NCBI GenBank assembly: GCA_009845995.1
Contig: VXYK01000004.1
Coordinates: forward strand, 9,705 to 73,704
Length of the DNA stretch: 64,000 bases
Source of the DNA: Acidimicrobiaceae bacterium
GTDB lineage: Bacteria > Actinomycetota > Acidimicrobiia > Acidimicrobiales > Aldehydirespiratoraceae
Direction: 5' to 3'
The notes under the pieces are model-generated. The model did no database searches, was not told the origin of the DNA, and worked only from the letters and a program-made list of their open reading frames with translations. Position 1 is the stretch's first letter, and each line of letters begins with the position of its first letter. The position numbers were made by a program, and so were the translations under genes. Shown here piece after piece: positions 1-64,000 of the stretch.

Positions 1-1520
1 CCGGTGGCCTGGGCTATGTCGCCAACAACTGTCAGCGAACCGTTGAGCGATCGACGCGCCACCATACGCAATTCCATCGGCGAAAGGTCCTGGGCCTCGT
101 CAATACATATATGTCCGTAAGTGCGAACCGCGTCCAGCACCCGCTTCCCCGGACGATGACCCAACAGAGAGCGTGCCTCGTCAAGCAGAGGCACATCCTC
201 AAAGCTCCACACCACCTCATCGGCGTGTGGGGCACGAGGCCGATACAGACGCAGGATCTCCTCTTCGCTGAACGACTCACGATTCGCAGATTTCAACAGT
301 GCTCGGGAGCCGTAGAGGTCGTGAAGCAGATGAGCGGGGGTGAGCACCGGCCACATCCACTCAAGCGTCTCCCGGACCCCAAGATCATGCCGCATTCGTT
401 CACGCACAACCTGAGGGTCGACGTGCTTGCGGGCACTCGCAGCAAGCGTCTCAAAAAACAGGTCTTCTACAATCTTGCGGCCCGCATTGTGAGTTCGGGA
501 GCGTCTGCGGGCCACCGAGACGATTCTTCGAGACTCCGCGACAGTGATCCGCAAACGCTGCAGACCGAACCCGAAATGCTGATCAGCGCGGAGTCGTCGT
601 TGACGGTTCGACACAGCCCTGACGAGCACCTCGGTCATTCGCGGGTCGCCCTTGATACGAGCAGTGGGTTCGTCGTCGAGGGTGTCGACTCGAACCCGCG
701 GCTGAACCAGATCAGCAAGCACCGCAATGGTCACGCCGGCCTCGCCCAGCGACGGCAGAACCTGTTCGATGTATGCAATGAACAAACGGTTCGGGGCCAC
801 CACCAGGACACCCTGGGTCTCCAGAGAAAGCCGGTGAGTGTAGAGGAGATATGCAGCTCGGTGCAGTGCAACCACGGTCTTGCCGGTGCCCGGGCCACCC
901 TGCACCACCAGCAAACCCGGCATCGGCGCCCGAATAATCTGGTCCTGCTCGGTTTGAATCGTGGCGACGATGTCGCCGAGCCGTCCAGTGCGCGCCGCCT
1001 CGAGCGCGGCGACCAGCGCACCCTCGCCCCTGATTGCGGTATCGCCATCACTGTTGAGATCGGTGCGGTTGGGATCGGCAAGCTCGCCGAACAGCTCATC
1101 GTCGATTCCGAGCAGCGTGCGACCGCGTGTGGCGAAGTACCTGCGACGCTCGAGGCCCATCGTCTCAGAACCTGTCGCCCGGTAGAAGGGTTCAGAGACC
1201 GGCGCCCGCCAATCGACCACCACCGCGTTCTGATCGTCGTCCCAGACACCGACGCGGCCGATATAGAAGCGTTCATCGGTACCCGCCGGGTCGATGCGTC
1301 CGAACACCAGTGAGCGATCTCCCAGATTGAGCCGGGTCAGGCGGTTCAGGGCACCCTGGAGTACAGATTCCCTCTCGAACCGCGCCTGGTTGGTGCCACC
1401 CTGGTTGGCTTCGAACATCTCGGTGATGCGCCTGACCCGCTCCCGCGAGTCGTCAAGGCAACCGTAGGCAACGTCGAGATATGCCTGTTCAGCTTCAAGT
1501 TCTGGATGACGTTGCGACAC
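1..1520 (-). CDS. helD: HelD-family RNA polymerase recycling helicase-like ATPase (3' end runs off the window)
   Basis: Manual translation of the minus strand (absent from the ORF track because no stop is reached). GTG start at 1520. Reads FGRID...FYIGR...VVDWRAPVSEPFYRAT and LGDIVATIQTEQDQIIRAP...VQGGPGTGKTVVALHRAAYLLY...PNRLFIAYIEQVLPSLGE, typical HelD motifs. Confidence 0.9.
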   Translation of the reverse strand, partial: MSQRHPELEAEQAYLDVAYGCLDDSRERVRRITEMFEANQGGTNQARFERESVLQGALNRLTRLNLGDRSLVFGRIDPAGTDERFYIGRVGVWDDDQNAVVVDWRAPVSEPFYRATGSETMGLERRRYFATRGRTLLGIDDELFGELADPNRTDLNSDGDTAIRGEGALVAALEAARTGRLGDIVATIQTEQDQIIRAPMPGLLVVQGGPGTGKTVVALHRAAYLLYTHRLSLETQGVLVVAPNRLFIAYIEQVLPSLGEAGVTIAVLADLVQPRVRVDTLDDEPTARIKGDPRMTEVLVRAVSNRQRRLRADQHFGFGLQRLRITVAESRRIVSVARRRSRTHNAGRKIVEDLFFETLAASARKHVDPQVVRERMRHDLGVRETLEWMWPVLTPAHLLHDLYGSRALLKSANRESFSEEEILRLYRPRAPHADEVVWSFEDVPLLDEARSLLGHRPGKRVLDAVRTYGHICIDEAQDLSPMELRMVARRSLNGSLTVVGDIAQAT

Positions 1521-1617
1521 TGGTCAAATGAACTCTCAGAGGGGCCACACGGGATTGGCAACTGCGATTAGGGAGCCTTTTAGCCTAGCGGGGCGCAGAC
1601 GCCCCTACGCTGCGGGG

Positions 1618-2568
1618 ATGTTCTCAGTCGGTCTAGTGCTCGGCGCGGGCGGAGTCGTCGGCGACCCGTGGCACTGCGGCGTCCTGTCGCGGTTGGCGTC
1701 AGCCACGGGTTGGGACGCGCGCGACGCGGATCTCATTATTGGCACATCCGCCGGGGCCTTCACCGCTATCGGTTTGCGCAGCGGGGTTTCAGCCCATGAC
1801 CGAGTCGCTCGCCTTCGCGGTGAACCGGTCAGCGCCGAAGCGGCCGAGATCTATTCCCGAGTCACCACCGACTACGACGAACCTACCGTCGAACGGGATT
1901 GGCGCCCGCTCTCTTTGAAGATGTCGCTCAACGCCCTGTGGCCACCTTGGAAACCCGATCCCGTTCGAGCCGCGTGCGGAGCAATCCCCCGCGGCACTCG
2001 TTCAGGCGCTGTATCCGAACAGCGCATGAACGAACTCCACCCCGATCGCTGGACGGGGTTGCCGACCTGGATAGTCGCCGTACGAGCAAGTGACAGCCGT
2101 CGGATCGTTTTCGGGCGTGACGACGTGAGAGGGAGTATCGGCCAGGCGGCACGCGCATCCTCAGCGGTGCCGGGGGTGTATGTGCCAGCGCAGATCGGCA
2201 AGGTCGAATACATCGACGGCGGGGTCCATTCCTCTACGAACGCCGACCTCTGCGAGATGCTCGGTTTCGACCTGGTGATCATCTCGTCGGCCATGACCGG
2301 GGGTACCGGTGTGTTCGGGCGTGTCACCAATCCCATGCGCAGTTGGTTCAGCAGCAAGTTGCGCGACGAGGTCAGCGCCCTGAGGCGTCAGGGCACCGCG
2401 GTCGTGGTGGTCGAACCTCATTCGGACACGATCCAGGATCTCTCGGCCAAAAACGATGACCAGCGGGATCGAGCCGTGCGAGCCGGCGAGACCGCGGTCG
2501 ATCGACTTCTTGAAACCCCGACCGGAGCAGGCCTGAACGCTCTGATCCAACAGGCACAGCATGGCTAG
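1618..2568 (+). CDS. Patatin-like phospholipase
   Basis: LGAGG glycine loop, GTSAG nucleophile motif, DGG motif; ATG at 1618 chosen over the longer ORF start. Confidence 0.88.
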   Translation: MFSVGLVLGAGGVVGDPWHCGVLSRLASATGWDARDADLIIGTSAGAFTAIGLRSGVSAHDRVARLRGEPVSAEAAEIYSRVTTDYDEPTVERDWRPLSLKMSLNALWPPWKPDPVRAACGAIPRGTRSGAVSEQRMNELHPDRWTGLPTWIVAVRASDSRRIVFGRDDVRGSIGQAARASSAVPGVYVPAQIGKVEYIDGGVHSSTNADLCEMLGFDLVIISSAMTGGTGVFGRVTNPMRSWFSSKLRDEVSALRRQGTAVVVVEPHSDTIQDLSAKNDDQRDRAVRAGETAVDRLLETPTGAGLNALIQQAQHG

Positions 2569-3640
2569 CGTGGTCGGCGTGGGCACACCCGACAGATTCG
2601 ACGACCATTGCTTCATCCGGGCCTGCCGAGGCCTGCCCCACGAACGGGTCCCGGTGTGGTTCATGCGCCAGGCAGGACGCTCCTTGCCCGAATACCGGGC
2701 GATCCGAGGCACCGGAACGATCCTCGACGCGATCAAGAACCCTGATCTCTCGACTGAGATCACGCTTCAACCCGTGCGCCGCTACGGCGTGGACGCCGCC
2801 ATTCTCTACTCCGACATTGTCGTGCCCGCCCACGCCATCGGCTTCGGGGTCACCGTCACCCCCGGAGTCGGACCTGAGATAGAGGAGCCCTTTCGCTCAG
2901 CGGCCGACTTGGATCGCCTGCGTCCTTTGGACCCTGTGGTTGACACCCCCTATGTGCTTGAGACCGTTCGGCAGCTGGTCGGCGAGCTTGATGTGCCGTT
3001 GATCGGATTCGCCGGTGCACCTTTCACGGTCGCGTCCTACCTGATCGAGGGGCGACCATCTCGTGACTACTTGAACACCAAATCGCTGATGCTCAACGAC
3101 GAGCACCTGTGGCATTCGCTGATGGACCGTCTGGCAGATCTGGCCGTCGCCTCGCTTACTTCGCAGATCGACAGCGGAGCGTCGGCGGTTCAACTGTTCG
3201 ATTCATGGGCGGGGGCGCTGTCGGCGGCCCAATATCAGCGGTATGCGGCACCGCATTCGCAGAAGGTGCTCAGCGCGATCGAGAGCACCGGGGTGCCTCG
3301 GATTCATTTCGGCGTCAACACCGGTGAACTGCTGGAACTCATCAAAGGCGTTGGAGCAGACGTGGTGGGCATCGACTGGCGTGTGCAGATTGACAGGGCC
3401 CGGCTTCGTCTCGGCGACACCGTGGCGTTGCAGGGCAACCTCGACCCCGCGGCGGTGATTGCGGGGGTCGACGCGGCTGTGTCCGGCACCCGGGAGGTTC
3501 TTGCGCTCAACGCCGGCCACCCGGGACACATCTTCAATCTCGGCCACGGAGTGCTTCCTTCCAGTGATCCCGATGTGCTCAGCGAGGTAGTGAGGGTCGT
3601 CCACACGGAGGGCGCCGTCGGATCGGCCGACCCGACGTAG
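2561..3640 (+). CDS. hemE: Uroporphyrinogen decarboxylase
   Basis: PVWFMRQAGRSLPEYR, LIGFAGAPFTVASYLIEG, IFNLGHG. Confidence 0.97.
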   Translation: MASVVGVGTPDRFDDHCFIRACRGLPHERVPVWFMRQAGRSLPEYRAIRGTGTILDAIKNPDLSTEITLQPVRRYGVDAAILYSDIVVPAHAIGFGVTVTPGVGPEIEEPFRSAADLDRLRPLDPVVDTPYVLETVRQLVGELDVPLIGFAGAPFTVASYLIEGRPSRDYLNTKSLMLNDEHLWHSLMDRLADLAVASLTSQIDSGASAVQLFDSWAGALSAAQYQRYAAPHSQKVLSAIESTGVPRIHFGVNTGELLELIKGVGADVVGIDWRVQIDRARLRLGDTVALQGNLDPAAVIAGVDAAVSGTREVLALNAGHPGHIFNLGHGVLPSSDPDVLSEVVRVVHTEGAVGSADPT

Positions 3641-3642
3641 CG

Positions 3643-4986
3643 ATGAGCACTCGGACAGTGATCATCGGGGGCGGCATCACCGGACTGTCCGCGGCCCATC
3701 AGCTCCATCAACAGGGCGACGACTTCGTGTTGCTGGAGTCGAGCCACCGGGTGGGCGGCAAGATCGCCGGTGGTCCCGTGGAGGGTTCGGCTCTGGGGTT
3801 CGATGTGGACTGCGCAGCCGACGGGTTCTTGGCCCGCGAACCGGAAATGTCGGATCTTTGCCGTGAGCTCGGCTTGGGCGATGATCTGGTTTCGCCTACC
3901 GGGGCAGGCGCTCTTGTCTGGGTTGACGGCGCACTTCGCCCGATCCCGCCGAGTGTTCTCGGGGTACCGCTGCACCCCGAGAAGCTTGCTGATAGCGGGA
4001 TCATTTCCGACGAGGGCATCAACGAACTGACGATCCGGGGGTTCGCTGACCACCCCGGACTGGTGGGTGACGCGCCGGTCGGAGAAGTGGTCCGTGCCCG
4101 GGCCGGAGATGAGGTGTTCGAACGGCTCGTGGACCCGCTGCTCGGGGGCATCAACGCCGGCAACAGCAACAATCTGAGCATCACAGCCGGTGCTGGGGCA
4201 TTGGCCGACGCGGCCCGTAGGGGTGGGCCGTTCATTCCTGCTCTTCGAGACCACGCAGCGTCTTCAGCTCAGGGCCCCGTCTTTCATGGGATCAAGGGCG
4301 GCAGTCAACGAATCATCGACGCGCTCCAAGCTGAACTCAGCGACCACATCCGCTTGCATACACCAGCTGTCTCGCTTGAACACCAAGGAGATGGTTGGAG
4401 GATCACAACCCCGTCTGGTCCCTTCGATGGCGATCGCGTCATCGTCACGACCCCCGGGTTCATCAGTGCAGGACTGCTTGAGCCTCATTGCACGGAGGCT
4501 GCTTCGTTGCTAGCCGGCCTTGTGTACTCAGACGTTGTGCTGGTTACTTTCGTCGTCTCCTCAGAACAGGTGGACCACGACCTCGACGGCGCTGGTTTTC
4601 TGGTTCCGCGCGACCAAGGATTGTTGATGACCGCCTGTTCTTGGTCGTCATCAAAATGGAGCCACTACAACGACGGCAGTCACGCAATCTTGCGGGTCTC
4701 CGCGGGCCGGGTGGACGATCGGCGTTGGCTGGATCTCGACGAGTCAACCCTTGTGGAGACCCTGCGTCAAGAATTGGCGTTGACGGTCGGTTTACAGGGG
4801 GAATGCGTTGCGCGGGTAACTCCGTGGCGCCAGAGCCTGCCGCAGTATCTCCCCGGCCATCTCGAACGCTGCGATCAGATCGACTCATACCTGCAGCGCG
4901 ACTCACCCGGAGTAACGGTCGTCGGAGCGTCAATGCGAGGCCTCGGCCTCCCCGCCTGCGTCCGCCAAGCCCGCACCGCCGTCTGA
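3643..4986 (+). CDS. hemY: Protoporphyrinogen/coproporphyrinogen III oxidase (HemY/HemG, CgoX type)
   Basis: IIGGGITGLSAA FAD motif, LVDPLLGGINAG, GFLVP, LPQYLPGH, GLGLPACVRQA; directly follows hemE. Confidence 0.93.
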   Translation: MSTRTVIIGGGITGLSAAHQLHQQGDDFVLLESSHRVGGKIAGGPVEGSALGFDVDCAADGFLAREPEMSDLCRELGLGDDLVSPTGAGALVWVDGALRPIPPSVLGVPLHPEKLADSGIISDEGINELTIRGFADHPGLVGDAPVGEVVRARAGDEVFERLVDPLLGGINAGNSNNLSITAGAGALADAARRGGPFIPALRDHAASSAQGPVFHGIKGGSQRIIDALQAELSDHIRLHTPAVSLEHQGDGWRITTPSGPFDGDRVIVTTPGFISAGLLEPHCTEAASLLAGLVYSDVVLVTFVVSSEQVDHDLDGAGFLVPRDQGLLMTACSWSSSKWSHYNDGSHAILRVSAGRVDDRRWLDLDESTLVETLRQELALTVGLQGECVARVTPWRQSLPQYLPGHLERCDQIDSYLQRDSPGVTVVGASMRGLGLPACVRQARTAV

Positions 4987-5028
4987 CCCCACCGAGCGGA
5001 CCGTTGTCGCAGGCCCCGAGGCGCGGAA

Positions 5029-5541
5029 CTAGCTGTTCACTGTTCTTTCTATGTTGATGAACTTGCCAACCTCCTCGGCTCGGTCGGTCAGGAAGGTCAG
5101 TTTGCGCGTCTCTCCAGACTCATGGGTGTAGGTAATCCGCAATGCCTTGGTACCACTTCCACCAATTAGCCGATCCTGTGCGGTTCCTTTCATTCCCCAT
5201 CCCCCGTAATCCCTGAAAGGATCGATTTCGACAATCTCGCTATTGATGACCTGTTCAACTCCGATCTTTGTCCATGGGAAAGGCCACGCGCGCGCTCGAA
5301 TATGTGTTCCACTAACCCGAAGCTCTAGATATTGACGCAACAATCCATACGCGATGACGAGCAACAACGCCGCACCCAACGATGCACCGAACAGGACTAG
5401 GCGGGATTCACCCGAGGTGTAGAAATATATAACGGCGAACACCCCAGGGCCGGCGAACATCGCGGCGCTGACAACGAACATCGATCTACAAAATCGATTG
5501 TAATGTTCGCGGATTATCAATTCCCCCGAGGATTCACTCAT
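5029..5541 (-). CDS. Hypothetical membrane protein (two TM helices plus soluble domain with YGGWG motif)
   Basis: ATG at 5541 preceded by GGAGAGGA; two hydrophobic stretches; visibly more AT-rich than flanking genes. Confidence 0.7.
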   Translation of the reverse strand: MSESSGELIIREHYNRFCRSMFVVSAAMFAGPGVFAVIYFYTSGESRLVLFGASLGAALLLVIAYGLLRQYLELRVSGTHIRARAWPFPWTKIGVEQVINSEIVEIDPFRDYGGWGMKGTAQDRLIGGSGTKALRITYTHESGETRKLTFLTDRAEEVGKFINIERTVNS

Positions 5542-5621
5542 CAGTCGTCCTCTCCATGAATGGTGCGAAGCGCTCAAATCCTATCGCCTCAGCTCGCGAC
5601 CCCGGAACTACACTCGCCCGA

Positions 5622-6989
5622 GTGAACCGCCTTGTGACGCTTGCCGTCTTGGCAGTGGCGCTGTTGGGGAGTGCCTGTGGCAGCACGGATGGAGAACCAG
5701 GTTCTGAAGGATTGGATGACAGCTTCTATCCGAATCTGGGCAACGGGGGCTACGACGTGCTCCACTACGACATCGACCTGGATATCGATCCGGAAGCAAA
5801 CACAATTCAGGCGCTCACCACAATCACCTCGCGGGCCACCCAAGACCTTTCGGCATTCAACCTGGACCTGTCGGGTCTGACGGTTACAGAAGTCCAAATC
5901 AATGGGTCACGTGCCGAGTTCTCCCGCAGCAATACCGAACTCATCATCGAGCCCGCCGGCGCTCTCGCGTCGGGCTCAGAATTCTCAACGTCCGTCAGCT
6001 ACTCGGGATCGCCCGAACCGGTTGCCGACCCGGGTGTCCCGTACCAACCGCTCGGCTGGCAGAACATCAGGGGCACGATCCTCACAGCAAGCGAACCGTC
6101 CGGCTCAATGAGTTGGTTCCCCTCCAACAATCATCCCACCGACAAGGCGACCTTCGAGATCCGCATCACTGTGCCTACGCCGTTCACAGCAGCATCGAAC
6201 GGGATCCTCGTCGAAGAGTCCAGCGCCGACGGTTACACCACCACAACCTGGCGAATGGACGATCCGATGGCCACCTATCTGGCCGCCGTCTATGTCGGAG
6301 ACTTCGAGCGCGTCGAAACCAACCAGGCCGGTGGCCCGCTGATCCGTGACTACCTTCCCCGAGACAGCCCAGCAGAGATTGCCGAAGCTCTCTCCATCAC
6401 CCCGCAGGTGATCAGCTACTACGAGGATCTGCTGGGCCCCTATCCGTTCGACGCGTACGGCACCATCGTGATGCCGCACACACTCGGGTTTGCAATGGAG
6501 AACCAGACCCTTTCCGTGCATGGCCGCGACACGATCGACCCGTTGGTGATTGCCCACGAAATAGCGCATCAGTGGCTCGGCAATTCGTCGACGCTGGACG
6601 ACTGGAGCGAGACCTGGCTGCACGAAGGATTCGCGACCTACTTGTCGAGCATGTATATGGCCGAGCACCACGGTTGGCATCTCGACGTGAAGATGGCCGG
6701 GTGGCACGGGACCTTGTCACGCTGGAACTCGGTACCGCCGATGGAGATCGAGAATGCTCAGATGTTCGACGTTTCGGTCTATTGGCGTGGCGCACTGACG
6801 TTGCACGCCTTACGGGGCCTCGTGGGTGAAACGGTGTTCAGCGAGATTCTGCGGACCCACTACCAACAGAGCGCCAACGGCAACACGAACACCGTTGAGT
6901 TTCTCGCGGTGGTGACGCAACTCGCCGGCTCTGAAGCGGCGGAACTGGTTGAGTCGTGGCTGTACGACGATCCCATGCCGCCGTTGTAG
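5622..6989 (+). CDS. M1 family zinc aminopeptidase, predicted lipoprotein
   Basis: Lipobox LLGSAC; GNGGYDV; FAMEN; HEIAH...WLHEGFATY; start (GTG 5622) approximate. Confidence 0.92.
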   Translation: MNRLVTLAVLAVALLGSACGSTDGEPGSEGLDDSFYPNLGNGGYDVLHYDIDLDIDPEANTIQALTTITSRATQDLSAFNLDLSGLTVTEVQINGSRAEFSRSNTELIIEPAGALASGSEFSTSVSYSGSPEPVADPGVPYQPLGWQNIRGTILTASEPSGSMSWFPSNNHPTDKATFEIRITVPTPFTAASNGILVEESSADGYTTTTWRMDDPMATYLAAVYVGDFERVETNQAGGPLIRDYLPRDSPAEIAEALSITPQVISYYEDLLGPYPFDAYGTIVMPHTLGFAMENQTLSVHGRDTIDPLVIAHEIAHQWLGNSSTLDDWSETWLHEGFATYLSSMYMAEHHGWHLDVKMAGWHGTLSRWNSVPPMEIENAQMFDVSVYWRGALTLHALRGLVGETVFSEILRTHYQQSANGNTNTVEFLAVVTQLAGSEAAELVESWLYDDPMPPL

Positions 6990-7048
6990 GACCGGCAGCA
7001 AAACGGGTTGGAACAAGGTTGCCAAAGCGTTACAGTTTCGCCGTCGAT

Positions 7049-7065
7049 ATTACAGTTATGTGACA
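7049..7065 (+). promoter_or_regulatory. Candidate MtrA-type direct-repeat box upstream of the Rpf-like gene
   Basis: ATTACA-gttat-GTGACA (6-5-6 spacing), plus GTTACA at 7029; resembles the (A/G)TAACA-N5-(A/G)TAACA repeat. Confidence 0.35.
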
Positions 7066-7088
7066 AACAAGGCGGAGAAAGTACCAAC

Positions 7089-7475
7089 ATGCACGTACGA
7101 GTGAGCGCAATCGTCATCTCGCTGGCAGCACTCCTGTTCGCATCCGCCTGCACACCCGAAGAAGTCGCCCTGTACCTCAAGGTCACCGACCACGTCAACC
7201 ATGTGCTCTCCGCCGAAGAACTCAAACGCCTGCGCGACTGCGAATCAACCGACAACTACACGGCCGTCTCGTTGTGGACCAACCCAGTCGGCCTCTACCG
7301 AGGCGCCTACCAGTTTGTACAGCACACGTGGGACGGAGTGGCTGAACGTCACTTTCCCTGGTTGGTCGGCAAGGACCCCGTAGAAGTGGAACCCTGGTGG
7401 CAGGACGCCATGACCCGCGCCCTTTGGTCCGAACGCGGAAGACAACCATGGCCGATATGTGGCCTCCGAGTGTGA
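7089..7475 (+). CDS. Rpf-like (resuscitation-promoting factor) transglycosylase, predicted lipoprotein
   Basis: Lipobox LFASAC; LRDCESTDNY (catalytic Glu), YRGAYQF..HTW, QPWPICG. Confidence 0.85.
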   Translation: MHVRVSAIVISLAALLFASACTPEEVALYLKVTDHVNHVLSAEELKRLRDCESTDNYTAVSLWTNPVGLYRGAYQFVQHTWDGVAERHFPWLVGKDPVEVEPWWQDAMTRALWSERGRQPWPICGLRV

Positions 7476-7497
7476 CCGATTGTGACATTCTGTAGAT

Positions 7498-8193
7498 GTG
7501 ACAAAACCCACGGACACCAAGGCAATTGCCGTCCCCGAACAACCTGAGACAGCGAAGACCCCGAGAATCGACTCAACGGGCGAACTGCTGCTGCCCCTGA
7601 TCGCGGCAGACTCCGGCCCGGCCCGTGAATGGGCCGACGCAGCGCAAACCGACCGGATGGCGCCTCCCCACGAACTGTCCGACGGAGACGCCCACCTCAA
7701 CGTCACTCGAACCTTCTGTTTCGCCGACCTCAGCGGCTTCACGGCGTTCACCCGCGACAACGGCCCGCACGCCGCAGTGGGCCAACTCGGACAGTTCCGA
7801 CGAATCGCGCGCAACGTGGCGGCCAAACGCGGTGTCCGTGTCGCCAAATGGCTCGGTGACGGGGTGATGCTCGTAGGCACAGAAGCACCTCCCACAATCG
7901 CTCTGGGGGCGCATCTCGTTCACGCATTCTCCGACAGCGAGATCCAAGTTCGTGTCGGCATCGCAACCGGCATCGCCCTGTTGTTCGAGGGCGACGACTA
8001 CATTGGCGAACCGGTGAATCTCGCCGCCAAGCTGTGTGCCGCAGCCGAACCCGACGAGATCCTGGCGGTGGCTGAACTCGGAGATCTACCAGACTGGGTC
8101 ATCAGCGAAGACAACGTGACCATCCGAATCAAGGGCGTGGGCGCGATCGGAGGAGTCCGCCGACTCCGAGTCAAACCCGCCAAATCACCATAG
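7498..8193 (+). CDS. Class III adenylate/guanylate cyclase domain protein
   Basis: FCFADLSGFTAF, KWLGDGVM, RVGIATG, DYIGEPVNLAAKL; start uncertain. Confidence 0.88.
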   Translation: MTKPTDTKAIAVPEQPETAKTPRIDSTGELLLPLIAADSGPAREWADAAQTDRMAPPHELSDGDAHLNVTRTFCFADLSGFTAFTRDNGPHAAVGQLGQFRRIARNVAAKRGVRVAKWLGDGVMLVGTEAPPTIALGAHLVHAFSDSEIQVRVGIATGIALLFEGDDYIGEPVNLAAKLCAAAEPDEILAVAELGDLPDWVISEDNVTIRIKGVGAIGGVRRLRVKPAKSP

Positions 8194-8197
8194 GAAC

Positions 8198-9706
8198 GTG
8201 AACAAGACCCGGACGCTGTCGGTTCTCGCCGGTCTGCTCATCGCAGCCGGACTCCCGCCCTGGGGATGGTGGCCGCTCACTATCGCGGGACTGGCGCTCT
8301 GGTTCCATGTTCTCAACCAGTTGACCCCGCACACCCGGTTCGGACGTTCGCTGCTTGTCGGTGTCGCCTGGTTCTTCCCGAGCACAGTGTGGATGGCGGA
8401 CCTGACTCCGGTGGGCTGGCCCGTCGCCGCGGCCGCTTTCAGTGTGATGGTCGCCCTGGTCGGATGGATCACACCCAGTGACCGCGTATACAGGGGTGCG
8501 GTTTTCTGCGGCGCTCTCGCGTTGGCCGAATTGATCCGCTGGAACTGGCCTTTCGGCGGAGTTCCCATTTCCACGCTGCCAATGGCAGGCGTCAACACTC
8601 CTCTCGCCTCGTCAGTTCGACTCCTGGGGTCCCCCATCCTCGTCGTGTTGTTGGCGCTCGCGGCCGTGATTCTCGCCGACCTCGTCACACGCCGAAGAGC
8701 CAGTCTGGCTGCCGTGGGAATACTCGCGGCGCTGCCGCTCGCCGGATTGCTTCCGTGGGTCGCCACGACTGAGGGCGACACCGTCCGAGTCGCAGTCGTG
8801 CAGGGCGGCGGACCTCAGAACACGAGAGCCGACCTGTGCCAGAACCGACAAGTGTTCGAACGGCACATGGAGGCGAGCCAACTCATCAGCGAACCGGTGG
8901 ATCTGGTGCTTTGGCCCGAAGACGTGGTGCATCCGGCTGCCGACGGCGCCACTTCAGACCGTTGCCCGGACCCGCTGTTGGGTCGCAGCGAAGCGACAGA
9001 CCGGATCGCCCGACTGGCCGACAGGCTAGATGCCGTGGTCGTCACCGGATGGTTCGAACCGAGTGCGGACGGCGACTCCAACCTGAACTATTCGCTCGTC
9101 ACCGATTCGAGCGGAGTCACGGGCGATCGTTACGACAAGGTGCAGTTGGTGCCTTTCGGCGAGTTCGTACCGCTTCGCGGCTTCATTGAGCGATTCAGCA
9201 GCGAACTCCCGGCACGCGACGCGCGGGAGGGAACCGAACCCGCCGTGGTCGACAGCGAACTTGGACCGCTCGGCGTCTCGATCTCGTGGGAGGTGTTCTT
9301 CGACCACCGAGCCCGAGACGCGATCGGCAACGGCGGGTTGGTTCTGCTGAATCCCACGAACGGCTCGAGCTACTGGCTCACGATCGTGCAGAGCCAGCAG
9401 ATCGCGTCGAGCCAGCTGCGGGCAATCGAGACGGACCGCTGGGTGCTGCAGGCTGCGCCAACCGGATTCTCCGCCATCATCGACCCGTCGGGCGAGGTCA
9501 TTTCCCGCACCGGAGTCAGCGAACAACAGCGGCTGATCGAAACCATCAATCTCCGCGAGGGACGCACCCCCGCGGTCGTGCTCGGGGCCTGGCCGGTGCT
9601 CATCGCGTCACTGGGGATCGTGGCGTTCGCCCACCTGGATTCCCTCACTCAAGAGATCGCCAGGCGCTCCCGGGCCCGCAAACGAGCCCGCGCGCAGAAC
9701 CGTTGA
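8198..9706 (+). CDS. lnt: Apolipoprotein N-acyltransferase
   Basis: N-terminal TM helices; LWPED, YDKVQLVPFGEFVP, ISWE, RAIETDRW..QAAPTGFS nitrilase-fold motifs. Confidence 0.92.
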   Translation: MNKTRTLSVLAGLLIAAGLPPWGWWPLTIAGLALWFHVLNQLTPHTRFGRSLLVGVAWFFPSTVWMADLTPVGWPVAAAAFSVMVALVGWITPSDRVYRGAVFCGALALAELIRWNWPFGGVPISTLPMAGVNTPLASSVRLLGSPILVVLLALAAVILADLVTRRRASLAAVGILAALPLAGLLPWVATTEGDTVRVAVVQGGGPQNTRADLCQNRQVFERHMEASQLISEPVDLVLWPEDVVHPAADGATSDRCPDPLLGRSEATDRIARLADRLDAVVVTGWFEPSADGDSNLNYSLVTDSSGVTGDRYDKVQLVPFGEFVPLRGFIERFSSELPARDAREGTEPAVVDSELGPLGVSISWEVFFDHRARDAIGNGGLVLLNPTNGSSYWLTIVQSQQIASSQLRAIETDRWVLQAAPTGFSAIIDPSGEVISRTGVSEQQRLIETINLREGRTPAVVLGAWPVLIASLGIVAFAHLDSLTQEIARRSRARKRARAQNR

Positions 9707-9809
9707 CCTACCCGCCGATGGTGGCGGGAGTCACGCGGGGTAGGGAAACGGCGAATCATTGGGCATTATTCAAGGTCCGATTGTTGCCTGCGGAAGCCAG
9801 TTTTCTCCT

Positions 9810-11084
9810 ATGCACAAGGCGCAGAACCCCCATGATCGCGCCCTCCGCATTGCACTGCTGACCTATCGCGGCAAGCCCCATGTGGGAGGACAAGGGGTCT
9901 ATGTCCGACATTTGAGCAAAGCACTCGTCGACCTCGGGCATCACGTCGAGGTTCTTGGCGGTCCCCCCTATCCAATCCTCGACGAACGTGTGCCGCTCAT
10001 CAAGCTGCCGAGCCTTGACATCTGGTCAGAACCGCACCCCATGCGCAAACCGCGGGTCTGGGAATGGAAGGACTGGACCGACGTCGCCGAGCACGCCTCG
10101 TTCGGCACCGGCAACTTCTCTGAACCCATGGCTTTCAGCCTTCGAGCATGGCGCCATCTGCGCCATCGCCGCCACGAATTCGACCTGATCCACGACAACC
10201 AGACACTGGGCTGGGGCCTGCTCAAACTGCACCAGGAAGGCTGGCCGATCCTCGAAACGATCCACCACCCGATCACGGTCGACCGCAAACTCGAACTCGA
10301 GCACGCCCGCACAGCATGGGAACGATTCGGCAAACGACGCTGGTACTCCTTCACCAAGATGCAGCGTCGAGTCGCCCGACGAATGCCTCGACTGATGACC
10401 GTCTCCGAGTCCTCAAAGAGCGATATCAGCGCCGATTACGGAATCGATCCCGACCGACTTCATGTGGTGCCCGTGGGAGTCGACCCGGACCTGTTCCTGC
10501 CGGTCAGCGGGGTGGAACGCCGCGAAGGCCACTTGGTCACCACCGCATCAGCCGACGTGGCCATGAAGGGACTCAAGTTCCTCCTCGAAGCGGTGGCCAA
10601 GCTGCGCACCGAGCGCCACATCGAACTGACCATCATCGGAAAACGACGACCCGACAGCCATGCCAGCACCGTGATGACCCGCCTGGGCCTTGATGACTGC
10701 GTAGAGTTCGTCTCCGATGTGGCTGACACGCGCATCGTCGAGCTTTACAGCGAAGCGGAGTTGGCCATCGTGCCCTCCCTCTATGAGGGCTTCTCTCTAC
10801 CCGCCATCGAAGCGATGTCGTGCGGAGTTCCACTCGTTGCCACGACCGGAGGAGCACTCCCCGAAGTCGCCGGCACCCACAACGAAACCTGTTTCCTGAC
10901 CGAGCCGGGCAACAGCGAAGCTCTGGCGTCAACCATTCGCGAGGCCCTCGACAACCCCGAACTGCGAGCACAGGTGGGGAGTCAAGGGCGGCAACGAGTC
11001 ATCGACCAGTGGTCCTGGCGCCACACCGCGCAGCGCACCGTCGACCAATACCGGTCAGTGCTCGCGGAACAGGGCACTGTCTGA
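9810..11084 (+). CDS. Glycosyltransferase family 4 (ManT-like candidate mannosyltransferase)
   Basis: GGQGVYVRHLS, HDNQTLG, PSLYEGFSLPAIEAMSCG, GGALPEV. Confidence 0.9.
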   Translation: MHKAQNPHDRALRIALLTYRGKPHVGGQGVYVRHLSKALVDLGHHVEVLGGPPYPILDERVPLIKLPSLDIWSEPHPMRKPRVWEWKDWTDVAEHASFGTGNFSEPMAFSLRAWRHLRHRRHEFDLIHDNQTLGWGLLKLHQEGWPILETIHHPITVDRKLELEHARTAWERFGKRRWYSFTKMQRRVARRMPRLMTVSESSKSDISADYGIDPDRLHVVPVGVDPDLFLPVSGVERREGHLVTTASADVAMKGLKFLLEAVAKLRTERHIELTIIGKRRPDSHASTVMTRLGLDDCVEFVSDVADTRIVELYSEAELAIVPSLYEGFSLPAIEAMSCGVPLVATTGGALPEVAGTHNETCFLTEPGNSEALASTIREALDNPELRAQVGSQGRQRVIDQWSWRHTAQRTVDQYRSVLAEQGTV

Positions 11085-11905
11085 TGCTCACCGTCGACTA
11101 CGACCGATTCGGCCTGCGCGCCGAAGACCGGCTGCTCGACCTCGGCTGTGGTTTCGGCCGTCACACCTATGAAGCACTGGTTCGCGGCGCAGACGTCGTC
11201 AGTTGCGACATGTCTCTGGCGGAACTCGAGTCCATCGGAAACACCGCGCCGCTGCTGATAGACGATGGGCTGTTCGACGCCGAACTCAGCCACACCTTGG
11301 TGCAGGGTGACGGAACCGCTCTGCCTTTCGCTGACGACAGTTTCGACAAGGTCATCGCTTCTGAAGTGCTCGAACACGTGGTCGACGACGATGCCGCCTT
11401 CAGCGAACTCCTCCGGGTTCTCAAACCTGGCGGGGTTTTGGCGGTCACGGTCCCGGCCTGGCTGCCGGAGAAGATCTGCTGGAAGATCAGCTCCGACTAT
11501 CACGCTCCCGCCGCTGTCGGCGGTCATGTTCGGATTTACACCGAGAAAGAAGTTCGCCAGAAATTGCGTGCTGCAGGCTTCAACCCTACGGTCTCTCACC
11601 GCACTCACGCCTTGCACTCCCCGTACTGGTGGCTTCGCTGTGCGGTCGGTGTCAACAACGAGATCGAGGACAATTTTTCTGTGCGGATCTACCACAAGCT
11701 GCTCGAATGGGACATCGTCAAGGCGCCTTGGTTGACGCGCACCGCCGAGAGGATCCTCAACCCGGTACTCGGCAAGAGTCTGGTGGTCTACGCCGACGTT
11801 CCGGTAAACGCGGAGGTCTCCGACACTGCCGAGACACCAGCGGCCGGCGAAGAACTGCTCGTACATCATTCGTCTCCTACCCCAGAGGTTGTTCGTGCTA
11901 CCTGA
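11084..11905 (+). CDS. Class I SAM methyltransferase (MeT1-like candidate)
   Basis: ATG overlaps the GT stop (TGATG); MLTVDYDR.., LLDLGCGFGRH, SEVLEH, GGHVRIY, HALHSPYWWLRC, GKSLVVY. Confidence 0.9.
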   Translation: MLTVDYDRFGLRAEDRLLDLGCGFGRHTYEALVRGADVVSCDMSLAELESIGNTAPLLIDDGLFDAELSHTLVQGDGTALPFADDSFDKVIASEVLEHVVDDDAAFSELLRVLKPGGVLAVTVPAWLPEKICWKISSDYHAPAAVGGHVRIYTEKEVRQKLRAAGFNPTVSHRTHALHSPYWWLRCAVGVNNEIEDNFSVRIYHKLLEWDIVKAPWLTRTAERILNPVLGKSLVVYADVPVNAEVSDTAETPAAGEELLVHHSSPTPEVVRAT

Positions 11906-12980
11906 GATTCGCGGCGTTCTGTCCGCTGACGAGATCCGACAAACCGCCGACCACATCGCCGAGTGGCAGCTCGGCTCGGGAATGATCCCTTGGTTCCCAG
12001 GCGGCCATGCCGACCCATGGAACCACGTCGAAGCGGCAATGGCCCTTGTTGTGGGTGGTCGCCGAAGCGAAGCCGAGGCCGCCTACCAATGGCTGGTCGA
12101 CAGCCAGCGGCCCGACGGTTCCTGGCATCAGTACTATCTGGAGCACGAGGTTGAGCAGGACAAGCTCGACGCCAATGTCATCGCCTACGTTGCCACCGGG
12201 GTTTGGCATCACTATCTGCACTTCCGTGACCTCGGCTACCTGGAGACGATGTGGTCCGTCGTCGAAGATGCCATCGATTTTGTTCTCGACCTCCAGCAGC
12301 CGCGCGGCGAGATTCTCTGGGCACGCCACCCCGACGGGACACCATGGCCCTTCGCGTTGTTGACCGGCTCGTCCTCGATCGCCCACAGCCTTCGCTGTGC
12401 GGTCGCCATCGCCGAGGAACTCCGCCACGAACGCCCCGACTGGGAGCTGTCGGTGGCCCAGTTGGCCCATGCGATCCGCCACGAACGCGACAATGCGTTC
12501 TCGCCCAAACACCGCTGGGCCATGGACTGGTACTACCCGGTGCTTTCCGGGGTGATCAGCGGCGAGGCAGGGAGAGCTCACCTCGCTGAGAGGTTCAACA
12601 CTTTCAATCTCGGCGACGAAGGCATCCGTTGTGTCAGCGATCGCCCTTGGGTCACGACCGCGGAGACCTGCGAGTGCGCCATCGCCCACCTCGGCGTCGG
12701 CGACTATGCCACGGCCATTCGCCTTTTCAGCGCCGCGCAGAAGCTTCGAGAACCGGACGGTCGCTACATCACCGGCATGGTTCATTCCGAACTCACCATG
12801 TTCCCGCCCGGTGAGCGCTCCACCTACTCTGCGGCCGCCGTGTTGCTGGCCGCGGAGGCGATCGAAGGTTCGAGCCCCGCGTCGAAACTGTTCGCCGATC
12901 ACGAATTCCTGTCACCGATCATCGACATCGATCCGGTGGACTCCGGCGTAACCAACCCGACCCGACCTGACCGGGGTTAA
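11889..12980 (+). CDS. Prenyltransferase/squalene-oxidase-repeat-like (alpha/alpha)-barrel protein (MmpH-like candidate glycoside hydrolase)
   Basis: GMIPWFPGGHADPWNHVEAAMAL, QRPDGSW, LLTGSSS, AMDWYYPVL, GIRCVSDRPWVTTAETCE; overlaps the upstream MT gene. Confidence 0.8.
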   Translation: MFVLPEIRGVLSADEIRQTADHIAEWQLGSGMIPWFPGGHADPWNHVEAAMALVVGGRRSEAEAAYQWLVDSQRPDGSWHQYYLEHEVEQDKLDANVIAYVATGVWHHYLHFRDLGYLETMWSVVEDAIDFVLDLQQPRGEILWARHPDGTPWPFALLTGSSSIAHSLRCAVAIAEELRHERPDWELSVAQLAHAIRHERDNAFSPKHRWAMDWYYPVLSGVISGEAGRAHLAERFNTFNLGDEGIRCVSDRPWVTTAETCECAIAHLGVGDYATAIRLFSAAQKLREPDGRYITGMVHSELTMFPPGERSTYSAAAVLLAAEAIEGSSPASKLFADHEFLSPIIDIDPVDSGVTNPTRPDRG

Positions 12981-13603
12981 TCGGGTCTCGTTCGGTGCAT
13001 CACACGCAGCGAGCCAGTGGCACTGGACTCCTCGAAGGTGCCTGAATCCATCGCTCGGCAGTAGATATCGTATGGAGGTCGACCGCCGTCAGCCGGATTC
13101 GGGAACACGTCGTGGATCAGCAGCGTGCCGCCGACAACAACGTGGGGCACCCAGGTCTCATAGTCGCGGTGTGCTGGTTCGTGACCGTGTCCGCCGTCGA
13201 TGAAGAGCAGCGCGAGGGGGGTGGTCCACACCGACCCGACCGTTGGTGAGTCTCCCACCAGCGCCACCACCGTCGGTTCCAGGCCGGAATCATGGATTGT
13301 GCGGCGGAAGGTTCCGAGGGTGTCGATCTTGTTGGTCTCGGGGTCTACCAGGTCCGGGTCATGGTGCTCCCAACCCGCCTGGTTCTCCTCAGACCCGCGG
13401 TGGTGGTCCAGAGCAAACAGGACACGACCGCGCTCGCTCGCTGCCGCACCGAGGTAGACCGCTGATTTGCCGCAGTAGCTGCCGACTTCAAGGAACGGTC
13501 CGTCCGCGGCAACCGCCATGGCAGCCTCGTAGAGGGCCATGCCCTCGTCGGGGGGCATGAAACCGCGCGCAGCCAGCGCGTGCTCAAGCAGTTCCGGGTC
13601 CAC
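12977..13603 (-). CDS. Class I SAM methyltransferase, Methyltransf_24 type (candidate sugar O-methyltransferase)
   Basis: GFMPPDEG, LEVGSYCGKS, DHHRGSEE, LFIDGGH, IHDVFP..DGG; convergent stop overlap with the previous gene. Confidence 0.9.
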   Translation of the reverse strand: MDPELLEHALAARGFMPPDEGMALYEAAMAVAADGPFLEVGSYCGKSAVYLGAAASERGRVLFALDHHRGSEENQAGWEHHDPDLVDPETNKIDTLGTFRRTIHDSGLEPTVVALVGDSPTVGSVWTTPLALLFIDGGHGHEPAHRDYETWVPHVVVGGTLLIHDVFPNPADGGRPPYDIYCRAMDSGTFEESSATGSLRVMHRTRPD

Positions 13604-14062
13604 TCAAAGGACCTCGACGACTGACTCGTCGCCGGCTTTGGGCCACAACAGACCATCCAGCACCAGGTATTTCGCCACCCAGACCACACCGTAAGCGACC
13701 ACTGTGCTCAGCATCAGAACAGGTGTGTTGTCGGTGATCATCCCGAGCAGTGCGATGGTCCCAGTTGAAAGGGTGAGACCCACGAAAGCGATAATCCAGA
13801 ACGGCAGGATCTCGGATTTCACGCTGTTGGCGCCCAGTTGCTGCCATACCCAGTAACGGCTCAGCAGATATGCGGGACCCGTGCTGACCATCCAAGCGGT
13901 CAGGTTGGCGATCGCCGGAGTCAGATCCAGCGCTTCGAGGGCATAAGCGAGGGTGCTGAGCCCCACCACCACGTTGACCGCCGAAACTGCGCAATAGCGA
14001 AGCGCCTTGCGCCAATGCTCGCGCACAGCTTCTGCGATCACCGCTTGGTTGATGACGGGCAT
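13604..14062 (-). CDS. GtrA-family small membrane protein
   Basis: Four TM segments; LRYCAVS, AYLLSRYWVW, KYLVLD pattern; start approximate. Confidence 0.78.
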   Translation of the reverse strand: MPVINQAVIAEAVREHWRKALRYCAVSAVNVVVGLSTLAYALEALDLTPAIANLTAWMVSTGPAYLLSRYWVWQQLGANSVKSEILPFWIIAFVGLTLSTGTIALLGMITDNTPVLMLSTVVAYGVVWVAKYLVLDGLLWPKAGDESVVEVL

Positions 14063-14136
14063 GGCTTTGCAGGATACTCGCATCGATTCGATCGCGTTCG
14101 CGCCGATATCTGTCGATATCCGAGCAAGATAGGGAC

Positions 14137-15012
14137 ATGCAGGATGACGTTGATGCACTTGTGCAGCTTCTTGATCTCGAAGTAATCGAGGTCAATGTCT
14201 TTCGCGGGGTGTCGCCAGACGAGAACCGCCAGCGAATCTTCGGCGGTCAGGTCGCCGGGCAAGCGCTGGTCGCGGCGGCTCGTACGGTTGAGCCTGATCG
14301 TGTCGTCCACTCGCTGCACGCATATTTTCTACGCCCTGGCGACCCGACCGTGCCGGTGCTGTACGAAGTCGATCGGATACGCGACGGCAGAAGCTTCACC
14401 ACTCGACGGGTGGTGGCCATTCAGCACGGTCGAGCCATCTTCAACTTGCAGGCTTCGTTTCAGATCGTTGAACCAGGTCTGGAGTTCGCAAGTCCCATGC
14501 CCGACGTGGTGCCTGCCGATTCCCTGCCCACACGAGCGGAGCGTTACCAAGCCCAGGGCATACCGGACCCGTTCGCCGGTGTCGGCCGCCCTGTCGACAT
14601 TCGCTATGTCACCGCCAGTCCCTTCCATCGCAACGAACCTCTTCCACCGGTGCAACAGGTCTGGTTTCGAGCTGATGGCCGCCTGCCCGACGATCAGGTG
14701 CTCCATACCTGTCTGTTGACATACGCGTCCGACATGACCCTGCTCGACACGACCCTGCTTCCTCACGGAACCAACTCCGAAGTCGGCGACATACAACTGG
14801 CGAGCCTTGATCACGCCATGTGGTTCCACGGAGAGTTCCGAGCAGACGAATGGCTGCTGTACGACCAGTACACGCCGGCGTCAAATGGAGCGAGGGGGCT
14901 CGCCATTGGGCGAGTGTTCACCCATGACGGCCGTTTGATCGCCAACGTTGTGCAGGAAGGGCTTATCCGCCAGATATCTCGCCAGAGAACAACCAAGCGC
15001 TCAAGCAGCTAG
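14137..15012 (+). CDS. tesB: Acyl-CoA thioesterase II
   Basis: IFGGQVAGQAL, HSLHAYFLRPG, RDGRSFTTRRV, YASD, ASLDHAMWFH, VQEG. Confidence 0.96.
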   Translation: MQDDVDALVQLLDLEVIEVNVFRGVSPDENRQRIFGGQVAGQALVAAARTVEPDRVVHSLHAYFLRPGDPTVPVLYEVDRIRDGRSFTTRRVVAIQHGRAIFNLQASFQIVEPGLEFASPMPDVVPADSLPTRAERYQAQGIPDPFAGVGRPVDIRYVTASPFHRNEPLPPVQQVWFRADGRLPDDQVLHTCLLTYASDMTLLDTTLLPHGTNSEVGDIQLASLDHAMWFHGEFRADEWLLYDQYTPASNGARGLAIGRVFTHDGRLIANVVQEGLIRQISRQRTTKRSSS

Positions 15013-15072
15013 AGAGCCGCGATAGAGCGCAAAGGCCTACGCTTCTAGCTGTGGCGCAACGGAGGTCGTGTC

Positions 15073-15501
15073 GTGGTTGAGATCTACGAAGCAACCGAGG
15101 TAACCGAGGAACTTGTTGAGGCGATGGGCCGCCTTGTGCCGCAACTCTCGAGATCCAACCCGCCGCCGTCGGCCGCGGCCTTGGGGGAGATCGTCGACTC
15201 CGATGCCGCGACTCTGCTGATCGCCCGCGACCACAGCGGCATCGTCGGCACCCTCACTCTCGTGCTCTTTCGCATCCCGACCGGGATCCGGACCTGGATC
15301 GAGGATGTCATTGTCGACGAAGGCACCCGTGGCTCCGGTGTCGGACGCAGTCTGAACGAAGCAGCGATCGAACGCGCTCTCGCCGCCGGAGCCGTTTCTG
15401 TCGATCTGACCTCTCGACCTTCAAGGGAAGAAGCCAACCGCCTTTACCAGAGGATGGGATTCTCGAAGCGCGAAACCAACGTCTATCGTTTCAGCCCGTA
15501 G
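15073..15501 (+). CDS. GNAT family N-acetyltransferase
   Basis: IEDVIVDE..RGSGVG, LTSRPSREEANRLYQRMGF. Confidence 0.9.
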   Translation: MVEIYEATEVTEELVEAMGRLVPQLSRSNPPPSAAALGEIVDSDAATLLIARDHSGIVGTLTLVLFRIPTGIRTWIEDVIVDEGTRGSGVGRSLNEAAIERALAAGAVSVDLTSRPSREEANRLYQRMGFSKRETNVYRFSP

Positions 15502-15543
15502 CAGCGCGCCCATCAATAACTCAGATATCGCAATCTCTCAGAT

Positions 15544-16449
15544 ATGGTCTATGGCGTGGCGAGTTCCGCTAGTTCCCCTGCCCATATCAACTGGTTGACC
15601 AACCTTCCGAAACTCAGGTCACCGGTGCTGATCACAGCTTTCGAAGGCTGGAATGACGCAGGCGACGCTGCCTCGATTGCCGCACGTCACTTCGCCGACA
15701 GATGGAAGGGCACGGCCCTTGCCGAGATCGACGCCGAACACTTCTACGACTTCACGACGAGCCGTCCACTGGTACGGCTCGACCAAGAGCGTCGGCGCTC
15801 TTTGACCTCGCCAACCAACCTTTTCCGTTCCTGTGTCGTCCGCGACGGCGAACAGGACGTCGTGGTTTTGCTGGGACTCGAACCCCAATTGCGCTGGCGC
15901 ACGTTCTGCAACCAGGTCATCGAAACGGCCCGGATGCTTGAGGTCAGCCAAGTCATCACCCTTGGAGCGCTGCTGGCCGACGTTCCCCACAGTCGCCCGG
16001 TCGAGGTCTACGGCGCGAGCGACGACGAGAAGATCCGAGCCAGGCTCGATCTGGCCCCGTCGAGCTACGAAGGGCCGACAGGGATCGTCGGCGTGCTCGC
16101 CACCCAGTGCCGTGAAGCAGGGCTGCCCACTGCTTCATTGTGGTCGGCGGTTCCGAGTTACGTTCCGGGAGCACCGTCTCCCAAAGCAGGACTCGCTCTG
16201 GTGCAACGGGTATCGGAGTTGCTCGGCACATCGGTGTTCGCAACCGATTTGGAAATCGCCGCAGCAACTTATGAACACCAGGTCAACGAACTGGTGGCCG
16301 AAGACGAAGAAACCGCCAGTTACGTCGCCGACCTTGAGGAGGCCTGGGACGGCAACGTTCCATTCGACACCGACGCTGACCCGGATCTAAGTGACGACCC
16401 CGAGACTCTCCTAGCAGAAGTCGAACAGTTCCTACGCGACAACGACTGA
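15544..16449 (+). CDS. PAC2 (proteasome assembly chaperone) family protein
   Basis: AFEGWNDAGDAAS, FYDFTTSRP, LGALLADVPHSRP, SYEGPTGIVGVL, EVEQFLR. Confidence 0.9.
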   Translation: MVYGVASSASSPAHINWLTNLPKLRSPVLITAFEGWNDAGDAASIAARHFADRWKGTALAEIDAEHFYDFTTSRPLVRLDQERRRSLTSPTNLFRSCVVRDGEQDVVVLLGLEPQLRWRTFCNQVIETARMLEVSQVITLGALLADVPHSRPVEVYGASDDEKIRARLDLAPSSYEGPTGIVGVLATQCREAGLPTASLWSAVPSYVPGAPSPKAGLALVQRVSELLGTSVFATDLEIAAATYEHQVNELVAEDEETASYVADLEEAWDGNVPFDTDADPDLSDDPETLLAEVEQFLRDND

Positions 16450-16452
16450 CCC

Positions 16453-17169
16453 GTGCGACTGCTTGTTCTTCAGCACATTGATTGTGAACATCCAGGTCAG
16501 CTGAGGGAATTTCTGCGGGCCGACGGGATCGACCGGACCGCGGTGGAACTTGACGAAGGCGAACCGATCCCTCCGCTCGAGGATTACGACGCACTCTGGG
16601 TGATGGGTGGACCGATGGATGTGTGGGATGTCGAGGAACACCCTTGGTTGATCCCCGAAAAGCAGGTGATTCGCCACTGGGTGCGGGAACTCGAGCGTCC
16701 TTTCTTGGGGGTTTGCCTGGGCCATCAGCTCTTGGCCGACGCCCTGGGGGGAACGTGTGGTCTGCAGAGGCCACCCGAAATCGGGGTGCTCCCCGTTGAT
16801 CTCACACCCGAAGGCCGCGCTGATCCGATCTTTGCAGAGATGGCTGACCGCCAATACGCGCTGCAATGGCACTCGGTGTGCGTAACGGAACCGCCCGACG
16901 GAGCTGTCGTACTGGCCAGTTCACCGGAGTGCCAGGTGCAGGCAATGCGCGTCGGGCCTCGCGCCTGGTCGATGCAGTACCACGTCGAAGTGGAACCCGA
17001 CACCGTTCGCAACTGGGGTGAGATCGAGGCTTATCGCGATGCGCTCGAATCGACCCTCGGCCCCGGTTCCCTCGACGCGCTAGCAGACGAGGCCGATCGT
17101 CACATCGATGGTTTCGTGGCAGACGCCGAGCAGCTCTACCGAAACTTCATGGCCGCTGCCGTCAGCTAG
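16453..17169 (+). CDS. Type 1 glutamine amidotransferase-like protein
   Basis: VMGGPM, LGVCLGHQLLA, QWH, QYHVE triad motifs. Confidence 0.9.
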   Translation: MRLLVLQHIDCEHPGQLREFLRADGIDRTAVELDEGEPIPPLEDYDALWVMGGPMDVWDVEEHPWLIPEKQVIRHWVRELERPFLGVCLGHQLLADALGGTCGLQRPPEIGVLPVDLTPEGRADPIFAEMADRQYALQWHSVCVTEPPDGAVVLASSPECQVQAMRVGPRAWSMQYHVEVEPDTVRNWGEIEAYRDALESTLGPGSLDALADEADRHIDGFVADAEQLYRNFMAAAVS

Positions 17170-17188
17170 GCGCGCTGTCAGCTAGGCG
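17161..17188. repeat. 12-bp direct repeat GTCAGCTAGGCG x2 spanning both convergent stop codons
   Basis: Copies at 17161-17172 and 17177-17188. Confidence 0.8.
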
Positions 17189-17622
17189 ACGGCGCAGCAG
17201 GACGACGAATCGTCGCTGTCAACGGCGACAGGGTTTGCTACCACGATGTTGTCGCGTACCTCGTTGTCACCCGACTTGACATACCACTCCCACTCGACGC
17301 CTGCGGGGTCGGTGACCCAGGTCTCGGTCTTGTCGGCGAAGCAGCACATGGTCTCGTCAACACCTGTGGTGCGCAGCCCGGAAGCGGCAAGGCGCCGTTG
17401 CGCCGAGAAGACTTCCTCCTCCGTCTCGGTTTCGACGCCGAGGTGGTTGATCGTTCCGCCCTCACCGACGGTTTCGAAGAGAACGAGCTTCAACGGTGGT
17501 TCGTCGATAGCAAAGTTGGCGTAACCGTCCCGTCGCTTGGCGGGTTCGGTCCCAAACAACCGCGAGTAGAAGTCGACTGCTTCATCGATGTCGTCCACGT
17601 TCAGTGCCAGTTGTAGTCGCAT
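17182..17622 (-). CDS. ArsI/CadI family VOC metalloenzyme
   Basis: MRLQLALNV, GYANFAI..PPLKLVL.E, NHLG, CCFA, WVTDP.G.EWE.Y, C-terminal CC. Confidence 0.9.
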   Translation of the reverse strand: MRLQLALNVDDIDEAVDFYSRLFGTEPAKRRDGYANFAIDEPPLKLVLFETVGEGGTINHLGVETETEEEVFSAQRRLAASGLRTTGVDETMCCFADKTETWVTDPAGVEWEWYVKSGDNEVRDNIVVANPVAVDSDDSSSCCAVA

Positions 17623-17669
17623 AGATTCAGCGTACCGTCTCGCACTTGCGTGCACCGATAGGACAGTCG

Positions 17670-18068
17670 TCACCCGCGCAGGACACGGATATGGCAGCGG
17701 GCGCCAGACGCCCGGGCCAGTCGCGCATCGCAAGTCACCAATTCGCAGTCGAGGGCCTCGGCCAAAGCAACATACACGGCGTCGTAAGCGGTGATGTTGG
17801 ATCGCAACTCGTAGGCGCGGCGCAGGAACAGCGAGGTGGGATAGCGACGGAAGGGAAGCCCAGCGAGGATGTCGATTGCGGTTGAGAATCGGTCGTCGGT
17901 GATGGTCTGGGCCATCCATCTCTTGCGCAATACGGCCGCCGTTTCAACATCGGCCAAGTCCGGGACAGCGGCTTCGCCCGCTTGCGAAAGGGCGTTTCGA
18001 GCCTCTGCGCCATCAAGACCGTCGTCGGCGAGGGAGTTGGAGAGCACAGATGCGTCGACAACGATCAA
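17670..18068 (-). CDS. vapC: VapC-family PIN domain toxin
   Basis: MIVVDAS, NITAYDAVYVALAEAL...LVTCDARLA; overlaps the antitoxin by 4 nt. Confidence 0.93.
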   Translation of the reverse strand: MIVVDASVLSNSLADDGLDGAEARNALSQAGEAAVPDLADVETAAVLRKRWMAQTITDDRFSTAIDILAGLPFRRYPTSLFLRRAYELRSNITAYDAVYVALAEALDCELVTCDARLARASGARCHIRVLRG

Positions 18069-18295
18069 CGCTCGCCCCGAACCTCTTCGAGGTCATCCAC
18101 CGCCTGTTCGAACCCAACGGTTCCGCCCGACATCCGCTCGATTCGTTCAATGACCTCATCGAGAGTCGGGGCTTGCGCAAGGCGGGTGAGTTCGGTCGTC
18201 AGGTAGTGCTGCAGAGACACACCGGTGGCTTGTGCTCGTTCGACGAGTTTCCGGTGGATCTCTTCTGGCACATCTCGGATCAAGATGTTCGTCAT
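18065..18295 (-). CDS. vapB: FitA-like ribbon-helix-helix antitoxin (VapB)
   Basis: ILIRDVPEEIHRKLVERAQATGVSLQHYL; directly upstream of the PIN toxin. Confidence 0.88.
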   Translation of the reverse strand: MTNILIRDVPEEIHRKLVERAQATGVSLQHYLTTELTRLAQAPTLDEVIERIERMSGGTVGFEQAVDDLEEVRGER

Positions 18296-18357
18296 GCTTG
18301 CATTATGCAAGCACAGCTTCCGCTTCGCAACAGGAAACGCTCAGGCAATAGGGCCGA

Positions 18358-19176
18358 TCATACGGCTAGGTGGGAGTCGATCCAGGCGATCACTTCGTCG
18401 ATGACTTCGGGGCCGCTGGGTTCATTGAACACCTCGTGGCGAAGCTCCGGATAGACGATCCGCGTGACGTTGGGAAGCGTCTCGAAGATCTCCGAAGCCT
18501 CCGTCGGCACCAAACGATCATCGCCGCCATGAACGACCAACGTCGGCATCGTCACGCGCTCAATGTTGTCTCGTGCCGCGGAGATGGCACGCATGATCTC
18601 ATGGCCCATCCGTGCCGTCGGGTTGGGGACCCGCAGCGGGTCGGCGTAGAAAGTCTCTCCGACTCTTGGATCGGACGACAGCAGCGACGGATCGCCTTCG
18701 TCCTTTATCTCCATCAGCGGCATCAAGCGGCCCACTATCGGAGCCGCTAGTCGCAAGTGACGCGGGATCTCGGCTCCGAGCGCAGGACCTGAGAGCACCA
18801 GGAGATCCGGCTGTGGTCGTTCGTCGACGACATAACGGGTAGCCATCAACCCGCCAAGCGAATGGCCTAAGAGAACCGTCGGCAAACCAAGTTTGCGAAC
18901 CTCGAACAGCTGGTCTTGCACATCATCGGAGAACTGCGACCAAGAATCACAATGACCCCGATGACCTCCGCTGCGACCGTAGCCGCGATGATCGATAGCA
19001 ACCGTGTCGAAACCAGCGGCGGCGAAACGATCTCCCACATGCCCATAACGCCCGCTGTGTTCCGCTATCCCGTGCAGCAACAGAACCGCGGCCCGCGCCG
19101 GACCGGCAGGCTGCCAACGGCGGCGCATTTGAATCAGGCCATCGCGGGTAGTCCCGTGATCAACGGTGGAACGCAC
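18358..19176 (-). CDS. Alpha/beta hydrolase, lysophospholipase/monoglyceride lipase type
   Basis: HGIAEHSGRY, DHRGYGRS, GHSLGG, HGGDD, RHEVFNEP. Confidence 0.92.
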   Translation of the reverse strand: MRSTVDHGTTRDGLIQMRRRWQPAGPARAAVLLLHGIAEHSGRYGHVGDRFAAAGFDTVAIDHRGYGRSGGHRGHCDSWSQFSDDVQDQLFEVRKLGLPTVLLGHSLGGLMATRYVVDERPQPDLLVLSGPALGAEIPRHLRLAAPIVGRLMPLMEIKDEGDPSLLSSDPRVGETFYADPLRVPNPTARMGHEIMRAISAARDNIERVTMPTLVVHGGDDRLVPTEASEIFETLPNVTRIVYPELRHEVFNEPSGPEVIDEVIAWIDSHLAV

Positions 19177-19215
19177 AAGACCTCACAGTGCTTGTTTCAG
19201 GGTTTATTTCAGGGC

Positions 19216-19902
19216 TCATGACTCAGGATCTCCTCGCCAGGGCGGGTTGCGGGGAGCATCGAATTGGACCTTGATATCCTCACCGCGAATCGCCGCAAAA
19301 GCGTGGTCAGCCCACCAGTCGGGATTTACCGTTGCCTCAGGAAGAGCGTCTCTGGCGAAAAACCCGACGTCGAGGCATTCCAGCGGATGCGCACGAAGTT
19401 CACCCCCGATCGCACGGCAATGAAACACCAGCGCCACGAGGGGAATACGGGTGAAAGCACGGCGCTGCCCGTCCAGGATTGATATCGGGCGGATCACTTC
19501 ACACTCGATCCCGGTCTCCTCGTAGACCTCCTTGACCACGATCTCCGCCGGCGAGTATCCGACATCGGCCCAACCCGTCGGGTAGAGCCAAACTCCAGAA
19601 TCAGCCCGCTGAACCATCAGCATCTCGTTGTGCTCGTTGCCGACCACCGCACCAACGGTGATCTTCGGGGTGACGTAACCCGCTACCCCCGAACCGGTCC
19701 GGTCAAGCCACTCCTGTACTTGTTCCTCTGGATGAAATCCACCTTCTACATGGGACCGAATGTCCGCGGCCACCGCGAGCACCTCTTGGTATCGTTCGCG
19801 TTCATAGAGGTTCTCGGTGAACCCCAGACCAGTTCGAGCAGTCGCCGACAATGCCTCTGCCCAACGCAGAAGAACACGCTCATCGGCTCGGCGAACACTC
19901 AT
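19216..19902 (-). CDS. NUDIX hydrolase with Nudix_N domain
   Basis: ARTGLGFTENLYERERY, GYVTPK, GWADVGYSPAEIVVKEVYEETG. Confidence 0.9.
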   Translation of the reverse strand: MSVRRADERVLLRWAEALSATARTGLGFTENLYERERYQEVLAVAADIRSHVEGGFHPEEQVQEWLDRTGSGVAGYVTPKITVGAVVGNEHNEMLMVQRADSGVWLYPTGWADVGYSPAEIVVKEVYEETGIECEVIRPISILDGQRRAFTRIPLVALVFHCRAIGGELRAHPLECLDVGFFARDALPEATVNPDWWADHAFAAIRGEDIKVQFDAPRNPPWRGDPES

Positions 19903-19911
19903 GTGACAACC

Positions 19912-22200
19912 CTACGCGTCTGAGGCGATGGCCGTAAGAACAGCGATTTCGATCTCGCCCAGATAGTTGTCGTCGAGGATCTTCCGGCCATTGGGGCCGC
20001 GCACATAGAAGGAGTCGACAACATCGTCGCCCAACGTCTGCACTTTCGCCGAATAGATGTCGAGGTCCAGATCGTCGAGGGCGCTGGTGATGCGGTACAG
20101 CAACCCGATCGAGTCCGGCCCGCGTACCTCGATCACCGTCGCATCCGACGACAATTCGTTGTCGATTATCACCTCAGGCTCGGAAGGACGAGCCGTCGTC
20201 ACACGCTGGAAACGATATGTGCGTGCTCTTTTGAGCAGCCTCGCTCGCACTGCCAGACCCCCTGCCAATGACAGGCGCACGTCGTCCTGCACGCGCTGGG
20301 GACGCTCATCAAGACCGACACCGCCACCGACGCGCAGAACCTGCAAAGAAAGCGACCCCTCGGTGTGGAGTTGCGCTCCGAGGATCTCAACCCCGTGCAA
20401 CGCCAGCGCACCCGCCACCCTTGAGAAAGCACCCGGACGGTCCGGCGTGATCACTGTCAGTTCATGGCCGTCGAGCTGCACAAGTTCGGTCCCTTCTGCC
20501 AGCAACTCGTAGTGTTTCTCGGTCGGAAACTGCGAAGCGAGCATCGTTCCGCCGGTCTGGAGGAAGTGGGACGTTCTGTTGACCAACTTCTTGACCAGCT
20601 CGGCTTTCCAACCACCCCAAGCAGCCTTGCTTGTCGCAATCGAATCCGCTTCGGTCAACGCTCCGAGCAACTCGAGCGTGCCGACCGAGTCGATCTGCTC
20701 GGCAACGAAGCGGATCGTCTCGGTGGCGTCTAGATCGCGTCGTGATGCCACATCGGGCAGCAACAGATGATGACGGACAAGCATCCCCAACGTCTCGATA
20801 TCGGCCGGGGGGTAACCCATGCGGGTGGCGATGCTTCGGGTCAACCCCACTCCAACCTCGCTGTGGTCCCCGGGGTATCCCTTGCCGATGTCGTGGAACA
20901 GCCCTCCGAGCACCAACAGATCGGGGCGCTCCACACGATCGGCGATAGCGGCAGCTTCAGCCGCCGCTTCAAGCAGATGGCGATCAACCGTATAGCGGTG
21001 GTACACGTTGCGCTGCGGGCGGTTCCGGTTGGGGGTCCACTCCGGGAACAGCCGAGAGATCAGATCAACCTGGTCGAGCGCTTCGATAACTCGGATCGCC
21101 TCGTAGCCGAGAAGCAGGAGATCAACAAAAATCTCGCGTGCCTCGTCGGGCCACTGGTCAGGCATCGGTGGTGTTTCAACCGCCAGGCGGTCGAGCACGT
21201 CACGCTCGATGAACGCGTCCTCGCTCGCAGCAATGTATGCAACTCGCAGTGGCATGACCGGGTCTTGTGAGACCGGAGCATCCTCACCGAAGCGCAGCGT
21301 CTCATCGACGATTTCGATTCCGTGGCCGAACTCTCTCACCCGTGGTCGCCAGCGGCGTCGGGTCGAGCGCACATGGATGCGATGCAGAACGGCATCCATG
21401 ATCCAGGCAACCGAACGCGCCGCCGAAGCTACCGCTGCCATCAATTCATCGGCGTCGGTGTAACCGAGGGCTGCCGATACTTCATCTTGGTCCTGGAGCA
21501 GGAGTTGGTTGCCGGACTGTCCGCTCAGCCTGTGGAGCTCGATCCGTGCCGACAGCAGGATCCGGTGCGGTTCGACCAGCTCGCTGCGTTCTGTTGCTTC
21601 CAGCAAACCCTGCTCTGCCTGATCGATCCAGTGCAGAGAGTCGATGTCGCGTAGTCCTCCCCGAGCCAGTTTCAGATCTGGTTCCAGCAGGAACGCCACC
21701 TCACCGGCCTCATCATGGCGTTCACGGACTGATTCAACGAGAAGACCCAGCATCTTGTCGGCATTGGAACACCACAAGTCACGGGCTTTTTTTGCGAGTT
21801 CGTCCACCAGGCGGGCGTCGCCGCCGATGAGGCGAATGTCGAGCAGAGAAGTGGCTGTGTCGAGGTCGGCAGCTGCCAGGTCGATTGCTTCATCGACGGT
21901 TCGAACGGCATGCCCGAGCTTCATTCCGCTGTCCCAGATCGGGTACCAGATTCGCTCTGCCACTTCAGCCACATGGCCCGAGTCGTTGTGCAGAAGCAGC
22001 AGGTCGAGGTCGCTTCCGATGCTCAGCGAGCCTCGCCCGTAACCGCCCACCGCGGCCAGTGCCACCCCTCGTACTTCTTCCACGCCCTCCACGACAGACT
22101 CCAGCCAGGCATCGATCTCGGCGGTGTAGGCGCGAGACAGTTCGGTGCCCACCAAACTTCGGTCGGCGAGGAGCGCTGAGGTTGCGGGGACTGCGTTCAT
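19912..22200 (-). CDS. glnD: [protein-PII] uridylyl/adenylyltransferase
   Basis: AVGGYGRG...SDLDL, EPDLK..RGGLRD, HRYTVDRH, FHDIGKG, two C-terminal ACT domains (DRPG, DSIGLL...DSFYV). Confidence 0.95.
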   Translation of the reverse strand: MNAVPATSALLADRSLVGTELSRAYTAEIDAWLESVVEGVEEVRGVALAAVGGYGRGSLSIGSDLDLLLLHNDSGHVAEVAERIWYPIWDSGMKLGHAVRTVDEAIDLAAADLDTATSLLDIRLIGGDARLVDELAKKARDLWCSNADKMLGLLVESVRERHDEAGEVAFLLEPDLKLARGGLRDIDSLHWIDQAEQGLLEATERSELVEPHRILLSARIELHRLSGQSGNQLLLQDQDEVSAALGYTDADELMAAVASAARSVAWIMDAVLHRIHVRSTRRRWRPRVREFGHGIEIVDETLRFGEDAPVSQDPVMPLRVAYIAASEDAFIERDVLDRLAVETPPMPDQWPDEAREIFVDLLLLGYEAIRVIEALDQVDLISRLFPEWTPNRNRPQRNVYHRYTVDRHLLEAAAEAAAIADRVERPDLLVLGGLFHDIGKGYPGDHSEVGVGLTRSIATRMGYPPADIETLGMLVRHHLLLPDVASRRDLDATETIRFVAEQIDSVGTLELLGALTEADSIATSKAAWGGWKAELVKKLVNRTSHFLQTGGTMLASQFPTEKHYELLAEGTELVQLDGHELTVITPDRPGAFSRVAGALALHGVEILGAQLHTEGSLSLQVLRVGGGVGLDERPQRVQDDVRLSLAGGLAVRARLLKRARTYRFQRVTTARPSEPEVIIDNELSSDATVIEVRGPDSIGLLYRITSALDDLDLDIYSAKVQTLGDDVVDSFYVRGPNGRKILDDNYLGEIEIAVLTAIASDA

Positions 22201-22233
22201 GCTGCTTTCGACACTCTACCGACGCCGCATATG

Positions 22234-22303
22234 GTTATCAGCAAGGCGTTGTCAGCAAGGTGTTGTCAGTACGGCGTTGTCAGCAAGGTGTTGTCAGTAC
22301 GGC
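22234..22303. repeat. Tandem repeat, 5 x 14 bp (GTTGTCAGYAMGGY-like)
   Basis: gttatcagcaaggc / gttgtcagcaaggt / gttgtcagtacggc / gttgtcagcaaggt / gttgtcagtacggc; the last unit holds the stop codon of the minus-strand methyltransferase. Confidence 0.92.
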
Positions 22304-23043
22304 CAATCACGAGTTCTGTGGCCAAGCAACCGGGTCAGGGGATACAACTTCAGCGTCAAGGCACCCTTGATGAGGACGTTGCGTGCAAACCATCCGAGCT
22401 GAAGTGCCTGGCGCAGTGCGTTCACTGTGGACTCCCGCCCCGACATCGGCTCACGCCGGTACTCGGCCAACGACCCGGAGCGACCCTGATAGCGCCAGGG
22501 GCTGCCCACGAAGGTCGACGTCAACAGGGCCAGCGTCACGCCGATTGAACTGAACGAATCATGGATCAGCATGGTGCCGCCGTCGGCTACTTGATCGCCC
22601 CAAGCGACGATGTCCTGGCGCGCCGGTCCGAAGCGGTGTGCGCCGTCGATGTAGAGAAGGTCGATGTCTCCGTCGACGTCACCCAGCGCATCGCCGGACG
22701 TCTTGCGAATGTGGGTCACGCGGTCGGCTACGCCGGCACGGGTGAGGTTGTCGGTGTAGCTGTAGTAGTCGCTGTCTCCGAGATATTGATTCGGAGCGAT
22801 TTCCTGTGGCCCGCGATCACCCCCGGCATGGGGATCAATGGACACGATCCCAACTCCAACAGGCGCAGCACTGGCGAGAACGATCAACGACCGACCACGA
22901 AAACTGCCTATTTCGACGAGCTGAGCGTCTTCTCGCAGCTCAGAGGCCCGGTCATAGAGCCGCCTGGCTTGATCGTCGGTCAACCAGCCTTCGACGTCCG
23001 CGATTTGGTCTAGCACTTCACCGAAGGTCTTACGGACAAACAC
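22294..23043 (-). CDS. Class I SAM methyltransferase, Methyltransf_24 type
   Basis: VEGWLT, VEIGSFRGRS, IDPHAG, LYIDGAH, IHD; start (GTG ~23043) approximate. Confidence 0.88.
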   Translation of the reverse strand: MFVRKTFGEVLDQIADVEGWLTDDQARRLYDRASELREDAQLVEIGSFRGRSLIVLASAAPVGVGIVSIDPHAGGDRGPQEIAPNQYLGDSDYYSYTDNLTRAGVADRVTHIRKTSGDALGDVDGDIDLLYIDGAHRFGPARQDIVAWGDQVADGGTMLIHDSFSSIGVTLALLTSTFVGSPWRYQGRSGSLAEYRREPMSGRESTVNALRQALQLGWFARNVLIKGALTLKLYPLTRLLGHRTRDWPY

Positions 23044-23118
23044 CACGAACGAGCCTACCGGCCTCCTCGCGGCGCTGGCCGCAGCCCACCAGCGGCAGCG
23101 GCCGATACTGTTAGTGGC

Positions 23119-25275
23119 ATGACGGCAATACCCGCCGGCCGACGTGGTGCCGCCCACCGGGCGCGTGGTACCGCCCACCGGGCGCGCATCGGGGCCGACG
23201 TCGGGGGGACGTTCACCGATATTGTCGTCCAAACCGTCGACGGGACACTTCACTCAACCAAAGTCCTGACCACTTACGATGCCCCTGAGCAGGGGATTCT
23301 GGCAGGAATCGAGCAACTCGGCCGGTCCACGGGCATAGATCTTCGCGATGTCGATCAGATCATCCACGGAACGACGTTGGCCACCAACGCCCTGATCGAA
23401 CGACGCGGGGCCAAGACCGCTCTGGTCACCACAGCAGGGTTCCGCGACGTGATCGAGACCCGCACCGAAAGCCGATTCGAGCAGTACGACCTCAACATCG
23501 TGCTGCCGGAACCTCTCATTGAGCGCAAGGATCGATACGTCATCACCGAACGACTCAACGCCCGCGGCGAAGTGCTTGTCGATTTCGATGAATCCGGGGC
23601 GAGGTCTCTCATCGAGCATCTCGGCGCGCAGGGATACGAATCTGTGGCAGTCGGCTTCTTGCACAGCTACCGAAACGGCGTCCACGAACGGCGATTTCGG
23701 AGCCTGTTGAAAGAGGTTCTCAGCGATGTCTCGGTCTCGATCAGCAGCGAAGTCTCCCCGCAGATGCGCGAATATGAACGCTTCAACACAGTTTGCGCAA
23801 ACGCATACGTGCAACCGCTGATGGCTTCATATCTGCTGCGGTTGAGAGACCAACTGGGCGCTATCGGTGTCGGCTGTCCGTTGTATCTGATCCATTCCGG
23901 CGGTGGCCTCATGAGCGTCGACAGCGCGGCCGAGTTTCCGGTGCGGCTGATCGAGTCGGGACCCGCGGGCGGCGCTATCTTCGCCGCTGATCTTGCCGCC
24001 CGTTACGGACGCGACCGGGTCCTCTCCTACGACATGGGTGGAACAACCGCCAAAATCTCCCTGATAGAGGACTTCACTCCCCGCACCGCGAAGGTATTCG
24101 AGGTCGACCGTCGGTCTCGATTCAAAAAGGGCAGCGGGATGCCCATCTCCATCCCGGTCATCGAAATGATCGAAATCGGCGCGGGAGGCGGTTCAATTGC
24201 TCGGGTCGACTCCCTTGGACAGATCCGTGTCGGTCCACACAGCTCTGGCAGCGAACCCGGGCCGGCCGCCTACGCTCGCGGTGGTTCCGACCCCACAGTC
24301 ACAGACGCCAATCTCGCGCTCGGTCGCCTGCACCCCGACACTTTCGGGGCGGCCGACATCGACCTGAAACCAACGCTGGCTCACCAGGCCATCTCCGATG
24401 CCGTTGGCGGTCCGCTGGGCCTTGACGCCGACACAGCCGCGATCGGGATCTCCGAGGTGGTCGACGAGAACATGACGAACGCCGCTCGTGTCCACGCGGT
24501 GGAGGGAGGCCGTGACCTCGCCGGATTCACGATGATCGCATTCGGCGGCGCAGCGCCACTCCATGCTTCTCGACTGATCGACAAACTGGGCCTCGACGAA
24601 CTGATCGTTCCGAGCGGAGCTGGAGTCGGCTCGGCGATTGGATTCCTCCGCGCGCCCTTCGCCTACGAGGCGATTCGCAGCTTCTACACAACCACCGACG
24701 ATTTCGACTACGTCGGGGCCAACGAAGTCCTTGCCGAGTTGACAGCCGAGGCCGAGTCGTTTGTGCGAATCGGTACTGCGACCGATCTGTCTGACGAATC
24801 AGAAACCATTGTCGAGCGCCAGGTGTCGATGCGGTATGCGGGGCAGGGCTGGGAGATCCCGGTGCGTCTCGACGACGGTGAATTCGACGAGTTTGCCGCC
24901 GATCTGTTGGCCGGCAAGTTCACCAAGGCCTACCTCGAGTTCTTCGGACGAGCCATCGAGGATTTGACGATCGAAGCGGTCAGCTGGGCAGTGCGGGTGT
25001 CGTCGCGCCAAGAGCCGCCGCCACTGGTCGAGACAATCCCGCAGGGATCGCCGGTCACGTCTGAGACACTGCGTGAGATGTACGACCCCGCACTCGACAC
25101 GCGGGTCACCGCGGGCGTGTTTGAACGCGCACAACTCAACCCGGGCGATCTTGTGATCGGCCCGGCCCTGATCGTCGAGACGCAGACCACCACCGTGCTC
25201 GGCTCTCATCACCGGTGCGTGGTCCAACCCGATGAGTCACTGCGCATCAGCCGAGCCGGACGAGGCTCGCCATGA
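23119..25275 (+). CDS. Hydantoinase/oxoprolinase subunit A family
   Basis: IGADVGGTFTD, HGTTLATNALIER, ESGPAGG, DMGGTTAK, IGAGGGSIA, GGAAPLHA. Confidence 0.95.
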   Translation: MTAIPAGRRGAAHRARGTAHRARIGADVGGTFTDIVVQTVDGTLHSTKVLTTYDAPEQGILAGIEQLGRSTGIDLRDVDQIIHGTTLATNALIERRGAKTALVTTAGFRDVIETRTESRFEQYDLNIVLPEPLIERKDRYVITERLNARGEVLVDFDESGARSLIEHLGAQGYESVAVGFLHSYRNGVHERRFRSLLKEVLSDVSVSISSEVSPQMREYERFNTVCANAYVQPLMASYLLRLRDQLGAIGVGCPLYLIHSGGGLMSVDSAAEFPVRLIESGPAGGAIFAADLAARYGRDRVLSYDMGGTTAKISLIEDFTPRTAKVFEVDRRSRFKKGSGMPISIPVIEMIEIGAGGGSIARVDSLGQIRVGPHSSGSEPGPAAYARGGSDPTVTDANLALGRLHPDTFGAADIDLKPTLAHQAISDAVGGPLGLDADTAAIGISEVVDENMTNAARVHAVEGGRDLAGFTMIAFGGAAPLHASRLIDKLGLDELIVPSGAGVGSAIGFLRAPFAYEAIRSFYTTTDDFDYVGANEVLAELTAEAESFVRIGTATDLSDESETIVERQVSMRYAGQGWEIPVRLDDGEFDEFAADLLAGKFTKAYLEFFGRAIEDLTIEAVSWAVRVSSRQEPPPLVETIPQGSPVTSETLREMYDPALDTRVTAGVFERAQLNPGDLVIGPALIVETQTTTVLGSHHRCVVQPDESLRISRAGRGSP
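23143..23184 (+). repeat. In-frame 21-bp tandem duplication at the N-terminus (RGAAHRA/RGTAHRA)
   Basis: cgtggtgccgcccaccgggcg / cgtggtaccgcccaccgggcg. Confidence 0.85.
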
Positions 25276-26885
25276 GCACCAGCGACTTGCGCAACCAGGT
25301 GATGTGGAATCGACTGATTTCAGTTGTTGAAGAACAGGCGCTGACCCTCGTTCGCACCGCGTTCAGCACGTCAGTTCGCGAGGCAGGCGATCTCTCAGCA
25401 GGGGTTTTCGACAAAAAGGGGCGAATGATCGCTCAAGCTGTTACCGGCACGCCCGGACATGTCAACACGATGGCGGCCGCGCTCAGCCATTTCATCAACG
25501 ACATCGGTCCCGAGCGCATCTTCGAGGGGGATGTGTACATCACAAACGATCCCTGGAAAGGCACCGGACACCTTCACGACATCACCGTCGCAACGCCGGT
25601 CTTCTACAACAACTCCCACGTGGGGTTCTTCGCCTCAACTGCGCATGTAGTCGATATCGGCGGCCGCGGTTACGGACCCGAGGCCAGGGAGGTCTACGAG
25701 GAGGGGATCCGCATCCCCATCCTGAAATGGGTGGAACGTGGGAACCTCAACCGCGATCTTGTCACTGTGGTTGCTCAAAACGTTCGTGAGTCGGACCAGG
25801 TGGTGGGCGACATCTTCGGGCTGGCTGCCTGCAACGAAACTGGTAGACGACGTCTTTGCGCCATGTTCGACGAGTTTGGACTCAGTGACCTTGAGGGTCT
25901 CGCCGAGTTCGTGTTCGATCGCACTCGAGCGGCCACGATTGCGGCGCTCAGGTCTGTCCCTGAAGGCGTCTACACGAACCAGATGACCGTCGACGGCTAC
26001 GATCACACACTCACCCTGTGCGTTTCGGTCACGGTGACCGCCGATGGAATGCACGCCGACTTCACCGGTACGTCTCCGCTCAGCAAATTCGGGGTCAACG
26101 TGCCGCTCACCTACGCCCAGGCGTATTTCACCTACGGGATGCTGGTGGCGCTGGCACCTGAGCTTCCCAACAACTTCGCTTCGCTTGAGCCGTTCACTGT
26201 CAGCGCTCCACCGGGGGTGATCCTCAACGCACAGCACCCTGATCCGGTGGCGGTCCGCCATGTGATCGGACACTTCGTGACTGACTTGTGCCTCGGCGCA
26301 ATCGCCGCGGCGCTGCCTGATCGGATACCCGCCGAAGGTTCGGGAGCGTTGTGGAACTTTCAGGCCAGCGCCCGTTCGGCCGATGTCGATGATCCCAAAC
26401 CTCCTGTTGAGCTGCTGATGTTCAACAGTGGCGGCACCGGAGCTCGCCCGGGCCTTGACGGACTCACTGTCACCGCTTTTCCGTCGGGCGTACGCACGAT
26501 GTCGGTCGAGGCGACCGAGCAGGTCGGGCCGATCATCATCTGGCGCAAGGAGATCCGCAACGACAGCGGCGGTGCCGGGCGACAACGCGGCGGCCTCGGT
26601 CAGATAATCGAAGTCGGTCCGACCGATGGCTACCTCTTTGAGTTCTCGGCGATGTTCGACCGGGTAGCGAACCCAGCACGGGGCCGACACGGCGGAAGCG
26701 ACGGGGCCGGCGGTGCGGTGTACCTCGACGATGGCAGCCCATTCCCAACCAAGGGCAAAGAGACGGTTCCCGCTGACCGCCGCCTGATCCTTGAACTCCC
26801 CGGAGGTGGCGGGTTCGGCGACCCCGCCGAGCGAGACCCCGCAGCTATCGCAAACGACCTGCTCCAGGAGTACGTAACCAGCTGA
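25272..26885 (+). CDS. Hydantoinase B/oxoprolinase family subunit
   Basis: RTAFSTSVREAGD, NDPW.GTGHLHD, HVVDIGG, DSGGAGRQRGG, PGGGGFGDP; ATGA overlap with subunit A. Confidence 0.95.
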   Translation: MSTSDLRNQVMWNRLISVVEEQALTLVRTAFSTSVREAGDLSAGVFDKKGRMIAQAVTGTPGHVNTMAAALSHFINDIGPERIFEGDVYITNDPWKGTGHLHDITVATPVFYNNSHVGFFASTAHVVDIGGRGYGPEAREVYEEGIRIPILKWVERGNLNRDLVTVVAQNVRESDQVVGDIFGLAACNETGRRRLCAMFDEFGLSDLEGLAEFVFDRTRAATIAALRSVPEGVYTNQMTVDGYDHTLTLCVSVTVTADGMHADFTGTSPLSKFGVNVPLTYAQAYFTYGMLVALAPELPNNFASLEPFTVSAPPGVILNAQHPDPVAVRHVIGHFVTDLCLGAIAAALPDRIPAEGSGALWNFQASARSADVDDPKPPVELLMFNSGGTGARPGLDGLTVTAFPSGVRTMSVEATEQVGPIIIWRKEIRNDSGGAGRQRGGLGQIIEVGPTDGYLFEFSAMFDRVANPARGRHGGSDGAGGAVYLDDGSPFPTKGKETVPADRRLILELPGGGGFGDPAERDPAAIANDLLQEYVTS

Positions 26886-27563
26886 TTAGCTGGTGCGTTC
26901 GACTATCTCCACAACAGACCCGACCAGTCCCGTGTAGAAAGGCCCGAACTCGGCGTAGATGGCCGACGCGGTGTCGTAGCGCATCGTGTAGACGGTGTCT
27001 TTGAGGTCATCGAGGTTGGTGCCGAACAGGGTGACCCCCCATTCCCAATCATCGAGTCCGGTCGATGCGGTGATCAACTGAACGATGCGGCCCGCGAACT
27101 TGCGCCCCGATGTGCCGTGCTCATACATGAGTTCCTTGCGCTCATCAAACGGCAGTCGATACCAGTTCTGGTTGTCCTCTCGGCGCTTCGTCATCGGGTA
27201 GAAGCACCAAGCCGACTTCCCCGCCGGCGGCAGTTCTGGATAGAGACGCATGTTTTTCATGTCTTCGCCGAGTCCCAAGGCGTATTCGGAGAGCTCGGTG
27301 ATCGACACGAAGCTGTCGACCACTTCAAGACCAGCATTGGTGAGGGCGGTCTGCAGATCACGCAACTGCCAACCTTCGCGGTGAAGAGCCATGAAGCACA
27401 GTTCCGCCTTGTGGCCGAGCACAGCCACGGTCACAACTTGAACCCCGGCTGCTTGAGCAGCCTCGACGGCAGAGACGATTTCGCCGTCTTCAGCCGAAGC
27501 GGTGCGTTTGCAAAAGAGGTGAACGACCGTGAGGCCTTCGGCTGTGGTCACAGGATCAAGCAT
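26886..27563 (-). CDS. hemQ: Coproheme decarboxylase (chlorite dismutase family, HemQ/ChdC)
   Basis: CFYPMTKRR...NWY.LP..ER..LM.EHG..GR, GLDDWEWGVTLF, MRYD..SA.YAEFGPFYTG. Confidence 0.88.
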   Translation of the reverse strand: MLDPVTTAEGLTVVHLFCKRTASAEDGEIVSAVEAAQAAGVQVVTVAVLGHKAELCFMALHREGWQLRDLQTALTNAGLEVVDSFVSITELSEYALGLGEDMKNMRLYPELPPAGKSAWCFYPMTKRREDNQNWYRLPFDERKELMYEHGTSGRKFAGRIVQLITASTGLDDWEWGVTLFGTNLDDLKDTVYTMRYDTASAIYAEFGPFYTGLVGSVVEIVERTS

Positions 27564-27631
27564 GTCCCCAATGCTACGGGGACCTGTGCTGTCGCGGCTC
27601 AGTCAGTCGTCTGCGGTTGGGAGATGACCGA

Positions 27632-28429
27632 TCAGAGGTCGACGTAAACGGTGAGCGATCCGCCACGAGCGAAGCCTGCGAGTTGCATACCGGCGCGCTC
27701 TGCGGTGGCAACGGCCAGGGCCGTGGGCGCGCTCACCGAAACCAAGGCTCGAAAGCCGGCGGCCCATGCCTTGTGGACCAACTCGAAACTGGCCCTTCCG
27801 CTTACGACCACGGCTGAGCCTTGGGCGGGAATCTGCTCATCAAACAACAGACGGCCCACCACCTTGTCGACAGCATTGTGCCGTCCCACATCCTCGCGAG
27901 TCGTGGTGACGGCTCCGTTCGGGTTGACCACCCCCGCCGCGTGAACTGCTCCCGTCTCGGTGAACAGAGCCTGGTCTTGGAGCATCCGGTCGGGAGCATC
28001 TGCCAGAACCTGCCAATCCAAAGCGGCCCCTGCGACCGGGCTGAGCTTGCTGGCAAGTTCGTCGATCTCGTCTGTGCCACAGAATCCACAAGATGAGGTC
28101 GTGGCGGTCAGTCGTGGTGTGGGAACGGGAGCTTTGCCTCCTGTCGAGACACTCACGACATTGAATTCTGTGGCCAACGCCGAATCCGTCTCGCAATACT
28201 TGACGCTCAACACCGGATTGCCGTCGAGCAGCCCCTCGGTGTGACAGAACCCCGCCGCGAGCTCAAAATCATGACCGGGTGTGCGCATGGTTGTCGCCAC
28301 ACGGACGCCGTCGAGTTCGATCGCCATCGGTTCTTCGGTCGCCAACTCCGCGTTCGACCGCCCATTGCTCAACTGGTTGGGCGACCAGGGCCTGACCAGC
28401 CGATGTTGACTACGCGAGCGAGCACTCAC
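27632..28429 (-). CDS. fdhD: Formate dehydrogenase accessory sulfurtransferase
   Basis: TMRTPGHDFELAAGF, SSCGFCG, TGAVHAA, EDVGRHNAVDK, SGRASFELV. Confidence 0.95.
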   Translation of the reverse strand: MSARSRSQHRLVRPWSPNQLSNGRSNAELATEEPMAIELDGVRVATTMRTPGHDFELAAGFCHTEGLLDGNPVLSVKYCETDSALATEFNVVSVSTGGKAPVPTPRLTATTSSCGFCGTDEIDELASKLSPVAGAALDWQVLADAPDRMLQDQALFTETGAVHAAGVVNPNGAVTTTREDVGRHNAVDKVVGRLLFDEQIPAQGSAVVVSGRASFELVHKAWAAGFRALVSVSAPTALAVATAERAGMQLAGFARGGSLTVYVDL

Positions 28430-28479
28430 GAGTCCACCCTACCGATAGCGCTGGTTCGAGTCAGGCGAGTCCGCACTAC

Positions 28480-28512
28480 CGCTCAGTCTGCGCGCTCAGT
28501 CTGCGCGCTCAG
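28480..28512. repeat. 13-bp tandem repeat (CGCTCAGTCTGCG x2.5) over a stop codon
   Basis: Units at 28480, 28493 and a partial unit at 28506 containing the minus-strand TGA (28509-28511). Confidence 0.85.
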
Positions 28513-29039
28513 GGCGAACCGGGCAGACGGAGGTCCCATGCGCCTCGGCGATCATCGGCACGCGACAGTTCTGCGCGCAGATGGTGCGTGAGCGGCTGTC
28601 CCATTGCGGCCATCCACATCTCTGAAATCAACTTGTCGCCGGAAACCTCCAGTCGACGGCGAACTTCGGTGATGGGTTTCGCCGTGCGAGTCCCCTCCAC
28701 CCGTTCTGTGCGCAGGTCGACTACCAGCGAACCCCCGGTTTCGATGACCGTGCCGGTATGGATCTCCACCACTCCCGTCGGCTGCGTGAGCACCAGTTCC
28801 ATGCCCGAGCGGGGTTGTGGCCGGAGATAGCCGACCTCAGAGTGCAGGGGTGCGTCGCTGAGCGGGTCACGGGTGCGCTGGGTCATCGCCAAAAACGGTT
28901 TGCCGATGTGGGCGAACTCGAGATCTTCGAGATACAAGAAATCAGGGACGGTTGGATAGTGGCCGTCGCCGGTACCTCGCCAAACGCCGATCAAGGGGGC
29001 CAACGCCTCGCATGCCGAATGTAGCTCAGCCCCGCTCAT
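28509..29039 (-). CDS. Nitrobindin/THAP4-like (DUF1794, FABP-like) beta-barrel protein
   Basis: LIGVWRGTGDGHYPT, GKPFL, PLHSEVGYLR, MAAMGQPLTHHLRAEL. Confidence 0.87.
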   Translation of the reverse strand: MSGAELHSACEALAPLIGVWRGTGDGHYPTVPDFLYLEDLEFAHIGKPFLAMTQRTRDPLSDAPLHSEVGYLRPQPRSGMELVLTQPTGVVEIHTGTVIETGGSLVVDLRTERVEGTRTAKPITEVRRRLEVSGDKLISEMWMAAMGQPLTHHLRAELSRADDRRGAWDLRLPGSP

Positions 29040-29067
29040 CGACTACTTCTCCTCTAGGCGTGAGCCG

Positions 29068-30800
<1,733 letters not shown>

Positions 30801-30844
30801 TTCAATCTGGGGGACACCAAAATCGCAACTACCGAGACAGCGAA

Positions 30845-31120
30845 TTATCCGCCTGCGACCGCAGGGACGATGCTCAGGGTTTCTCCCGTTGTCACTTCTG
30901 TGGAGAGGCCATTGAGAAACCGTACGTCGTCGTCGCTGACGAAGAGGTTCACGAAACGGCGCAACTCACCGGCGTCGTCGAGAATGCGCTCTTTGAACCC
31001 TGGATGTGAGTCTTCGAGATTGTTGATCACCGCAGCGACCGTGCTGCCTTCAACCGCGACTTCGGATTCGCCGGCCGTTAAGGCTCGCAGCGTGGCTGGG
31101 ACTCGAACAATGACGCTCAT
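30845..31120 (-). CDS. MoaD/ThiS/CysO ubiquitin-like sulfur carrier
   Basis: VRVPATLR, LRRFVNLFV..DDVRFL, C-terminal AVAGG. Confidence 0.92.
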   Translation of the reverse strand: MSVIVRVPATLRALTAGESEVAVEGSTVAAVINNLEDSHPGFKERILDDAGELRRFVNLFVSDDDVRFLNGLSTEVTTGETLSIVPAVAGG

Positions 31121-31295
31121 GGTGGTGTCTATTCCTTGTTGCTCGGCGTGTCACTACGCCGCGTAGCTTAACGTCCAAGATCAATTCCTGACCGATGCTA
31201 TCGGGAATTGATTCTGAACGCGCTCGGCTAGCCGGAGACATGTGCCACCTTCAGGCACCGGCCACATTGAGGCGACCCTCAAGTACTCTAGGAAC

Positions 31296-31490
31296 ATGAG
31301 CAAATCAAGTAGTGCAAGCGGGTTGCCGTTTCCTGCGCTTGTCGTGGTCGCTGCGCTGGCTGTTTTCGGCGTGATCACCCTTGTTCAATGGTTGGTCGGC
31401 TCGCTCGCAGGGATACTCAAGTTCGGTCTGTTCGTGTTGATCGTGGTTGCAATCGCCGGCTGGGTCGTCAGCATCAAAGGCAAGCGCTGA
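31296..31490 (+). CDS. Small two-TM membrane protein
   Basis: 64 aa, almost entirely hydrophobic, basic C-terminus; fills the intergenic gap. Confidence 0.65.
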   Translation: MSKSSSASGLPFPALVVVAALAVFGVITLVQWLVGSLAGILKFGLFVLIVVAIAGWVVSIKGKR

Positions 31491-32463
31491 GCCAATCACG
31501 AGTCGCCGATTCGACACACCTGAGCGTGTCGTTCACCGCACGTTCCTCACCGAATCGCTCGGTCAAATCCACGGTGGGAATCTTGCCGACAGCATCGACG
31601 GTTGCCCTTCCCACCACGGCTACCACCGGTACACCGGCATGTCGAGCCAACTCCGTCACGCCTCCCACGACCTTTCCATCGAAGGATGTAGCGTCAAGGC
31701 ACCCCTCACCGGTCACCACCAGATCGGCCTGTTCGATCTGTTCGTAGAGACCCACCGAATCGGCGATCAACTCGAACCCGTCGCACAGGTTCGCGCCGAC
31801 CGCGAACAATCCGCCTCCAAGACCACCCGCAGCACCACTTCTGGGCACATCGGCCACTTCCACACCGTGTTCTTCACAGTAAACCTGTGCCAACCGGGCC
31901 AGCCGACCCTGCAGCAACGCAACTTGCGCCGCGGATGCCCCCTTCTGTGGGCCGAACACCGCCGCCGCGTCAATGAACTTCGTACGCACATCGGCCGCGA
32001 CCTCGATGTCAACACCTCGATAGCGAGCCAGAGGCGCCATCGCCCGTAGCGCTCCCATTCCGCCGTCTGTGGTCGCCGATCCGCCCAGGCCGACAATGAT
32101 CTTGGTCGCGCCGCAGTCTGCCGCGGCGGAGATCAACTCTCCGGTCCCGGCGGTCGTCGCTTCCATGGCATCGTTGAACTCTGCGCCGCCGACCAGATTC
32201 AGTCCCGACGCCCTGGCCATCTCGATCACGGCCAACTTCCCGCTCAGGTGCCATTCGGCTTGCACCGATGAGCCGACAGGTCCTGTAACGGTGGTCGTCC
32301 GGTTCGCCCCGCCGAACGCCTCCAAGGTGCCTTCCCCGCCGTCGGCCATTGGCTGGATATCACAGTCCCACCCCGCGTCGGAAGCTGCGGCGGCCACAGC
32401 CTTCGCTATCTCGACTGCAGTCGCTGTGCCTCTGAACTTGTCGGGGCAGGCCAAAACGCGCAC
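31474..32463 (-). CDS. Glycerate kinase (GlxK family)
   Basis: CPDKFRGT, PMADGGEGT, GLGGSATTDGG, FGPQKGA, GAAGGLG, TGEG.LD..SFDGKV. Confidence 0.95.
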   Translation of the reverse strand: MRVLACPDKFRGTATAVEIAKAVAAAASDAGWDCDIQPMADGGEGTLEAFGGANRTTTVTGPVGSSVQAEWHLSGKLAVIEMARASGLNLVGGAEFNDAMEATTAGTGELISAAADCGATKIIVGLGGSATTDGGMGALRAMAPLARYRGVDIEVAADVRTKFIDAAAVFGPQKGASAAQVALLQGRLARLAQVYCEEHGVEVADVPRSGAAGGLGGGLFAVGANLCDGFELIADSVGLYEQIEQADLVVTGEGCLDATSFDGKVVGGVTELARHAGVPVVAVVGRATVDAVGKIPTVDLTERFGEERAVNDTLRCVESATRDWLSACL

Positions 32464-32541
32464 GACTCAGTTTGGCCCATGGTCTCCGGGCGCGCCTCAG
32501 CCACCAAGGTCAGGCGAGTTGTTTGGCAGGGTCAACCGAGG

Positions 32542-33156
32542 TCAGCCGAGAACCGCGTCCGCCCCGAGCACGACGTAGATGTTGAAGTCGGCGGCGCTTG
32601 GGTTGCTGTCAGCCACCAGCGTGAGCGGATCGGTCGGCACCCTTTCGACGACGGACGGAGATCCGTTCAGAGCCACTGCGACCAGTTCGGCTTCATCCTC
32701 GTATCCAGGCGTGTAGTAGACCCGGCTGAACTCTTTGTCGAAGGTGTCGGCGTTGAAGCCTTCCGCAACATACCCGGCGGTCGTCAGGTGATCTTTGCGC
32801 GCCCCCGCCAATCCTGGCTCTCCACGGCCGTTGAGGACTGCGACCTTCACCGAATTCGGGGGATCGACGACGACCGGGGCAGCTGTGGTCGGGGCTGCAG
32901 TCGTGGGAGTGTCGACTTCCTCGGGGTCATCACCCGCGGTGGTCGGGGTCGCTTCCTCCTCCTCGGCGTCGTCGCCTGTTTCGTCGGTTTCGTCTTCGAC
33001 GGTGGTGATGGGTTCATCACTGTCGAATCCCTGCCACAGCAGAAGTACGCCGATGACGATCGCTATGACGATCAATATGCCGCCTCTCGCGGCGGCGGTC
33101 GCCGTCGACTTGGTGAACGAGTTGTCAGATGCGGCGTAGCGCCCGGGTGCTGTCAT
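32542..33156 (-). CDS. LytR C-terminal domain membrane protein
   Basis: N-terminal TM, acidic/Thr-rich linker, VKVAVLNG.G.PGLA, VYYTPGYE, IYVVLGAD. Confidence 0.82.
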   Translation of the reverse strand: MTAPGRYAASDNSFTKSTATAAARGGILIVIAIVIGVLLLWQGFDSDEPITTVEDETDETGDDAEEEEATPTTAGDDPEEVDTPTTAAPTTAAPVVVDPPNSVKVAVLNGRGEPGLAGARKDHLTTAGYVAEGFNADTFDKEFSRVYYTPGYEDEAELVAVALNGSPSVVERVPTDPLTLVADSNPSAADFNIYVVLGADAVLG

Positions 33157-33278
33157 CGGCTGTGCTCCTCGTAGGTGAGTACCAAGTATGCCTTAGCTTG
33201 ACAGATCACAGCGCGCAATGGGAACCGCAGCAAAAATTTCGGCGCTGATCGGCCCAAACAGGTTTACGCTGAGGCAAC

Positions 33279-33354
33279 GCCCGAGTAGCTCAGTTGGTAG
33301 AGCAGCTGTCTTGTAAACAGCAGGTCGCAGGTTCGACTCCTGTCTCGGGCTCCA
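33279..33354 (+). tRNA. tRNA-Thr(TGT)
   Basis: GCCCGAG/CTCGGGC acceptor stem, TAGCTCAGTTGGTAGAGC D arm, GCTGT-CTTGTAA-ACAGC anticodon arm, GGTTCGACTCC T arm, encoded CCA. Confidence 0.97.
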
Positions 33355-33362
33355 CACGGGGC

Positions 33363-33379
33363 TCGGGGCGAAGCCCCGA
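33363..33379 (+). terminator. GC-rich hairpin just downstream of tRNA-Thr
   Basis: TCGGGGC-GAA-GCCCCGA; no clear U-tract. Confidence 0.45.
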
Positions 33380-33467
33380 AACTGGTCTCAGAGGCCGATG
33401 TTCTACGCGACTAACCGGCTGAACGGCCGAGCGCAATCGTCCTCGCAGGGCAATACCCTCAGCCACC

Positions 33468-35480
33468 ATGTCTCCGCAACAGGATTTCAAACATGGCGCG
33501 CCCTCCTTCGGCGATCTGATCGGCCAACAGGGGCGGTGCTTCTACGTGCCCATGTACCAGCGCGACTTCACGTGGGGCTCCGACCAGATTGAGCGGCTCT
33601 TCGAGGATCTATTTTCCGGGATAGACCGAGTCGCCTCTGGTGACAACCCTTCGACGTTCCTAGGCTCCGTTATCTTCTTCGATGATCGCTATGCAGTGGA
33701 CCCAGGGAAGGACAACGCCTTACCGACCAGCGTCTTTCACGTTGTAGACGGCCAACAACGCCTCACAACTCTGCTGCTGTTGTGTTCCAGCCTTATGAGG
33801 GAAGTGCACCAAGTTCTGGCTGAGCTGGAAGCGACCCAAGTTCTGGACTCCAATCCAGATCCGACAACGACATGGCTAAGCGAGATCCTTCAAACTGTCT
33901 CTGACCGCTTGCTTGGTGCCCTCCATTGGGACCACGGGCAAGGCGACAACGGCTACCGCTTCAAACCACGAATGATCCGTCAGGCTTCTGACACCTGGGG
34001 CAATACCATGACCGACGCCCGCTATGAGAGTGACATCGCCTATTACCTACACGAAATTGCGAAATCACGAGCTCAGACGAGCGCGCACGGACCCGTTATC
34101 GCGCCGCCATCCCGACCCCATCTGAAGCTTGCGCTGGACGCCATCGAGTCGACCCTCGCTAGGGTCCAGACCGAGGATATTGGTTGCGCGGCCTTGTGGG
34201 AACTGGACTTCGTGAGCAATGTTGAGGCATGCGGGCGGCTTCTTGGCCGTCGAGAGCAGGCACCGGTTGAAGCCTCATCGTTCAGCCAGTTTCAACTCCG
34301 TGGTGCCCGCCTTGCAACAATCGCGTCCTTCCTATTCGGTCACGTCAAGGTGATCGAGGTCATTGCACCGACCGAGGAATATGCCTTCACACTGTTCGAG
34401 CCGCTCAATTCAACCGGCCAACCTCTCACGCCGATCGAGACTCTGAAGCCGCTCGTGGTCCAAGCCGAAGGCGGGGGTTCAAATTTCTTGGGTTCACCGA
34501 GTGAAGAACACCTTAGGGCCGTGGATCGCTACCTGCCGGAGGACCTCGAACCGGCCCAGCGCACCCGCCGCTTAAATTCTCTCATCACATCCTTCGCTCT
34601 CGTCGAGCGCGGTGAGAAGATCGGCCGCGTACTTCTCGAACAGCGCTCGTTTCTCCGGCAGTCGTATGGGTCCGTGGCTGGAATGGATCTACAAACTAAA
34701 CGTGCCTTCTCTGAGGGTCTCGCCACAACAGCGAACTTCCTCAACGATTATTGGGATGACGACTCTCCTTCGATGGCACTCCTCGGCGACGAACGCACGC
34801 ATCTCTGTCTCAAGGTATTGACCGCGACAAGGCACACGATCTCAATCCCCCTTCTCGTTCGCTACTACGAGAGGGCCGAGAAGACCAAAGCGGATTCCCA
34901 CATCAAGGAGTTCCAACATGTGCTGCGATCAGTGACGGCGTTCTGGACGTTGTGGCGAACGGCGCGGACGACCACAAGCGGAATCGATACTGAGCATCGT
35001 CGACTAATTGGCGAAGGGGACGCAGAAACGGGCCTCCCATGCCTGACCCGCGCGGAGATGTCCCACGAGGACCTTCCCAAAGCCGATGAGGTTCGCAATG
35101 CGCTTAAAGGTACCTTGGTGCGAAAGCTGAAGATCTCCTCGGCCGAGGACTGGATTAACAAGGTCGGAGCGCAATCGGTGTACCAAACCGAGAAAGTTCT
35201 GGCCCGTTACCTCCTGCTTCTAGCGCACGATGATGCGATCAAGCTTCCAGATTCGCCTAGACAATGCCGACGCGGTGCCAGCGGATGCGCTCCCACGCTC
35301 AACGTGGCCACTTGGAAAGCACACTACACCATTGAGCACATGGCCCCTCAGTCGATCAATTCCGCTGACACGAGCTATGAGAGGGCAATCTACGACGACG
35401 GGTTGATCGACCGGCTAGGTAACTTGCTCCTACCCAGAAGATCCTCGCCGGCAAGGGCCTGCGCGACCGTTGACGAATGA
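33468..35480 (+). pseudogene. DUF262/DUF1524 (GmrSD-like type IV restriction family) protein, probably C-terminally truncated
   Basis: DUF262 motifs VPMYQRDFTW, FLGSVI, VVDGQQRLTTL, FEPLNSTG; DUF1524 start IEHMAPQ...DRLGNLLL followed by a short unrelated-looking tail and stop; codon usage differs from flanks. Confidence 0.75.
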
Positions 35481-35491
35481 ACAGTCGGGTC

Positions 35492-35791
35492 CTAGGTCAC
35501 CAAGCGCAGGCATGCGGTGACGGACATGGCGGCGAGGACGACAACCAGCAGCGGTGCCTTGCGCCATACGGCCAGCGCACCGACACCGACACCAACGGCC
35601 CGGGCGTCGAGCACAAGCTCCCCAGCCGTCTCGAAGGTCATCACCACGATGAGCGCCGAGAACAGAACAACCGGCAACAGCGACACCAACGGTCCGAGCC
35701 TGCGCTCCACCACAGAACCCAGGGTCGTCACCCCCAACACCTTCAAGGCGTACGAACCCGCGGCCAACACGATCATCAGCGGCCAACTCAC
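35492..35791 (-). CDS. AzlD domain branched-chain amino acid export small subunit
   Basis: GTG overlaps the azlC-like stop; SYALK..G, LLPVVLFSALIVVMTF, WRKAPLLVVV. Confidence 0.85.
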   Translation of the reverse strand: MSWPLMIVLAAGSYALKVLGVTTLGSVVERRLGPLVSLLPVVLFSALIVVMTFETAGELVLDARAVGVGVGALAVWRKAPLLVVVLAAMSVTACLRLVT

Positions 35792-36537
35792 GGCTGCGCC
35801 CCAGACTCGCCGCCCAGCGGCTCTTCGCGGTCGCTCGGCCAGCGATGGCGCACGTACAGAGCCGGTAGCACAGCGACCACAGCCAACAGGATCGGCACCC
35901 CCGCGGCGGTAACTGGCACAGCTCCCAAGGCAATAGCGGCTGCAATGATCGACGCCACGCGCCCCGCAGGCGTCCGCAGATGCGTAGCGAGCAACGCCAC
36001 GAAGATCGCGGGAAAGGCCGCGTCGAGCCCCCAAGTCTCTGGAGTGCTCAAAACCGCGCCCAGCGCCGCACCCGCCAACGAACCCAAGTTCCAGCAGATC
36101 CACAGCGTCACGCCGGTGAACCAGAAGGCGTCCCAACCGGAACGGTGGTCGGGCTGAGCGACCGCCATGGCCGTGGTCTCGTCGATCACCAGATGGGCTG
36201 CTCCGAGCCTCGGCAACGTCGAGTCGGGCAGGGACTTGCGCACGACCGGGCCGTACAGCGCGTTGCGTGTCGCCAACAGCAAAGCCGACCCGACCGCTGC
36301 TCCCCCTGTTCCGCCGTCGTCGATCACACCCACCGCCGCGAACTGCGAGGCACCAGTGAACACCAGCGCAGACATCACCACAATCCGGGGCAGATCGAAA
36401 CCCGCCGCCTCGGCGAAAACGCCGAAGGTCACACCAATGACACCAACCGCGAGACTCACCACCAAACAGTCACGCCGCCGACGCCGCCGTGCGTCGTCGC
36501 CCGCGGGATCCATATTTTCTGTAGGCGGTCCAGTCAT
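35788..36537 (-). CDS. AzlC family permease
   Basis: MSALVFTGASQFAAV, RNALYG, IDETTA, WGLDAAFPAIF. Confidence 0.9.
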   Translation of the reverse strand: MTGPPTENMDPAGDDARRRRRRDCLVVSLAVGVIGVTFGVFAEAAGFDLPRIVVMSALVFTGASQFAAVGVIDDGGTGGAAVGSALLLATRNALYGPVVRKSLPDSTLPRLGAAHLVIDETTAMAVAQPDHRSGWDAFWFTGVTLWICWNLGSLAGAALGAVLSTPETWGLDAAFPAIFVALLATHLRTPAGRVASIIAAAIALGAVPVTAAGVPILLAVVAVLPALYVRHRWPSDREEPLGGESGAQP

Positions 36538-36698
36538 CGTCGGTTGATCACCTCGGGTTATACGCCGAGCGCTACGCAAAGATACAACCGTGCCCAAAGC
36601 GCTCAAACCACGAGACCACACGCAGACGTTCCGGCGATATCATCCGGCGCGACCAACGGCACAGACGAACAGAACCTGAATCAGGCGGTTGAAAACCC

Positions 36699-37838
36699 AT
36701 GACAACGGACCAGGCGATTCCAGAGACGACGATTCCTGAGACGACGATTCCAGAGACAATGCGGGCCGCGCTGCTGCTCGGTACGGGTGGACCCGAGATG
36801 CTCGAAGTGCGAGACGACGTTCCGGTTCCCCGACCTGACCAAGGCGATGTGCTGGTCCGGGTGTCCGCATGTGGCGTCAACAACACCGACATCAACACCC
36901 GAGTCGGTTGGTACAGCCGCTCGGTCACTGCCGCCACATCCGGTGACGGTTTCGCCGAGGCAGACCTCGACGATGTCGGCTGGGGTCGCGAAGGCCTCAC
37001 TTACCCCCGGATTCAGGGAGCAGACATCGCCGGGGTGGTCGTCGCAATCGGGGAAGGTGCCGACGACGGCCTGCTTGGACGTCGGGTGCTCGTAGACCCC
37101 TGGCTACGGGACCGGCGCAACCCCAGCGACCGCGAATTGACCGGCTACCTGGGAAGCGAACGCGACGGAGGCTTCGCGCAGTACTGCACCGTGCCGAGCG
37201 AGAACGTATACCCGGTCTCAACTGAGCTGACCGACGTGGAGCTGGCCTCGTTCGCCTGTTCGTGGTCCACCGCCGAGCACATGTTGCAACGGGTGAACCT
37301 GAGCGCCGGCGAGACGATCGCTGTTCCGGGAGCGTCGGGTGGAGTCGGGAGCTCACTGGTGCAACTCGCCAAACTTCGCGGCGCCCGAGTCGTTGCCATA
37401 GCCGGTGCTTCCAAGCTCAAACGAGTCCTCGAACTCGGAGCCGACGCCGCTGTCGCCCGAGAAACCGACAACCCGGTCGCCGCCGCCGTGGAGGCCAACG
37501 GGGGGCATTTCGACGCCGTGGCCGACATCGTGGGCGGGGTCGACTTCGGAGGCTGGCTCGAAGCACTCAACCGAGGCGGCCGATACGTCACCTCCGGTGC
37601 TATCGCCGGTCCGATCGTGGACTTGGACCTGCGCACTCTCTACCTGCGCGACCTACAACTTCACGGTGCCACCGTCTACGAACCAAAGGTCTTTGCAGAT
37701 CTGGTCGGCCACATCGAGCGAGCTCAGATCCGACCGGTTGTCGGCGGCACATTCCCTCTCGAAGAAATCCACAACGCGCAGGAAGCGTTCGGATCCAAGG
37801 ACCACGTCGGCAGCATCGTCATCACGATCCCGCGCTAG
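36699..37838 (+). CDS. MDR-family (zinc-binding dehydrogenase/quinone oxidoreductase-like) protein
   Basis: CGVNNTDIN.R.GWY, PRIQGAD, GSERDGGFAQY, PGASGGVGS, SGAIAGP. Confidence 0.9.
   Translation: MTTDQAIPETTIPETTIPETMRAALLLGTGGPEMLEVRDDVPVPRPDQGDVLVRVSACGVNNTDINTRVGWYSRSVTAATSGDGFAEADLDDVGWGREGLTYPRIQGADIAGVVVAIGEGADDGLLGRRVLVDPWLRDRRNPSDRELTGYLGSERDGGFAQYCTVPSENVYPVSTELTDVELASFACSWSTAEHMLQRVNLSAGETIAVPGASGGVGSSLVQLAKLRGARVVAIAGASKLKRVLELGADAAVARETDNPVAAAVEANGGHFDAVADIVGGVDFGGWLEALNRGGRYVTSGAIAGPIVDLDLRTLYLRDLQLHGATVYEPKVFADLVGHIERAQIRPVVGGTFPLEEIHNAQEAFGSKDHVGSIVITIPR
36715..36759 (+). repeat. In-frame 3 x 15-bp tandem repeat (IPETT) at the N-terminus
   Basis: cgattccagagacga / cgattcctgagacga / cgattccagagacaa. 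Confidence 0.88.
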
Positions 37839-38761
37839 CGGGTTCGGCGGGACAGAATCTCGAAGCACGCGACTGCCGCCGCTGCCGAGACGTTGAGAGA
37901 CCCGAGAGCGCCCTGAAGCGGAATGGATGCCAGCGCATCGCAACGCTGACGGACCAGCCGACTGAGACCCGGGCCTTCGGCTCCCAAGACAAGAGCGATC
38001 GGTTCATCAGCAACGGTCAACCGATGGATCGGCTGATCACCGCTCGAGTCGAGGCCAACCGTCCAGACACCGGCCGCGCTCAACGTTTGCATCGCGGTCG
38101 GGAGGCCACCCACCAAAGCAATACGGAGGTGTTCAATGGCACCAGCAGCAGCTTTCGTAACCGATGGCGTGATGTGTGCCGCACGATGTCGGGGCAGCAC
38201 CACTCCCGTCACTCCGGCGCACTCGGCCGTGCGCAGGATCGCCCCGAGATTCTGGGGGTCAGTGATTCCGTCGAGCAGCAACAAGAACGGTTGGTCGACA
38301 CCCGCGCCGTTACTCAACAAATCCTCCAATTCGGCGGGCTGCAACGGGGCCGCGGTAGCCAGCACACCCTGCGAGGCGCCAGTGCGAGCCATTGACTCAA
38401 ACTTGCTTCGGGGCAACTCGCGGATGGGCACCTTGTTCTCGTCGGCAAGGTCGATGATGTCGCCGAGGATCGGGGCGTCATCGAGATCGCCCGCCAACAC
38501 CACCTCACGGGTGCGTCGGGTGCCCGCCAACAGCAGTTCCCTGACCGCGTGACGACCTTCCACCTGATCGCCGCCCAAAGACGGTCCTCGGCTGCGATTC
38601 ATCGGATCATCACGGCGCGGCGTGGTACCGCGTTGGCCGGGTGGTCGACGACTAGGACCCCTGCTCGGGGAGCTTCGCCGCTTGCCTTTCGCTCCGCCGC
38701 TGGATCCACCACCCTGAGAACCGCGCCGCCTGTTGCCCCCCGAGTTCCTGTTTCGGCTCAT
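37835..38761 (-). CDS. rlmB: 23S rRNA Gm2251 methyltransferase (TrmH family)
   Basis: VEGRHAVREL, LDGITDPQNLGAILR, LGAEGPGL, SLNVSAAAA; Arg/Gly-rich N-terminal extension. Confidence 0.92.
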   Translation of the reverse strand: MSRNRNSGGNRRRGSQGGGSSGGAKGKRRSSPSRGPSRRPPGQRGTTPRRDDPMNRSRGPSLGGDQVEGRHAVRELLLAGTRRTREVVLAGDLDDAPILGDIIDLADENKVPIRELPRSKFESMARTGASQGVLATAAPLQPAELEDLLSNGAGVDQPFLLLLDGITDPQNLGAILRTAECAGVTGVVLPRHRAAHITPSVTKAAAGAIEHLRIALVGGLPTAMQTLSAAGVWTVGLDSSGDQPIHRLTVADEPIALVLGAEGPGLSRLVRQRCDALASIPLQGALGSLNVSAAAAVACFEILSRRTR

Positions 38762-39246
38762 CTCGCTACCAGGGCGACCGCCCACGCAACCACGCCCTCT
38801 CCCCGACCCAAAGCACCGACACCCTCGGTTCGGCGGCCCGTGACCGAGACAGGTGCGCCCACCGCACCCGACAGTTTGGACTCCATCGCGAACTTCACCG
38901 GGGCCAAGGCGGGCTGATCAAGCACTACCGAACAGTCAATATTCCCTGGTGACCAACCACTTTCACGCACGGCTTCGGCCGCCAAGCGCAACAGGTCCAC
39001 GCTGTCAGCGCCAGCAAGTTCTGGATCTGTATCGGGAAACATCTGACCGATGTCGCCCAATCCAGCGGCACTCAACAACGCGTCGGCGCAGACATGAGCG
39101 ATCACATCAGCGTCGCTGTGACCTTTCAACCCCACCTCACCCGGGAACGCTATACCGCCAAGCACCAGCACCCGGTCCGGATCATCAGAGCGGGCATGAA
39201 CATCGAATGCCTGCCCCACCCGGTAGCGGATCTCCGAACTGGTCAC
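38758..39246 (-). CDS. ispF: 2-C-methyl-D-erythritol 2,4-cyclodiphosphate synthase
   Basis: RVGQAFDVH, GHSDADV, GDIGQMFPDTD, LGRGEG. Confidence 0.96.
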   Translation of the reverse strand: MTSSEIRYRVGQAFDVHARSDDPDRVLVLGGIAFPGEVGLKGHSDADVIAHVCADALLSAAGLGDIGQMFPDTDPELAGADSVDLLRLAAEAVRESGWSPGNIDCSVVLDQPALAPVKFAMESKLSGAVGAPVSVTGRRTEGVGALGRGEGVVAWAVALVAR

Positions 39247-39923
39247 GATTCACCACTGGATGAAAGATGAAAGGCGGCCACCTCAAGATCGTAGGGGGTG
39301 GTCAGCTTGAGGTTGCGCTGCTCGCCGGATACAAGTTCGACTCTGCCGCCAGCATCGGAGACCAATGAGACATCGTCGGTGGCCTCTGGACTCTGTTGGT
39401 GAACACGTCGCAGTATCTCGGCTCGAAACGCTTGCGGCGTCTGCACGGCCACGAGTTCATCACGGTCCAGGGCGTCTCCAGAGCGAAACCGAATGGTGTC
39501 GGTCACCGCGACCACCGGAGTGGCCGCGTCCGCCCCGGCGCTCACAGCTGCGATGACACGTTCGAAGATCGAATCGGAGGCCAAGGGCCGAGCGGCGTCA
39601 TGAACCAGCACGAACTCGGCAATCTGGGGAACAGCAGCGAGACCATTGCGAACAGATTCTGAACGGGTCGAGCCCCCCGTCACCACCCGCCACTCGAAAC
39701 CGTCGGGCAACTCGCTGGATTCAAGGCCCAAAGACAATCCTGCGAACTCTGACGGCGGCACGACAACCACGACACCGTCACTGTGGCGCGCCGCGGTGAG
39801 TACCGAGCGATCCAACACGCTCACCCCGGCCAGATCGAGAAATTGCTTCGCCGCGCCGAAACGACTCCCAGAACCCGCAGCAACCACAATGGTCCAGATC
39901 GCGCCGTTGCCTTCGCTATTCAC
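39243..39923 (-). CDS. ispD: 2-C-methyl-D-erythritol 4-phosphate cytidylyltransferase
   Basis: VAAGSGSRFG..KQF, GGSTRSESV, LVHDAARP, QTPQAF, TDD, NLKLTTP; start (GTG 39923) inferred. Confidence 0.95.
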   Translation of the reverse strand: MNSEGNGAIWTIVVAAGSGSRFGAAKQFLDLAGVSVLDRSVLTAARHSDGVVVVVPPSEFAGLSLGLESSELPDGFEWRVVTGGSTRSESVRNGLAAVPQIAEFVLVHDAARPLASDSIFERVIAAVSAGADAATPVVAVTDTIRFRSGDALDRDELVAVQTPQAFRAEILRRVHQQSPEATDDVSLVSDAGGRVELVSGEQRNLKLTTPYDLEVAAFHLSSSGES

Positions 39924-40007
39924 AGCTACAGCTTGGCAGCAGCAAGTCGAATCACCCAACAAAGATCTGCGCGGATTGTACGGGTATCGCGCCGATACCT
40001 GTTGTTC

Positions 40008-40046
40008 CCCGCTCTTGTTCGCCTCGCTCACTGGGCCGCTCGGGCC
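40008..40046 (-). repeat. Copy of the dispersed intergenic repeat
   Basis: Reverse complement reads ggcccgagcggcccagtgagcgaggcgaacaagagcggg and aligns with 48170-48207 ggcctaagcggccggtgagcgcagcgaacaagagcggg. Confidence 0.8.
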
Positions 40047-40155
40047 ACAGCCTCGCTGCTTCGCAGCCATGTAGGTATGAATCTGCTCGGCCTCAAGACC
40101 ATATTTTGCCTTGAATTCTAACGGGATCGGGTCGCCCAACTAGATTGAAGTACCC

Positions 40156-40815
40156 ATGACAGAGACCAGCATTCTTCGCGCCACTGAGCTGTTCGCCAGT
40201 CTCACCGAAGAATCTCTCTCTGCCATCGCAGCCACCGGGTCGCCACGGCAGCTGCAGCGAGGCGACACGTTGTTCACCGAAGGTGAAGAACCCGACCACA
40301 TCTACATCGTCACCAGCGGCCGGATTGCCATGGTCAATCGTTCAATCGACGGACGAGAATCCGTCGTGGCCCTCATGGAAACTGGTGATCTGTTCGGTGA
40401 GATGCCCTTGTTCGACGGTGGAAAACGATCAGCCGGAGCTAGAGCGCTGGAGCCATCGGGGGTAGTCGCCATCCCTTACGAACCGGTTCGGGCGCTCTAC
40501 CAAGAGCATCCCGATGAACTGTGGGGCGTCGTCAAGCTCTTGGTCAGTCGCCTGCGCGCAACCGACAAGAGCCTGGCCGACAGCGTCTTCCTCGACGTCA
40601 CTGGCAGGACCGCCAAACGCCTTCTGGAGTTGGCGGGCGACAAGGACGAGTTCATTCTTCCGATCACCCAAGAGGAGCTGGCTGGAATGATCGGAGCCAG
40701 CCGCGAGCGAGTGAACAAAGCCATTGCTTCATTCGTACGTTTGAACTGGATCGATCAGTCGGACCGACGCTACATCATCACCAACCGCGAACAGCTCACG
40801 ATCAGAGCTCGCTGA
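40156..40815 (+). CDS. Crp/Fnr family regulator (CRP/GlxR-like)
   Basis: FGEMPLFDGGKRSA cNMP pocket; ITQEELAGMIGASRERVNKA HTH. Confidence 0.94.
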   Translation: MTETSILRATELFASLTEESLSAIAATGSPRQLQRGDTLFTEGEEPDHIYIVTSGRIAMVNRSIDGRESVVALMETGDLFGEMPLFDGGKRSAGARALEPSGVVAIPYEPVRALYQEHPDELWGVVKLLVSRLRATDKSLADSVFLDVTGRTAKRLLELAGDKDEFILPITQEELAGMIGASRERVNKAIASFVRLNWIDQSDRRYIITNREQLTIRAR

Positions 40816-40816
40816 A

Positions 40817-41461
40817 CTACCAGAGCCAGCGCCCGGCCTGCTGCCAAGCATCGGCAGCATCCACAGAACGGTGCGAGGGGCGCGCCGGATCGTGAACAAA
40901 ACCATGTTCAGCCTCGGAATACTCCACGACCTGCGCTCCGGATTCTCGCAGCTCAGCTATGCCCTCTGCCGGTGTATAAGGATCGGCGGTACCGACTATG
41001 GCCAGTAGCGAAGACGCATCGCCTTTGCTCAGAAGTTCGAGAGGCTCGCCCTGACCCGGTCCTCTCCAGCCCTCGGGCACATGAATCATCCCGTAGAAGG
41101 ACACGAGTCGATTGAAACGGCCGGTGCTCACCGCCTTGTTCACATACATCCCACCCATGCAGAAGCCGATTGCTGCGACCGTCGCCGCGCCAGTGCGCTC
41201 AGCCGCAGCTGTCATATCGCCCAATACGCGCTCATCGGTCAGCAACGAAGCCGCCGCGAATCGGCCCTCAAGATCGAGATGCTCCTCGCCGGGATACAAC
41301 TCAGGGGCAACCACACGGCACTGCCACTCTTCAGCTAGACGGACCGCCATCTCATCAAAGAGCGGACGCAGCCCCATGATGTCGGGCACCAATACCAGCC
41401 CCCGCTCGTCGCTTGAACCAGCAACCTCCGCGGGTGTACCGGACGGTAGTTCAATTCGCAT
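40817..41461 (-). CDS. Dienelactone hydrolase family protein
   Basis: PDIMGLR, IGFCMGG, SFYG, AEHGFVHDP.RP. Confidence 0.9.
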   Translation of the reverse strand: MRIELPSGTPAEVAGSSDERGLVLVPDIMGLRPLFDEMAVRLAEEWQCRVVAPELYPGEEHLDLEGRFAAASLLTDERVLGDMTAAAERTGAATVAAIGFCMGGMYVNKAVSTGRFNRLVSFYGMIHVPEGWRGPGQGEPLELLSKGDASSLLAIVGTADPYTPAEGIAELRESGAQVVEYSEAEHGFVHDPARPSHRSVDAADAWQQAGRWLW

Positions 41462-41483
41462 GACCGTATCTTGTCACCTCAAC

Positions 41484-42875
41484 TCAACCCGGGCCGACCT
41501 CGGCGAGCTGCACGGCAGCGGCCAGCGTCGGTGCTCGCAAAATGGTCAGGCCTTCAGGGGGATCGCCGGTTGCGTGAGGAACAATGGCCCGGCGAAACCC
41601 CATGCGTGAAGCCTCCGCGAGCCGACGATTGGTATGGCTGACATGACGAAGTTCGCCGCCCAGGCCGACTTCGCCAATGACCACCAGATCTTCAGCCAGC
41701 GGACGGTCGGTGAGCGAAGAAGCAACAGCCAAAGCCAACGCAGCATCAGCACCAGGGTCGATCACCTTTGCTCCTCCGACCGCAAGCGCGTACACCTCGG
41801 CGCTCGAAAACGGCAACCCGACCCGCCTCTCCAGCACGGCCAACAGCATTGCCAAGCGGCCATGGTCCACACCGGACGCGCTGCGCCTCGGTGTCGCCAA
41901 CGAGGACGGGGCGACTAGTGCTTGCAACTCGACAAGCAGAGGGCGGTTCCCATCAACAGTCGGGACAACGGCTGATCCTGACACCTGAGCTACCCGGTCA
42001 GCCAAGAACAGCCCGCTCGGATCCTCAACCGGCGCCAACCCCGACCTGTCCATCTGCATCAGCCCGACTTCGCAAGTGGGTCCGAAGCGGTGCTTGGTGG
42101 CACGCAACAACCGAAGCTCATGATGACGTTCGCCTTCAAACTCAAGGACCGTGTCGACCACATGTTCGAGCACTCTCGGCCCGGCCAGAGTTCCCTCTTT
42201 GGTTACGTGGCCCACCAAGAAAAAGGCGATACCGCGACGCTTCGCCTCCTGCACCAGAACATGAGCGCATTCACGGACCTGTACAACCGAACCGGGAGCC
42301 GAAGTGTGCGCAGGACTCTGCAAGGTCTGTACCGAATCGATGATTACGAGATCGGGCTTGACCTCGTCAAGATGAGCTAGGACCTGGGGCAGAGATGTTG
42401 CGGCCACCAGCCACAATTCCGATTGGGCCACACCGAGACGATCCGCTCGCATCCGTATCTGGCCGATCGACTCTTCACCCGATACATAGAGCGCACGACG
42501 GTTCGCTCCCGTCGCCTGCGCTGCGAGTTGGAGCAGCAGAGTCGACTTTCCGATGCCAGGCTCACCACCAAGCAGGATCACCGACCCTGCAACCAGCCCG
42601 CCTCCAAGAACCCGGTCCAATTCCGCCAGACCAGTGGCTTGAACGGCCGCCGACTCATCGGTCACATCACTGATACGAAGCGCCACAGGCCCATCGAACG
42701 CACCCTCAGCCGCATGCCCGACCGAGGGAACCAAGGACAGAGAAGACGAGCAATCCCGTTGAACCAATTCCTCGCAAAGGGTGTTCCACTCGCCGCAGCT
42801 ATCGCAGCGGCCCGTCCAGCACGGTGACGACGCGCCGCATGCTGAACAGCGATGAACAGTCCTCGTCCGAGCCAT
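41484..42875 (-). CDS. radA: DNA repair protein RadA/Sms
   Basis: C4 zinc finger, GGEPGIGKSTLL, GHVTK, KHRFG, Lon-like C-terminus. Confidence 0.97.
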   Translation of the reverse strand: MARTRTVHRCSACGASSPCWTGRCDSCGEWNTLCEELVQRDCSSSLSLVPSVGHAAEGAFDGPVALRISDVTDESAAVQATGLAELDRVLGGGLVAGSVILLGGEPGIGKSTLLLQLAAQATGANRRALYVSGEESIGQIRMRADRLGVAQSELWLVAATSLPQVLAHLDEVKPDLVIIDSVQTLQSPAHTSAPGSVVQVRECAHVLVQEAKRRGIAFFLVGHVTKEGTLAGPRVLEHVVDTVLEFEGERHHELRLLRATKHRFGPTCEVGLMQMDRSGLAPVEDPSGLFLADRVAQVSGSAVVPTVDGNRPLLVELQALVAPSSLATPRRSASGVDHGRLAMLLAVLERRVGLPFSSAEVYALAVGGAKVIDPGADAALALAVASSLTDRPLAEDLVVIGEVGLGGELRHVSHTNRRLAEASRMGFRRAIVPHATGDPPEGLTILRAPTLAAAVQLAEVGPG

Positions 42876-42921
42876 AGGCGCACATTACGGAAGCCCTATG
42901 ACAGTGGGTCCTGCTGCCGTT

Positions 42922-44412
42922 TCAGGCCCCGCGGTTCTTGAGCAGGTCCTCGAATCCAAGAATCACAGTGTGATCAGTGTCTGGGATCGGATCGTTGCCC
43001 GACAGGAACAGCCCGGTCGCCATGCCCAGCTCCTCGGCAACATCCAAGTTGCCGGGGATGTTGCTCAGATAGAAGCAGTCAAAGAGGTCGACGGACATGG
43101 TTCTCCGCGTCGCCTCGAAAAGCGCTGGTTCGGGCAGCGTAGACCCGACGTCACCGCTGACCATCCACGACGAAATCGAATCATCGAGCGCCGCCATCCG
43201 ACGCAACCGGTCACCCCAGGCGCGTGGCTGATTGCCGATCACCGCAACCGGGAGCTCGCTGTTCTTCATTCGATCCAGGAACGGATGCAGGCCCGGAAGC
43301 AGCCTGAATGACGACAGATATCTCGTCTCAAGCTGATCGGAGACCAAGCTCAGATCAACCTCGCTCCAGAACTCCGACGGAGACATACGCCCCAACACCA
43401 GCAAACGATGCAGGTCCCGGACACGCTGAGGATCAATATCGGGTTGTTCATCCAGAATCAGCGGCAGCAACGCCCCTTCGAGCGGATCCGTAGGACGAAC
43501 CAGCACTCCATGAACATCGAGCACCAACAGGCGCAACATTCGACGGCGGGGGCGACTCGCCTCCTGTGCCCTGGTGGCCGCACGATGCTGGCGACGCCGT
43601 ATGTCCCGGCGCCGGCGACCCTTCGGTGTGCGCCACTTGGCCAACAAGAAGCGCACCAAGTAGGTACCGAGGAGCAGCACAAGGAGAACGCCCGCAGCCA
43701 GTGCGACCATGGTCCAAACCCGCACCAGGATGCTCTCCACGGCCGTATTCGCCTCGATCTCCACGGCGCGGTCGCCGTAGTTCATCGTCCAGATGATGGT
43801 CTCGTCGACAATCTCACCGTTGGCCGAACGCGGTGCCTCCGGCAGCCTCACCGTCACTGTCAAACCGAGTACATCTTCGAAGTCGCCATCAAAGTCGTTT
43901 TCGATCGAGTCCGCGCTTCGCCCGAGGGGAGGGAGTCCCAGCGGGAAGACGTCGCCAAGTTGTTCGATGTCGAACGTCGGGTTGATCGAACCGCTGAGTT
44001 CGTAGTCGGTTTTCGCCGGCCCCAGTCCGATGATGTCGAAGCTGTGTTCCTTGATGAGAGTGAACCCCTCGAAGACCACGTCCTCACCGGCGATCTCGGC
44101 CAACACACCACCGAGAGCGTCTGAGGACGGAAAACGCTTCGCGATCGTCACAGTCAACGAACCAGCACCGTCAACTGTGCGGCCGTGCACTGTCCATCCC
44201 GCTTCGCTGAGATCGTCCAGCTGCAACGCATTGGGAGCGTCGGGGATCAGAGAAACAGCTTCAGCGTCGGCGATCACCTCCACGGTCACCTCGCCAGAAC
44301 CGTCTTCGTCAACCCTGATGTCGACCGTGGTATCGACGCGGCAGGCGCTCAGGAGCAGAAGAGCCACCGCCACAAGCGCACTCTTTATCCAAGCCACGCG
44401 CAACCGCATCAT
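42922..44412 (-). CDS. Lipoprotein-like extracellular domain + TM helix + cytoplasmic HAD-like domain fusion
   Basis: Lipobox LLLSAC then RVDTTVDIRVDEDGSG; TM around residues 230-255; Arg-rich linker; LLVLDVHGVL, VAVIGN, SGDVGSTLPEPALF, FYLSNIPGNLDVAEELGM. Confidence 0.75.
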   Translation of the reverse strand: MMRLRVAWIKSALVAVALLLLSACRVDTTVDIRVDEDGSGEVTVEVIADAEAVSLIPDAPNALQLDDLSEAGWTVHGRTVDGAGSLTVTIAKRFPSSDALGGVLAEIAGEDVVFEGFTLIKEHSFDIIGLGPAKTDYELSGSINPTFDIEQLGDVFPLGLPPLGRSADSIENDFDGDFEDVLGLTVTVRLPEAPRSANGEIVDETIIWTMNYGDRAVEIEANTAVESILVRVWTMVALAAGVLLVLLLGTYLVRFLLAKWRTPKGRRRRDIRRRQHRAATRAQEASRPRRRMLRLLVLDVHGVLVRPTDPLEGALLPLILDEQPDIDPQRVRDLHRLLVLGRMSPSEFWSEVDLSLVSDQLETRYLSSFRLLPGLHPFLDRMKNSELPVAVIGNQPRAWGDRLRRMAALDDSISSWMVSGDVGSTLPEPALFEATRRTMSVDLFDCFYLSNIPGNLDVAEELGMATGLFLSGNDPIPDTDHTVILGFEDLLKNRGA

Positions 44413-44456
44413 CGTATGAACGCTAGACCGCTGAACACGTCACCGGGCGTTATCTG

Positions 44457-44478
44457 CCGCTCTAGTTCGCTGCGCTCC
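44457..44478 (-). repeat. Copy of the dispersed intergenic repeat just after the clpC stop
   Basis: Reverse complement GGAGCGCAGCGAACTAGAGCGG, 21/22 identical to 48212-48233. Confidence 0.8.
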
Positions 44479-44485
44479 ACACGCT

Positions 44486-47023
44486 CTAGAAGCTGTCAAC
44501 CGCTTCAGCGAGCTCAGGTTCAGGAGGAGTGAAACCCTCGATGGATCGGAACACGATCATCAACTCGTCACTCGCGGAGGGATCGGCTTCGACATCGACG
44601 ATGACAATTTCACCCGCCCGGAAATCCTTGTTCAGCAGCCTCTCCGACAACGGATCTTCCACTAGGCGTTGCAGTGCACGACGCAAGGGCCTCGCTCCCA
44701 GTGTCGGGTCGTAGCCCTCAGATGAGAGGTGGTCCTTGGCCGCGTCGGTCAACTCCAAGCCCATGCCCTGCCCGGCAAGTTGCTCGGCGGTGCGGGCCAC
44801 CATGAGATCAACAATCTCACGGACTTCGGGCTGGCTCAGTTCATGGAAGACGATCACATCGTCGATGCGGTTCAGGAACTCAGGCCGGAAGTGCGCCTTG
44901 AGGGCATCGGTGACCTTCTCCTTCATACGCTCGTACGTGACAGCCTCATCGACTTTGGTGAAGCCGAGGTTCGCTTTGCGTAGATCTTGGGTGCCCAGAT
45001 TGGAGGTCATGATCAGCACCGTGTTGCGGAAATCCACGGTACGACCCTGACTGTCGGTGAGACGACCCTCTTCAAGGATCTGCAGCAGAGTGTTGAAGAC
45101 ATCCGGATGGGCCTTTTCGACCTCGTCGAACAACACCACCGAGAAAGGCTTGCGGCGCACCTGCTCGGTGAGCTGACCGCCTTCGTCGTAGCCGATGAAG
45201 CCGGGCGGGGAGCCGATCAGACGGCTGACCGTGTGCTTGTCCATGTACTCCGACATGTCCAGGCTGATCAACGCGCTCTCATCGCCGAACAGGAACTCGG
45301 CGAGAGTCTTTGCCAATTCGGTCTTCCCGACACCGGACGGACCCAAGAAAACAAACGAACCGCTCGGCCGCTTCGGATCCTTCAAACCAGCTCGCGTACG
45401 GCGAATCGCCTGGGACACCGCGTGAACCGAGCTTTGTTGACCGACGACCCGCTTATGGAGTTCGTCCTCCATGCGCAGCAGTTTTTGGGTCTCTTCCTCA
45501 GTGAGTTTGTAGACGGGGATACCGGTCCACAGCGACAGCACCTCGGCGATGGCTTCTTCGTCGACTTCGTCGAAGAGGTCGACTCCGGATGCCTTCGCTT
45601 CGCCTTCCAACGAATCGCGACGGGCGAGCAGCTCTTTTTCCCGGTCTCGTAGACGACCTGCTTCTTCGAACTGCTGAGACTCGACCGCGAACTTCTTTTG
45701 TTGGACGACCTCGGAGATCTCGGCTTCGAGTTCTTTGTGCTCTGGAGGGGTCGACATCCGCTTGATGCGCAACCGCGAACCGGCCTCGTCGATCAGATCG
45801 ATCGCTTTGTCAGGCAGGAAGCGATCCGAAATGTAACGGTCTGCCAGGTTGGCGGCTGCCACGACAGCCTGATCGGTGATGGTCACGCGGTGATGCGTTT
45901 CGTAACGATCACGCAGCCCTTTCAAGATCTCGATGGTGTGGGGGATGGTGGGCTCATCGACCACGACCCTCTGAAAGCGCCGCTCGAGGGCTGCGTCCTT
46001 CTCGAAGTACTTGCGGTACTCGTCGAGGGTGGTGGCGCCGATGGTTTGGAGTTCGCCCCGAGCCAACATGGGTTTGAGTATCGATGCAGCGTCAATCGCG
46101 CCTTCGGCCGCACCCGCACCGACAAGGGTGTGGATCTCGTCGACGAAGAGAATGATGTCACCGCGGGTCCTGATCTCTTTGAGCACCTTCTTCAGGCGTT
46201 CCTCGAAATCACCGCGATAGCGCGACCCGGCGACCAATGCTCCCAGGTCGAGCGTGTACAGCTGCTTCTCGTGGAGGGTTTCGGGGACGTTGTCGTTGGC
46301 GATCGCCTGTGCGAGCCCTTCGACGATGGCGGTCTTGCCGACGCCGGGTTCTCCGACCAGCACCGGGTTGTTCTTGGTGCGGCGACTGAGGACTTGCATC
46401 ACCCTTTCGGTTTCGCGGGCGCGTCCGATCACTGGATCAAGACTCTTGTCTCGCGCCAACTGGGTGAGGTTGCGTCCGAACTGGTCGAGGACCAGCGATC
46501 CAGATGCGCTATCGCCGCCTGAACCGCCTGTCACCGCACCCGCTCTCTCACGAGAGGATCCCGACGACTGTTCTCCCGCGGGTCCGCCGTAACCGGAAAG
46601 GAGCTTGATGACCTGCTGGCGTACGCGACTGAGGTCGGCCCCCAGCTTGACGAGGACTTGCGCGGCCACACCTTCGCCTTCACGGATCAATCCCAAAAGA
46701 ATGTGCTCGGTGCCGATGTAGTTGTGGCCGAGTTGCAGCGCTTCACGGAGGCTGAGTTCGAGAACCTTTTTGGCCCGAGGAGTGAAAGGAATGTGGCCGC
46801 TCGGGGACGATCCACCCTGGCCGATGATCTCCTGCACCTGGTTGCGGACAGCTTCAAGACTGATGCCCAACGACTCGAGTGCTTTAGCCGCGACTCCCTC
46901 GCCCTCATGGATGAGTCCCAAAAGGATGTGTTCAGTACCGATGTAATTGTGGTTGAGCAGGCGCGCTTCTTCCTGAGCGAGTACCACCACACGTCGAGCC
47001 CTGTCGGTAAACCGCTCGAACAT
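44486..47023 (-). CDS. clpC: ATP-dependent Clp protease ATP-binding subunit ClpC1
   Basis: [32 protein letters not shown] coiled coil, [15 protein letters not shown]. Confidence 0.99.
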
Positions 47024-47151
47024 CGGGTTTTCCTTCCTAAATATCGGGCTTTACAAATCTAAGTGTATAGGCAGGCTTGTCGGTAAGACCATCGAATGCA
47101 CAACGACCCCGATTAGCGCCTAGGAGGAGATTGGGCAAGTAACCTCTGAGC

Positions 47152-48141
47152 GTGGCTGCGACTCCGCTTTCTCTGGTCCCCTCGATGCAGGACGATCTGC
47201 TTCGCGTGGAGACCGAACTGTTGCGGGTCGTTTCCGCCGAGGACGACTTTCTGACTGATGTCGCAAGCCACCTCATCAATGCTGGCGGGAAGCGAGTCAG
47301 GCCCGGCTTTTGCATCGCCGCCGCGGCGGTTCACGATGACGACAGCTCGGCAGCTTCGATCGACGTGATCCGCGGTGGTTGTGCGGTGGAGTTGGTGCAT
47401 ATCGGTTCGCTGTACCACGACGATGTGATGGACGGAGCGACTACTCGCCGTGGTGTCAAGAGCATCAACGCAGAGTGGGGAAATCTGCGAGCGATCCTCG
47501 CCGGCGACTATCTGCTCGGCCGTGCCTCGGAGTTGGCAGCCGCACTTGGCACCGAAGTAGCCGGGTTGCTGGCCACCACCATTACCGAACTCTGTACCGG
47601 CCAGATTCTCGAGTTGGAGTCCACCTACAACGCGGATCGCACGTTCGAGGCGTACCAACGGTCGATTTCGGGCAAGACGTCGTCTTTGTTGGCGACTGCT
47701 TGTCGAATCGGCGCAATCGTCGCTGATGTCCCCCGCCCGACGATCGACGCACTCACCGAGTTCGGACGCGCCTACGGAATGGCCTTTCAGATCGTCGACG
47801 ACATTCTGGACATCATCGCCACCGACGAGCAGCTCGGTAAACCCTCGGGCAACGACCTTCTCGAAGGGATCTACACACTGCCTGTGATCTATTCACTGCA
47901 GGATCCCGCTGTCGCCGGTGAGCTTCGCTCGCTGCTCCGACACGACATCACCATCGAGCAACGAGACCGGGCCCGCGAGCTGACACGCAGGGGCGGAGGG
48001 GTTGAGCTCGCTGTCAACATGGCAGAGACCTGGGCGAGCAAAGCCGACGCCGCTCTCTTCGACCTTCCCGACACGACAGGCGCCAAAGCCCTGCGGGCGG
48101 CCGGACACCACCTGATGGAACGCCTCAACGCCGTCCGCTAG
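47152..48141 (+). CDS. Polyprenyl diphosphate synthase (HepT/IspB type)
   Basis: GGKRVRP, LYHDDVMD...RRG, GKT, FQIVDDILD, GKPSGNDL.EG. Confidence 0.94.
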   Translation: MAATPLSLVPSMQDDLLRVETELLRVVSAEDDFLTDVASHLINAGGKRVRPGFCIAAAAVHDDDSSAASIDVIRGGCAVELVHIGSLYHDDVMDGATTRRGVKSINAEWGNLRAILAGDYLLGRASELAAALGTEVAGLLATTITELCTGQILELESTYNADRTFEAYQRSISGKTSSLLATACRIGAIVADVPRPTIDALTEFGRAYGMAFQIVDDILDIIATDEQLGKPSGNDLLEGIYTLPVIYSLQDPAVAGELRSLLRHDITIEQRDRARELTRRGGGVELAVNMAETWASKADAALFDLPDTTGAKALRAAGHHLMERLNAVR

Positions 48142-48291
48142 CCGCCCGTTGGCCCAGCGACCCGCCCGCGGCCTAAGCGGCCGGTGAGCGCAGCGAACAA
48201 GAGCGGGAGGCGGAGCGCAGCGAACAAGAGCGGAAAGCAAAGCGGGCGGCCGGACACCACCTGATGGAACGCCTCAACGCCGTCCGCTAGC
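48093..48291 (+). repeat. 50-bp exact duplication of the gene 3' end (48093-48142 and 48242-48291) flanking a 99-bp insert with two copies of the dispersed repeat
   Basis: gcgggcggccggacaccacctgatggaacgcctcaacgccgtccgctagc x2; internal gagcgcagcgaacaagagcgg at 48186-48206 and 48213-48233. Confidence 0.93.
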
Positions 48292-48311
48292 GCACCAAGG
48301 CCGTTCGATCG

Positions 48312-49106
48312 CTAGCGGGTGTTGCGTTGGTGGACGATCCTCAGGCCGTGAAGCGTGAGGAAGGGCTCGACGTTCTCTATCGTCCGGGCCACTGGCGCAA
48401 TCAGGTGGGCAAGACCACCGGTGGCGACCACGTTTATCTCACCCATCTCATCAGCAAAGCGATCAACCATGCCGTCGATCATGGCAGCGAAGCCGTACAC
48501 GGTTCCGGACTGAATGGACTCGACCGTTGACTTGCCGATCACGCTGCGCGGCTCAACGAGTTCGACCGCGCGCAGCGCCGCAGCTCTGCCGAACAGCGCA
48601 TCAAGGCTGATTTCGATCCCTGGGGCGATCGCCCCGCCGAGAAATTCACCGAACTCGGAGATGACATCAAAATTGTTGCCGGTCCCGAAATCAACCACGA
48701 TCGTGGGTCCACCGTAAAGATCGAAAGCCCCGATGGCATTGGCGATTCGGTCGGCGCCGACCTCTTTGGGGTTGTCATAGAGGATCGGGATTCCTGTCTT
48801 TATGCCTGGTTCTATAACGATGGGATCGAACGGCAGGTAGCGACCAACCATTTCACGCAGAACTGCGAGAATCCGCGGGACGCCGGAACAAATCGCCGTG
48901 CCGGTGAGATCTCGTTCGAGATCAACCCCTGAAGTGTTGAGCAACGAACGGATCAGTACTGAGTACTCATCGGACGTTCTCTCCGCATCAGTTGACAGTC
49001 GCCAGTGATCCACCAAGCCGACTGCGGCACCCTCACCGGAATCACTGTCGAGATCGTAGAGGCCCAGAACACTCTGGGTATTTCCGACGTCAATCGTTAG
49101 AAGCAC
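48312..49106 (-). CDS. coaX: Type III pantothenate kinase
   Basis: LTIDVGNT, EVGADRIAN, VVDFGT, GGAIAPG, ATGG, LTLHGL. Confidence 0.96.
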   Translation of the reverse strand: MLLTIDVGNTQSVLGLYDLDSDSGEGAAVGLVDHWRLSTDAERTSDEYSVLIRSLLNTSGVDLERDLTGTAICSGVPRILAVLREMVGRYLPFDPIVIEPGIKTGIPILYDNPKEVGADRIANAIGAFDLYGGPTIVVDFGTGNNFDVISEFGEFLGGAIAPGIEISLDALFGRAAALRAVELVEPRSVIGKSTVESIQSGTVYGFAAMIDGMVDRFADEMGEINVVATGGLAHLIAPVARTIENVEPFLTLHGLRIVHQRNTR

Positions 49107-49170
49107 ACAACAACGCTATCCGCGACCCCGGTCCTGTTCCTATGGACAGCGCCCCTACGGGCAGCGCCGA

Positions 49171-50016
49171 TCAGATCTCGGTGCCGTCGTTGTCGATGAG
49201 CCGCGCCTTTCCCAAACGAGCGGCCACGAGAAGTCGAACCTCACCGTGCAGAGGACCGTCGCTGACGAGTGAATCGGCTTGCACCGCGGCCGCATAATCG
49301 AGCGATGCAAGGCTGGCTGTGTTCACGACGGCTGCCATCGTCGCCTCCACAACCGCCGAATCAGTCTCCCCGTTGGCGATCGCATCCAGTCCAGCGTCAA
49401 GGGAAGCGCGCAGAACCGGGGCCTGGACCCTCTCTTGGGGGCTGAGGTAGACGTTGCGACTCGACATCGCCAACCCGTCAGGTTCCCTAACCGTCGGACA
49501 CGCCACCACGTCCACCGGCATGCTCAGATCGCTGACCATGCGTCTGACCACGCAAACCTGCTGCCAGTCCTTCGCTCCGAAATAGGCGCGGCACTGCCCG
49601 ACGATCGAAAACAATTTGGCAACGACGGTCGCCACGCCTGCGAAATGGTGAGGACGCGCCACGCCCTCCAGAGGGGCCGCGACCGATGGCACCTTGACGA
49701 CGGTGTCGATCGGGCTGGGGTACATCTCCTCAACGGAGGGAACGAACAGATAGTCGACTCCAAGGCCTGAGCACCCGGCGCTGTCAGCCGCAAGATCTCG
49801 GGGGTAGGAATCGAGGTCTTCGCCTTCGGCGAACTGCAACGGGTTCACGAAAATCGAGACGACCGTCACCGGATTGTGGGCCACGGCAGTCGCCACCAGC
49901 GACAGGTGACCGGCGTGCAAGTACCCCATCGTCGGCACAAAACCGATCCCGCGGCCGGTCCGACGCTCGGAGTCGAGCCTCTCTCTCAGGTCAGGAATTG
50001 TGGTGATTGTTTCCAT
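49171..50016 (-). CDS. panC: Pantoate-beta-alanine ligase
   Basis: VPTMGYLHAGH, FVNPLQF, RPHHFAGV, FGAKDWQQ, GLAMSSRN, RLIDN. Confidence 0.97.
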   Translation of the reverse strand: METITTIPDLRERLDSERRTGRGIGFVPTMGYLHAGHLSLVATAVAHNPVTVVSIFVNPLQFAEGEDLDSYPRDLAADSAGCSGLGVDYLFVPSVEEMYPSPIDTVVKVPSVAAPLEGVARPHHFAGVATVVAKLFSIVGQCRAYFGAKDWQQVCVVRRMVSDLSMPVDVVACPTVREPDGLAMSSRNVYLSPQERVQAPVLRASLDAGLDAIANGETDSAVVEATMAAVVNTASLASLDYAAAVQADSLVSDGPLHGEVRLLVAARLGKARLIDNDGTEI

Positions 50017-50056
50017 TGGACGTGCTTTGATCAAAAAGCAGCCTAAACGCAAGCAC

Positions 50057-50890
50057 TCAACCCACGGTCATCAGGGTGGTACCTGTCAGGACTGCGGTGA
50101 TGCCGACGATCTGCCACCAGCGGAGTCGGTCCTCGTCGAACAGCACCGCCAACGCGATGGTGACAACCGGGTACAGCGATCCGGCCACCGCTACCTCTCC
50201 GACGGGACCTCTCTGCAGTCCCGCAATCAACGCAGCTATTCCCCCACCGCCCATCACACCTCCGACGAAGCCGGCGAGTAGAAGTGAGCGCGGCAGTATC
50301 TGAGGTATTCTCATCGCCCTTGTAGCCACCAGCATTAGCACGGTAGCCACCATTCTCTGGCTGACAGCCGGCCACATGCCGCTTTCAAGGCTGGTCCAAG
50401 CCAGCAGCACTGCCGCAACTGCGAACGAGGTTCCGGCCAATACGGCGTAGGCGATACCGGCACGAAGGCGACCGCCGAGATCGGGGACGATAACCGCAGC
50501 CAACAGGCCGATGACCGCACAGGCGATTCCCAAAGCGACGATGCGGGACGGCCGTTCGCCGGTTGCGAGTCCGTATCCCAGAGGCCCCAATGCTGTGAAC
50601 GCGGCCACGATCGGCGAGGCGATAGCTGCCGACGATATGGCCATGCTGTGCCACATCGCCGAGAGGGCAAGAGCCATCAGCGCACCCGATGCAGCCCCCA
50701 GCACAAGAGCCTCATAACCGATCGCGCTCGGTACGAAGAACAGCAGCACAGCGGTGATCGCGAGCCCTCCGATGAAGGCCGTTCCCACCGAGGTCATGGC
50801 CTGGGAACGTCGAGTGCAATACCGGCCGAAGTAGTCCGAAACGCCGATCAACCCCGACGCTAGAGCTCCCAGTAGCACCGGCATAGGCAC
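50057..50890 (-). CDS. EamA/DMT family transporter
   Basis: About ten TM helices; SLYPVVTIALA..F.EDRLRWWQ. Confidence 0.85.
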   Translation of the reverse strand: MPMPVLLGALASGLIGVSDYFGRYCTRRSQAMTSVGTAFIGGLAITAVLLFFVPSAIGYEALVLGAASGALMALALSAMWHSMAISSAAIASPIVAAFTALGPLGYGLATGERPSRIVALGIACAVIGLLAAVIVPDLGGRLRAGIAYAVLAGTSFAVAAVLLAWTSLESGMWPAVSQRMVATVLMLVATRAMRIPQILPRSLLLAGFVGGVMGGGGIAALIAGLQRGPVGEVAVAGSLYPVVTIALAVLFDEDRLRWWQIVGITAVLTGTTLMTVG

Positions 50891-50937
50891 GCACGCTAGC
50901 GGGCCAAGTTGCGCGCCGTTACCCCCCGACCGTCGGG

Positions 50938-51645
50938 TCAGCTTTCGGCTAGGCGCTTTGCCTCGTTGACGAGCGTCTCGTAGACGGCGCGTTCGTCGGG
51001 GGGCAGGGCTTTGAGATGGCGAGCGATCGTTGCTTCGTCGCCGCGTGCTGCTGGACCCGTGAGTGCTGCCGCGGGGCCCAAACGCCGGACGTTGTCAACA
51101 GTGTCTCGGGCAAGATCGAGCATCACCTCAAGCGGTACGCCTGCGAGGTCGGCCACCCGTTCTGCTTGACCCAACAAAGCGACCAGATGGTTGGACGAAA
51201 TCACCGCCGCCGCGTGGTACAGCGGGCGTGCACTGTCGGTGATGGCGAATGAGCGCCCACCCAGTGCAGTGACCAGCGAGTCGACTTCAGCGTCACCGGC
51301 CACCGCGAACCAAGCACCGCGCAGCCGCTCAGTTCCCAGGTCTGCCGACGGCAGGGACACCAGAGGATGCATCGCTGCGCAGCGTGGGTGGCCCTTGAGA
51401 GCGTCAAGGCCCAAAGCACCAGACAGGTGAAGAACCAGAGTCGTCGGCGTCGGACGAACCGACTCGGCCACAGACGCGATTTCGTCGTCCGGAGTAGCGA
51501 TCACCAGCACATCGGTGCCCACCGAAGCGGTGCCGAGGTCATTGTCGCGACCCAGGTAACCCAATACTTCCCAGCCCACCGACGCGAGCGCGTTGCCCAA
51601 CGACTTACCGGCACGCCCACCACCGATGATACGGACCTTCTTCAT
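50938..51645 (-). CDS. Rossmann-like/DUF2520 oxidoreductase (PanG-type ketopantoate reductase candidate)
   Basis: IIGGGRAG, HLSGA, HPL, YHAAAVISSNH, LTGPAARGD; lies between folK and panC. Confidence 0.88.
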   Translation of the reverse strand: MKKVRIIGGGRAGKSLGNALASVGWEVLGYLGRDNDLGTASVGTDVLVIATPDDEIASVAESVRPTPTTLVLHLSGALGLDALKGHPRCAAMHPLVSLPSADLGTERLRGAWFAVAGDAEVDSLVTALGGRSFAITDSARPLYHAAAVISSNHLVALLGQAERVADLAGVPLEVMLDLARDTVDNVRRLGPAAALTGPAARGDEATIARHLKALPPDERAVYETLVNEAKRLAES

Positions 51646-52151
51646 GAATCAGCCCAGCATGGTTGGCTCAACAACGCCAGTTCGTCGAGGCGGCCACGAC
51701 GCACCACCTGATCTTGACGGCTCGCGCTGTCGACATCGAAACCCTCCGGGAGCAGGTCCGCGGCGAGGTCGCCCAGCGGTACCAGCACGAAGCTCCGTTC
51801 GAACATACGCGGGTGAGGGACGACAAGGTCAGGTTCAGACAGCGTCTCGCCGTCCACCCAAAGCACATCGACATCGAGAGTGCGGGCACCCCAACGGACT
51901 TCACGTACCCGCTGAGCAGCACTTTCAAGGCTCTGGCAAACGCCGAGCAACTCCCGCGCACCTAGGCGGGTGCTCAATTCCACCACGAGGTTCAGATACG
52001 GACCCTGTTCAGGACCGCCAACCGGTGCGGTTTCGTACACGTCGGACACTCCGACCAGATCTGGAACCGCCGCCACGCCGTCACGCAGGTAGCCAACCCG
52101 ATCGCCAAGATTCGAACCAAACCCCAGAAACGCTCTGTGATGTTCGGTCAT
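51642..52151 (-). CDS. folK: 2-amino-4-hydroxy-6-hydroxymethyldihydropteridine diphosphokinase
   Basis: GSNLGDR, YETAPVG, WGARTLDVD, PHPRMFERSFVLVP. Confidence 0.96.
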   Translation of the reverse strand: MTEHHRAFLGFGSNLGDRVGYLRDGVAAVPDLVGVSDVYETAPVGGPEQGPYLNLVVELSTRLGARELLGVCQSLESAAQRVREVRWGARTLDVDVLWVDGETLSEPDLVVPHPRMFERSFVLVPLGDLAADLLPEGFDVDSASRQDQVVRRGRLDELALLSQPCWADS

Positions 52152-52510
52152 AGCTGTCGAACAATCCGGACACCACTCGAATCGAGGAACTGGGTGACCG
52201 GTGGACGCAGTTTTCTCACCTCGACCGTGACCTCAAGGATCCGTTCATCGGCAAGCACTGCCTCGGCGACCCGTTGTGCCATACGTTCGAACAGCTGGAA
52301 GGATTCATTGACCGTGACCTCTTCGATTCGGGCGAGGATGCTGCCGTAGTCGATCGTGTCGGCGAGATCATCGGTGGTCGTCGCCGCCAGGTCCGCCACA
52401 ACGTCGATATCGAACTCGTAGGGTTGCCGCCGACCCTGTTCTGAAGGCAGAGCGCCGCAGATGCACGCGAGACGCAGTCCGCGCAGCAGGATGACGTCAG
52501 GATCAGACAT
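52148..52510 (-). CDS. folB: Dihydroneopterin aldolase
   Basis: DVILLRGL, CGALPSEQ..RQPYEFD, DDLADTIDY, LFE, VRKLRPP. Confidence 0.92.
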   Translation of the reverse strand: MSDPDVILLRGLRLACICGALPSEQGRRQPYEFDIDVVADLAATTTDDLADTIDYGSILARIEEVTVNESFQLFERMAQRVAEAVLADERILEVTVEVRKLRPPVTQFLDSSGVRIVRQL

Positions 52511-53123
52511 CGGACTCACTACTGTCAGAGTCGATTTCTTCAGACTCACCATTGTTAGCGTCCCCCTCATCGGACTCATCGACAATGTTCACGAAAGCGC
52601 CGGTTGGGACATCGTCTTGCAGATCGCATCTTTCCAACATCGCCACCATCTCGCGACCGGCTGAAGTCAGCTCACGCTCGAAAAGCTGTTCCGTGACCAT
52701 GATCGCCCGCGGACCGTCCGGTACCAGACCCATCCACAGGAGGTAAGCGGCCATCAAGCCCGTGATCGTTTCGCCCAACTCCTCGCGGTGAATAATGATT
52801 TTGTGCCCAGCTCGGACGTGGTCACGGATTGCTGCCATGGCTCGGGTCAGACCCAAAGGCCCGTCGCTCAAACCGGCATACGGCACATGGTGGTACGGCA
52901 AGCCGAGCTCTTCGTAGTTGTGAAGGTTGTGCTTGGAACCGATCAGCGACACAACGAAGTGAAACCCCTGCTCACGCAACCAAATGATCTCCTCCAGGCG
53001 GCGCACCTTGCGATGGTCGAAGCCGTAACCACCGGGGCGCTCACAAACAGCTATCTGATCCTTGAGAACCCAGCGAAAATGTCTCGGTTTAATGCCCTGT
53101 GCCCAGCGGCCCCTCATTGCCAT
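52503..53123 (-). CDS. Protein-tyrosine/dual-specificity phosphatase-like protein lacking the CX5R motif
   Basis: F.WV....AVCERPGG, WLREQGF..VVSL, Y...GL.Y.HVP, then IIIHREELGETITGLMAAYL where HCxxGxxR is expected. Confidence 0.65.
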   Translation of the reverse strand: MAMRGRWAQGIKPRHFRWVLKDQIAVCERPGGYGFDHRKVRRLEEIIWLREQGFHFVVSLIGSKHNLHNYEELGLPYHHVPYAGLSDGPLGLTRAMAAIRDHVRAGHKIIIHREELGETITGLMAAYLLWMGLVPDGPRAIMVTEQLFERELTSAGREMVAMLERCDLQDDVPTGAFVNIVDESDEGDANNGESEEIDSDSSESDV

Positions 53124-53144
53124 CCATCCACACCCTTTATGCTT

Positions 53145-53951
53145 TCACCCTTCATGCTTCAACAGGCTCAAGGCGTGGACCGTAGCCCTGACGTCATGCA
53201 CTCGGATCATGTCAACTCCAAGATACGCGCTCCACACCGCAATCCCCACGGAGCCTTCGAGCCGATCATCGGATCCTGTCATCGGATTCTCACCTGCGAG
53301 ACCATCGGCCAAAAGCCTGTCTGACTGTGCATGCACCTGTCCGATAACGCTTTTGCGGCTCGCACCGACAAGGACAGGCGCGATCTGTGCAAAACGATCG
53401 ATGTTGGCCAACAGTTCCAGGTTGTGTTGCTTCGTCTTGCCAAAACCGATTCCAGGATCAACCCAAATGCGTTCTACTCCGGCCGCGCGGCCGCGCCGCA
53501 CAGCATCAGCCAAGAAATCGGCGATGTCTTCCACTACATCGTCATAGCGGGGGTCGTCTTGCATGGTTGCGCTGTCACTGAGCGCGTGCATGGCGATCCA
53601 ACCTGCACCAGTTGAAGCCGCGACGTTCTCAAGCGATGCAGACACATCGTTGATGATCGTGGCGCCCGCATCCACGGCGGCTCTCGCCACTCCGGCTTTG
53701 GTCGTGTCGATGGAAACCTCAACGCCCTTCGAGACCAATGCCGAAACGACAGGAATGGTTCGTTCGAGTTCGGTGGCCTCATCCACCGGGTGCGACCCGG
53801 GTCTTGTGCTCTCACCGCCGATGTCGATGATGTCGGCACCTTGTTCGATCAACGATTCGGCGTGGGCAATGGCCGAGTCGCTTTCGAGCCATAGGCCGCC
53901 GTCCGAAAACGAATCCGGCGTGACGTTGACGATACCCATGACCCGGGTCAT
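53145..53951 (-). CDS. folP: Dihydropteroate synthase
   Basis: MGIVNVTPDSFSDGG, DIGGESTRPG, SIDT, DPGIGFGK, GASRKS, RVHDV. Confidence 0.97.
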   Translation of the reverse strand: MTRVMGIVNVTPDSFSDGGLWLESDSAIAHAESLIEQGADIIDIGGESTRPGSHPVDEATELERTIPVVSALVSKGVEVSIDTTKAGVARAAVDAGATIINDVSASLENVAASTGAGWIAMHALSDSATMQDDPRYDDVVEDIADFLADAVRRGRAAGVERIWVDPGIGFGKTKQHNLELLANIDRFAQIAPVLVGASRKSVIGQVHAQSDRLLADGLAGENPMTGSDDRLEGSVGIAVWSAYLGVDMIRVHDVRATVHALSLLKHEG

Positions 53952-53955
53952 GTCT

Positions 53956-54573
53956 TCACCGATCAAGAAAACGCATGGCCTCGGCGCGGGTGGCGACGTT
54001 CTCGCGAAATATTCCGGTCACGCTCGACGTGACCGTCGTCGTCCCCGGCTTGCGCACACCCCTCATCGACATACAGAGATGTTCCGCTTCGATCACCACC
54101 AGCACTCCGCGGGGTTGCAGTGACCCTTCGATCGCTTCAGCAATCTGGGTGGTCAGCCGCTCCTGCACCTGCGGGCGTTTGGCGTAGCCGTCAACTAGGC
54201 GTGCCAATTTGGACAACCCGGTGACCTGACCAGACCCACTCGGGATATAAGCCACATGAGCAGTTCCCAAAAATGGAATGAGATGATGCTCACACAGCGA
54301 GTAGAGCGGAATATCGCGAACCATGACCATCTCGTCGTGGCCCACCTCGAAGGTTGTTTTGAGGTACGTGACCGGATCTTCGTGAAGCCCCGCGCACACT
54401 TCTGCATACATTCGGGCGACCCGATTGGGAGTTTCGAGCAGGCCCTCTCGGTTCGGATCTTCACCGATCGCGGCCAGTATTTCCCGAACCGCGGCCGCAA
54501 TCCGCGGCTGATCGATTTGAGGTGCCTGCAAACCGTTGACCAGTGGCTGGGAGTAGTCGTCGGGTGAGTTCAC
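53956..54573 (-). CDS. folE: GTP cyclohydrolase I
   Basis: [42 protein letters not shown]. Confidence 0.97.
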
Positions 54574-55121
54574 GGTGGCAAGCTAGCTGAGTTTGCGGGC
54601 TCAAAGACACTAATCGAGCTCAGTTCGCGATAATGCTCGGCGACATCAAGCCCGTACCCGACTACGAAGTCATCTGGAATCGAGAACCCGACATAGGCAA
54701 TATCGTCGGTTCTGGCACCGGCACGGACGAGTAGGGCACAGACCTCGAGGCTCGCTGGTTTCCGCTCTGCCAGAAGCCGCAGAAGGTAGCGCAGGGTCGA
54801 TCCAGAATCGACGATGTCTTCAACCAGCAGAACATCCCGACCTGCGATGTCTACGTCGAGGTCCTTCACGATCCTCACCACACCGCTCGATTTCGTAGAC
54901 ACGCCGTACGAGGAAACTGCCATGAAGTCCATCTCGACCGGCAGTCGGATCTCGCGGGCAAGGTCGCTCATGAAAACGAACGCGCCCTTCAGGACCCCGA
55001 CGAGCAAAGGACTGCGCCCCGCGTAGTCCTCAGTGATTTGTGCTCCCAGTTCTCGCACGCGCGTTGCAAGTTCCGCTGAGCCAACCAAAACTCGACCGAT
55101 GTTCCCCTCCGGAACCGTCAT
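54570..55121 (-). CDS. hpt: Hypoxanthine phosphoribosyltransferase
   Basis: [39 protein letters not shown]. Confidence 0.96.
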
Positions 55122-55178
55122 CGCCTCAAACCCTACAAGCACTCACCGTGGCTACGCTCAGGCGGGAACAGCGCCGTG

Positions 55179-56054
55179 TCACCTCCCTGGTGGGGGCTCT
55201 GTACGCAAACGGCCGGCGGTGCGGGCAACTCTAAAGCCGCCTTCGACTTCGGTGGCTCGCGCTGTTCCGTCCACTACATCCATGACCCGACTGATCGAAG
55301 CCGCGTCAACTGCCAGACGGTTGCCCGTCTCAGCCATCAACCACTGCCGCAGCGCTTCTGAGGCCACCGCGCGGGGAGCGGCTCGCAACGCTGCAGTGTC
55401 GGTTGCGTCGAGCGCGGCAGCGGCATCTTGAATGACAATGAGCGCGTCCGCGACAAGATCGGCATGGCGATTCAGCAAAGGAACCGGGTCGCGTCCCAAG
55501 GCATCAGCGGCGGCCGGCATCAGCTGATTGCGCACCACCACGCGAGCGAAGCGGGGATCGTCGTTCATCGGGTCGTCGACTACCGAAACGCCGGCGAACT
55601 CGCACAAAGCGCGGGTCTCTGCGCGACGCAGACCGATAATCGGGCGACGCACACGAGAAAACGGCGTGGCCATGCCGGCCAAACCCGCGCCGCGCAACAA
55701 ATTGAGCAATACCGTCTCGGCACGGTCATCGGCTGTGTGTGCCACACACACATCAGCAGGCAACGCGGCGTAGCGAGCCTCTCGTGCGGTTGCCTCGAGG
55801 TCCGGTCCGTCGGTCAACTCGAGTCGTCGAAGCTCAAAGGGCATGCCGAGAGAGGCCGCCAACTTCTCGACCGACTCGGCCTCCGCGTCAGAAGCGTCCC
55901 GAAGGCCGTGATGCACATGCCAGACGGTGAACGACCTACCAGCCTCGGCCGCCAACAGAGCCATGGCCGTGCTGTCGGCCCCTCCACTTACGCCGAGTGC
56001 AAGTTCGTTGTCATCACCGAAATTACAGCGAGCCAACAGCTCAGCGGTGTCCAT
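55179..56054 (-). CDS. tilS: tRNA(Ile)-lysidine synthetase
   Basis: SGGADS PP-loop, HHGLR, AREARY, AHTADDRAETVL, DDPMN. Confidence 0.94.
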   Translation of the reverse strand: MDTAELLARCNFGDDNELALGVSGGADSTAMALLAAEAGRSFTVWHVHHGLRDASDAEAESVEKLAASLGMPFELRRLELTDGPDLEATAREARYAALPADVCVAHTADDRAETVLLNLLRGAGLAGMATPFSRVRRPIIGLRRAETRALCEFAGVSVVDDPMNDDPRFARVVVRNQLMPAAADALGRDPVPLLNRHADLVADALIVIQDAAAALDATDTAALRAAPRAVASEALRQWLMAETGNRLAVDAASISRVMDVVDGTARATEVEGGFRVARTAGRLRTEPPPGR

Positions 56055-56057
56055 CGC

Positions 56058-57131
56058 TCAAGCCGCAACGTCCGCCGCAGAAACCCGAGCGATCCACAGT
56101 TCCGGTTGCCGAATCTCTTTGATTGAGGGGACATTGGCCGGCTCGGCCCAAGCCCTGTCGAGCAGTTCGGCTCCGCCGTGATCCTCCACCACCGCGATGA
56201 AGTGCTCGCCTTCGGCGTACTGTTTCATTTTCGCTTCAAGCCCTGAGAGTTTCTGAAAAACCTTGGTGAAGCCGCGAACGTTCTGGCGGCGGTTGCGAAG
56301 TACACGAGCGAAGCGAGGCGCCGAAGGCACCAAGCCCAGACCCGCTCGATCCATGGTGACGTCGCCGTGGCCCTCGAGGAGGCTCATAAGGCCCGCAACT
56401 TCGTTGATGACAACAAGTTGCTGTTCCGAGGCGAACAGACCCATGACCCCACCCTGACCCATGATGTCCTCCCCGCGTCGACGGGCTTCGATCAGCCGGG
56501 AGACCGCTTCGATGACCCGCTTCGGATCGGGATCAAGTCCATCCATCGTCGACTCGACAAGCCCCAAGAAATGCTGCCGCATCCAAGGCACACCCGTGAA
56601 CTGCGCCCTATGGGTGACTTCATGCAGCGCCAGCCACAACCGGAACTCCTGGGGCGGGAAGGCATAGCGACGTTCAAGGGCCAGCACGTTAGGTGCCACG
56701 TAATAGACGATGTCCTGCTCTTCAGGTTTCTCGTCCTCGATGACCAGCAGGTCGTACTGGCCGAGCACCCGCTTGGACATCCAGCCGAGCATCGCGCCCA
56801 GTTCCGCGCCAGCGATCTTGCCCCCCAACCCCCGCATCGCGCCGTCGTCGATCTGGTCGCCGAGCTTGGTGACAATCGGTCGCAGAAGCCGTTGAAACGA
56901 TGCGAGGTTGGCGTCGATCCAACCTTTGCGATCCGTTACCCGACCACGGGCACTGCCGCTGAGCGAACGCAGGCCTGTGCACTGCGCAACGAGTTCCTCG
57001 GCTTGCGCCGTGTATCGGTCGAAGTCCTCCTCAAGGCCGTTGCGATAGTAGGACGCCTGGTAAGGATCGCGGCCCGCCGTCCTGTATGCGACATTCTTGG
57101 CGATGCCCCAATCGACAGGATCCTTCGACAC
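56058..57131 (-). CDS. Zinc-dependent metalloprotease (Zincin_2/DUF2342 family)
   Basis: VLGQYD, LWLALHEVTHRAQF, MSLLEGH, K..QY..G..F, P..WIAR. Confidence 0.88.
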   Translation of the reverse strand: MSKDPVDWGIAKNVAYRTAGRDPYQASYYRNGLEEDFDRYTAQAEELVAQCTGLRSLSGSARGRVTDRKGWIDANLASFQRLLRPIVTKLGDQIDDGAMRGLGGKIAGAELGAMLGWMSKRVLGQYDLLVIEDEKPEEQDIVYYVAPNVLALERRYAFPPQEFRLWLALHEVTHRAQFTGVPWMRQHFLGLVESTMDGLDPDPKRVIEAVSRLIEARRRGEDIMGQGGVMGLFASEQQLVVINEVAGLMSLLEGHGDVTMDRAGLGLVPSAPRFARVLRNRRQNVRGFTKVFQKLSGLEAKMKQYAEGEHFIAVVEDHGGAELLDRAWAEPANVPSIKEIRQPELWIARVSAADVAA

Positions 57132-57144
57132 TCAGCAGTCCGGT

Positions 57145-57273
57145 TCAGTCTCGGGGGTAACGGGTCGAGGTGACCTTGTTGAGGTAACCCACAACCGTCG
57201 CAATTACGGCCACGACGGCCCCGAAAGCAAGAGGAACTGCGATCCAGAAGTGCCAAACAACTGCGAGGGTCAT
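57145..57273 (-). CDS. Small single-TM protein (42 aa; below the ORF-track cutoff)
   Basis: Manual translation MTLAVVWHFWIAVPLAFGAVVAVIATVVGYLNKVTSTRYPRD*; fills the gap between the tRNA and the zincin gene, same strand. Confidence 0.65.
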   Translation of the reverse strand: MTLAVVWHFWIAVPLAFGAVVAVIATVVGYLNKVTSTRYPRD

Positions 57274-57317
57274 GTCCGCCAGTGTAAGGCCAAAGCGCGT
57301 GCGCTGGTTGGAAAACG

Positions 57318-57390
57318 AGCCCGAGAGGAGATTTGAACTCCTGACCTACGCTTTACGAGAGCGTTGCTCTACCGACTGAGCTACTCGGGC
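57318..57390 (-). tRNA. tRNA-Thr(CGT)
   Basis: Reverse complement GCCCGAGTAGCTCAGTCGGTAGAGCAACGCT-CTCGTAA-AGCGTAGGTCAGGAGTTCAAATCTCCTCTCGGGCT; CCA not encoded. Confidence 0.96.
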
Positions 57391-57452
57391 AAGACTCCGA
57401 AAGGTACCAATCTACCGCAGCGGATCCACGGCGTTATCGGCCAAAAGATCGG

Positions 57453-58520
57453 TTAGTCGAGCGGTGACAGTTTCAGCAGCAGTGCTTGCAACAGCAGTGC
57501 CTCGTTGGGGTTGCGGATCAGCGCATCGGTGCTGTGGTTGAGGTGGTTGACCGCCTCGAGTGCAACATCGCCACCCAACTCAGCCACGACCATCTCGCGG
57601 TAGCGGGCCGCGAGCGTGGCGAATCCGAACCGGAGTTCTTCGGTGCGGAACTGACGAAGCTCGCGCCGCTGTCGAGTCTCAAGCGTGCGTCTGCCGGAAC
57701 CGCGAGTCCCCAGCTGTTCTTCGCGCTGGTTCAACTCTTCGAGCTCTCGTTGATGCTGAGCGACTTTGACAGCCGAGGCATCGTCAATCAAACCTCTGAG
57801 TTCCTCCACAACTTCTGCCACCGCGGCGCCGCTGCCATTGAGACGGTCAGGGATTGACCACCAGGCATCGCGTCGGAAGGCCAGTCGTTCATCAAGCACC
57901 AGCAAACGGGCCCGCTCCACGCTGCCGTTGGCGGCTGCCGCCACCAACTGCGCTCCCTCAGTGTTGATCAGTTCTTCCGACACGAGAACTTCGGCGATGG
58001 CCTCGGCGCTGACAGCCAGAAAATCGACCCGCAAGCAGCGAGACTCGATCGTTGCTTGATGAGGCGGCACGTCACTGGCCAACAGCACGAAGATCGTGGT
58101 TTCCGGCGGTTCTTCCACGAGTTTCAGCAGCGCGGAAGACGCAGGGGCGTCAGCGGACTGAAAGTCCTCGACGATCACCACCTTGCGGGTGCCCTCTGTG
58201 GGTGAACGGGTTGCCTCGCTGATGATTGCCGGGATCTCACCCGGGTCGCTGCGCGAGCCGAGGCGCAGATTGTTGCCCGACGGCGCGAAGACGACGATGT
58301 CGGCATGGGTCAGTTGCTGTGCCAAACGTCGGTGACGGCTCGCTTTGTCGGGGTCGGTGTCGGCCAACAACTCGCCGGCGAAGATCTGGGCAGCCTGGCG
58401 TTTCCCGACTCCTCTGGGCCCGACGAACAGATAGGCGTGAACCGGTGACGACACGGCTGCTGAGAGACGGCGCGCGGCCTCCGGCTGGCCGACCAGCGAC
58501 TCCCACGCCTCAGAAGTCAT
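57453..58520 (-). CDS. holB: DNA polymerase III subunit delta'
   Basis: LVGQ, HAYLFVGPRGVGK, HAD, ALLKLVEEPP, TIESRC; follows tmk. Confidence 0.88.
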   Translation of the reverse strand: MTSEAWESLVGQPEAARRLSAAVSSPVHAYLFVGPRGVGKRQAAQIFAGELLADTDPDKASRHRRLAQQLTHADIVVFAPSGNNLRLGSRSDPGEIPAIISEATRSPTEGTRKVVIVEDFQSADAPASSALLKLVEEPPETTIFVLLASDVPPHQATIESRCLRVDFLAVSAEAIAEVLVSEELINTEGAQLVAAAANGSVERARLLVLDERLAFRRDAWWSIPDRLNGSGAAVAEVVEELRGLIDDASAVKVAQHQRELEELNQREEQLGTRGSGRRTLETRQRRELRQFRTEELRFGFATLAARYREMVVAELGGDVALEAVNHLNHSTDALIRNPNEALLLQALLLKLSPLD

Positions 58521-59125
58521 GAGTTCGCCACGAGCCAATCATCGACCTCCGTTTCGATATGAGCTGCGACTTCATCGACGCTGCCATTGGCGTCGACAAC
58601 GGCCCAGGAGTCGGGGTTTTGCGCGGCGAGTTCGAGGTAGCCGTCTCGGACCCGTTGATAGAACTCCGTCCCAGCACGCTCGATCCGGTCCCGCTGGTCG
58701 CCGAGTCGTTCCAGCGCGGTCGCAACATCGAAATCGAGCAGGACGGTCAGATCCGGTTCCAAACCCTGCGTGGCGAAATGCATCATCGCGTCGAGCAGTT
58801 GCAGGTCGAGTCCGCGTCCATAACCCTGATACGCCAGAGTCGACGCACGGTAACGGTCGGAGATGACGGTGCGCCCGTCAGCGAGCGCTGGTCGCACGAT
58901 CTCGCTCACATGTTGTGCCTTGTCCGCGATGATCAGCAGGGCTTCGGTTCGATCGTCAAGACGCTCATTGTCTGGATCCAGAAGAATCGAACGAATGGCG
59001 CTGCCCACGTCGGTGGCGCCGAACTGAAAAGTGGCATCGAAATCGTGACGCTGGGCGAGCCTGCGAACCTGCGTTGACTTCCCTGAACCGTCAATTCCTT
59101 CAAACACAATCAAGCGCCCGGTCAC
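58517..59125 (-). CDS. tmk: Thymidylate kinase
   Basis: FEGIDGSGKSTQ, ISDRY..STLAYQGYGRG, PDLT, DRIE. Confidence 0.96.
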   Translation of the reverse strand: MTGRLIVFEGIDGSGKSTQVRRLAQRHDFDATFQFGATDVGSAIRSILLDPDNERLDDRTEALLIIADKAQHVSEIVRPALADGRTVISDRYRASTLAYQGYGRGLDLQLLDAMMHFATQGLEPDLTVLLDFDVATALERLGDQRDRIERAGTEFYQRVRDGYLELAAQNPDSWAVVDANGSVDEVAAHIETEVDDWLVANS

Positions 59126-60567
59126 CGGTCATCCTCCGTGGACTCTTCGATGGACTCCGAGCCGGCGGACTTGCCATTGGTAGCGCGGAGGCTCCAGGTC
59201 GCCAGCACTCCCGCAGCCAGGACCGTGATCGCTGATATCCACATAGTCAGTCGAACGCCGGGTACTGCGATGGTCACGCCGAAGAAGTCCCAAGAGGAGT
59301 CCCACCAACGATCAGAAAGCACATCGAAGGCTTCTGCCAGCAAGGGCGCGATTGCGAGTGCCAACAACAGGCAGAAGCGGACCAGCACCAAGAGCGCGGC
59401 GAAGATACGCCCCCGCAACTCGTCTTCGACATGTTCATGCAGCATCGTGAAGCCCAAGACGTAGATCGGTCCTGCTGCAAAACCCGCGATCCCGATTACC
59501 GGCACCACAATTCCGAGCAGGGAGGAAGAGCCCGAGACCAACAGGGCGCTCCCCGCCATTAACAGAGCCAACGGAAAGACCTTTGAGCGGTTGATGCGGT
59601 TCTGCAGCGCGGAGGCCGTTATCACACCGAGCGCCATGCCCAAACCGAGAGCAAAAAGTATGAGGTCGAAATCTGCTTCGTCGCCGGAGATGACATCGTT
59701 GACGAACAGTGCGCCGAGCGGCACCAGCATGCCCCCGCCGATCACCCCGACCGCCAGACCTACGTTGACTGCCCGCACGATGGGATTCACAGCAATGAAC
59801 TGCCAACCCTCGCGCAACTCGCGCACTGCGCCGCCCAGCTCCCAGTTGGTTTTCCCTTGCGATTTCCTTTCTTCTCGGCTGCGCCGCGGGAAGGCGATGG
59901 TCCAGACAATCAACGCGGTGGCCAAGAACGAGAGCCCGTCGACATAAAAGGCCAGCCCCTCTTGATTCAGCCTAAAAGTGTTGACCCAGCCTTCGTCGCT
60001 GAACGACTCGGCGAGTTTGGCCAGCAGGGCGGCAATCCCGGCAGCAACAGGGAACATGCCGTAAGCGGCCGCTACGTTCAGGGAGTTCGCAGTTGTGAGC
60101 TTCTCTTTCGGAACGATGTTGGGGACCACCGCCTCTTTGGCCGGCGACCACATCATCGTGCAGATCTCCAACGCGAACGAGGCAACAATAAGGCCCACCA
60201 GGCTGTCAACGAACGGCAGCGAAAACAGCACCAACGCCCGAGAGATGTCACAGACCAGCATCACCCGTTTTCGGTCGAGCCGGTCCACAAGCACCCCCGC
60301 CGCGGTGGCCAGAAAAAACCCGGGTGCGATGCGGGCCGCGAGGACCAGAGCGATGGCCGTCCCCTCAGACCCGTCGCTGAGTCGATCGGCCAACGAGATA
60401 ATGGCAATCAAGCCCAGCCAGTCACCGGTTGCGGAGATGACCTGCGCGATCCAAAGCCTGAAGAACTCCTTCGAGCCGAACATCGCCTCGATGCGGCCCA
60501 TTGGACGGGCCGCCGTCAAAGCCTCCCCCAATCGGGTGGCGCTGCTTGATTGGCGATGCTGGTCCAC
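59122..60567 (-). CDS. MFS transporter (tmk-associated type)
   Basis: FFRLWIAQVISATGDW, GVLVDRLDRKRVM, about 12 TM helices, LRGRIF; GTGA overlap with tmk. Confidence 0.9.
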   Translation of the reverse strand: MDQHRQSSSATRLGEALTAARPMGRIEAMFGSKEFFRLWIAQVISATGDWLGLIAIISLADRLSDGSEGTAIALVLAARIAPGFFLATAAGVLVDRLDRKRVMLVCDISRALVLFSLPFVDSLVGLIVASFALEICTMMWSPAKEAVVPNIVPKEKLTTANSLNVAAAYGMFPVAAGIAALLAKLAESFSDEGWVNTFRLNQEGLAFYVDGLSFLATALIVWTIAFPRRSREERKSQGKTNWELGGAVRELREGWQFIAVNPIVRAVNVGLAVGVIGGGMLVPLGALFVNDVISGDEADFDLILFALGLGMALGVITASALQNRINRSKVFPLALLMAGSALLVSGSSSLLGIVVPVIGIAGFAAGPIYVLGFTMLHEHVEDELRGRIFAALLVLVRFCLLLALAIAPLLAEAFDVLSDRWWDSSWDFFGVTIAVPGVRLTMWISAITVLAAGVLATWSLRATNGKSAGSESIEESTEDDR

Positions 60568-60611
60568 GGCGCGAGACTAGACGGTGATCAAGCCCTGTCG
60601 AACCGAGATCT

Positions 60612-63296
60612 CTAGGTTGGCCGCTTCCTTGTGGCCTTCTTGGTGGACTTCTTGGTCGCTTTCTTCCTCCCGCTCGCGCGTTTCGCAGCCTTCTTGGCAG
60701 GACCTTTCAGGCGTCTTTCGGCCAACAGTTCCGCGGCCCGTTCGACAGTCAACTCCTCAACGGTGTCGCCTTTGCGGAGGGACGCGTTGTACTCACCGTC
60801 GGTGACATAAGGGCCGAAGCGGCCGTCCTTGACGACCATGGCCTTTCCGGTGTCGGGGTCTTCGCCCATGTCGCGCAACGGCGGTTTGGGGGCCTGACCG
60901 CGCCGCCGCTTGGGTTGTGCAAGCAGCGCCAGACACTCCTCGAGCGTCACGGTGAAGATCTGTTCTTCGTTGTCGAGGCTGCGGCTTTCGGAGCCTTTGC
61001 TCACGTACGGACCGTAACGTCCGTTCTGGGCGGAAATGGCCTCTCCATCTGCTGGATCGGTGCCCACGGTGCGCGGCAGCGACAAGAGTTGGAGCGCATC
61101 TTCCAGCGTGACCCGTTCAAGGGTCATCGTTGCAAACAACGAAGCCGATTTCGGTTTCTGATCCTGCTCGTCGCTGGTACCGACCTGCACGTACGGCCCG
61201 AAGCGACCGGCTTTGGCAAAGATGTTCATGCCGGTCTCTGGATCGGTGCCGAGCACGCGTCCCGCTTTGGGCATTTCGAGGTACTCGAGCGCCTTCTCCA
61301 GAGTGAGCTCGTCAGGCGGAAGATCGTCGGGGATCGAAGCGGTGTTGCTGCCGTTATTGCTTCCATTCTCATCGGATTCACCGCGTTGCACGTAAGGGCC
61401 GTAACGGCCGACCCGTACGACGATCGGTTGGCCGTCGTCGCTGATACCCAACCGAACTGTGTTGACCGATCTGGCGTCGATATCAGCGAGGCGAGTCGAC
61501 ACCTTCTCCTTCAAGCCGGGTTCGGTGCCTTCGCCTCCACCGAAGTAGAACCGTGTCAACCAGGGTTCGGATTCTTCGGTGCCGCTGGCGATCTTGTCTA
61601 GGTCGTCCTCCATCTGGGCGGTGAACCGATAGTCGACCAGGTTGGGGAAGTGCCTCTCCATCAGGTTGACGACAGCGAACGCGGTGAAGGACGGAATCAG
61701 GGCCGAGACCTTCTTCCAGACGTAACCGCGGTCCAGGATGGTACTGATGATCGACGCATACGTGGAAGGACGCCCAACACCCAGTTCTTCAAGCCTCTTG
61801 ACCAGCGAAGCTTCCGTGTAACGCGCCGGAGGAGTGGTTTCGTGCCCCTCGGGCTCCAGCGGGGCGTTCGCGCGAACTCCATCCCCCTCGTTGATCGAAG
61901 GCAGACGCCGTTCTTCGTTCTCGTCGCCGGTCCCATCGGAGGTTTCCTCGTAGACCTCACGAAATCCACGGTGCGAAATCACCGTGCCGCTGGCGCTGAA
62001 CACCACCTCGCTCCCGCTGCGGCTCGTCGCACCAAGTCGAAGTTGCACGGTCTCCCCCGTGCAGTCGGTCATCTGCGACGCAACGGTTCGTTTCCAGATC
62101 AGTTCATAGGCCCGTGCCTCGGAACTGGGAACCTCCGAGGCGACTTCTTCAGGTGAACGGAAAGATTCGCCGGCGGGCCGGATCGCTTCGTGAGCTTCCT
62201 GAGCGTTCTTCGATTTCTTGGTGTACCGCCTCGGCGAGTCGGGCAGATACTGGGTGCCGTAACGGTTCTTGATAGTGGCACGGGCCGCTTGCAGTGCCGT
62301 CTCAGACAGCGTCGTGCTATCCGTCCGCATGTAGGTGATATAGCCCTTTTCGTACAGTCCTTGCGCTGCGCGCATCGCCATCTGGGCCGACATCTTGAGC
62401 TTGCGACCAGCTTCTTGCTGATAGGTGGAGGTGATGAACGGCGCGGCGGGACGCCGACGATAGGGCTTGGCCTCACGGGACCGAACCTCATAAGGCACTC
62501 CCTCCAGTTCACCCACAAGCTTCGATGCTGCGGATTCGTCGAGCACCCTCACGTCTTCGCGAGCAAGGCGGCCATCGTCGCCAAAGTCTCGACCGCTGGC
62601 CAGCTTCACTCCGTCAATGGAGGCGAGTGAAGCCGAGAACTCGCGTGTGTCGCCGGAAACCGCGGCAAAGGTGCCGCTGACACTCCAGTAGCTTGCGGCC
62701 CGAAAATCCATCCGTTCGCGTTCACGCTGGACCACGATCCGTGTTGCCACGCTCTGGACCCGTCCTGCCGACAGCTGCGGCAGCACCTTTTTCCAGAGGA
62801 CCGGAGACACTTCATAGCCGTAGAGGCGGTCGAGGATGCGCCGCGCTTCTTGGGCGTCGACCATTTTGCGGTCCAGTTCCCGGGGAGAGTTGACAGCGGC
62901 CGCTATCGCCGCCGGCGTGATCTCGTGGAACACCATCCGCTTGACCGGTATCTGCGGATTGAGCACCTCGATGAGATGCCAGGCGATCGCTTCGCCCTCT
63001 CGATCTTCATCAGTCGCCAGGTACAACTCGTCGCTGTCCTTGACCAGCTGTTTCAAAAGTCGGATGTGCGCTCTCTTGTCTGCGTTCTCCACATACAGCG
63101 GTTTGAACCCGTCGTCGACATTGATCCCGGTGCGCGCCCAGGGCTCGTTCTTGTATGCCTTTGGCACCTCCGCGGCATTGCGCGGAAGGTCGCGGATGTG
63201 CCCGATCGACGACTCAACGGTGTAGCCGGCGCCGAGGAACTCCGCGATCTTCTTGGCCTTGGCAGGCGATTCGACAATTACTAAAGCGTTGGTCAC
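60612..63296 (-). CDS. topA: DNA topoisomerase I (actinobacterial type with Topo_C repeats and Lys-rich tail)
   Basis: LVIVESPAKA, ATDEDREGE, SAGRVQS, GYITYMRTDS, GRPSTY, repeated GR(Y/F)GPYV. Confidence 0.98.
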   Translation of the reverse strand: MTNALVIVESPAKAKKIAEFLGAGYTVESSIGHIRDLPRNAAEVPKAYKNEPWARTGINVDDGFKPLYVENADKRAHIRLLKQLVKDSDELYLATDEDREGEAIAWHLIEVLNPQIPVKRMVFHEITPAAIAAAVNSPRELDRKMVDAQEARRILDRLYGYEVSPVLWKKVLPQLSAGRVQSVATRIVVQRERERMDFRAASYWSVSGTFAAVSGDTREFSASLASIDGVKLASGRDFGDDGRLAREDVRVLDESAASKLVGELEGVPYEVRSREAKPYRRRPAAPFITSTYQQEAGRKLKMSAQMAMRAAQGLYEKGYITYMRTDSTTLSETALQAARATIKNRYGTQYLPDSPRRYTKKSKNAQEAHEAIRPAGESFRSPEEVASEVPSSEARAYELIWKRTVASQMTDCTGETVQLRLGATSRSGSEVVFSASGTVISHRGFREVYEETSDGTGDENEERRLPSINEGDGVRANAPLEPEGHETTPPARYTEASLVKRLEELGVGRPSTYASIISTILDRGYVWKKVSALIPSFTAFAVVNLMERHFPNLVDYRFTAQMEDDLDKIASGTEESEPWLTRFYFGGGEGTEPGLKEKVSTRLADIDARSVNTVRLGISDDGQPIVVRVGRYGPYVQRGESDENGSNNGSNTASIPDDLPPDELTLEKALEYLEMPKAGRVLGTDPETGMNIFAKAGRFGPYVQVGTSDEQDQKPKSASLFATMTLERVTLEDALQLLSLPRTVGTDPADGEAISAQNGRYGPYVSKGSESRSLDNEEQIFTVTLEECLALLAQPKRRRGQAPKPPLRDMGEDPDTGKAMVVKDGRFGPYVTDGEYNASLRKGDTVEELTVERAAELLAERRLKGPAKKAAKRASGRKKATKKSTKKATRKRPT

Positions 63297-63365
63297 AGGG
63301 AACAATCAATCCAAACGTAAGAAATCGTGTCGGGCAATGTAGCCCTCGAATGTAGCCAAGCAACA

Positions 63366-64000
63366 CTAGGGGCTGGAGGTACCCACCAACATCGGGTCGT
63401 CCGTCTCGATCTCTTCGACTTCTTTCGCGCGCAGCAGAATCGACGATCCGATCACCGCGGCGACCAGGGAAGCACCGACGATCCCGATCTTCGCTTCGGT
63501 GAGCAGCGGGTCCGAAAACGCCAGACCGGCAATGAACAACGAGACCGTGAAACCGATGCCTGCGGTGGCCGCCAGCCCGACGACATGGGTCCAGGTGGTC
63601 GACGGAGGCAGCGAGGTCAGCCCCGACTTCACGCTGAGCCAGGTGGCGAGGGTGACTCCGATGAGCTTGCCGAAAACCAGACCGAAGGCAATGCCGATCG
63701 TGACCGGACTCGTCGCGGCATCGGAGATTGTCTCTGTCGACAGTTCAATCCCCGCGTTGGCCAACGCAAAGATTGGAATGATCAGGAAACTCGACACTGG
63801 ATGGAGCAGGTCTTCAAGCCGTTCAACCACCGAGACCTGGTCTTTCAACTCGACGTTCGCCCGGCGGACGACCATGGCGTTCGCATCGCCGCGCAGCGCA
63901 CTGAGAACCGGCTCTTCGTCGGGTTGCACCTCATTGAGTGGGCGGGCAGGCGCAAGCAGGCCCAGAATCACCCCGGCGATCGTGGCGTGAATCCCCGAAT
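63366..64000 (-). CDS. nhaA: Na+/H+ antiporter NhaA (5' part outside the window)
   Basis: SGIHATIAGV at the window edge, LEDLLHP...PIFALANAG, GKLIG, AGIGFTVSLFIA.LAF, AKIGI. Confidence 0.94.
   Translation of the reverse strand, partial: SGIHATIAGVILGLLAPARPLNEVQPDEEPVLSALRGDANAMVVRRANVELKDQVSVVERLEDLLHPVSSFLIIPIFALANAGIELSTETISDAATSPVTIGIAFGLVFGKLIGVTLATWLSVKSGLTSLPPSTTWTHVVGLAATAGIGFTVSLFIAGLAFSDPLLTEAKIGIVGASLVAAVIGSSILLRAKEVEEIETDDPMLVGTSSP

What the first reader, a model, noticed from the sequence alone, without database searches (positions are those of the whole stretch)
9810..15012. Putative methylmannose-polysaccharide (MMP)-type biosynthetic cluster, linked to GtrA and TesB, in an apparent Acidimicrobiia genome
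Seen: three translationally coupled genes (GT4, class I MT starting MLTVDYDR, an (alpha/alpha)-barrel protein) converge on a Methyltransf_24 gene that directly follows a GtrA-like gene; divergent tesB overlaps the same promoter region. Established: the mycobacterial MMP locus encodes ManT (GT4 mannosyltransferase), MeT1 (1-O-methyltransferase), MmpH (hydrolase) and a second, putative 3-O-methyltransferase, and MMPs bind long-chain acyl-CoAs. Inference (from recalled architecture, not an alignment): this is the orthologous four-gene set in a lineage where I know of no MMP report. The GtrA-like membrane protein and acyl-CoA thioesterase may indicate a variant, such as a lipid-linked or exported methylglycan, or coupling to acyl-CoA turnover.
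Basis: partly seen in the sequence, partly recalled or inferred. Interest (0 to 1): 0.72.

Follow-up and report, generated by a model that had tools for sequence, protein, structure and literature searches.

The report
Methylmannose sugar-polymer genes in Acidimicrobiales
This uncultured actinobacterium carries intact, same-order counterparts of the four genes that mycobacteria use to build and recycle a small internal methylated mannose chain, so it likely makes that fat-binding polymer too; the neighbouring membrane-protein gene is probably an unrelated passenger, while the neighbouring fatty-acyl thioesterase may share the polymer's role in handling fatty acids.

Summary
Observation confirmed. 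The four genes are orthologues of mycobacterial manT, pmeT3, mmpH and meT1. Best PDB hits are 7QSG (E 1.5e-121), 7QSJ (6.7e-102) and 6G7D (1.7e-68); reciprocal hits return to this locus, and order and orientation match. The Methyltransf_24 gene is MeT1; the MLTVDYDR gene is pMeT3. mmpH and meT1 occur together in 106 of 201 Acidimicrobiia genomes, including all 56 from this order, and the tree follows taxonomy. No FAS-I was found in 0/201, so the classical FAS-I role cannot apply here. The GtrA/export idea is not supported: gtrA is in 42 of 106 MMP genomes, next to meT1 in 21, and moves with tesB away from the cluster. The acyl-CoA link is partly supported: TesB is in 103/106 MMP genomes versus 11/95 others, which also carry fewer acyl-CoA dehydrogenases (not phylogenetically independent). 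MmpH has Asn for Asp50 in 120/120 Acidimicrobiia loci, pointing to Asp47 as the catalytic acid. No polymer has been shown. This scan has already noted MMP clusters many times on other DNA, including Acidimicrobiia. My paper searches found no report in print for this class. Verdict: new member of a known kind.

The parts
9810..11084 (+). manT orthologue, GT4 alpha-(1->4)-mannosyltransferase (424 aa)
   Evidence: PDB 7QSG E 1.5e-121, next hit 5.5e-21. His142, Lys240, Glu313, Glu321 and Asp293 equivalents are H152, K253, E326, E334 and D306.
11084..11905 (+). pmeT3 orthologue, putative 3-O-methyltransferase, class I SAM fold (273 aa)
   Evidence: Same position as in mycobacteria-like loci, 50-53% identity to those genes, reciprocal best hit. 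Model pLDDT 91; top fold hits include the sugar O-methyltransferases RebM and AtmM. No solved pMeT3 exists in the PDB copy.
11889..12980 (+). mmpH orthologue, (alpha/alpha)6 MMP endomannosidase (363 aa; start TTG 11889 or GTG 11895)
   Evidence: PDB 7QSJ E 6.7e-102. Asp47, Trp49, Asn101, Thr163, Met215, Tyr219, Glu262 and Glu265 are kept; Asp50->Asn45, Phe102->Val97, Trp315->Tyr313.
12977..13603 (-). meT1 orthologue, MMP 1-O-methyltransferase, Methyltransf_24 (208 aa), convergent on mmpH
   Evidence: PDB 6G7D/6G80/6H40 E 1.7e-68, the only hit. Convergent in all 123 examined loci that hold it.
13604..14062 (-). GtrA-family four-helix membrane protein (152 aa), co-directional with meT1; probably not part of the MMP pathway
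   Evidence: PF04138 E 3.2e-13. Model has four helices; best fold match is the DPMS transmembrane domain, E 3.9e-3. It is the only PF04138 gene found in G000. Distribution is uncoupled from MMP.
14137..15012 (+). TesB-type acyl-CoA thioesterase II (291 aa), divergent from gtrA; a separate gene block, but co-occurs with MMP genes at genome level
   Evidence: TIGR00189 279 bits, just under the 292.85 cut-off; Pfam Acyl_CoA_thio. Present in 103/106 MMP genomes versus 11/95 others.

Best explanation
The four genes at 9810-13603 are orthologues of mycobacterial manT, pmeT3, mmpH and meT1 in the same arrangement, and they likely make a cytoplasmic alpha-(1->4) 3-O-methylmannose polysaccharide (MMP) by the same self-recycling route. 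Inferred mechanism: MmpH cuts mature chains into primers, ManT extends them from GDP-mannose, pMeT3 would methylate O3, and MeT1 caps free reducing ends. With no FAS-I in the class, the polymer most likely buffers long-chain acyl-CoAs that come from fatty-acid uptake and degradation, alongside TesB. gtrA and tesB form a separate block that ancestral gene order placed next to meT1 in part of the order; GtrA probably serves the cell's ordinary polyprenyl-phosphate-sugar/GT-C glycosylation.
For: Shown: best PDB hits are the characterised M. hassiacum enzymes, by 95 or more orders of magnitude for ManT and MmpH, and the sole hit for MeT1. 20 of 20 proteins from five mycobacteria- or streptomycete-like loci hit these window genes best in G000. 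Arrangement is identical. Residues found essential by mutagenesis (ManT Lys240, Glu321; MmpH Glu262; PMC9883506) are kept. None of the four proteins has a hydrophobic segment above 1.6 on a 19-residue Kyte-Doolittle scan, consistent with cytoplasmic enzymes. mmpH and meT1 occur in the same 106 of 201 class genomes, and the three-gene tree groups 43 of 44 order rows (support 98) and keeps sampled families mostly together. A likely mannose-1-phosphate guanylyltransferase is in G000 (best family NF052502, 293 bits, under its 440 cut-off). FAS-I marker PF08354 is in 0/201, with the Corynebacterium control positive. TesB family: 103/106 versus 11/95. GtrA: 42/106 versus 11/95, adjacent to meT1 in 21 of 42; 1/23 in family f7, which is 23/23 for MmpH. 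gtrA(-GH1)-tesB lies away from the MMP genes in 5 loci from families f19/f20. G000 has 7 PMT_2-type GT-C genes over the cut-off and 10 GT2 matches, which are alternative clients for its single GtrA.
Against: No polymer, transcript or activity has been observed. pMeT3 activity is unproven even in mycobacteria. MmpH differs at three substrate-site residues (Asp50->Asn, Phe102->Val, Trp315->Tyr), so chain length or substituents may differ. gtrA abuts meT1 with no gap here and lies within 1.5 kb in 59 of 68 close-relative loci with room, so co-transcription is likely and a local role is not excluded. The TesB and beta-oxidation correlations run largely along families and orders and may reflect few independent events. 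Three MMP genomes lack TesB, and families f42 (5/5) and f31 (5/6) have TesB without MMP. In vivo acyl-CoA binding by MMP is itself unproven (PMC4555173).
Confidence: 0.8

Rival explanations
1. The same four enzymes make a related but different cytoplasmic polymer (other chain length, methylation pattern or sugar), reflected in the lineage-specific MmpH active-site changes.
For: Asp50->Asn in 120/120 Acidimicrobiia loci, Trp315->Tyr in 100/100 loci grouped as this order, and Phe102 replaced by V/C/T. Streptomyces griseus makes an acetylated MMP variant (PMC9883506).
Against: All other mapped catalytic and subsite residues are kept. Asp50Ala retains 29% activity in the source data, so Asp50 is not essential. 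No acyltransferase or other tailoring gene is conserved at the locus.
Confidence: 0.12
2. One reading: GtrA is part of the pathway, either flipping a lipid-linked methylmannoside for export or anchoring ManT/MeT1 at the membrane, as proposed for Rv3789 with AftA.
For: gtrA abuts meT1 in one likely transcript; within 1.5 kb in 59/68 close-relative loci. M. hassiacum ManT needs detergent and is membrane-associated. An anchor role is proposed for the GtrA protein Rv3789 (PMC7389260).
Against: GtrA is absent from 64 of 106 MMP genomes, present in 11 MMP-free ones, and unlinked in 21 of 42 (some are on different contigs). It is in 0 of 36 loci with room outside the order. It relocates with tesB. 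No GT2 or GT-C gene is conserved at the locus. The housekeeping gene lnt is equally conserved beside the cluster (43/50). A 1-O-methyl cap and an MmpH-primed cycle leave no obvious place for a lipid carrier (inference from PMC9883506).
Confidence: 0.06
3. The barrel protein is a prenyltransferase/cyclase and the cluster makes a glycosylated, methylated terpenoid.
For: Weak SQHop_cyclase_N match below cut-off; squalene-hopene cyclase E 7e-7 over about 45 residues.
Against: Full-length match to MmpH at E 6.7e-102 with the glycosidase carboxylates kept; NCBIfam's only hit is a GH15-type amylase.
Confidence: 0.01

Closest known systems
Mycobacterial MMP cluster manT-pmeT3-mmpH-meT1 (M. hassiacum MHAS_04402-04405, M. 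smegmatis MSMEG_6481-6484; PDB 7QSG, 7QSJ, 6G7D; PMC9883506)
   Same: All four genes, same order and convergent meT1, reciprocal best hits, essential catalytic residues kept.
   Different: Host is Acidimicrobiales, with no FAS-I found in 201 class genomes. MmpH has Asn for Asp50, Val for Phe102 and Tyr for Trp315. The neighbours are gtrA/tesB/lnt, not the TetR/P450 genes of the mycobacteria-like loci. The product has not been observed.
Streptomyces griseus acetylated MMP (AMMP; as cited in PMC9883506)
   Same: An MMP-type polymer outside mycobacteria, with a ManT homologue at 53% identity to M. hassiacum ManT.
   Different: No acetyltransferase is conserved at the Acidimicrobiales locus; streptomycete-like loci keep Asp50 and Trp315.
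Three-component glycosylation systems (GtrA/GtrB/Gtr*, GtcA, Rv3789; PMC7389260)
   Same: A four-helix GtrA/DPMS-type membrane protein; some paralogues of this subfamily do sit beside GT2 and PMT-type GT-C genes (L183, L184, L189, L190).
   Different: At this locus there is no GT2 or GT-C partner; the neighbours are soluble MMP enzymes and tesB.

Membership tests
MMP biosynthetic gene cluster | Four genes orthologous to ManT, pMeT3, MmpH and MeT1 | tested here: met
   PDB best hits; reciprocal best hits from 5 loci. pMeT3 rests on position and 50-53% identity to genes of unnamed mycobacteria-like loci; it was not compared with MHAS_04403 itself.
MMP biosynthetic gene cluster | Conserved arrangement manT>pmeT3>mmpH><meT1 | tested here: met
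MMP biosynthetic gene cluster | ManT residues His142, Lys240, Glu313, Glu321 | tested here: met
   H152, K253, E326, E334.
MMP biosynthetic gene cluster | MmpH catalytic base Glu262 and a catalytic acid (Asp47 or Asp50; left open in print) | tested here: met
   E259 and D42 (=Asp47) are kept in 120/120 Acidimicrobiia loci.
MMP biosynthetic gene cluster | MmpH subsite residues as in mycobacteria (Asp50, Phe102, Trp315) | tested here: inconclusive
   Replaced by Asn, Val and Tyr. Asp50Ala keeps 29% activity, so these may tune rather than define the enzyme.
MMP biosynthetic gene cluster | MeT1 active-site motifs | tested here: met
   Near-gapless match to 6G7D over residues 11-205; the D/H/E motifs checked are invariant in 115 homologues. 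The 2019 MeT1 paper was not held, so its residue roles were not checked.
MMP biosynthetic gene cluster | GDP-mannose supply in the genome | tested here: inconclusive
   Best family for G000:C29 gene is mannose-1-phosphate guanylyltransferase, 293 bits against a 440 cut-off.
MMP biosynthetic gene cluster | Production of alpha-(1->4) 3-O-methylmannose polymer | not testable with these tools
   Needs extraction and MS.
Three-component (GtrA/GtrB/GT-C) glycosylation system | GT2 polyprenyl-phosphate glycosyltransferase and GT-C encoded with the flippase | tested here: not met
   None in the locus or conserved in 140 related loci.
Squalene-hopene cyclase / prenyltransferase | Full-length cyclase match | tested here: not met
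   Only a short sub-cut-off match.

The most novel reading that the evidence does not exclude
MMP is not a mycobacterial FAS-I accessory but an ancient acyl-CoA chaperone of fatty-acid-degrading bacteria. It is near-core in Acidimicrobiales, which lack FAS-I, and works with TesB to keep long-chain acyl-CoA soluble and CoA available. The class-wide Asp50->Asn MmpH identifies Asp47 as the catalytic acid, and the Tyr-for-Trp315 form marks an order-specific variant of the polymer.
Probability: 0.3. Interest if true: 0.62.

Novelty: new member of a known kind. Interest (0 to 1): 0.34.

Why it matters
MMP has been isolated only from mycobacteria, plus an acetylated form from Streptomyces griseus, and its role in vivo is open (PMC9883506, PMC4555173). 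Finding the intact cluster in nearly every Acidimicrobiales genome sampled, with no FAS-I, separates the polymer from its textbook partner. It also offers non-pathogenic hosts and gene-content contrasts (TesB, beta-oxidation) for testing what MMP does. The natural Asp50->Asn change bears on which residue is the MmpH acid, a point left open in the 2023 paper. It is a range extension of a known system, not a new kind of system, and the GtrA link does not hold up as a new export variant.

Tried and rejected
Complex prediction MeT1 + GtrA: no answer, score 0.00; not used as evidence either way. Promoter/terminator scan: 0 promoter-like and 3 terminator-like sites, at chance level. A GATATC-N4-GATATC motif in the gtrA-tesB gap is not conserved in relatives; dropped. 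The 2019 PNAS MeT1 paper is not held, so nothing is taken from it except as cited in PMC9883506. An all-ORF clustering timed out and was replaced by a simple codon-based gene caller, which missed or merged a few genes (for example meT1 in L058, L068, L112, L116). The first tree run did not finish; FastTree was used instead (SH-like support only, midpoint root, no test of a clade). The GtrA fold search gave no hit at E<=0.001; the best three are DPMS. The cyclase reading and a six-gene functional cluster were considered and rejected as above. Paper searches: 'methylmannose'+'Acidimicrobiia' gave 0 papers; none of the 10 listed papers (of 231) contains '3-O-methylmannose'; some searches gave only mycobacterial MMP work or passing mentions.
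Full report
Observation. The six ORFs are as described and intact. manT and pmeT3 share TGATG, pmeT3 overlaps the mmpH start, mmpH and meT1 converge on a shared TTAA, and the gtrA stop abuts the meT1 start. gtrA most likely starts at ATG 14062, leaving a 74-bp divergent gap to tesB that is kept in the genus. The nearest named relatives are Ca. Aldehydirespiratoraceae and other Acidimicrobiales.

Identity of the four genes. P0001 hits PDB 7QSG at E 1.5e-121, next hit 5.5e-21; that this entry is M. hassiacum ManT rests on its residue numbers matching the paper's ManT residues with a constant offset, since the PDB label is generic. P0003 hits 7QSJ, named MmpH, at 6.7e-102; squalene-hopene cyclases reach only 7e-7 on a short stretch. 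P0004, the Methyltransf_24 gene, hits 6G7D/6G80/6H40 at 1.7e-68 as its only match; that these are MeT1 structures is recalled, and agrees with the gene's position. P0002 has no close solved relative. It sits where pmeT3 sits, is 50-53% identical to the genes at that position in seven unnamed loci (family f89) whose MmpH motifs match 7QSJ, and folds like class I sugar O-methyltransferases such as RebM and AtmM. 20 of 20 proteins from five such loci return to these window genes as best hit in G000. meT1 is convergent in all 123 of 140 loci that hold it.

Known pathway. From PMC9883506 (read: parts 1-6 of 11 of the text, plus term searches in four supplementary files; one scanned file could not be searched and may hold alignments bearing on distribution): MmpH cuts MMP into primers, ManT extends them from GDP-mannose, MeT1 caps free reducing ends, and pMeT3 is still putative. 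That survey covered 162 genomes of mycobacteria and related actinobacteria. Its searched supplements do not mention Acidimicrobiia, though the review file notes proteobacterial MmpH homologues. [quoted passage not shown]

Residues. ManT His142, Lys240, Glu313 and Glu321 are kept. MmpH Asp47, Trp49, Asn101, Met215, Tyr219, Glu262 and Glu265 are kept in all 120 Acidimicrobiia loci. Asp50 is Asn in all 120 and in 7 of 9 other non-mycobacterial, non-streptomycete-like loci; it is Asp in 9 of 9 scorable f89/f75 loci (2 more were cut by my gene caller). Trp315 is Tyr in 100 of 100 loci grouped as this order and Trp in the other 40. The 'order' group takes L031-L110 on similarity; three of them carry other labels (L093, L103, L104), and L104 falls inside the order clade in the tree. 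The paper left Asp47 versus Asp50 open, and its source data give 34% and 29% residual activity for the two alanine variants. Invariant Asp47 beside a class-wide Asn50 points to Asp47 as the acid; this is inference.

Distribution. MmpH is in 39 of 41 relatives (the two misses are same-order genomes, 97% and 70% complete). In 201 class genomes it matches 107, one of them a weak partial hit; the other 106 are exactly the genomes with MeT1, including all 56 from this order. Presence is all-or-none by family. In the phylum sample it is in 53 of 301; that tally includes two unpublished genomes, G237 and G281, and is 51 of 299 without them. A FastTree tree of ManT+pMeT3+MmpH from 84 of 141 available rows groups 43 of 44 order rows (support 98; the long branch L123 lies outside) and mostly keeps families together, which fits vertical inheritance.

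GtrA. It is a four-helix GtrA/DPMS-type protein and lies within 1.5 kb of meT1 in 59 of 68 close-relative loci with room, 4 of 14 more distant order loci, and 0 of 36 loci outside the order. The housekeeping gene lnt is as well kept on the other side (43 of 50), and tesB is at 40 of 50, so this is ordinary conserved gene order. Genome-wide the subfamily is in 42 of 106 MMP genomes and 11 of 95 others, and adjacent to meT1 in 21 of the 42 (contig breaks may hide some links). Family f7 has MmpH in 23/23 and this GtrA in 1/23. Of 20 copies fetched away from the cluster (46 of 117 nearby ORFs scanned), 5 from families f19/f20 sit with tesB, two of them also with a GH1 gene, and 4 sit beside GT2 genes, one also beside a PMT-type GT-C. 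So gtrA(-GH1)-tesB is its own block. G000 has one GtrA, seven PMT_2 genes over the cut-off and ten GT2 matches, which gives GtrA ordinary clients. PMC7389260 (passages only) describes the flippase and anchor roles proposed for this family.

TesB and fatty acids. Adjacency is limited to part of the order (0 of 33 loci with room outside it), but genome-level co-occurrence is strong: the TesB family is in 103 of 106 MMP genomes and 11 of 95 others (103 and 8 with the single protein). The control dtd shows no such link, at 66/106 versus 89/95. One control gene is few, kin are not independent, and f42 and f31 have TesB without MMP. The FAS-I marker PF08354 was not found in any of 201 genomes. G000 itself has 30 AMP-binding matches, one WS/DGAT and a type II KS. 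The most likely role is therefore buffering of acyl-CoAs in fatty-acid-degrading cells rather than FAS-I stimulation; this is inferred.

Novelty. My searches found no paper placing MMP genes in Acidimicrobiia (listings only, open-licence library). This scan's own notes hold 55 findings on MMP clusters in at least 54 genomes, several in Acidimicrobiia; these are unchecked leads, and the Acidimicrobiia claim was tested here independently. Verdict: a true MMP gene cluster, a new member of a known kind, with the export variant unsupported and an acyl-CoA link plausible but untested.

Noticed in passing
window 8198-9706 (+): lnt (apolipoprotein N-acyltransferase, over the TIGR00546 cut-off) directly upstream of manT; kept within 4 kb in 43 of 50 close-relative loci and used here as the synteny control.
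   Followed up: yes
L091:11521-12702 and 27 other order loci: A GH1 glycosidase gene lies between gtrA and tesB, co-directional with gtrA and meT1, in 28 loci, and moves with gtrA-tesB in family f19. It is absent from this window's locus. A GH1-GtrA pairing is unexplained.
   Followed up: partly
window 22294-23253 (-): A second Methyltransf_24-like gene, 29% identical to MeT1 (E 2e-9), about 9 kb downstream; function not examined.
   Followed up: no
G000:C44 (L196:1017-2366, -): Glucosyl-3-phosphoglycerate synthase over its NCBIfam cut-off (350 vs 262 bits), with about 150 extra N-terminal residues in the ORF as called; glucosylglycerate or MGLP-type metabolism may also exist here.
   Followed up: no
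G000:C20 (L198:1423-11118, +): A 3231-aa type I PKS with KS-AT-DH-MT-ER-KR and a second KS; from memory it resembles the Sup-type methyl-branched fatty acid synthases of sponge symbionts (recalled, not tested).
   Followed up: partly
L131-L150: In other Acidimicrobiia orders the MMP cluster sits among enoyl-CoA hydratase, methylmalonyl-CoA mutase, SDR, glpX and what look like ATP synthase genes, with no gtrA or tesB beside meT1.
   Followed up: partly
L115:10957-12213, L128:1011-2240: A roughly 420-aa PQQ glucose/sorbosone-dehydrogenase-like gene follows tesB in many order loci.
   Followed up: partly
L083, L093, L103, L104: Record titles (Ca. Microthrix, Acidobacteria, Bifidobacterium breve) disagree with their Acidimicrobiales-type gene order or tree position; probably mislabelled or misbinned records.
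   Followed up: no
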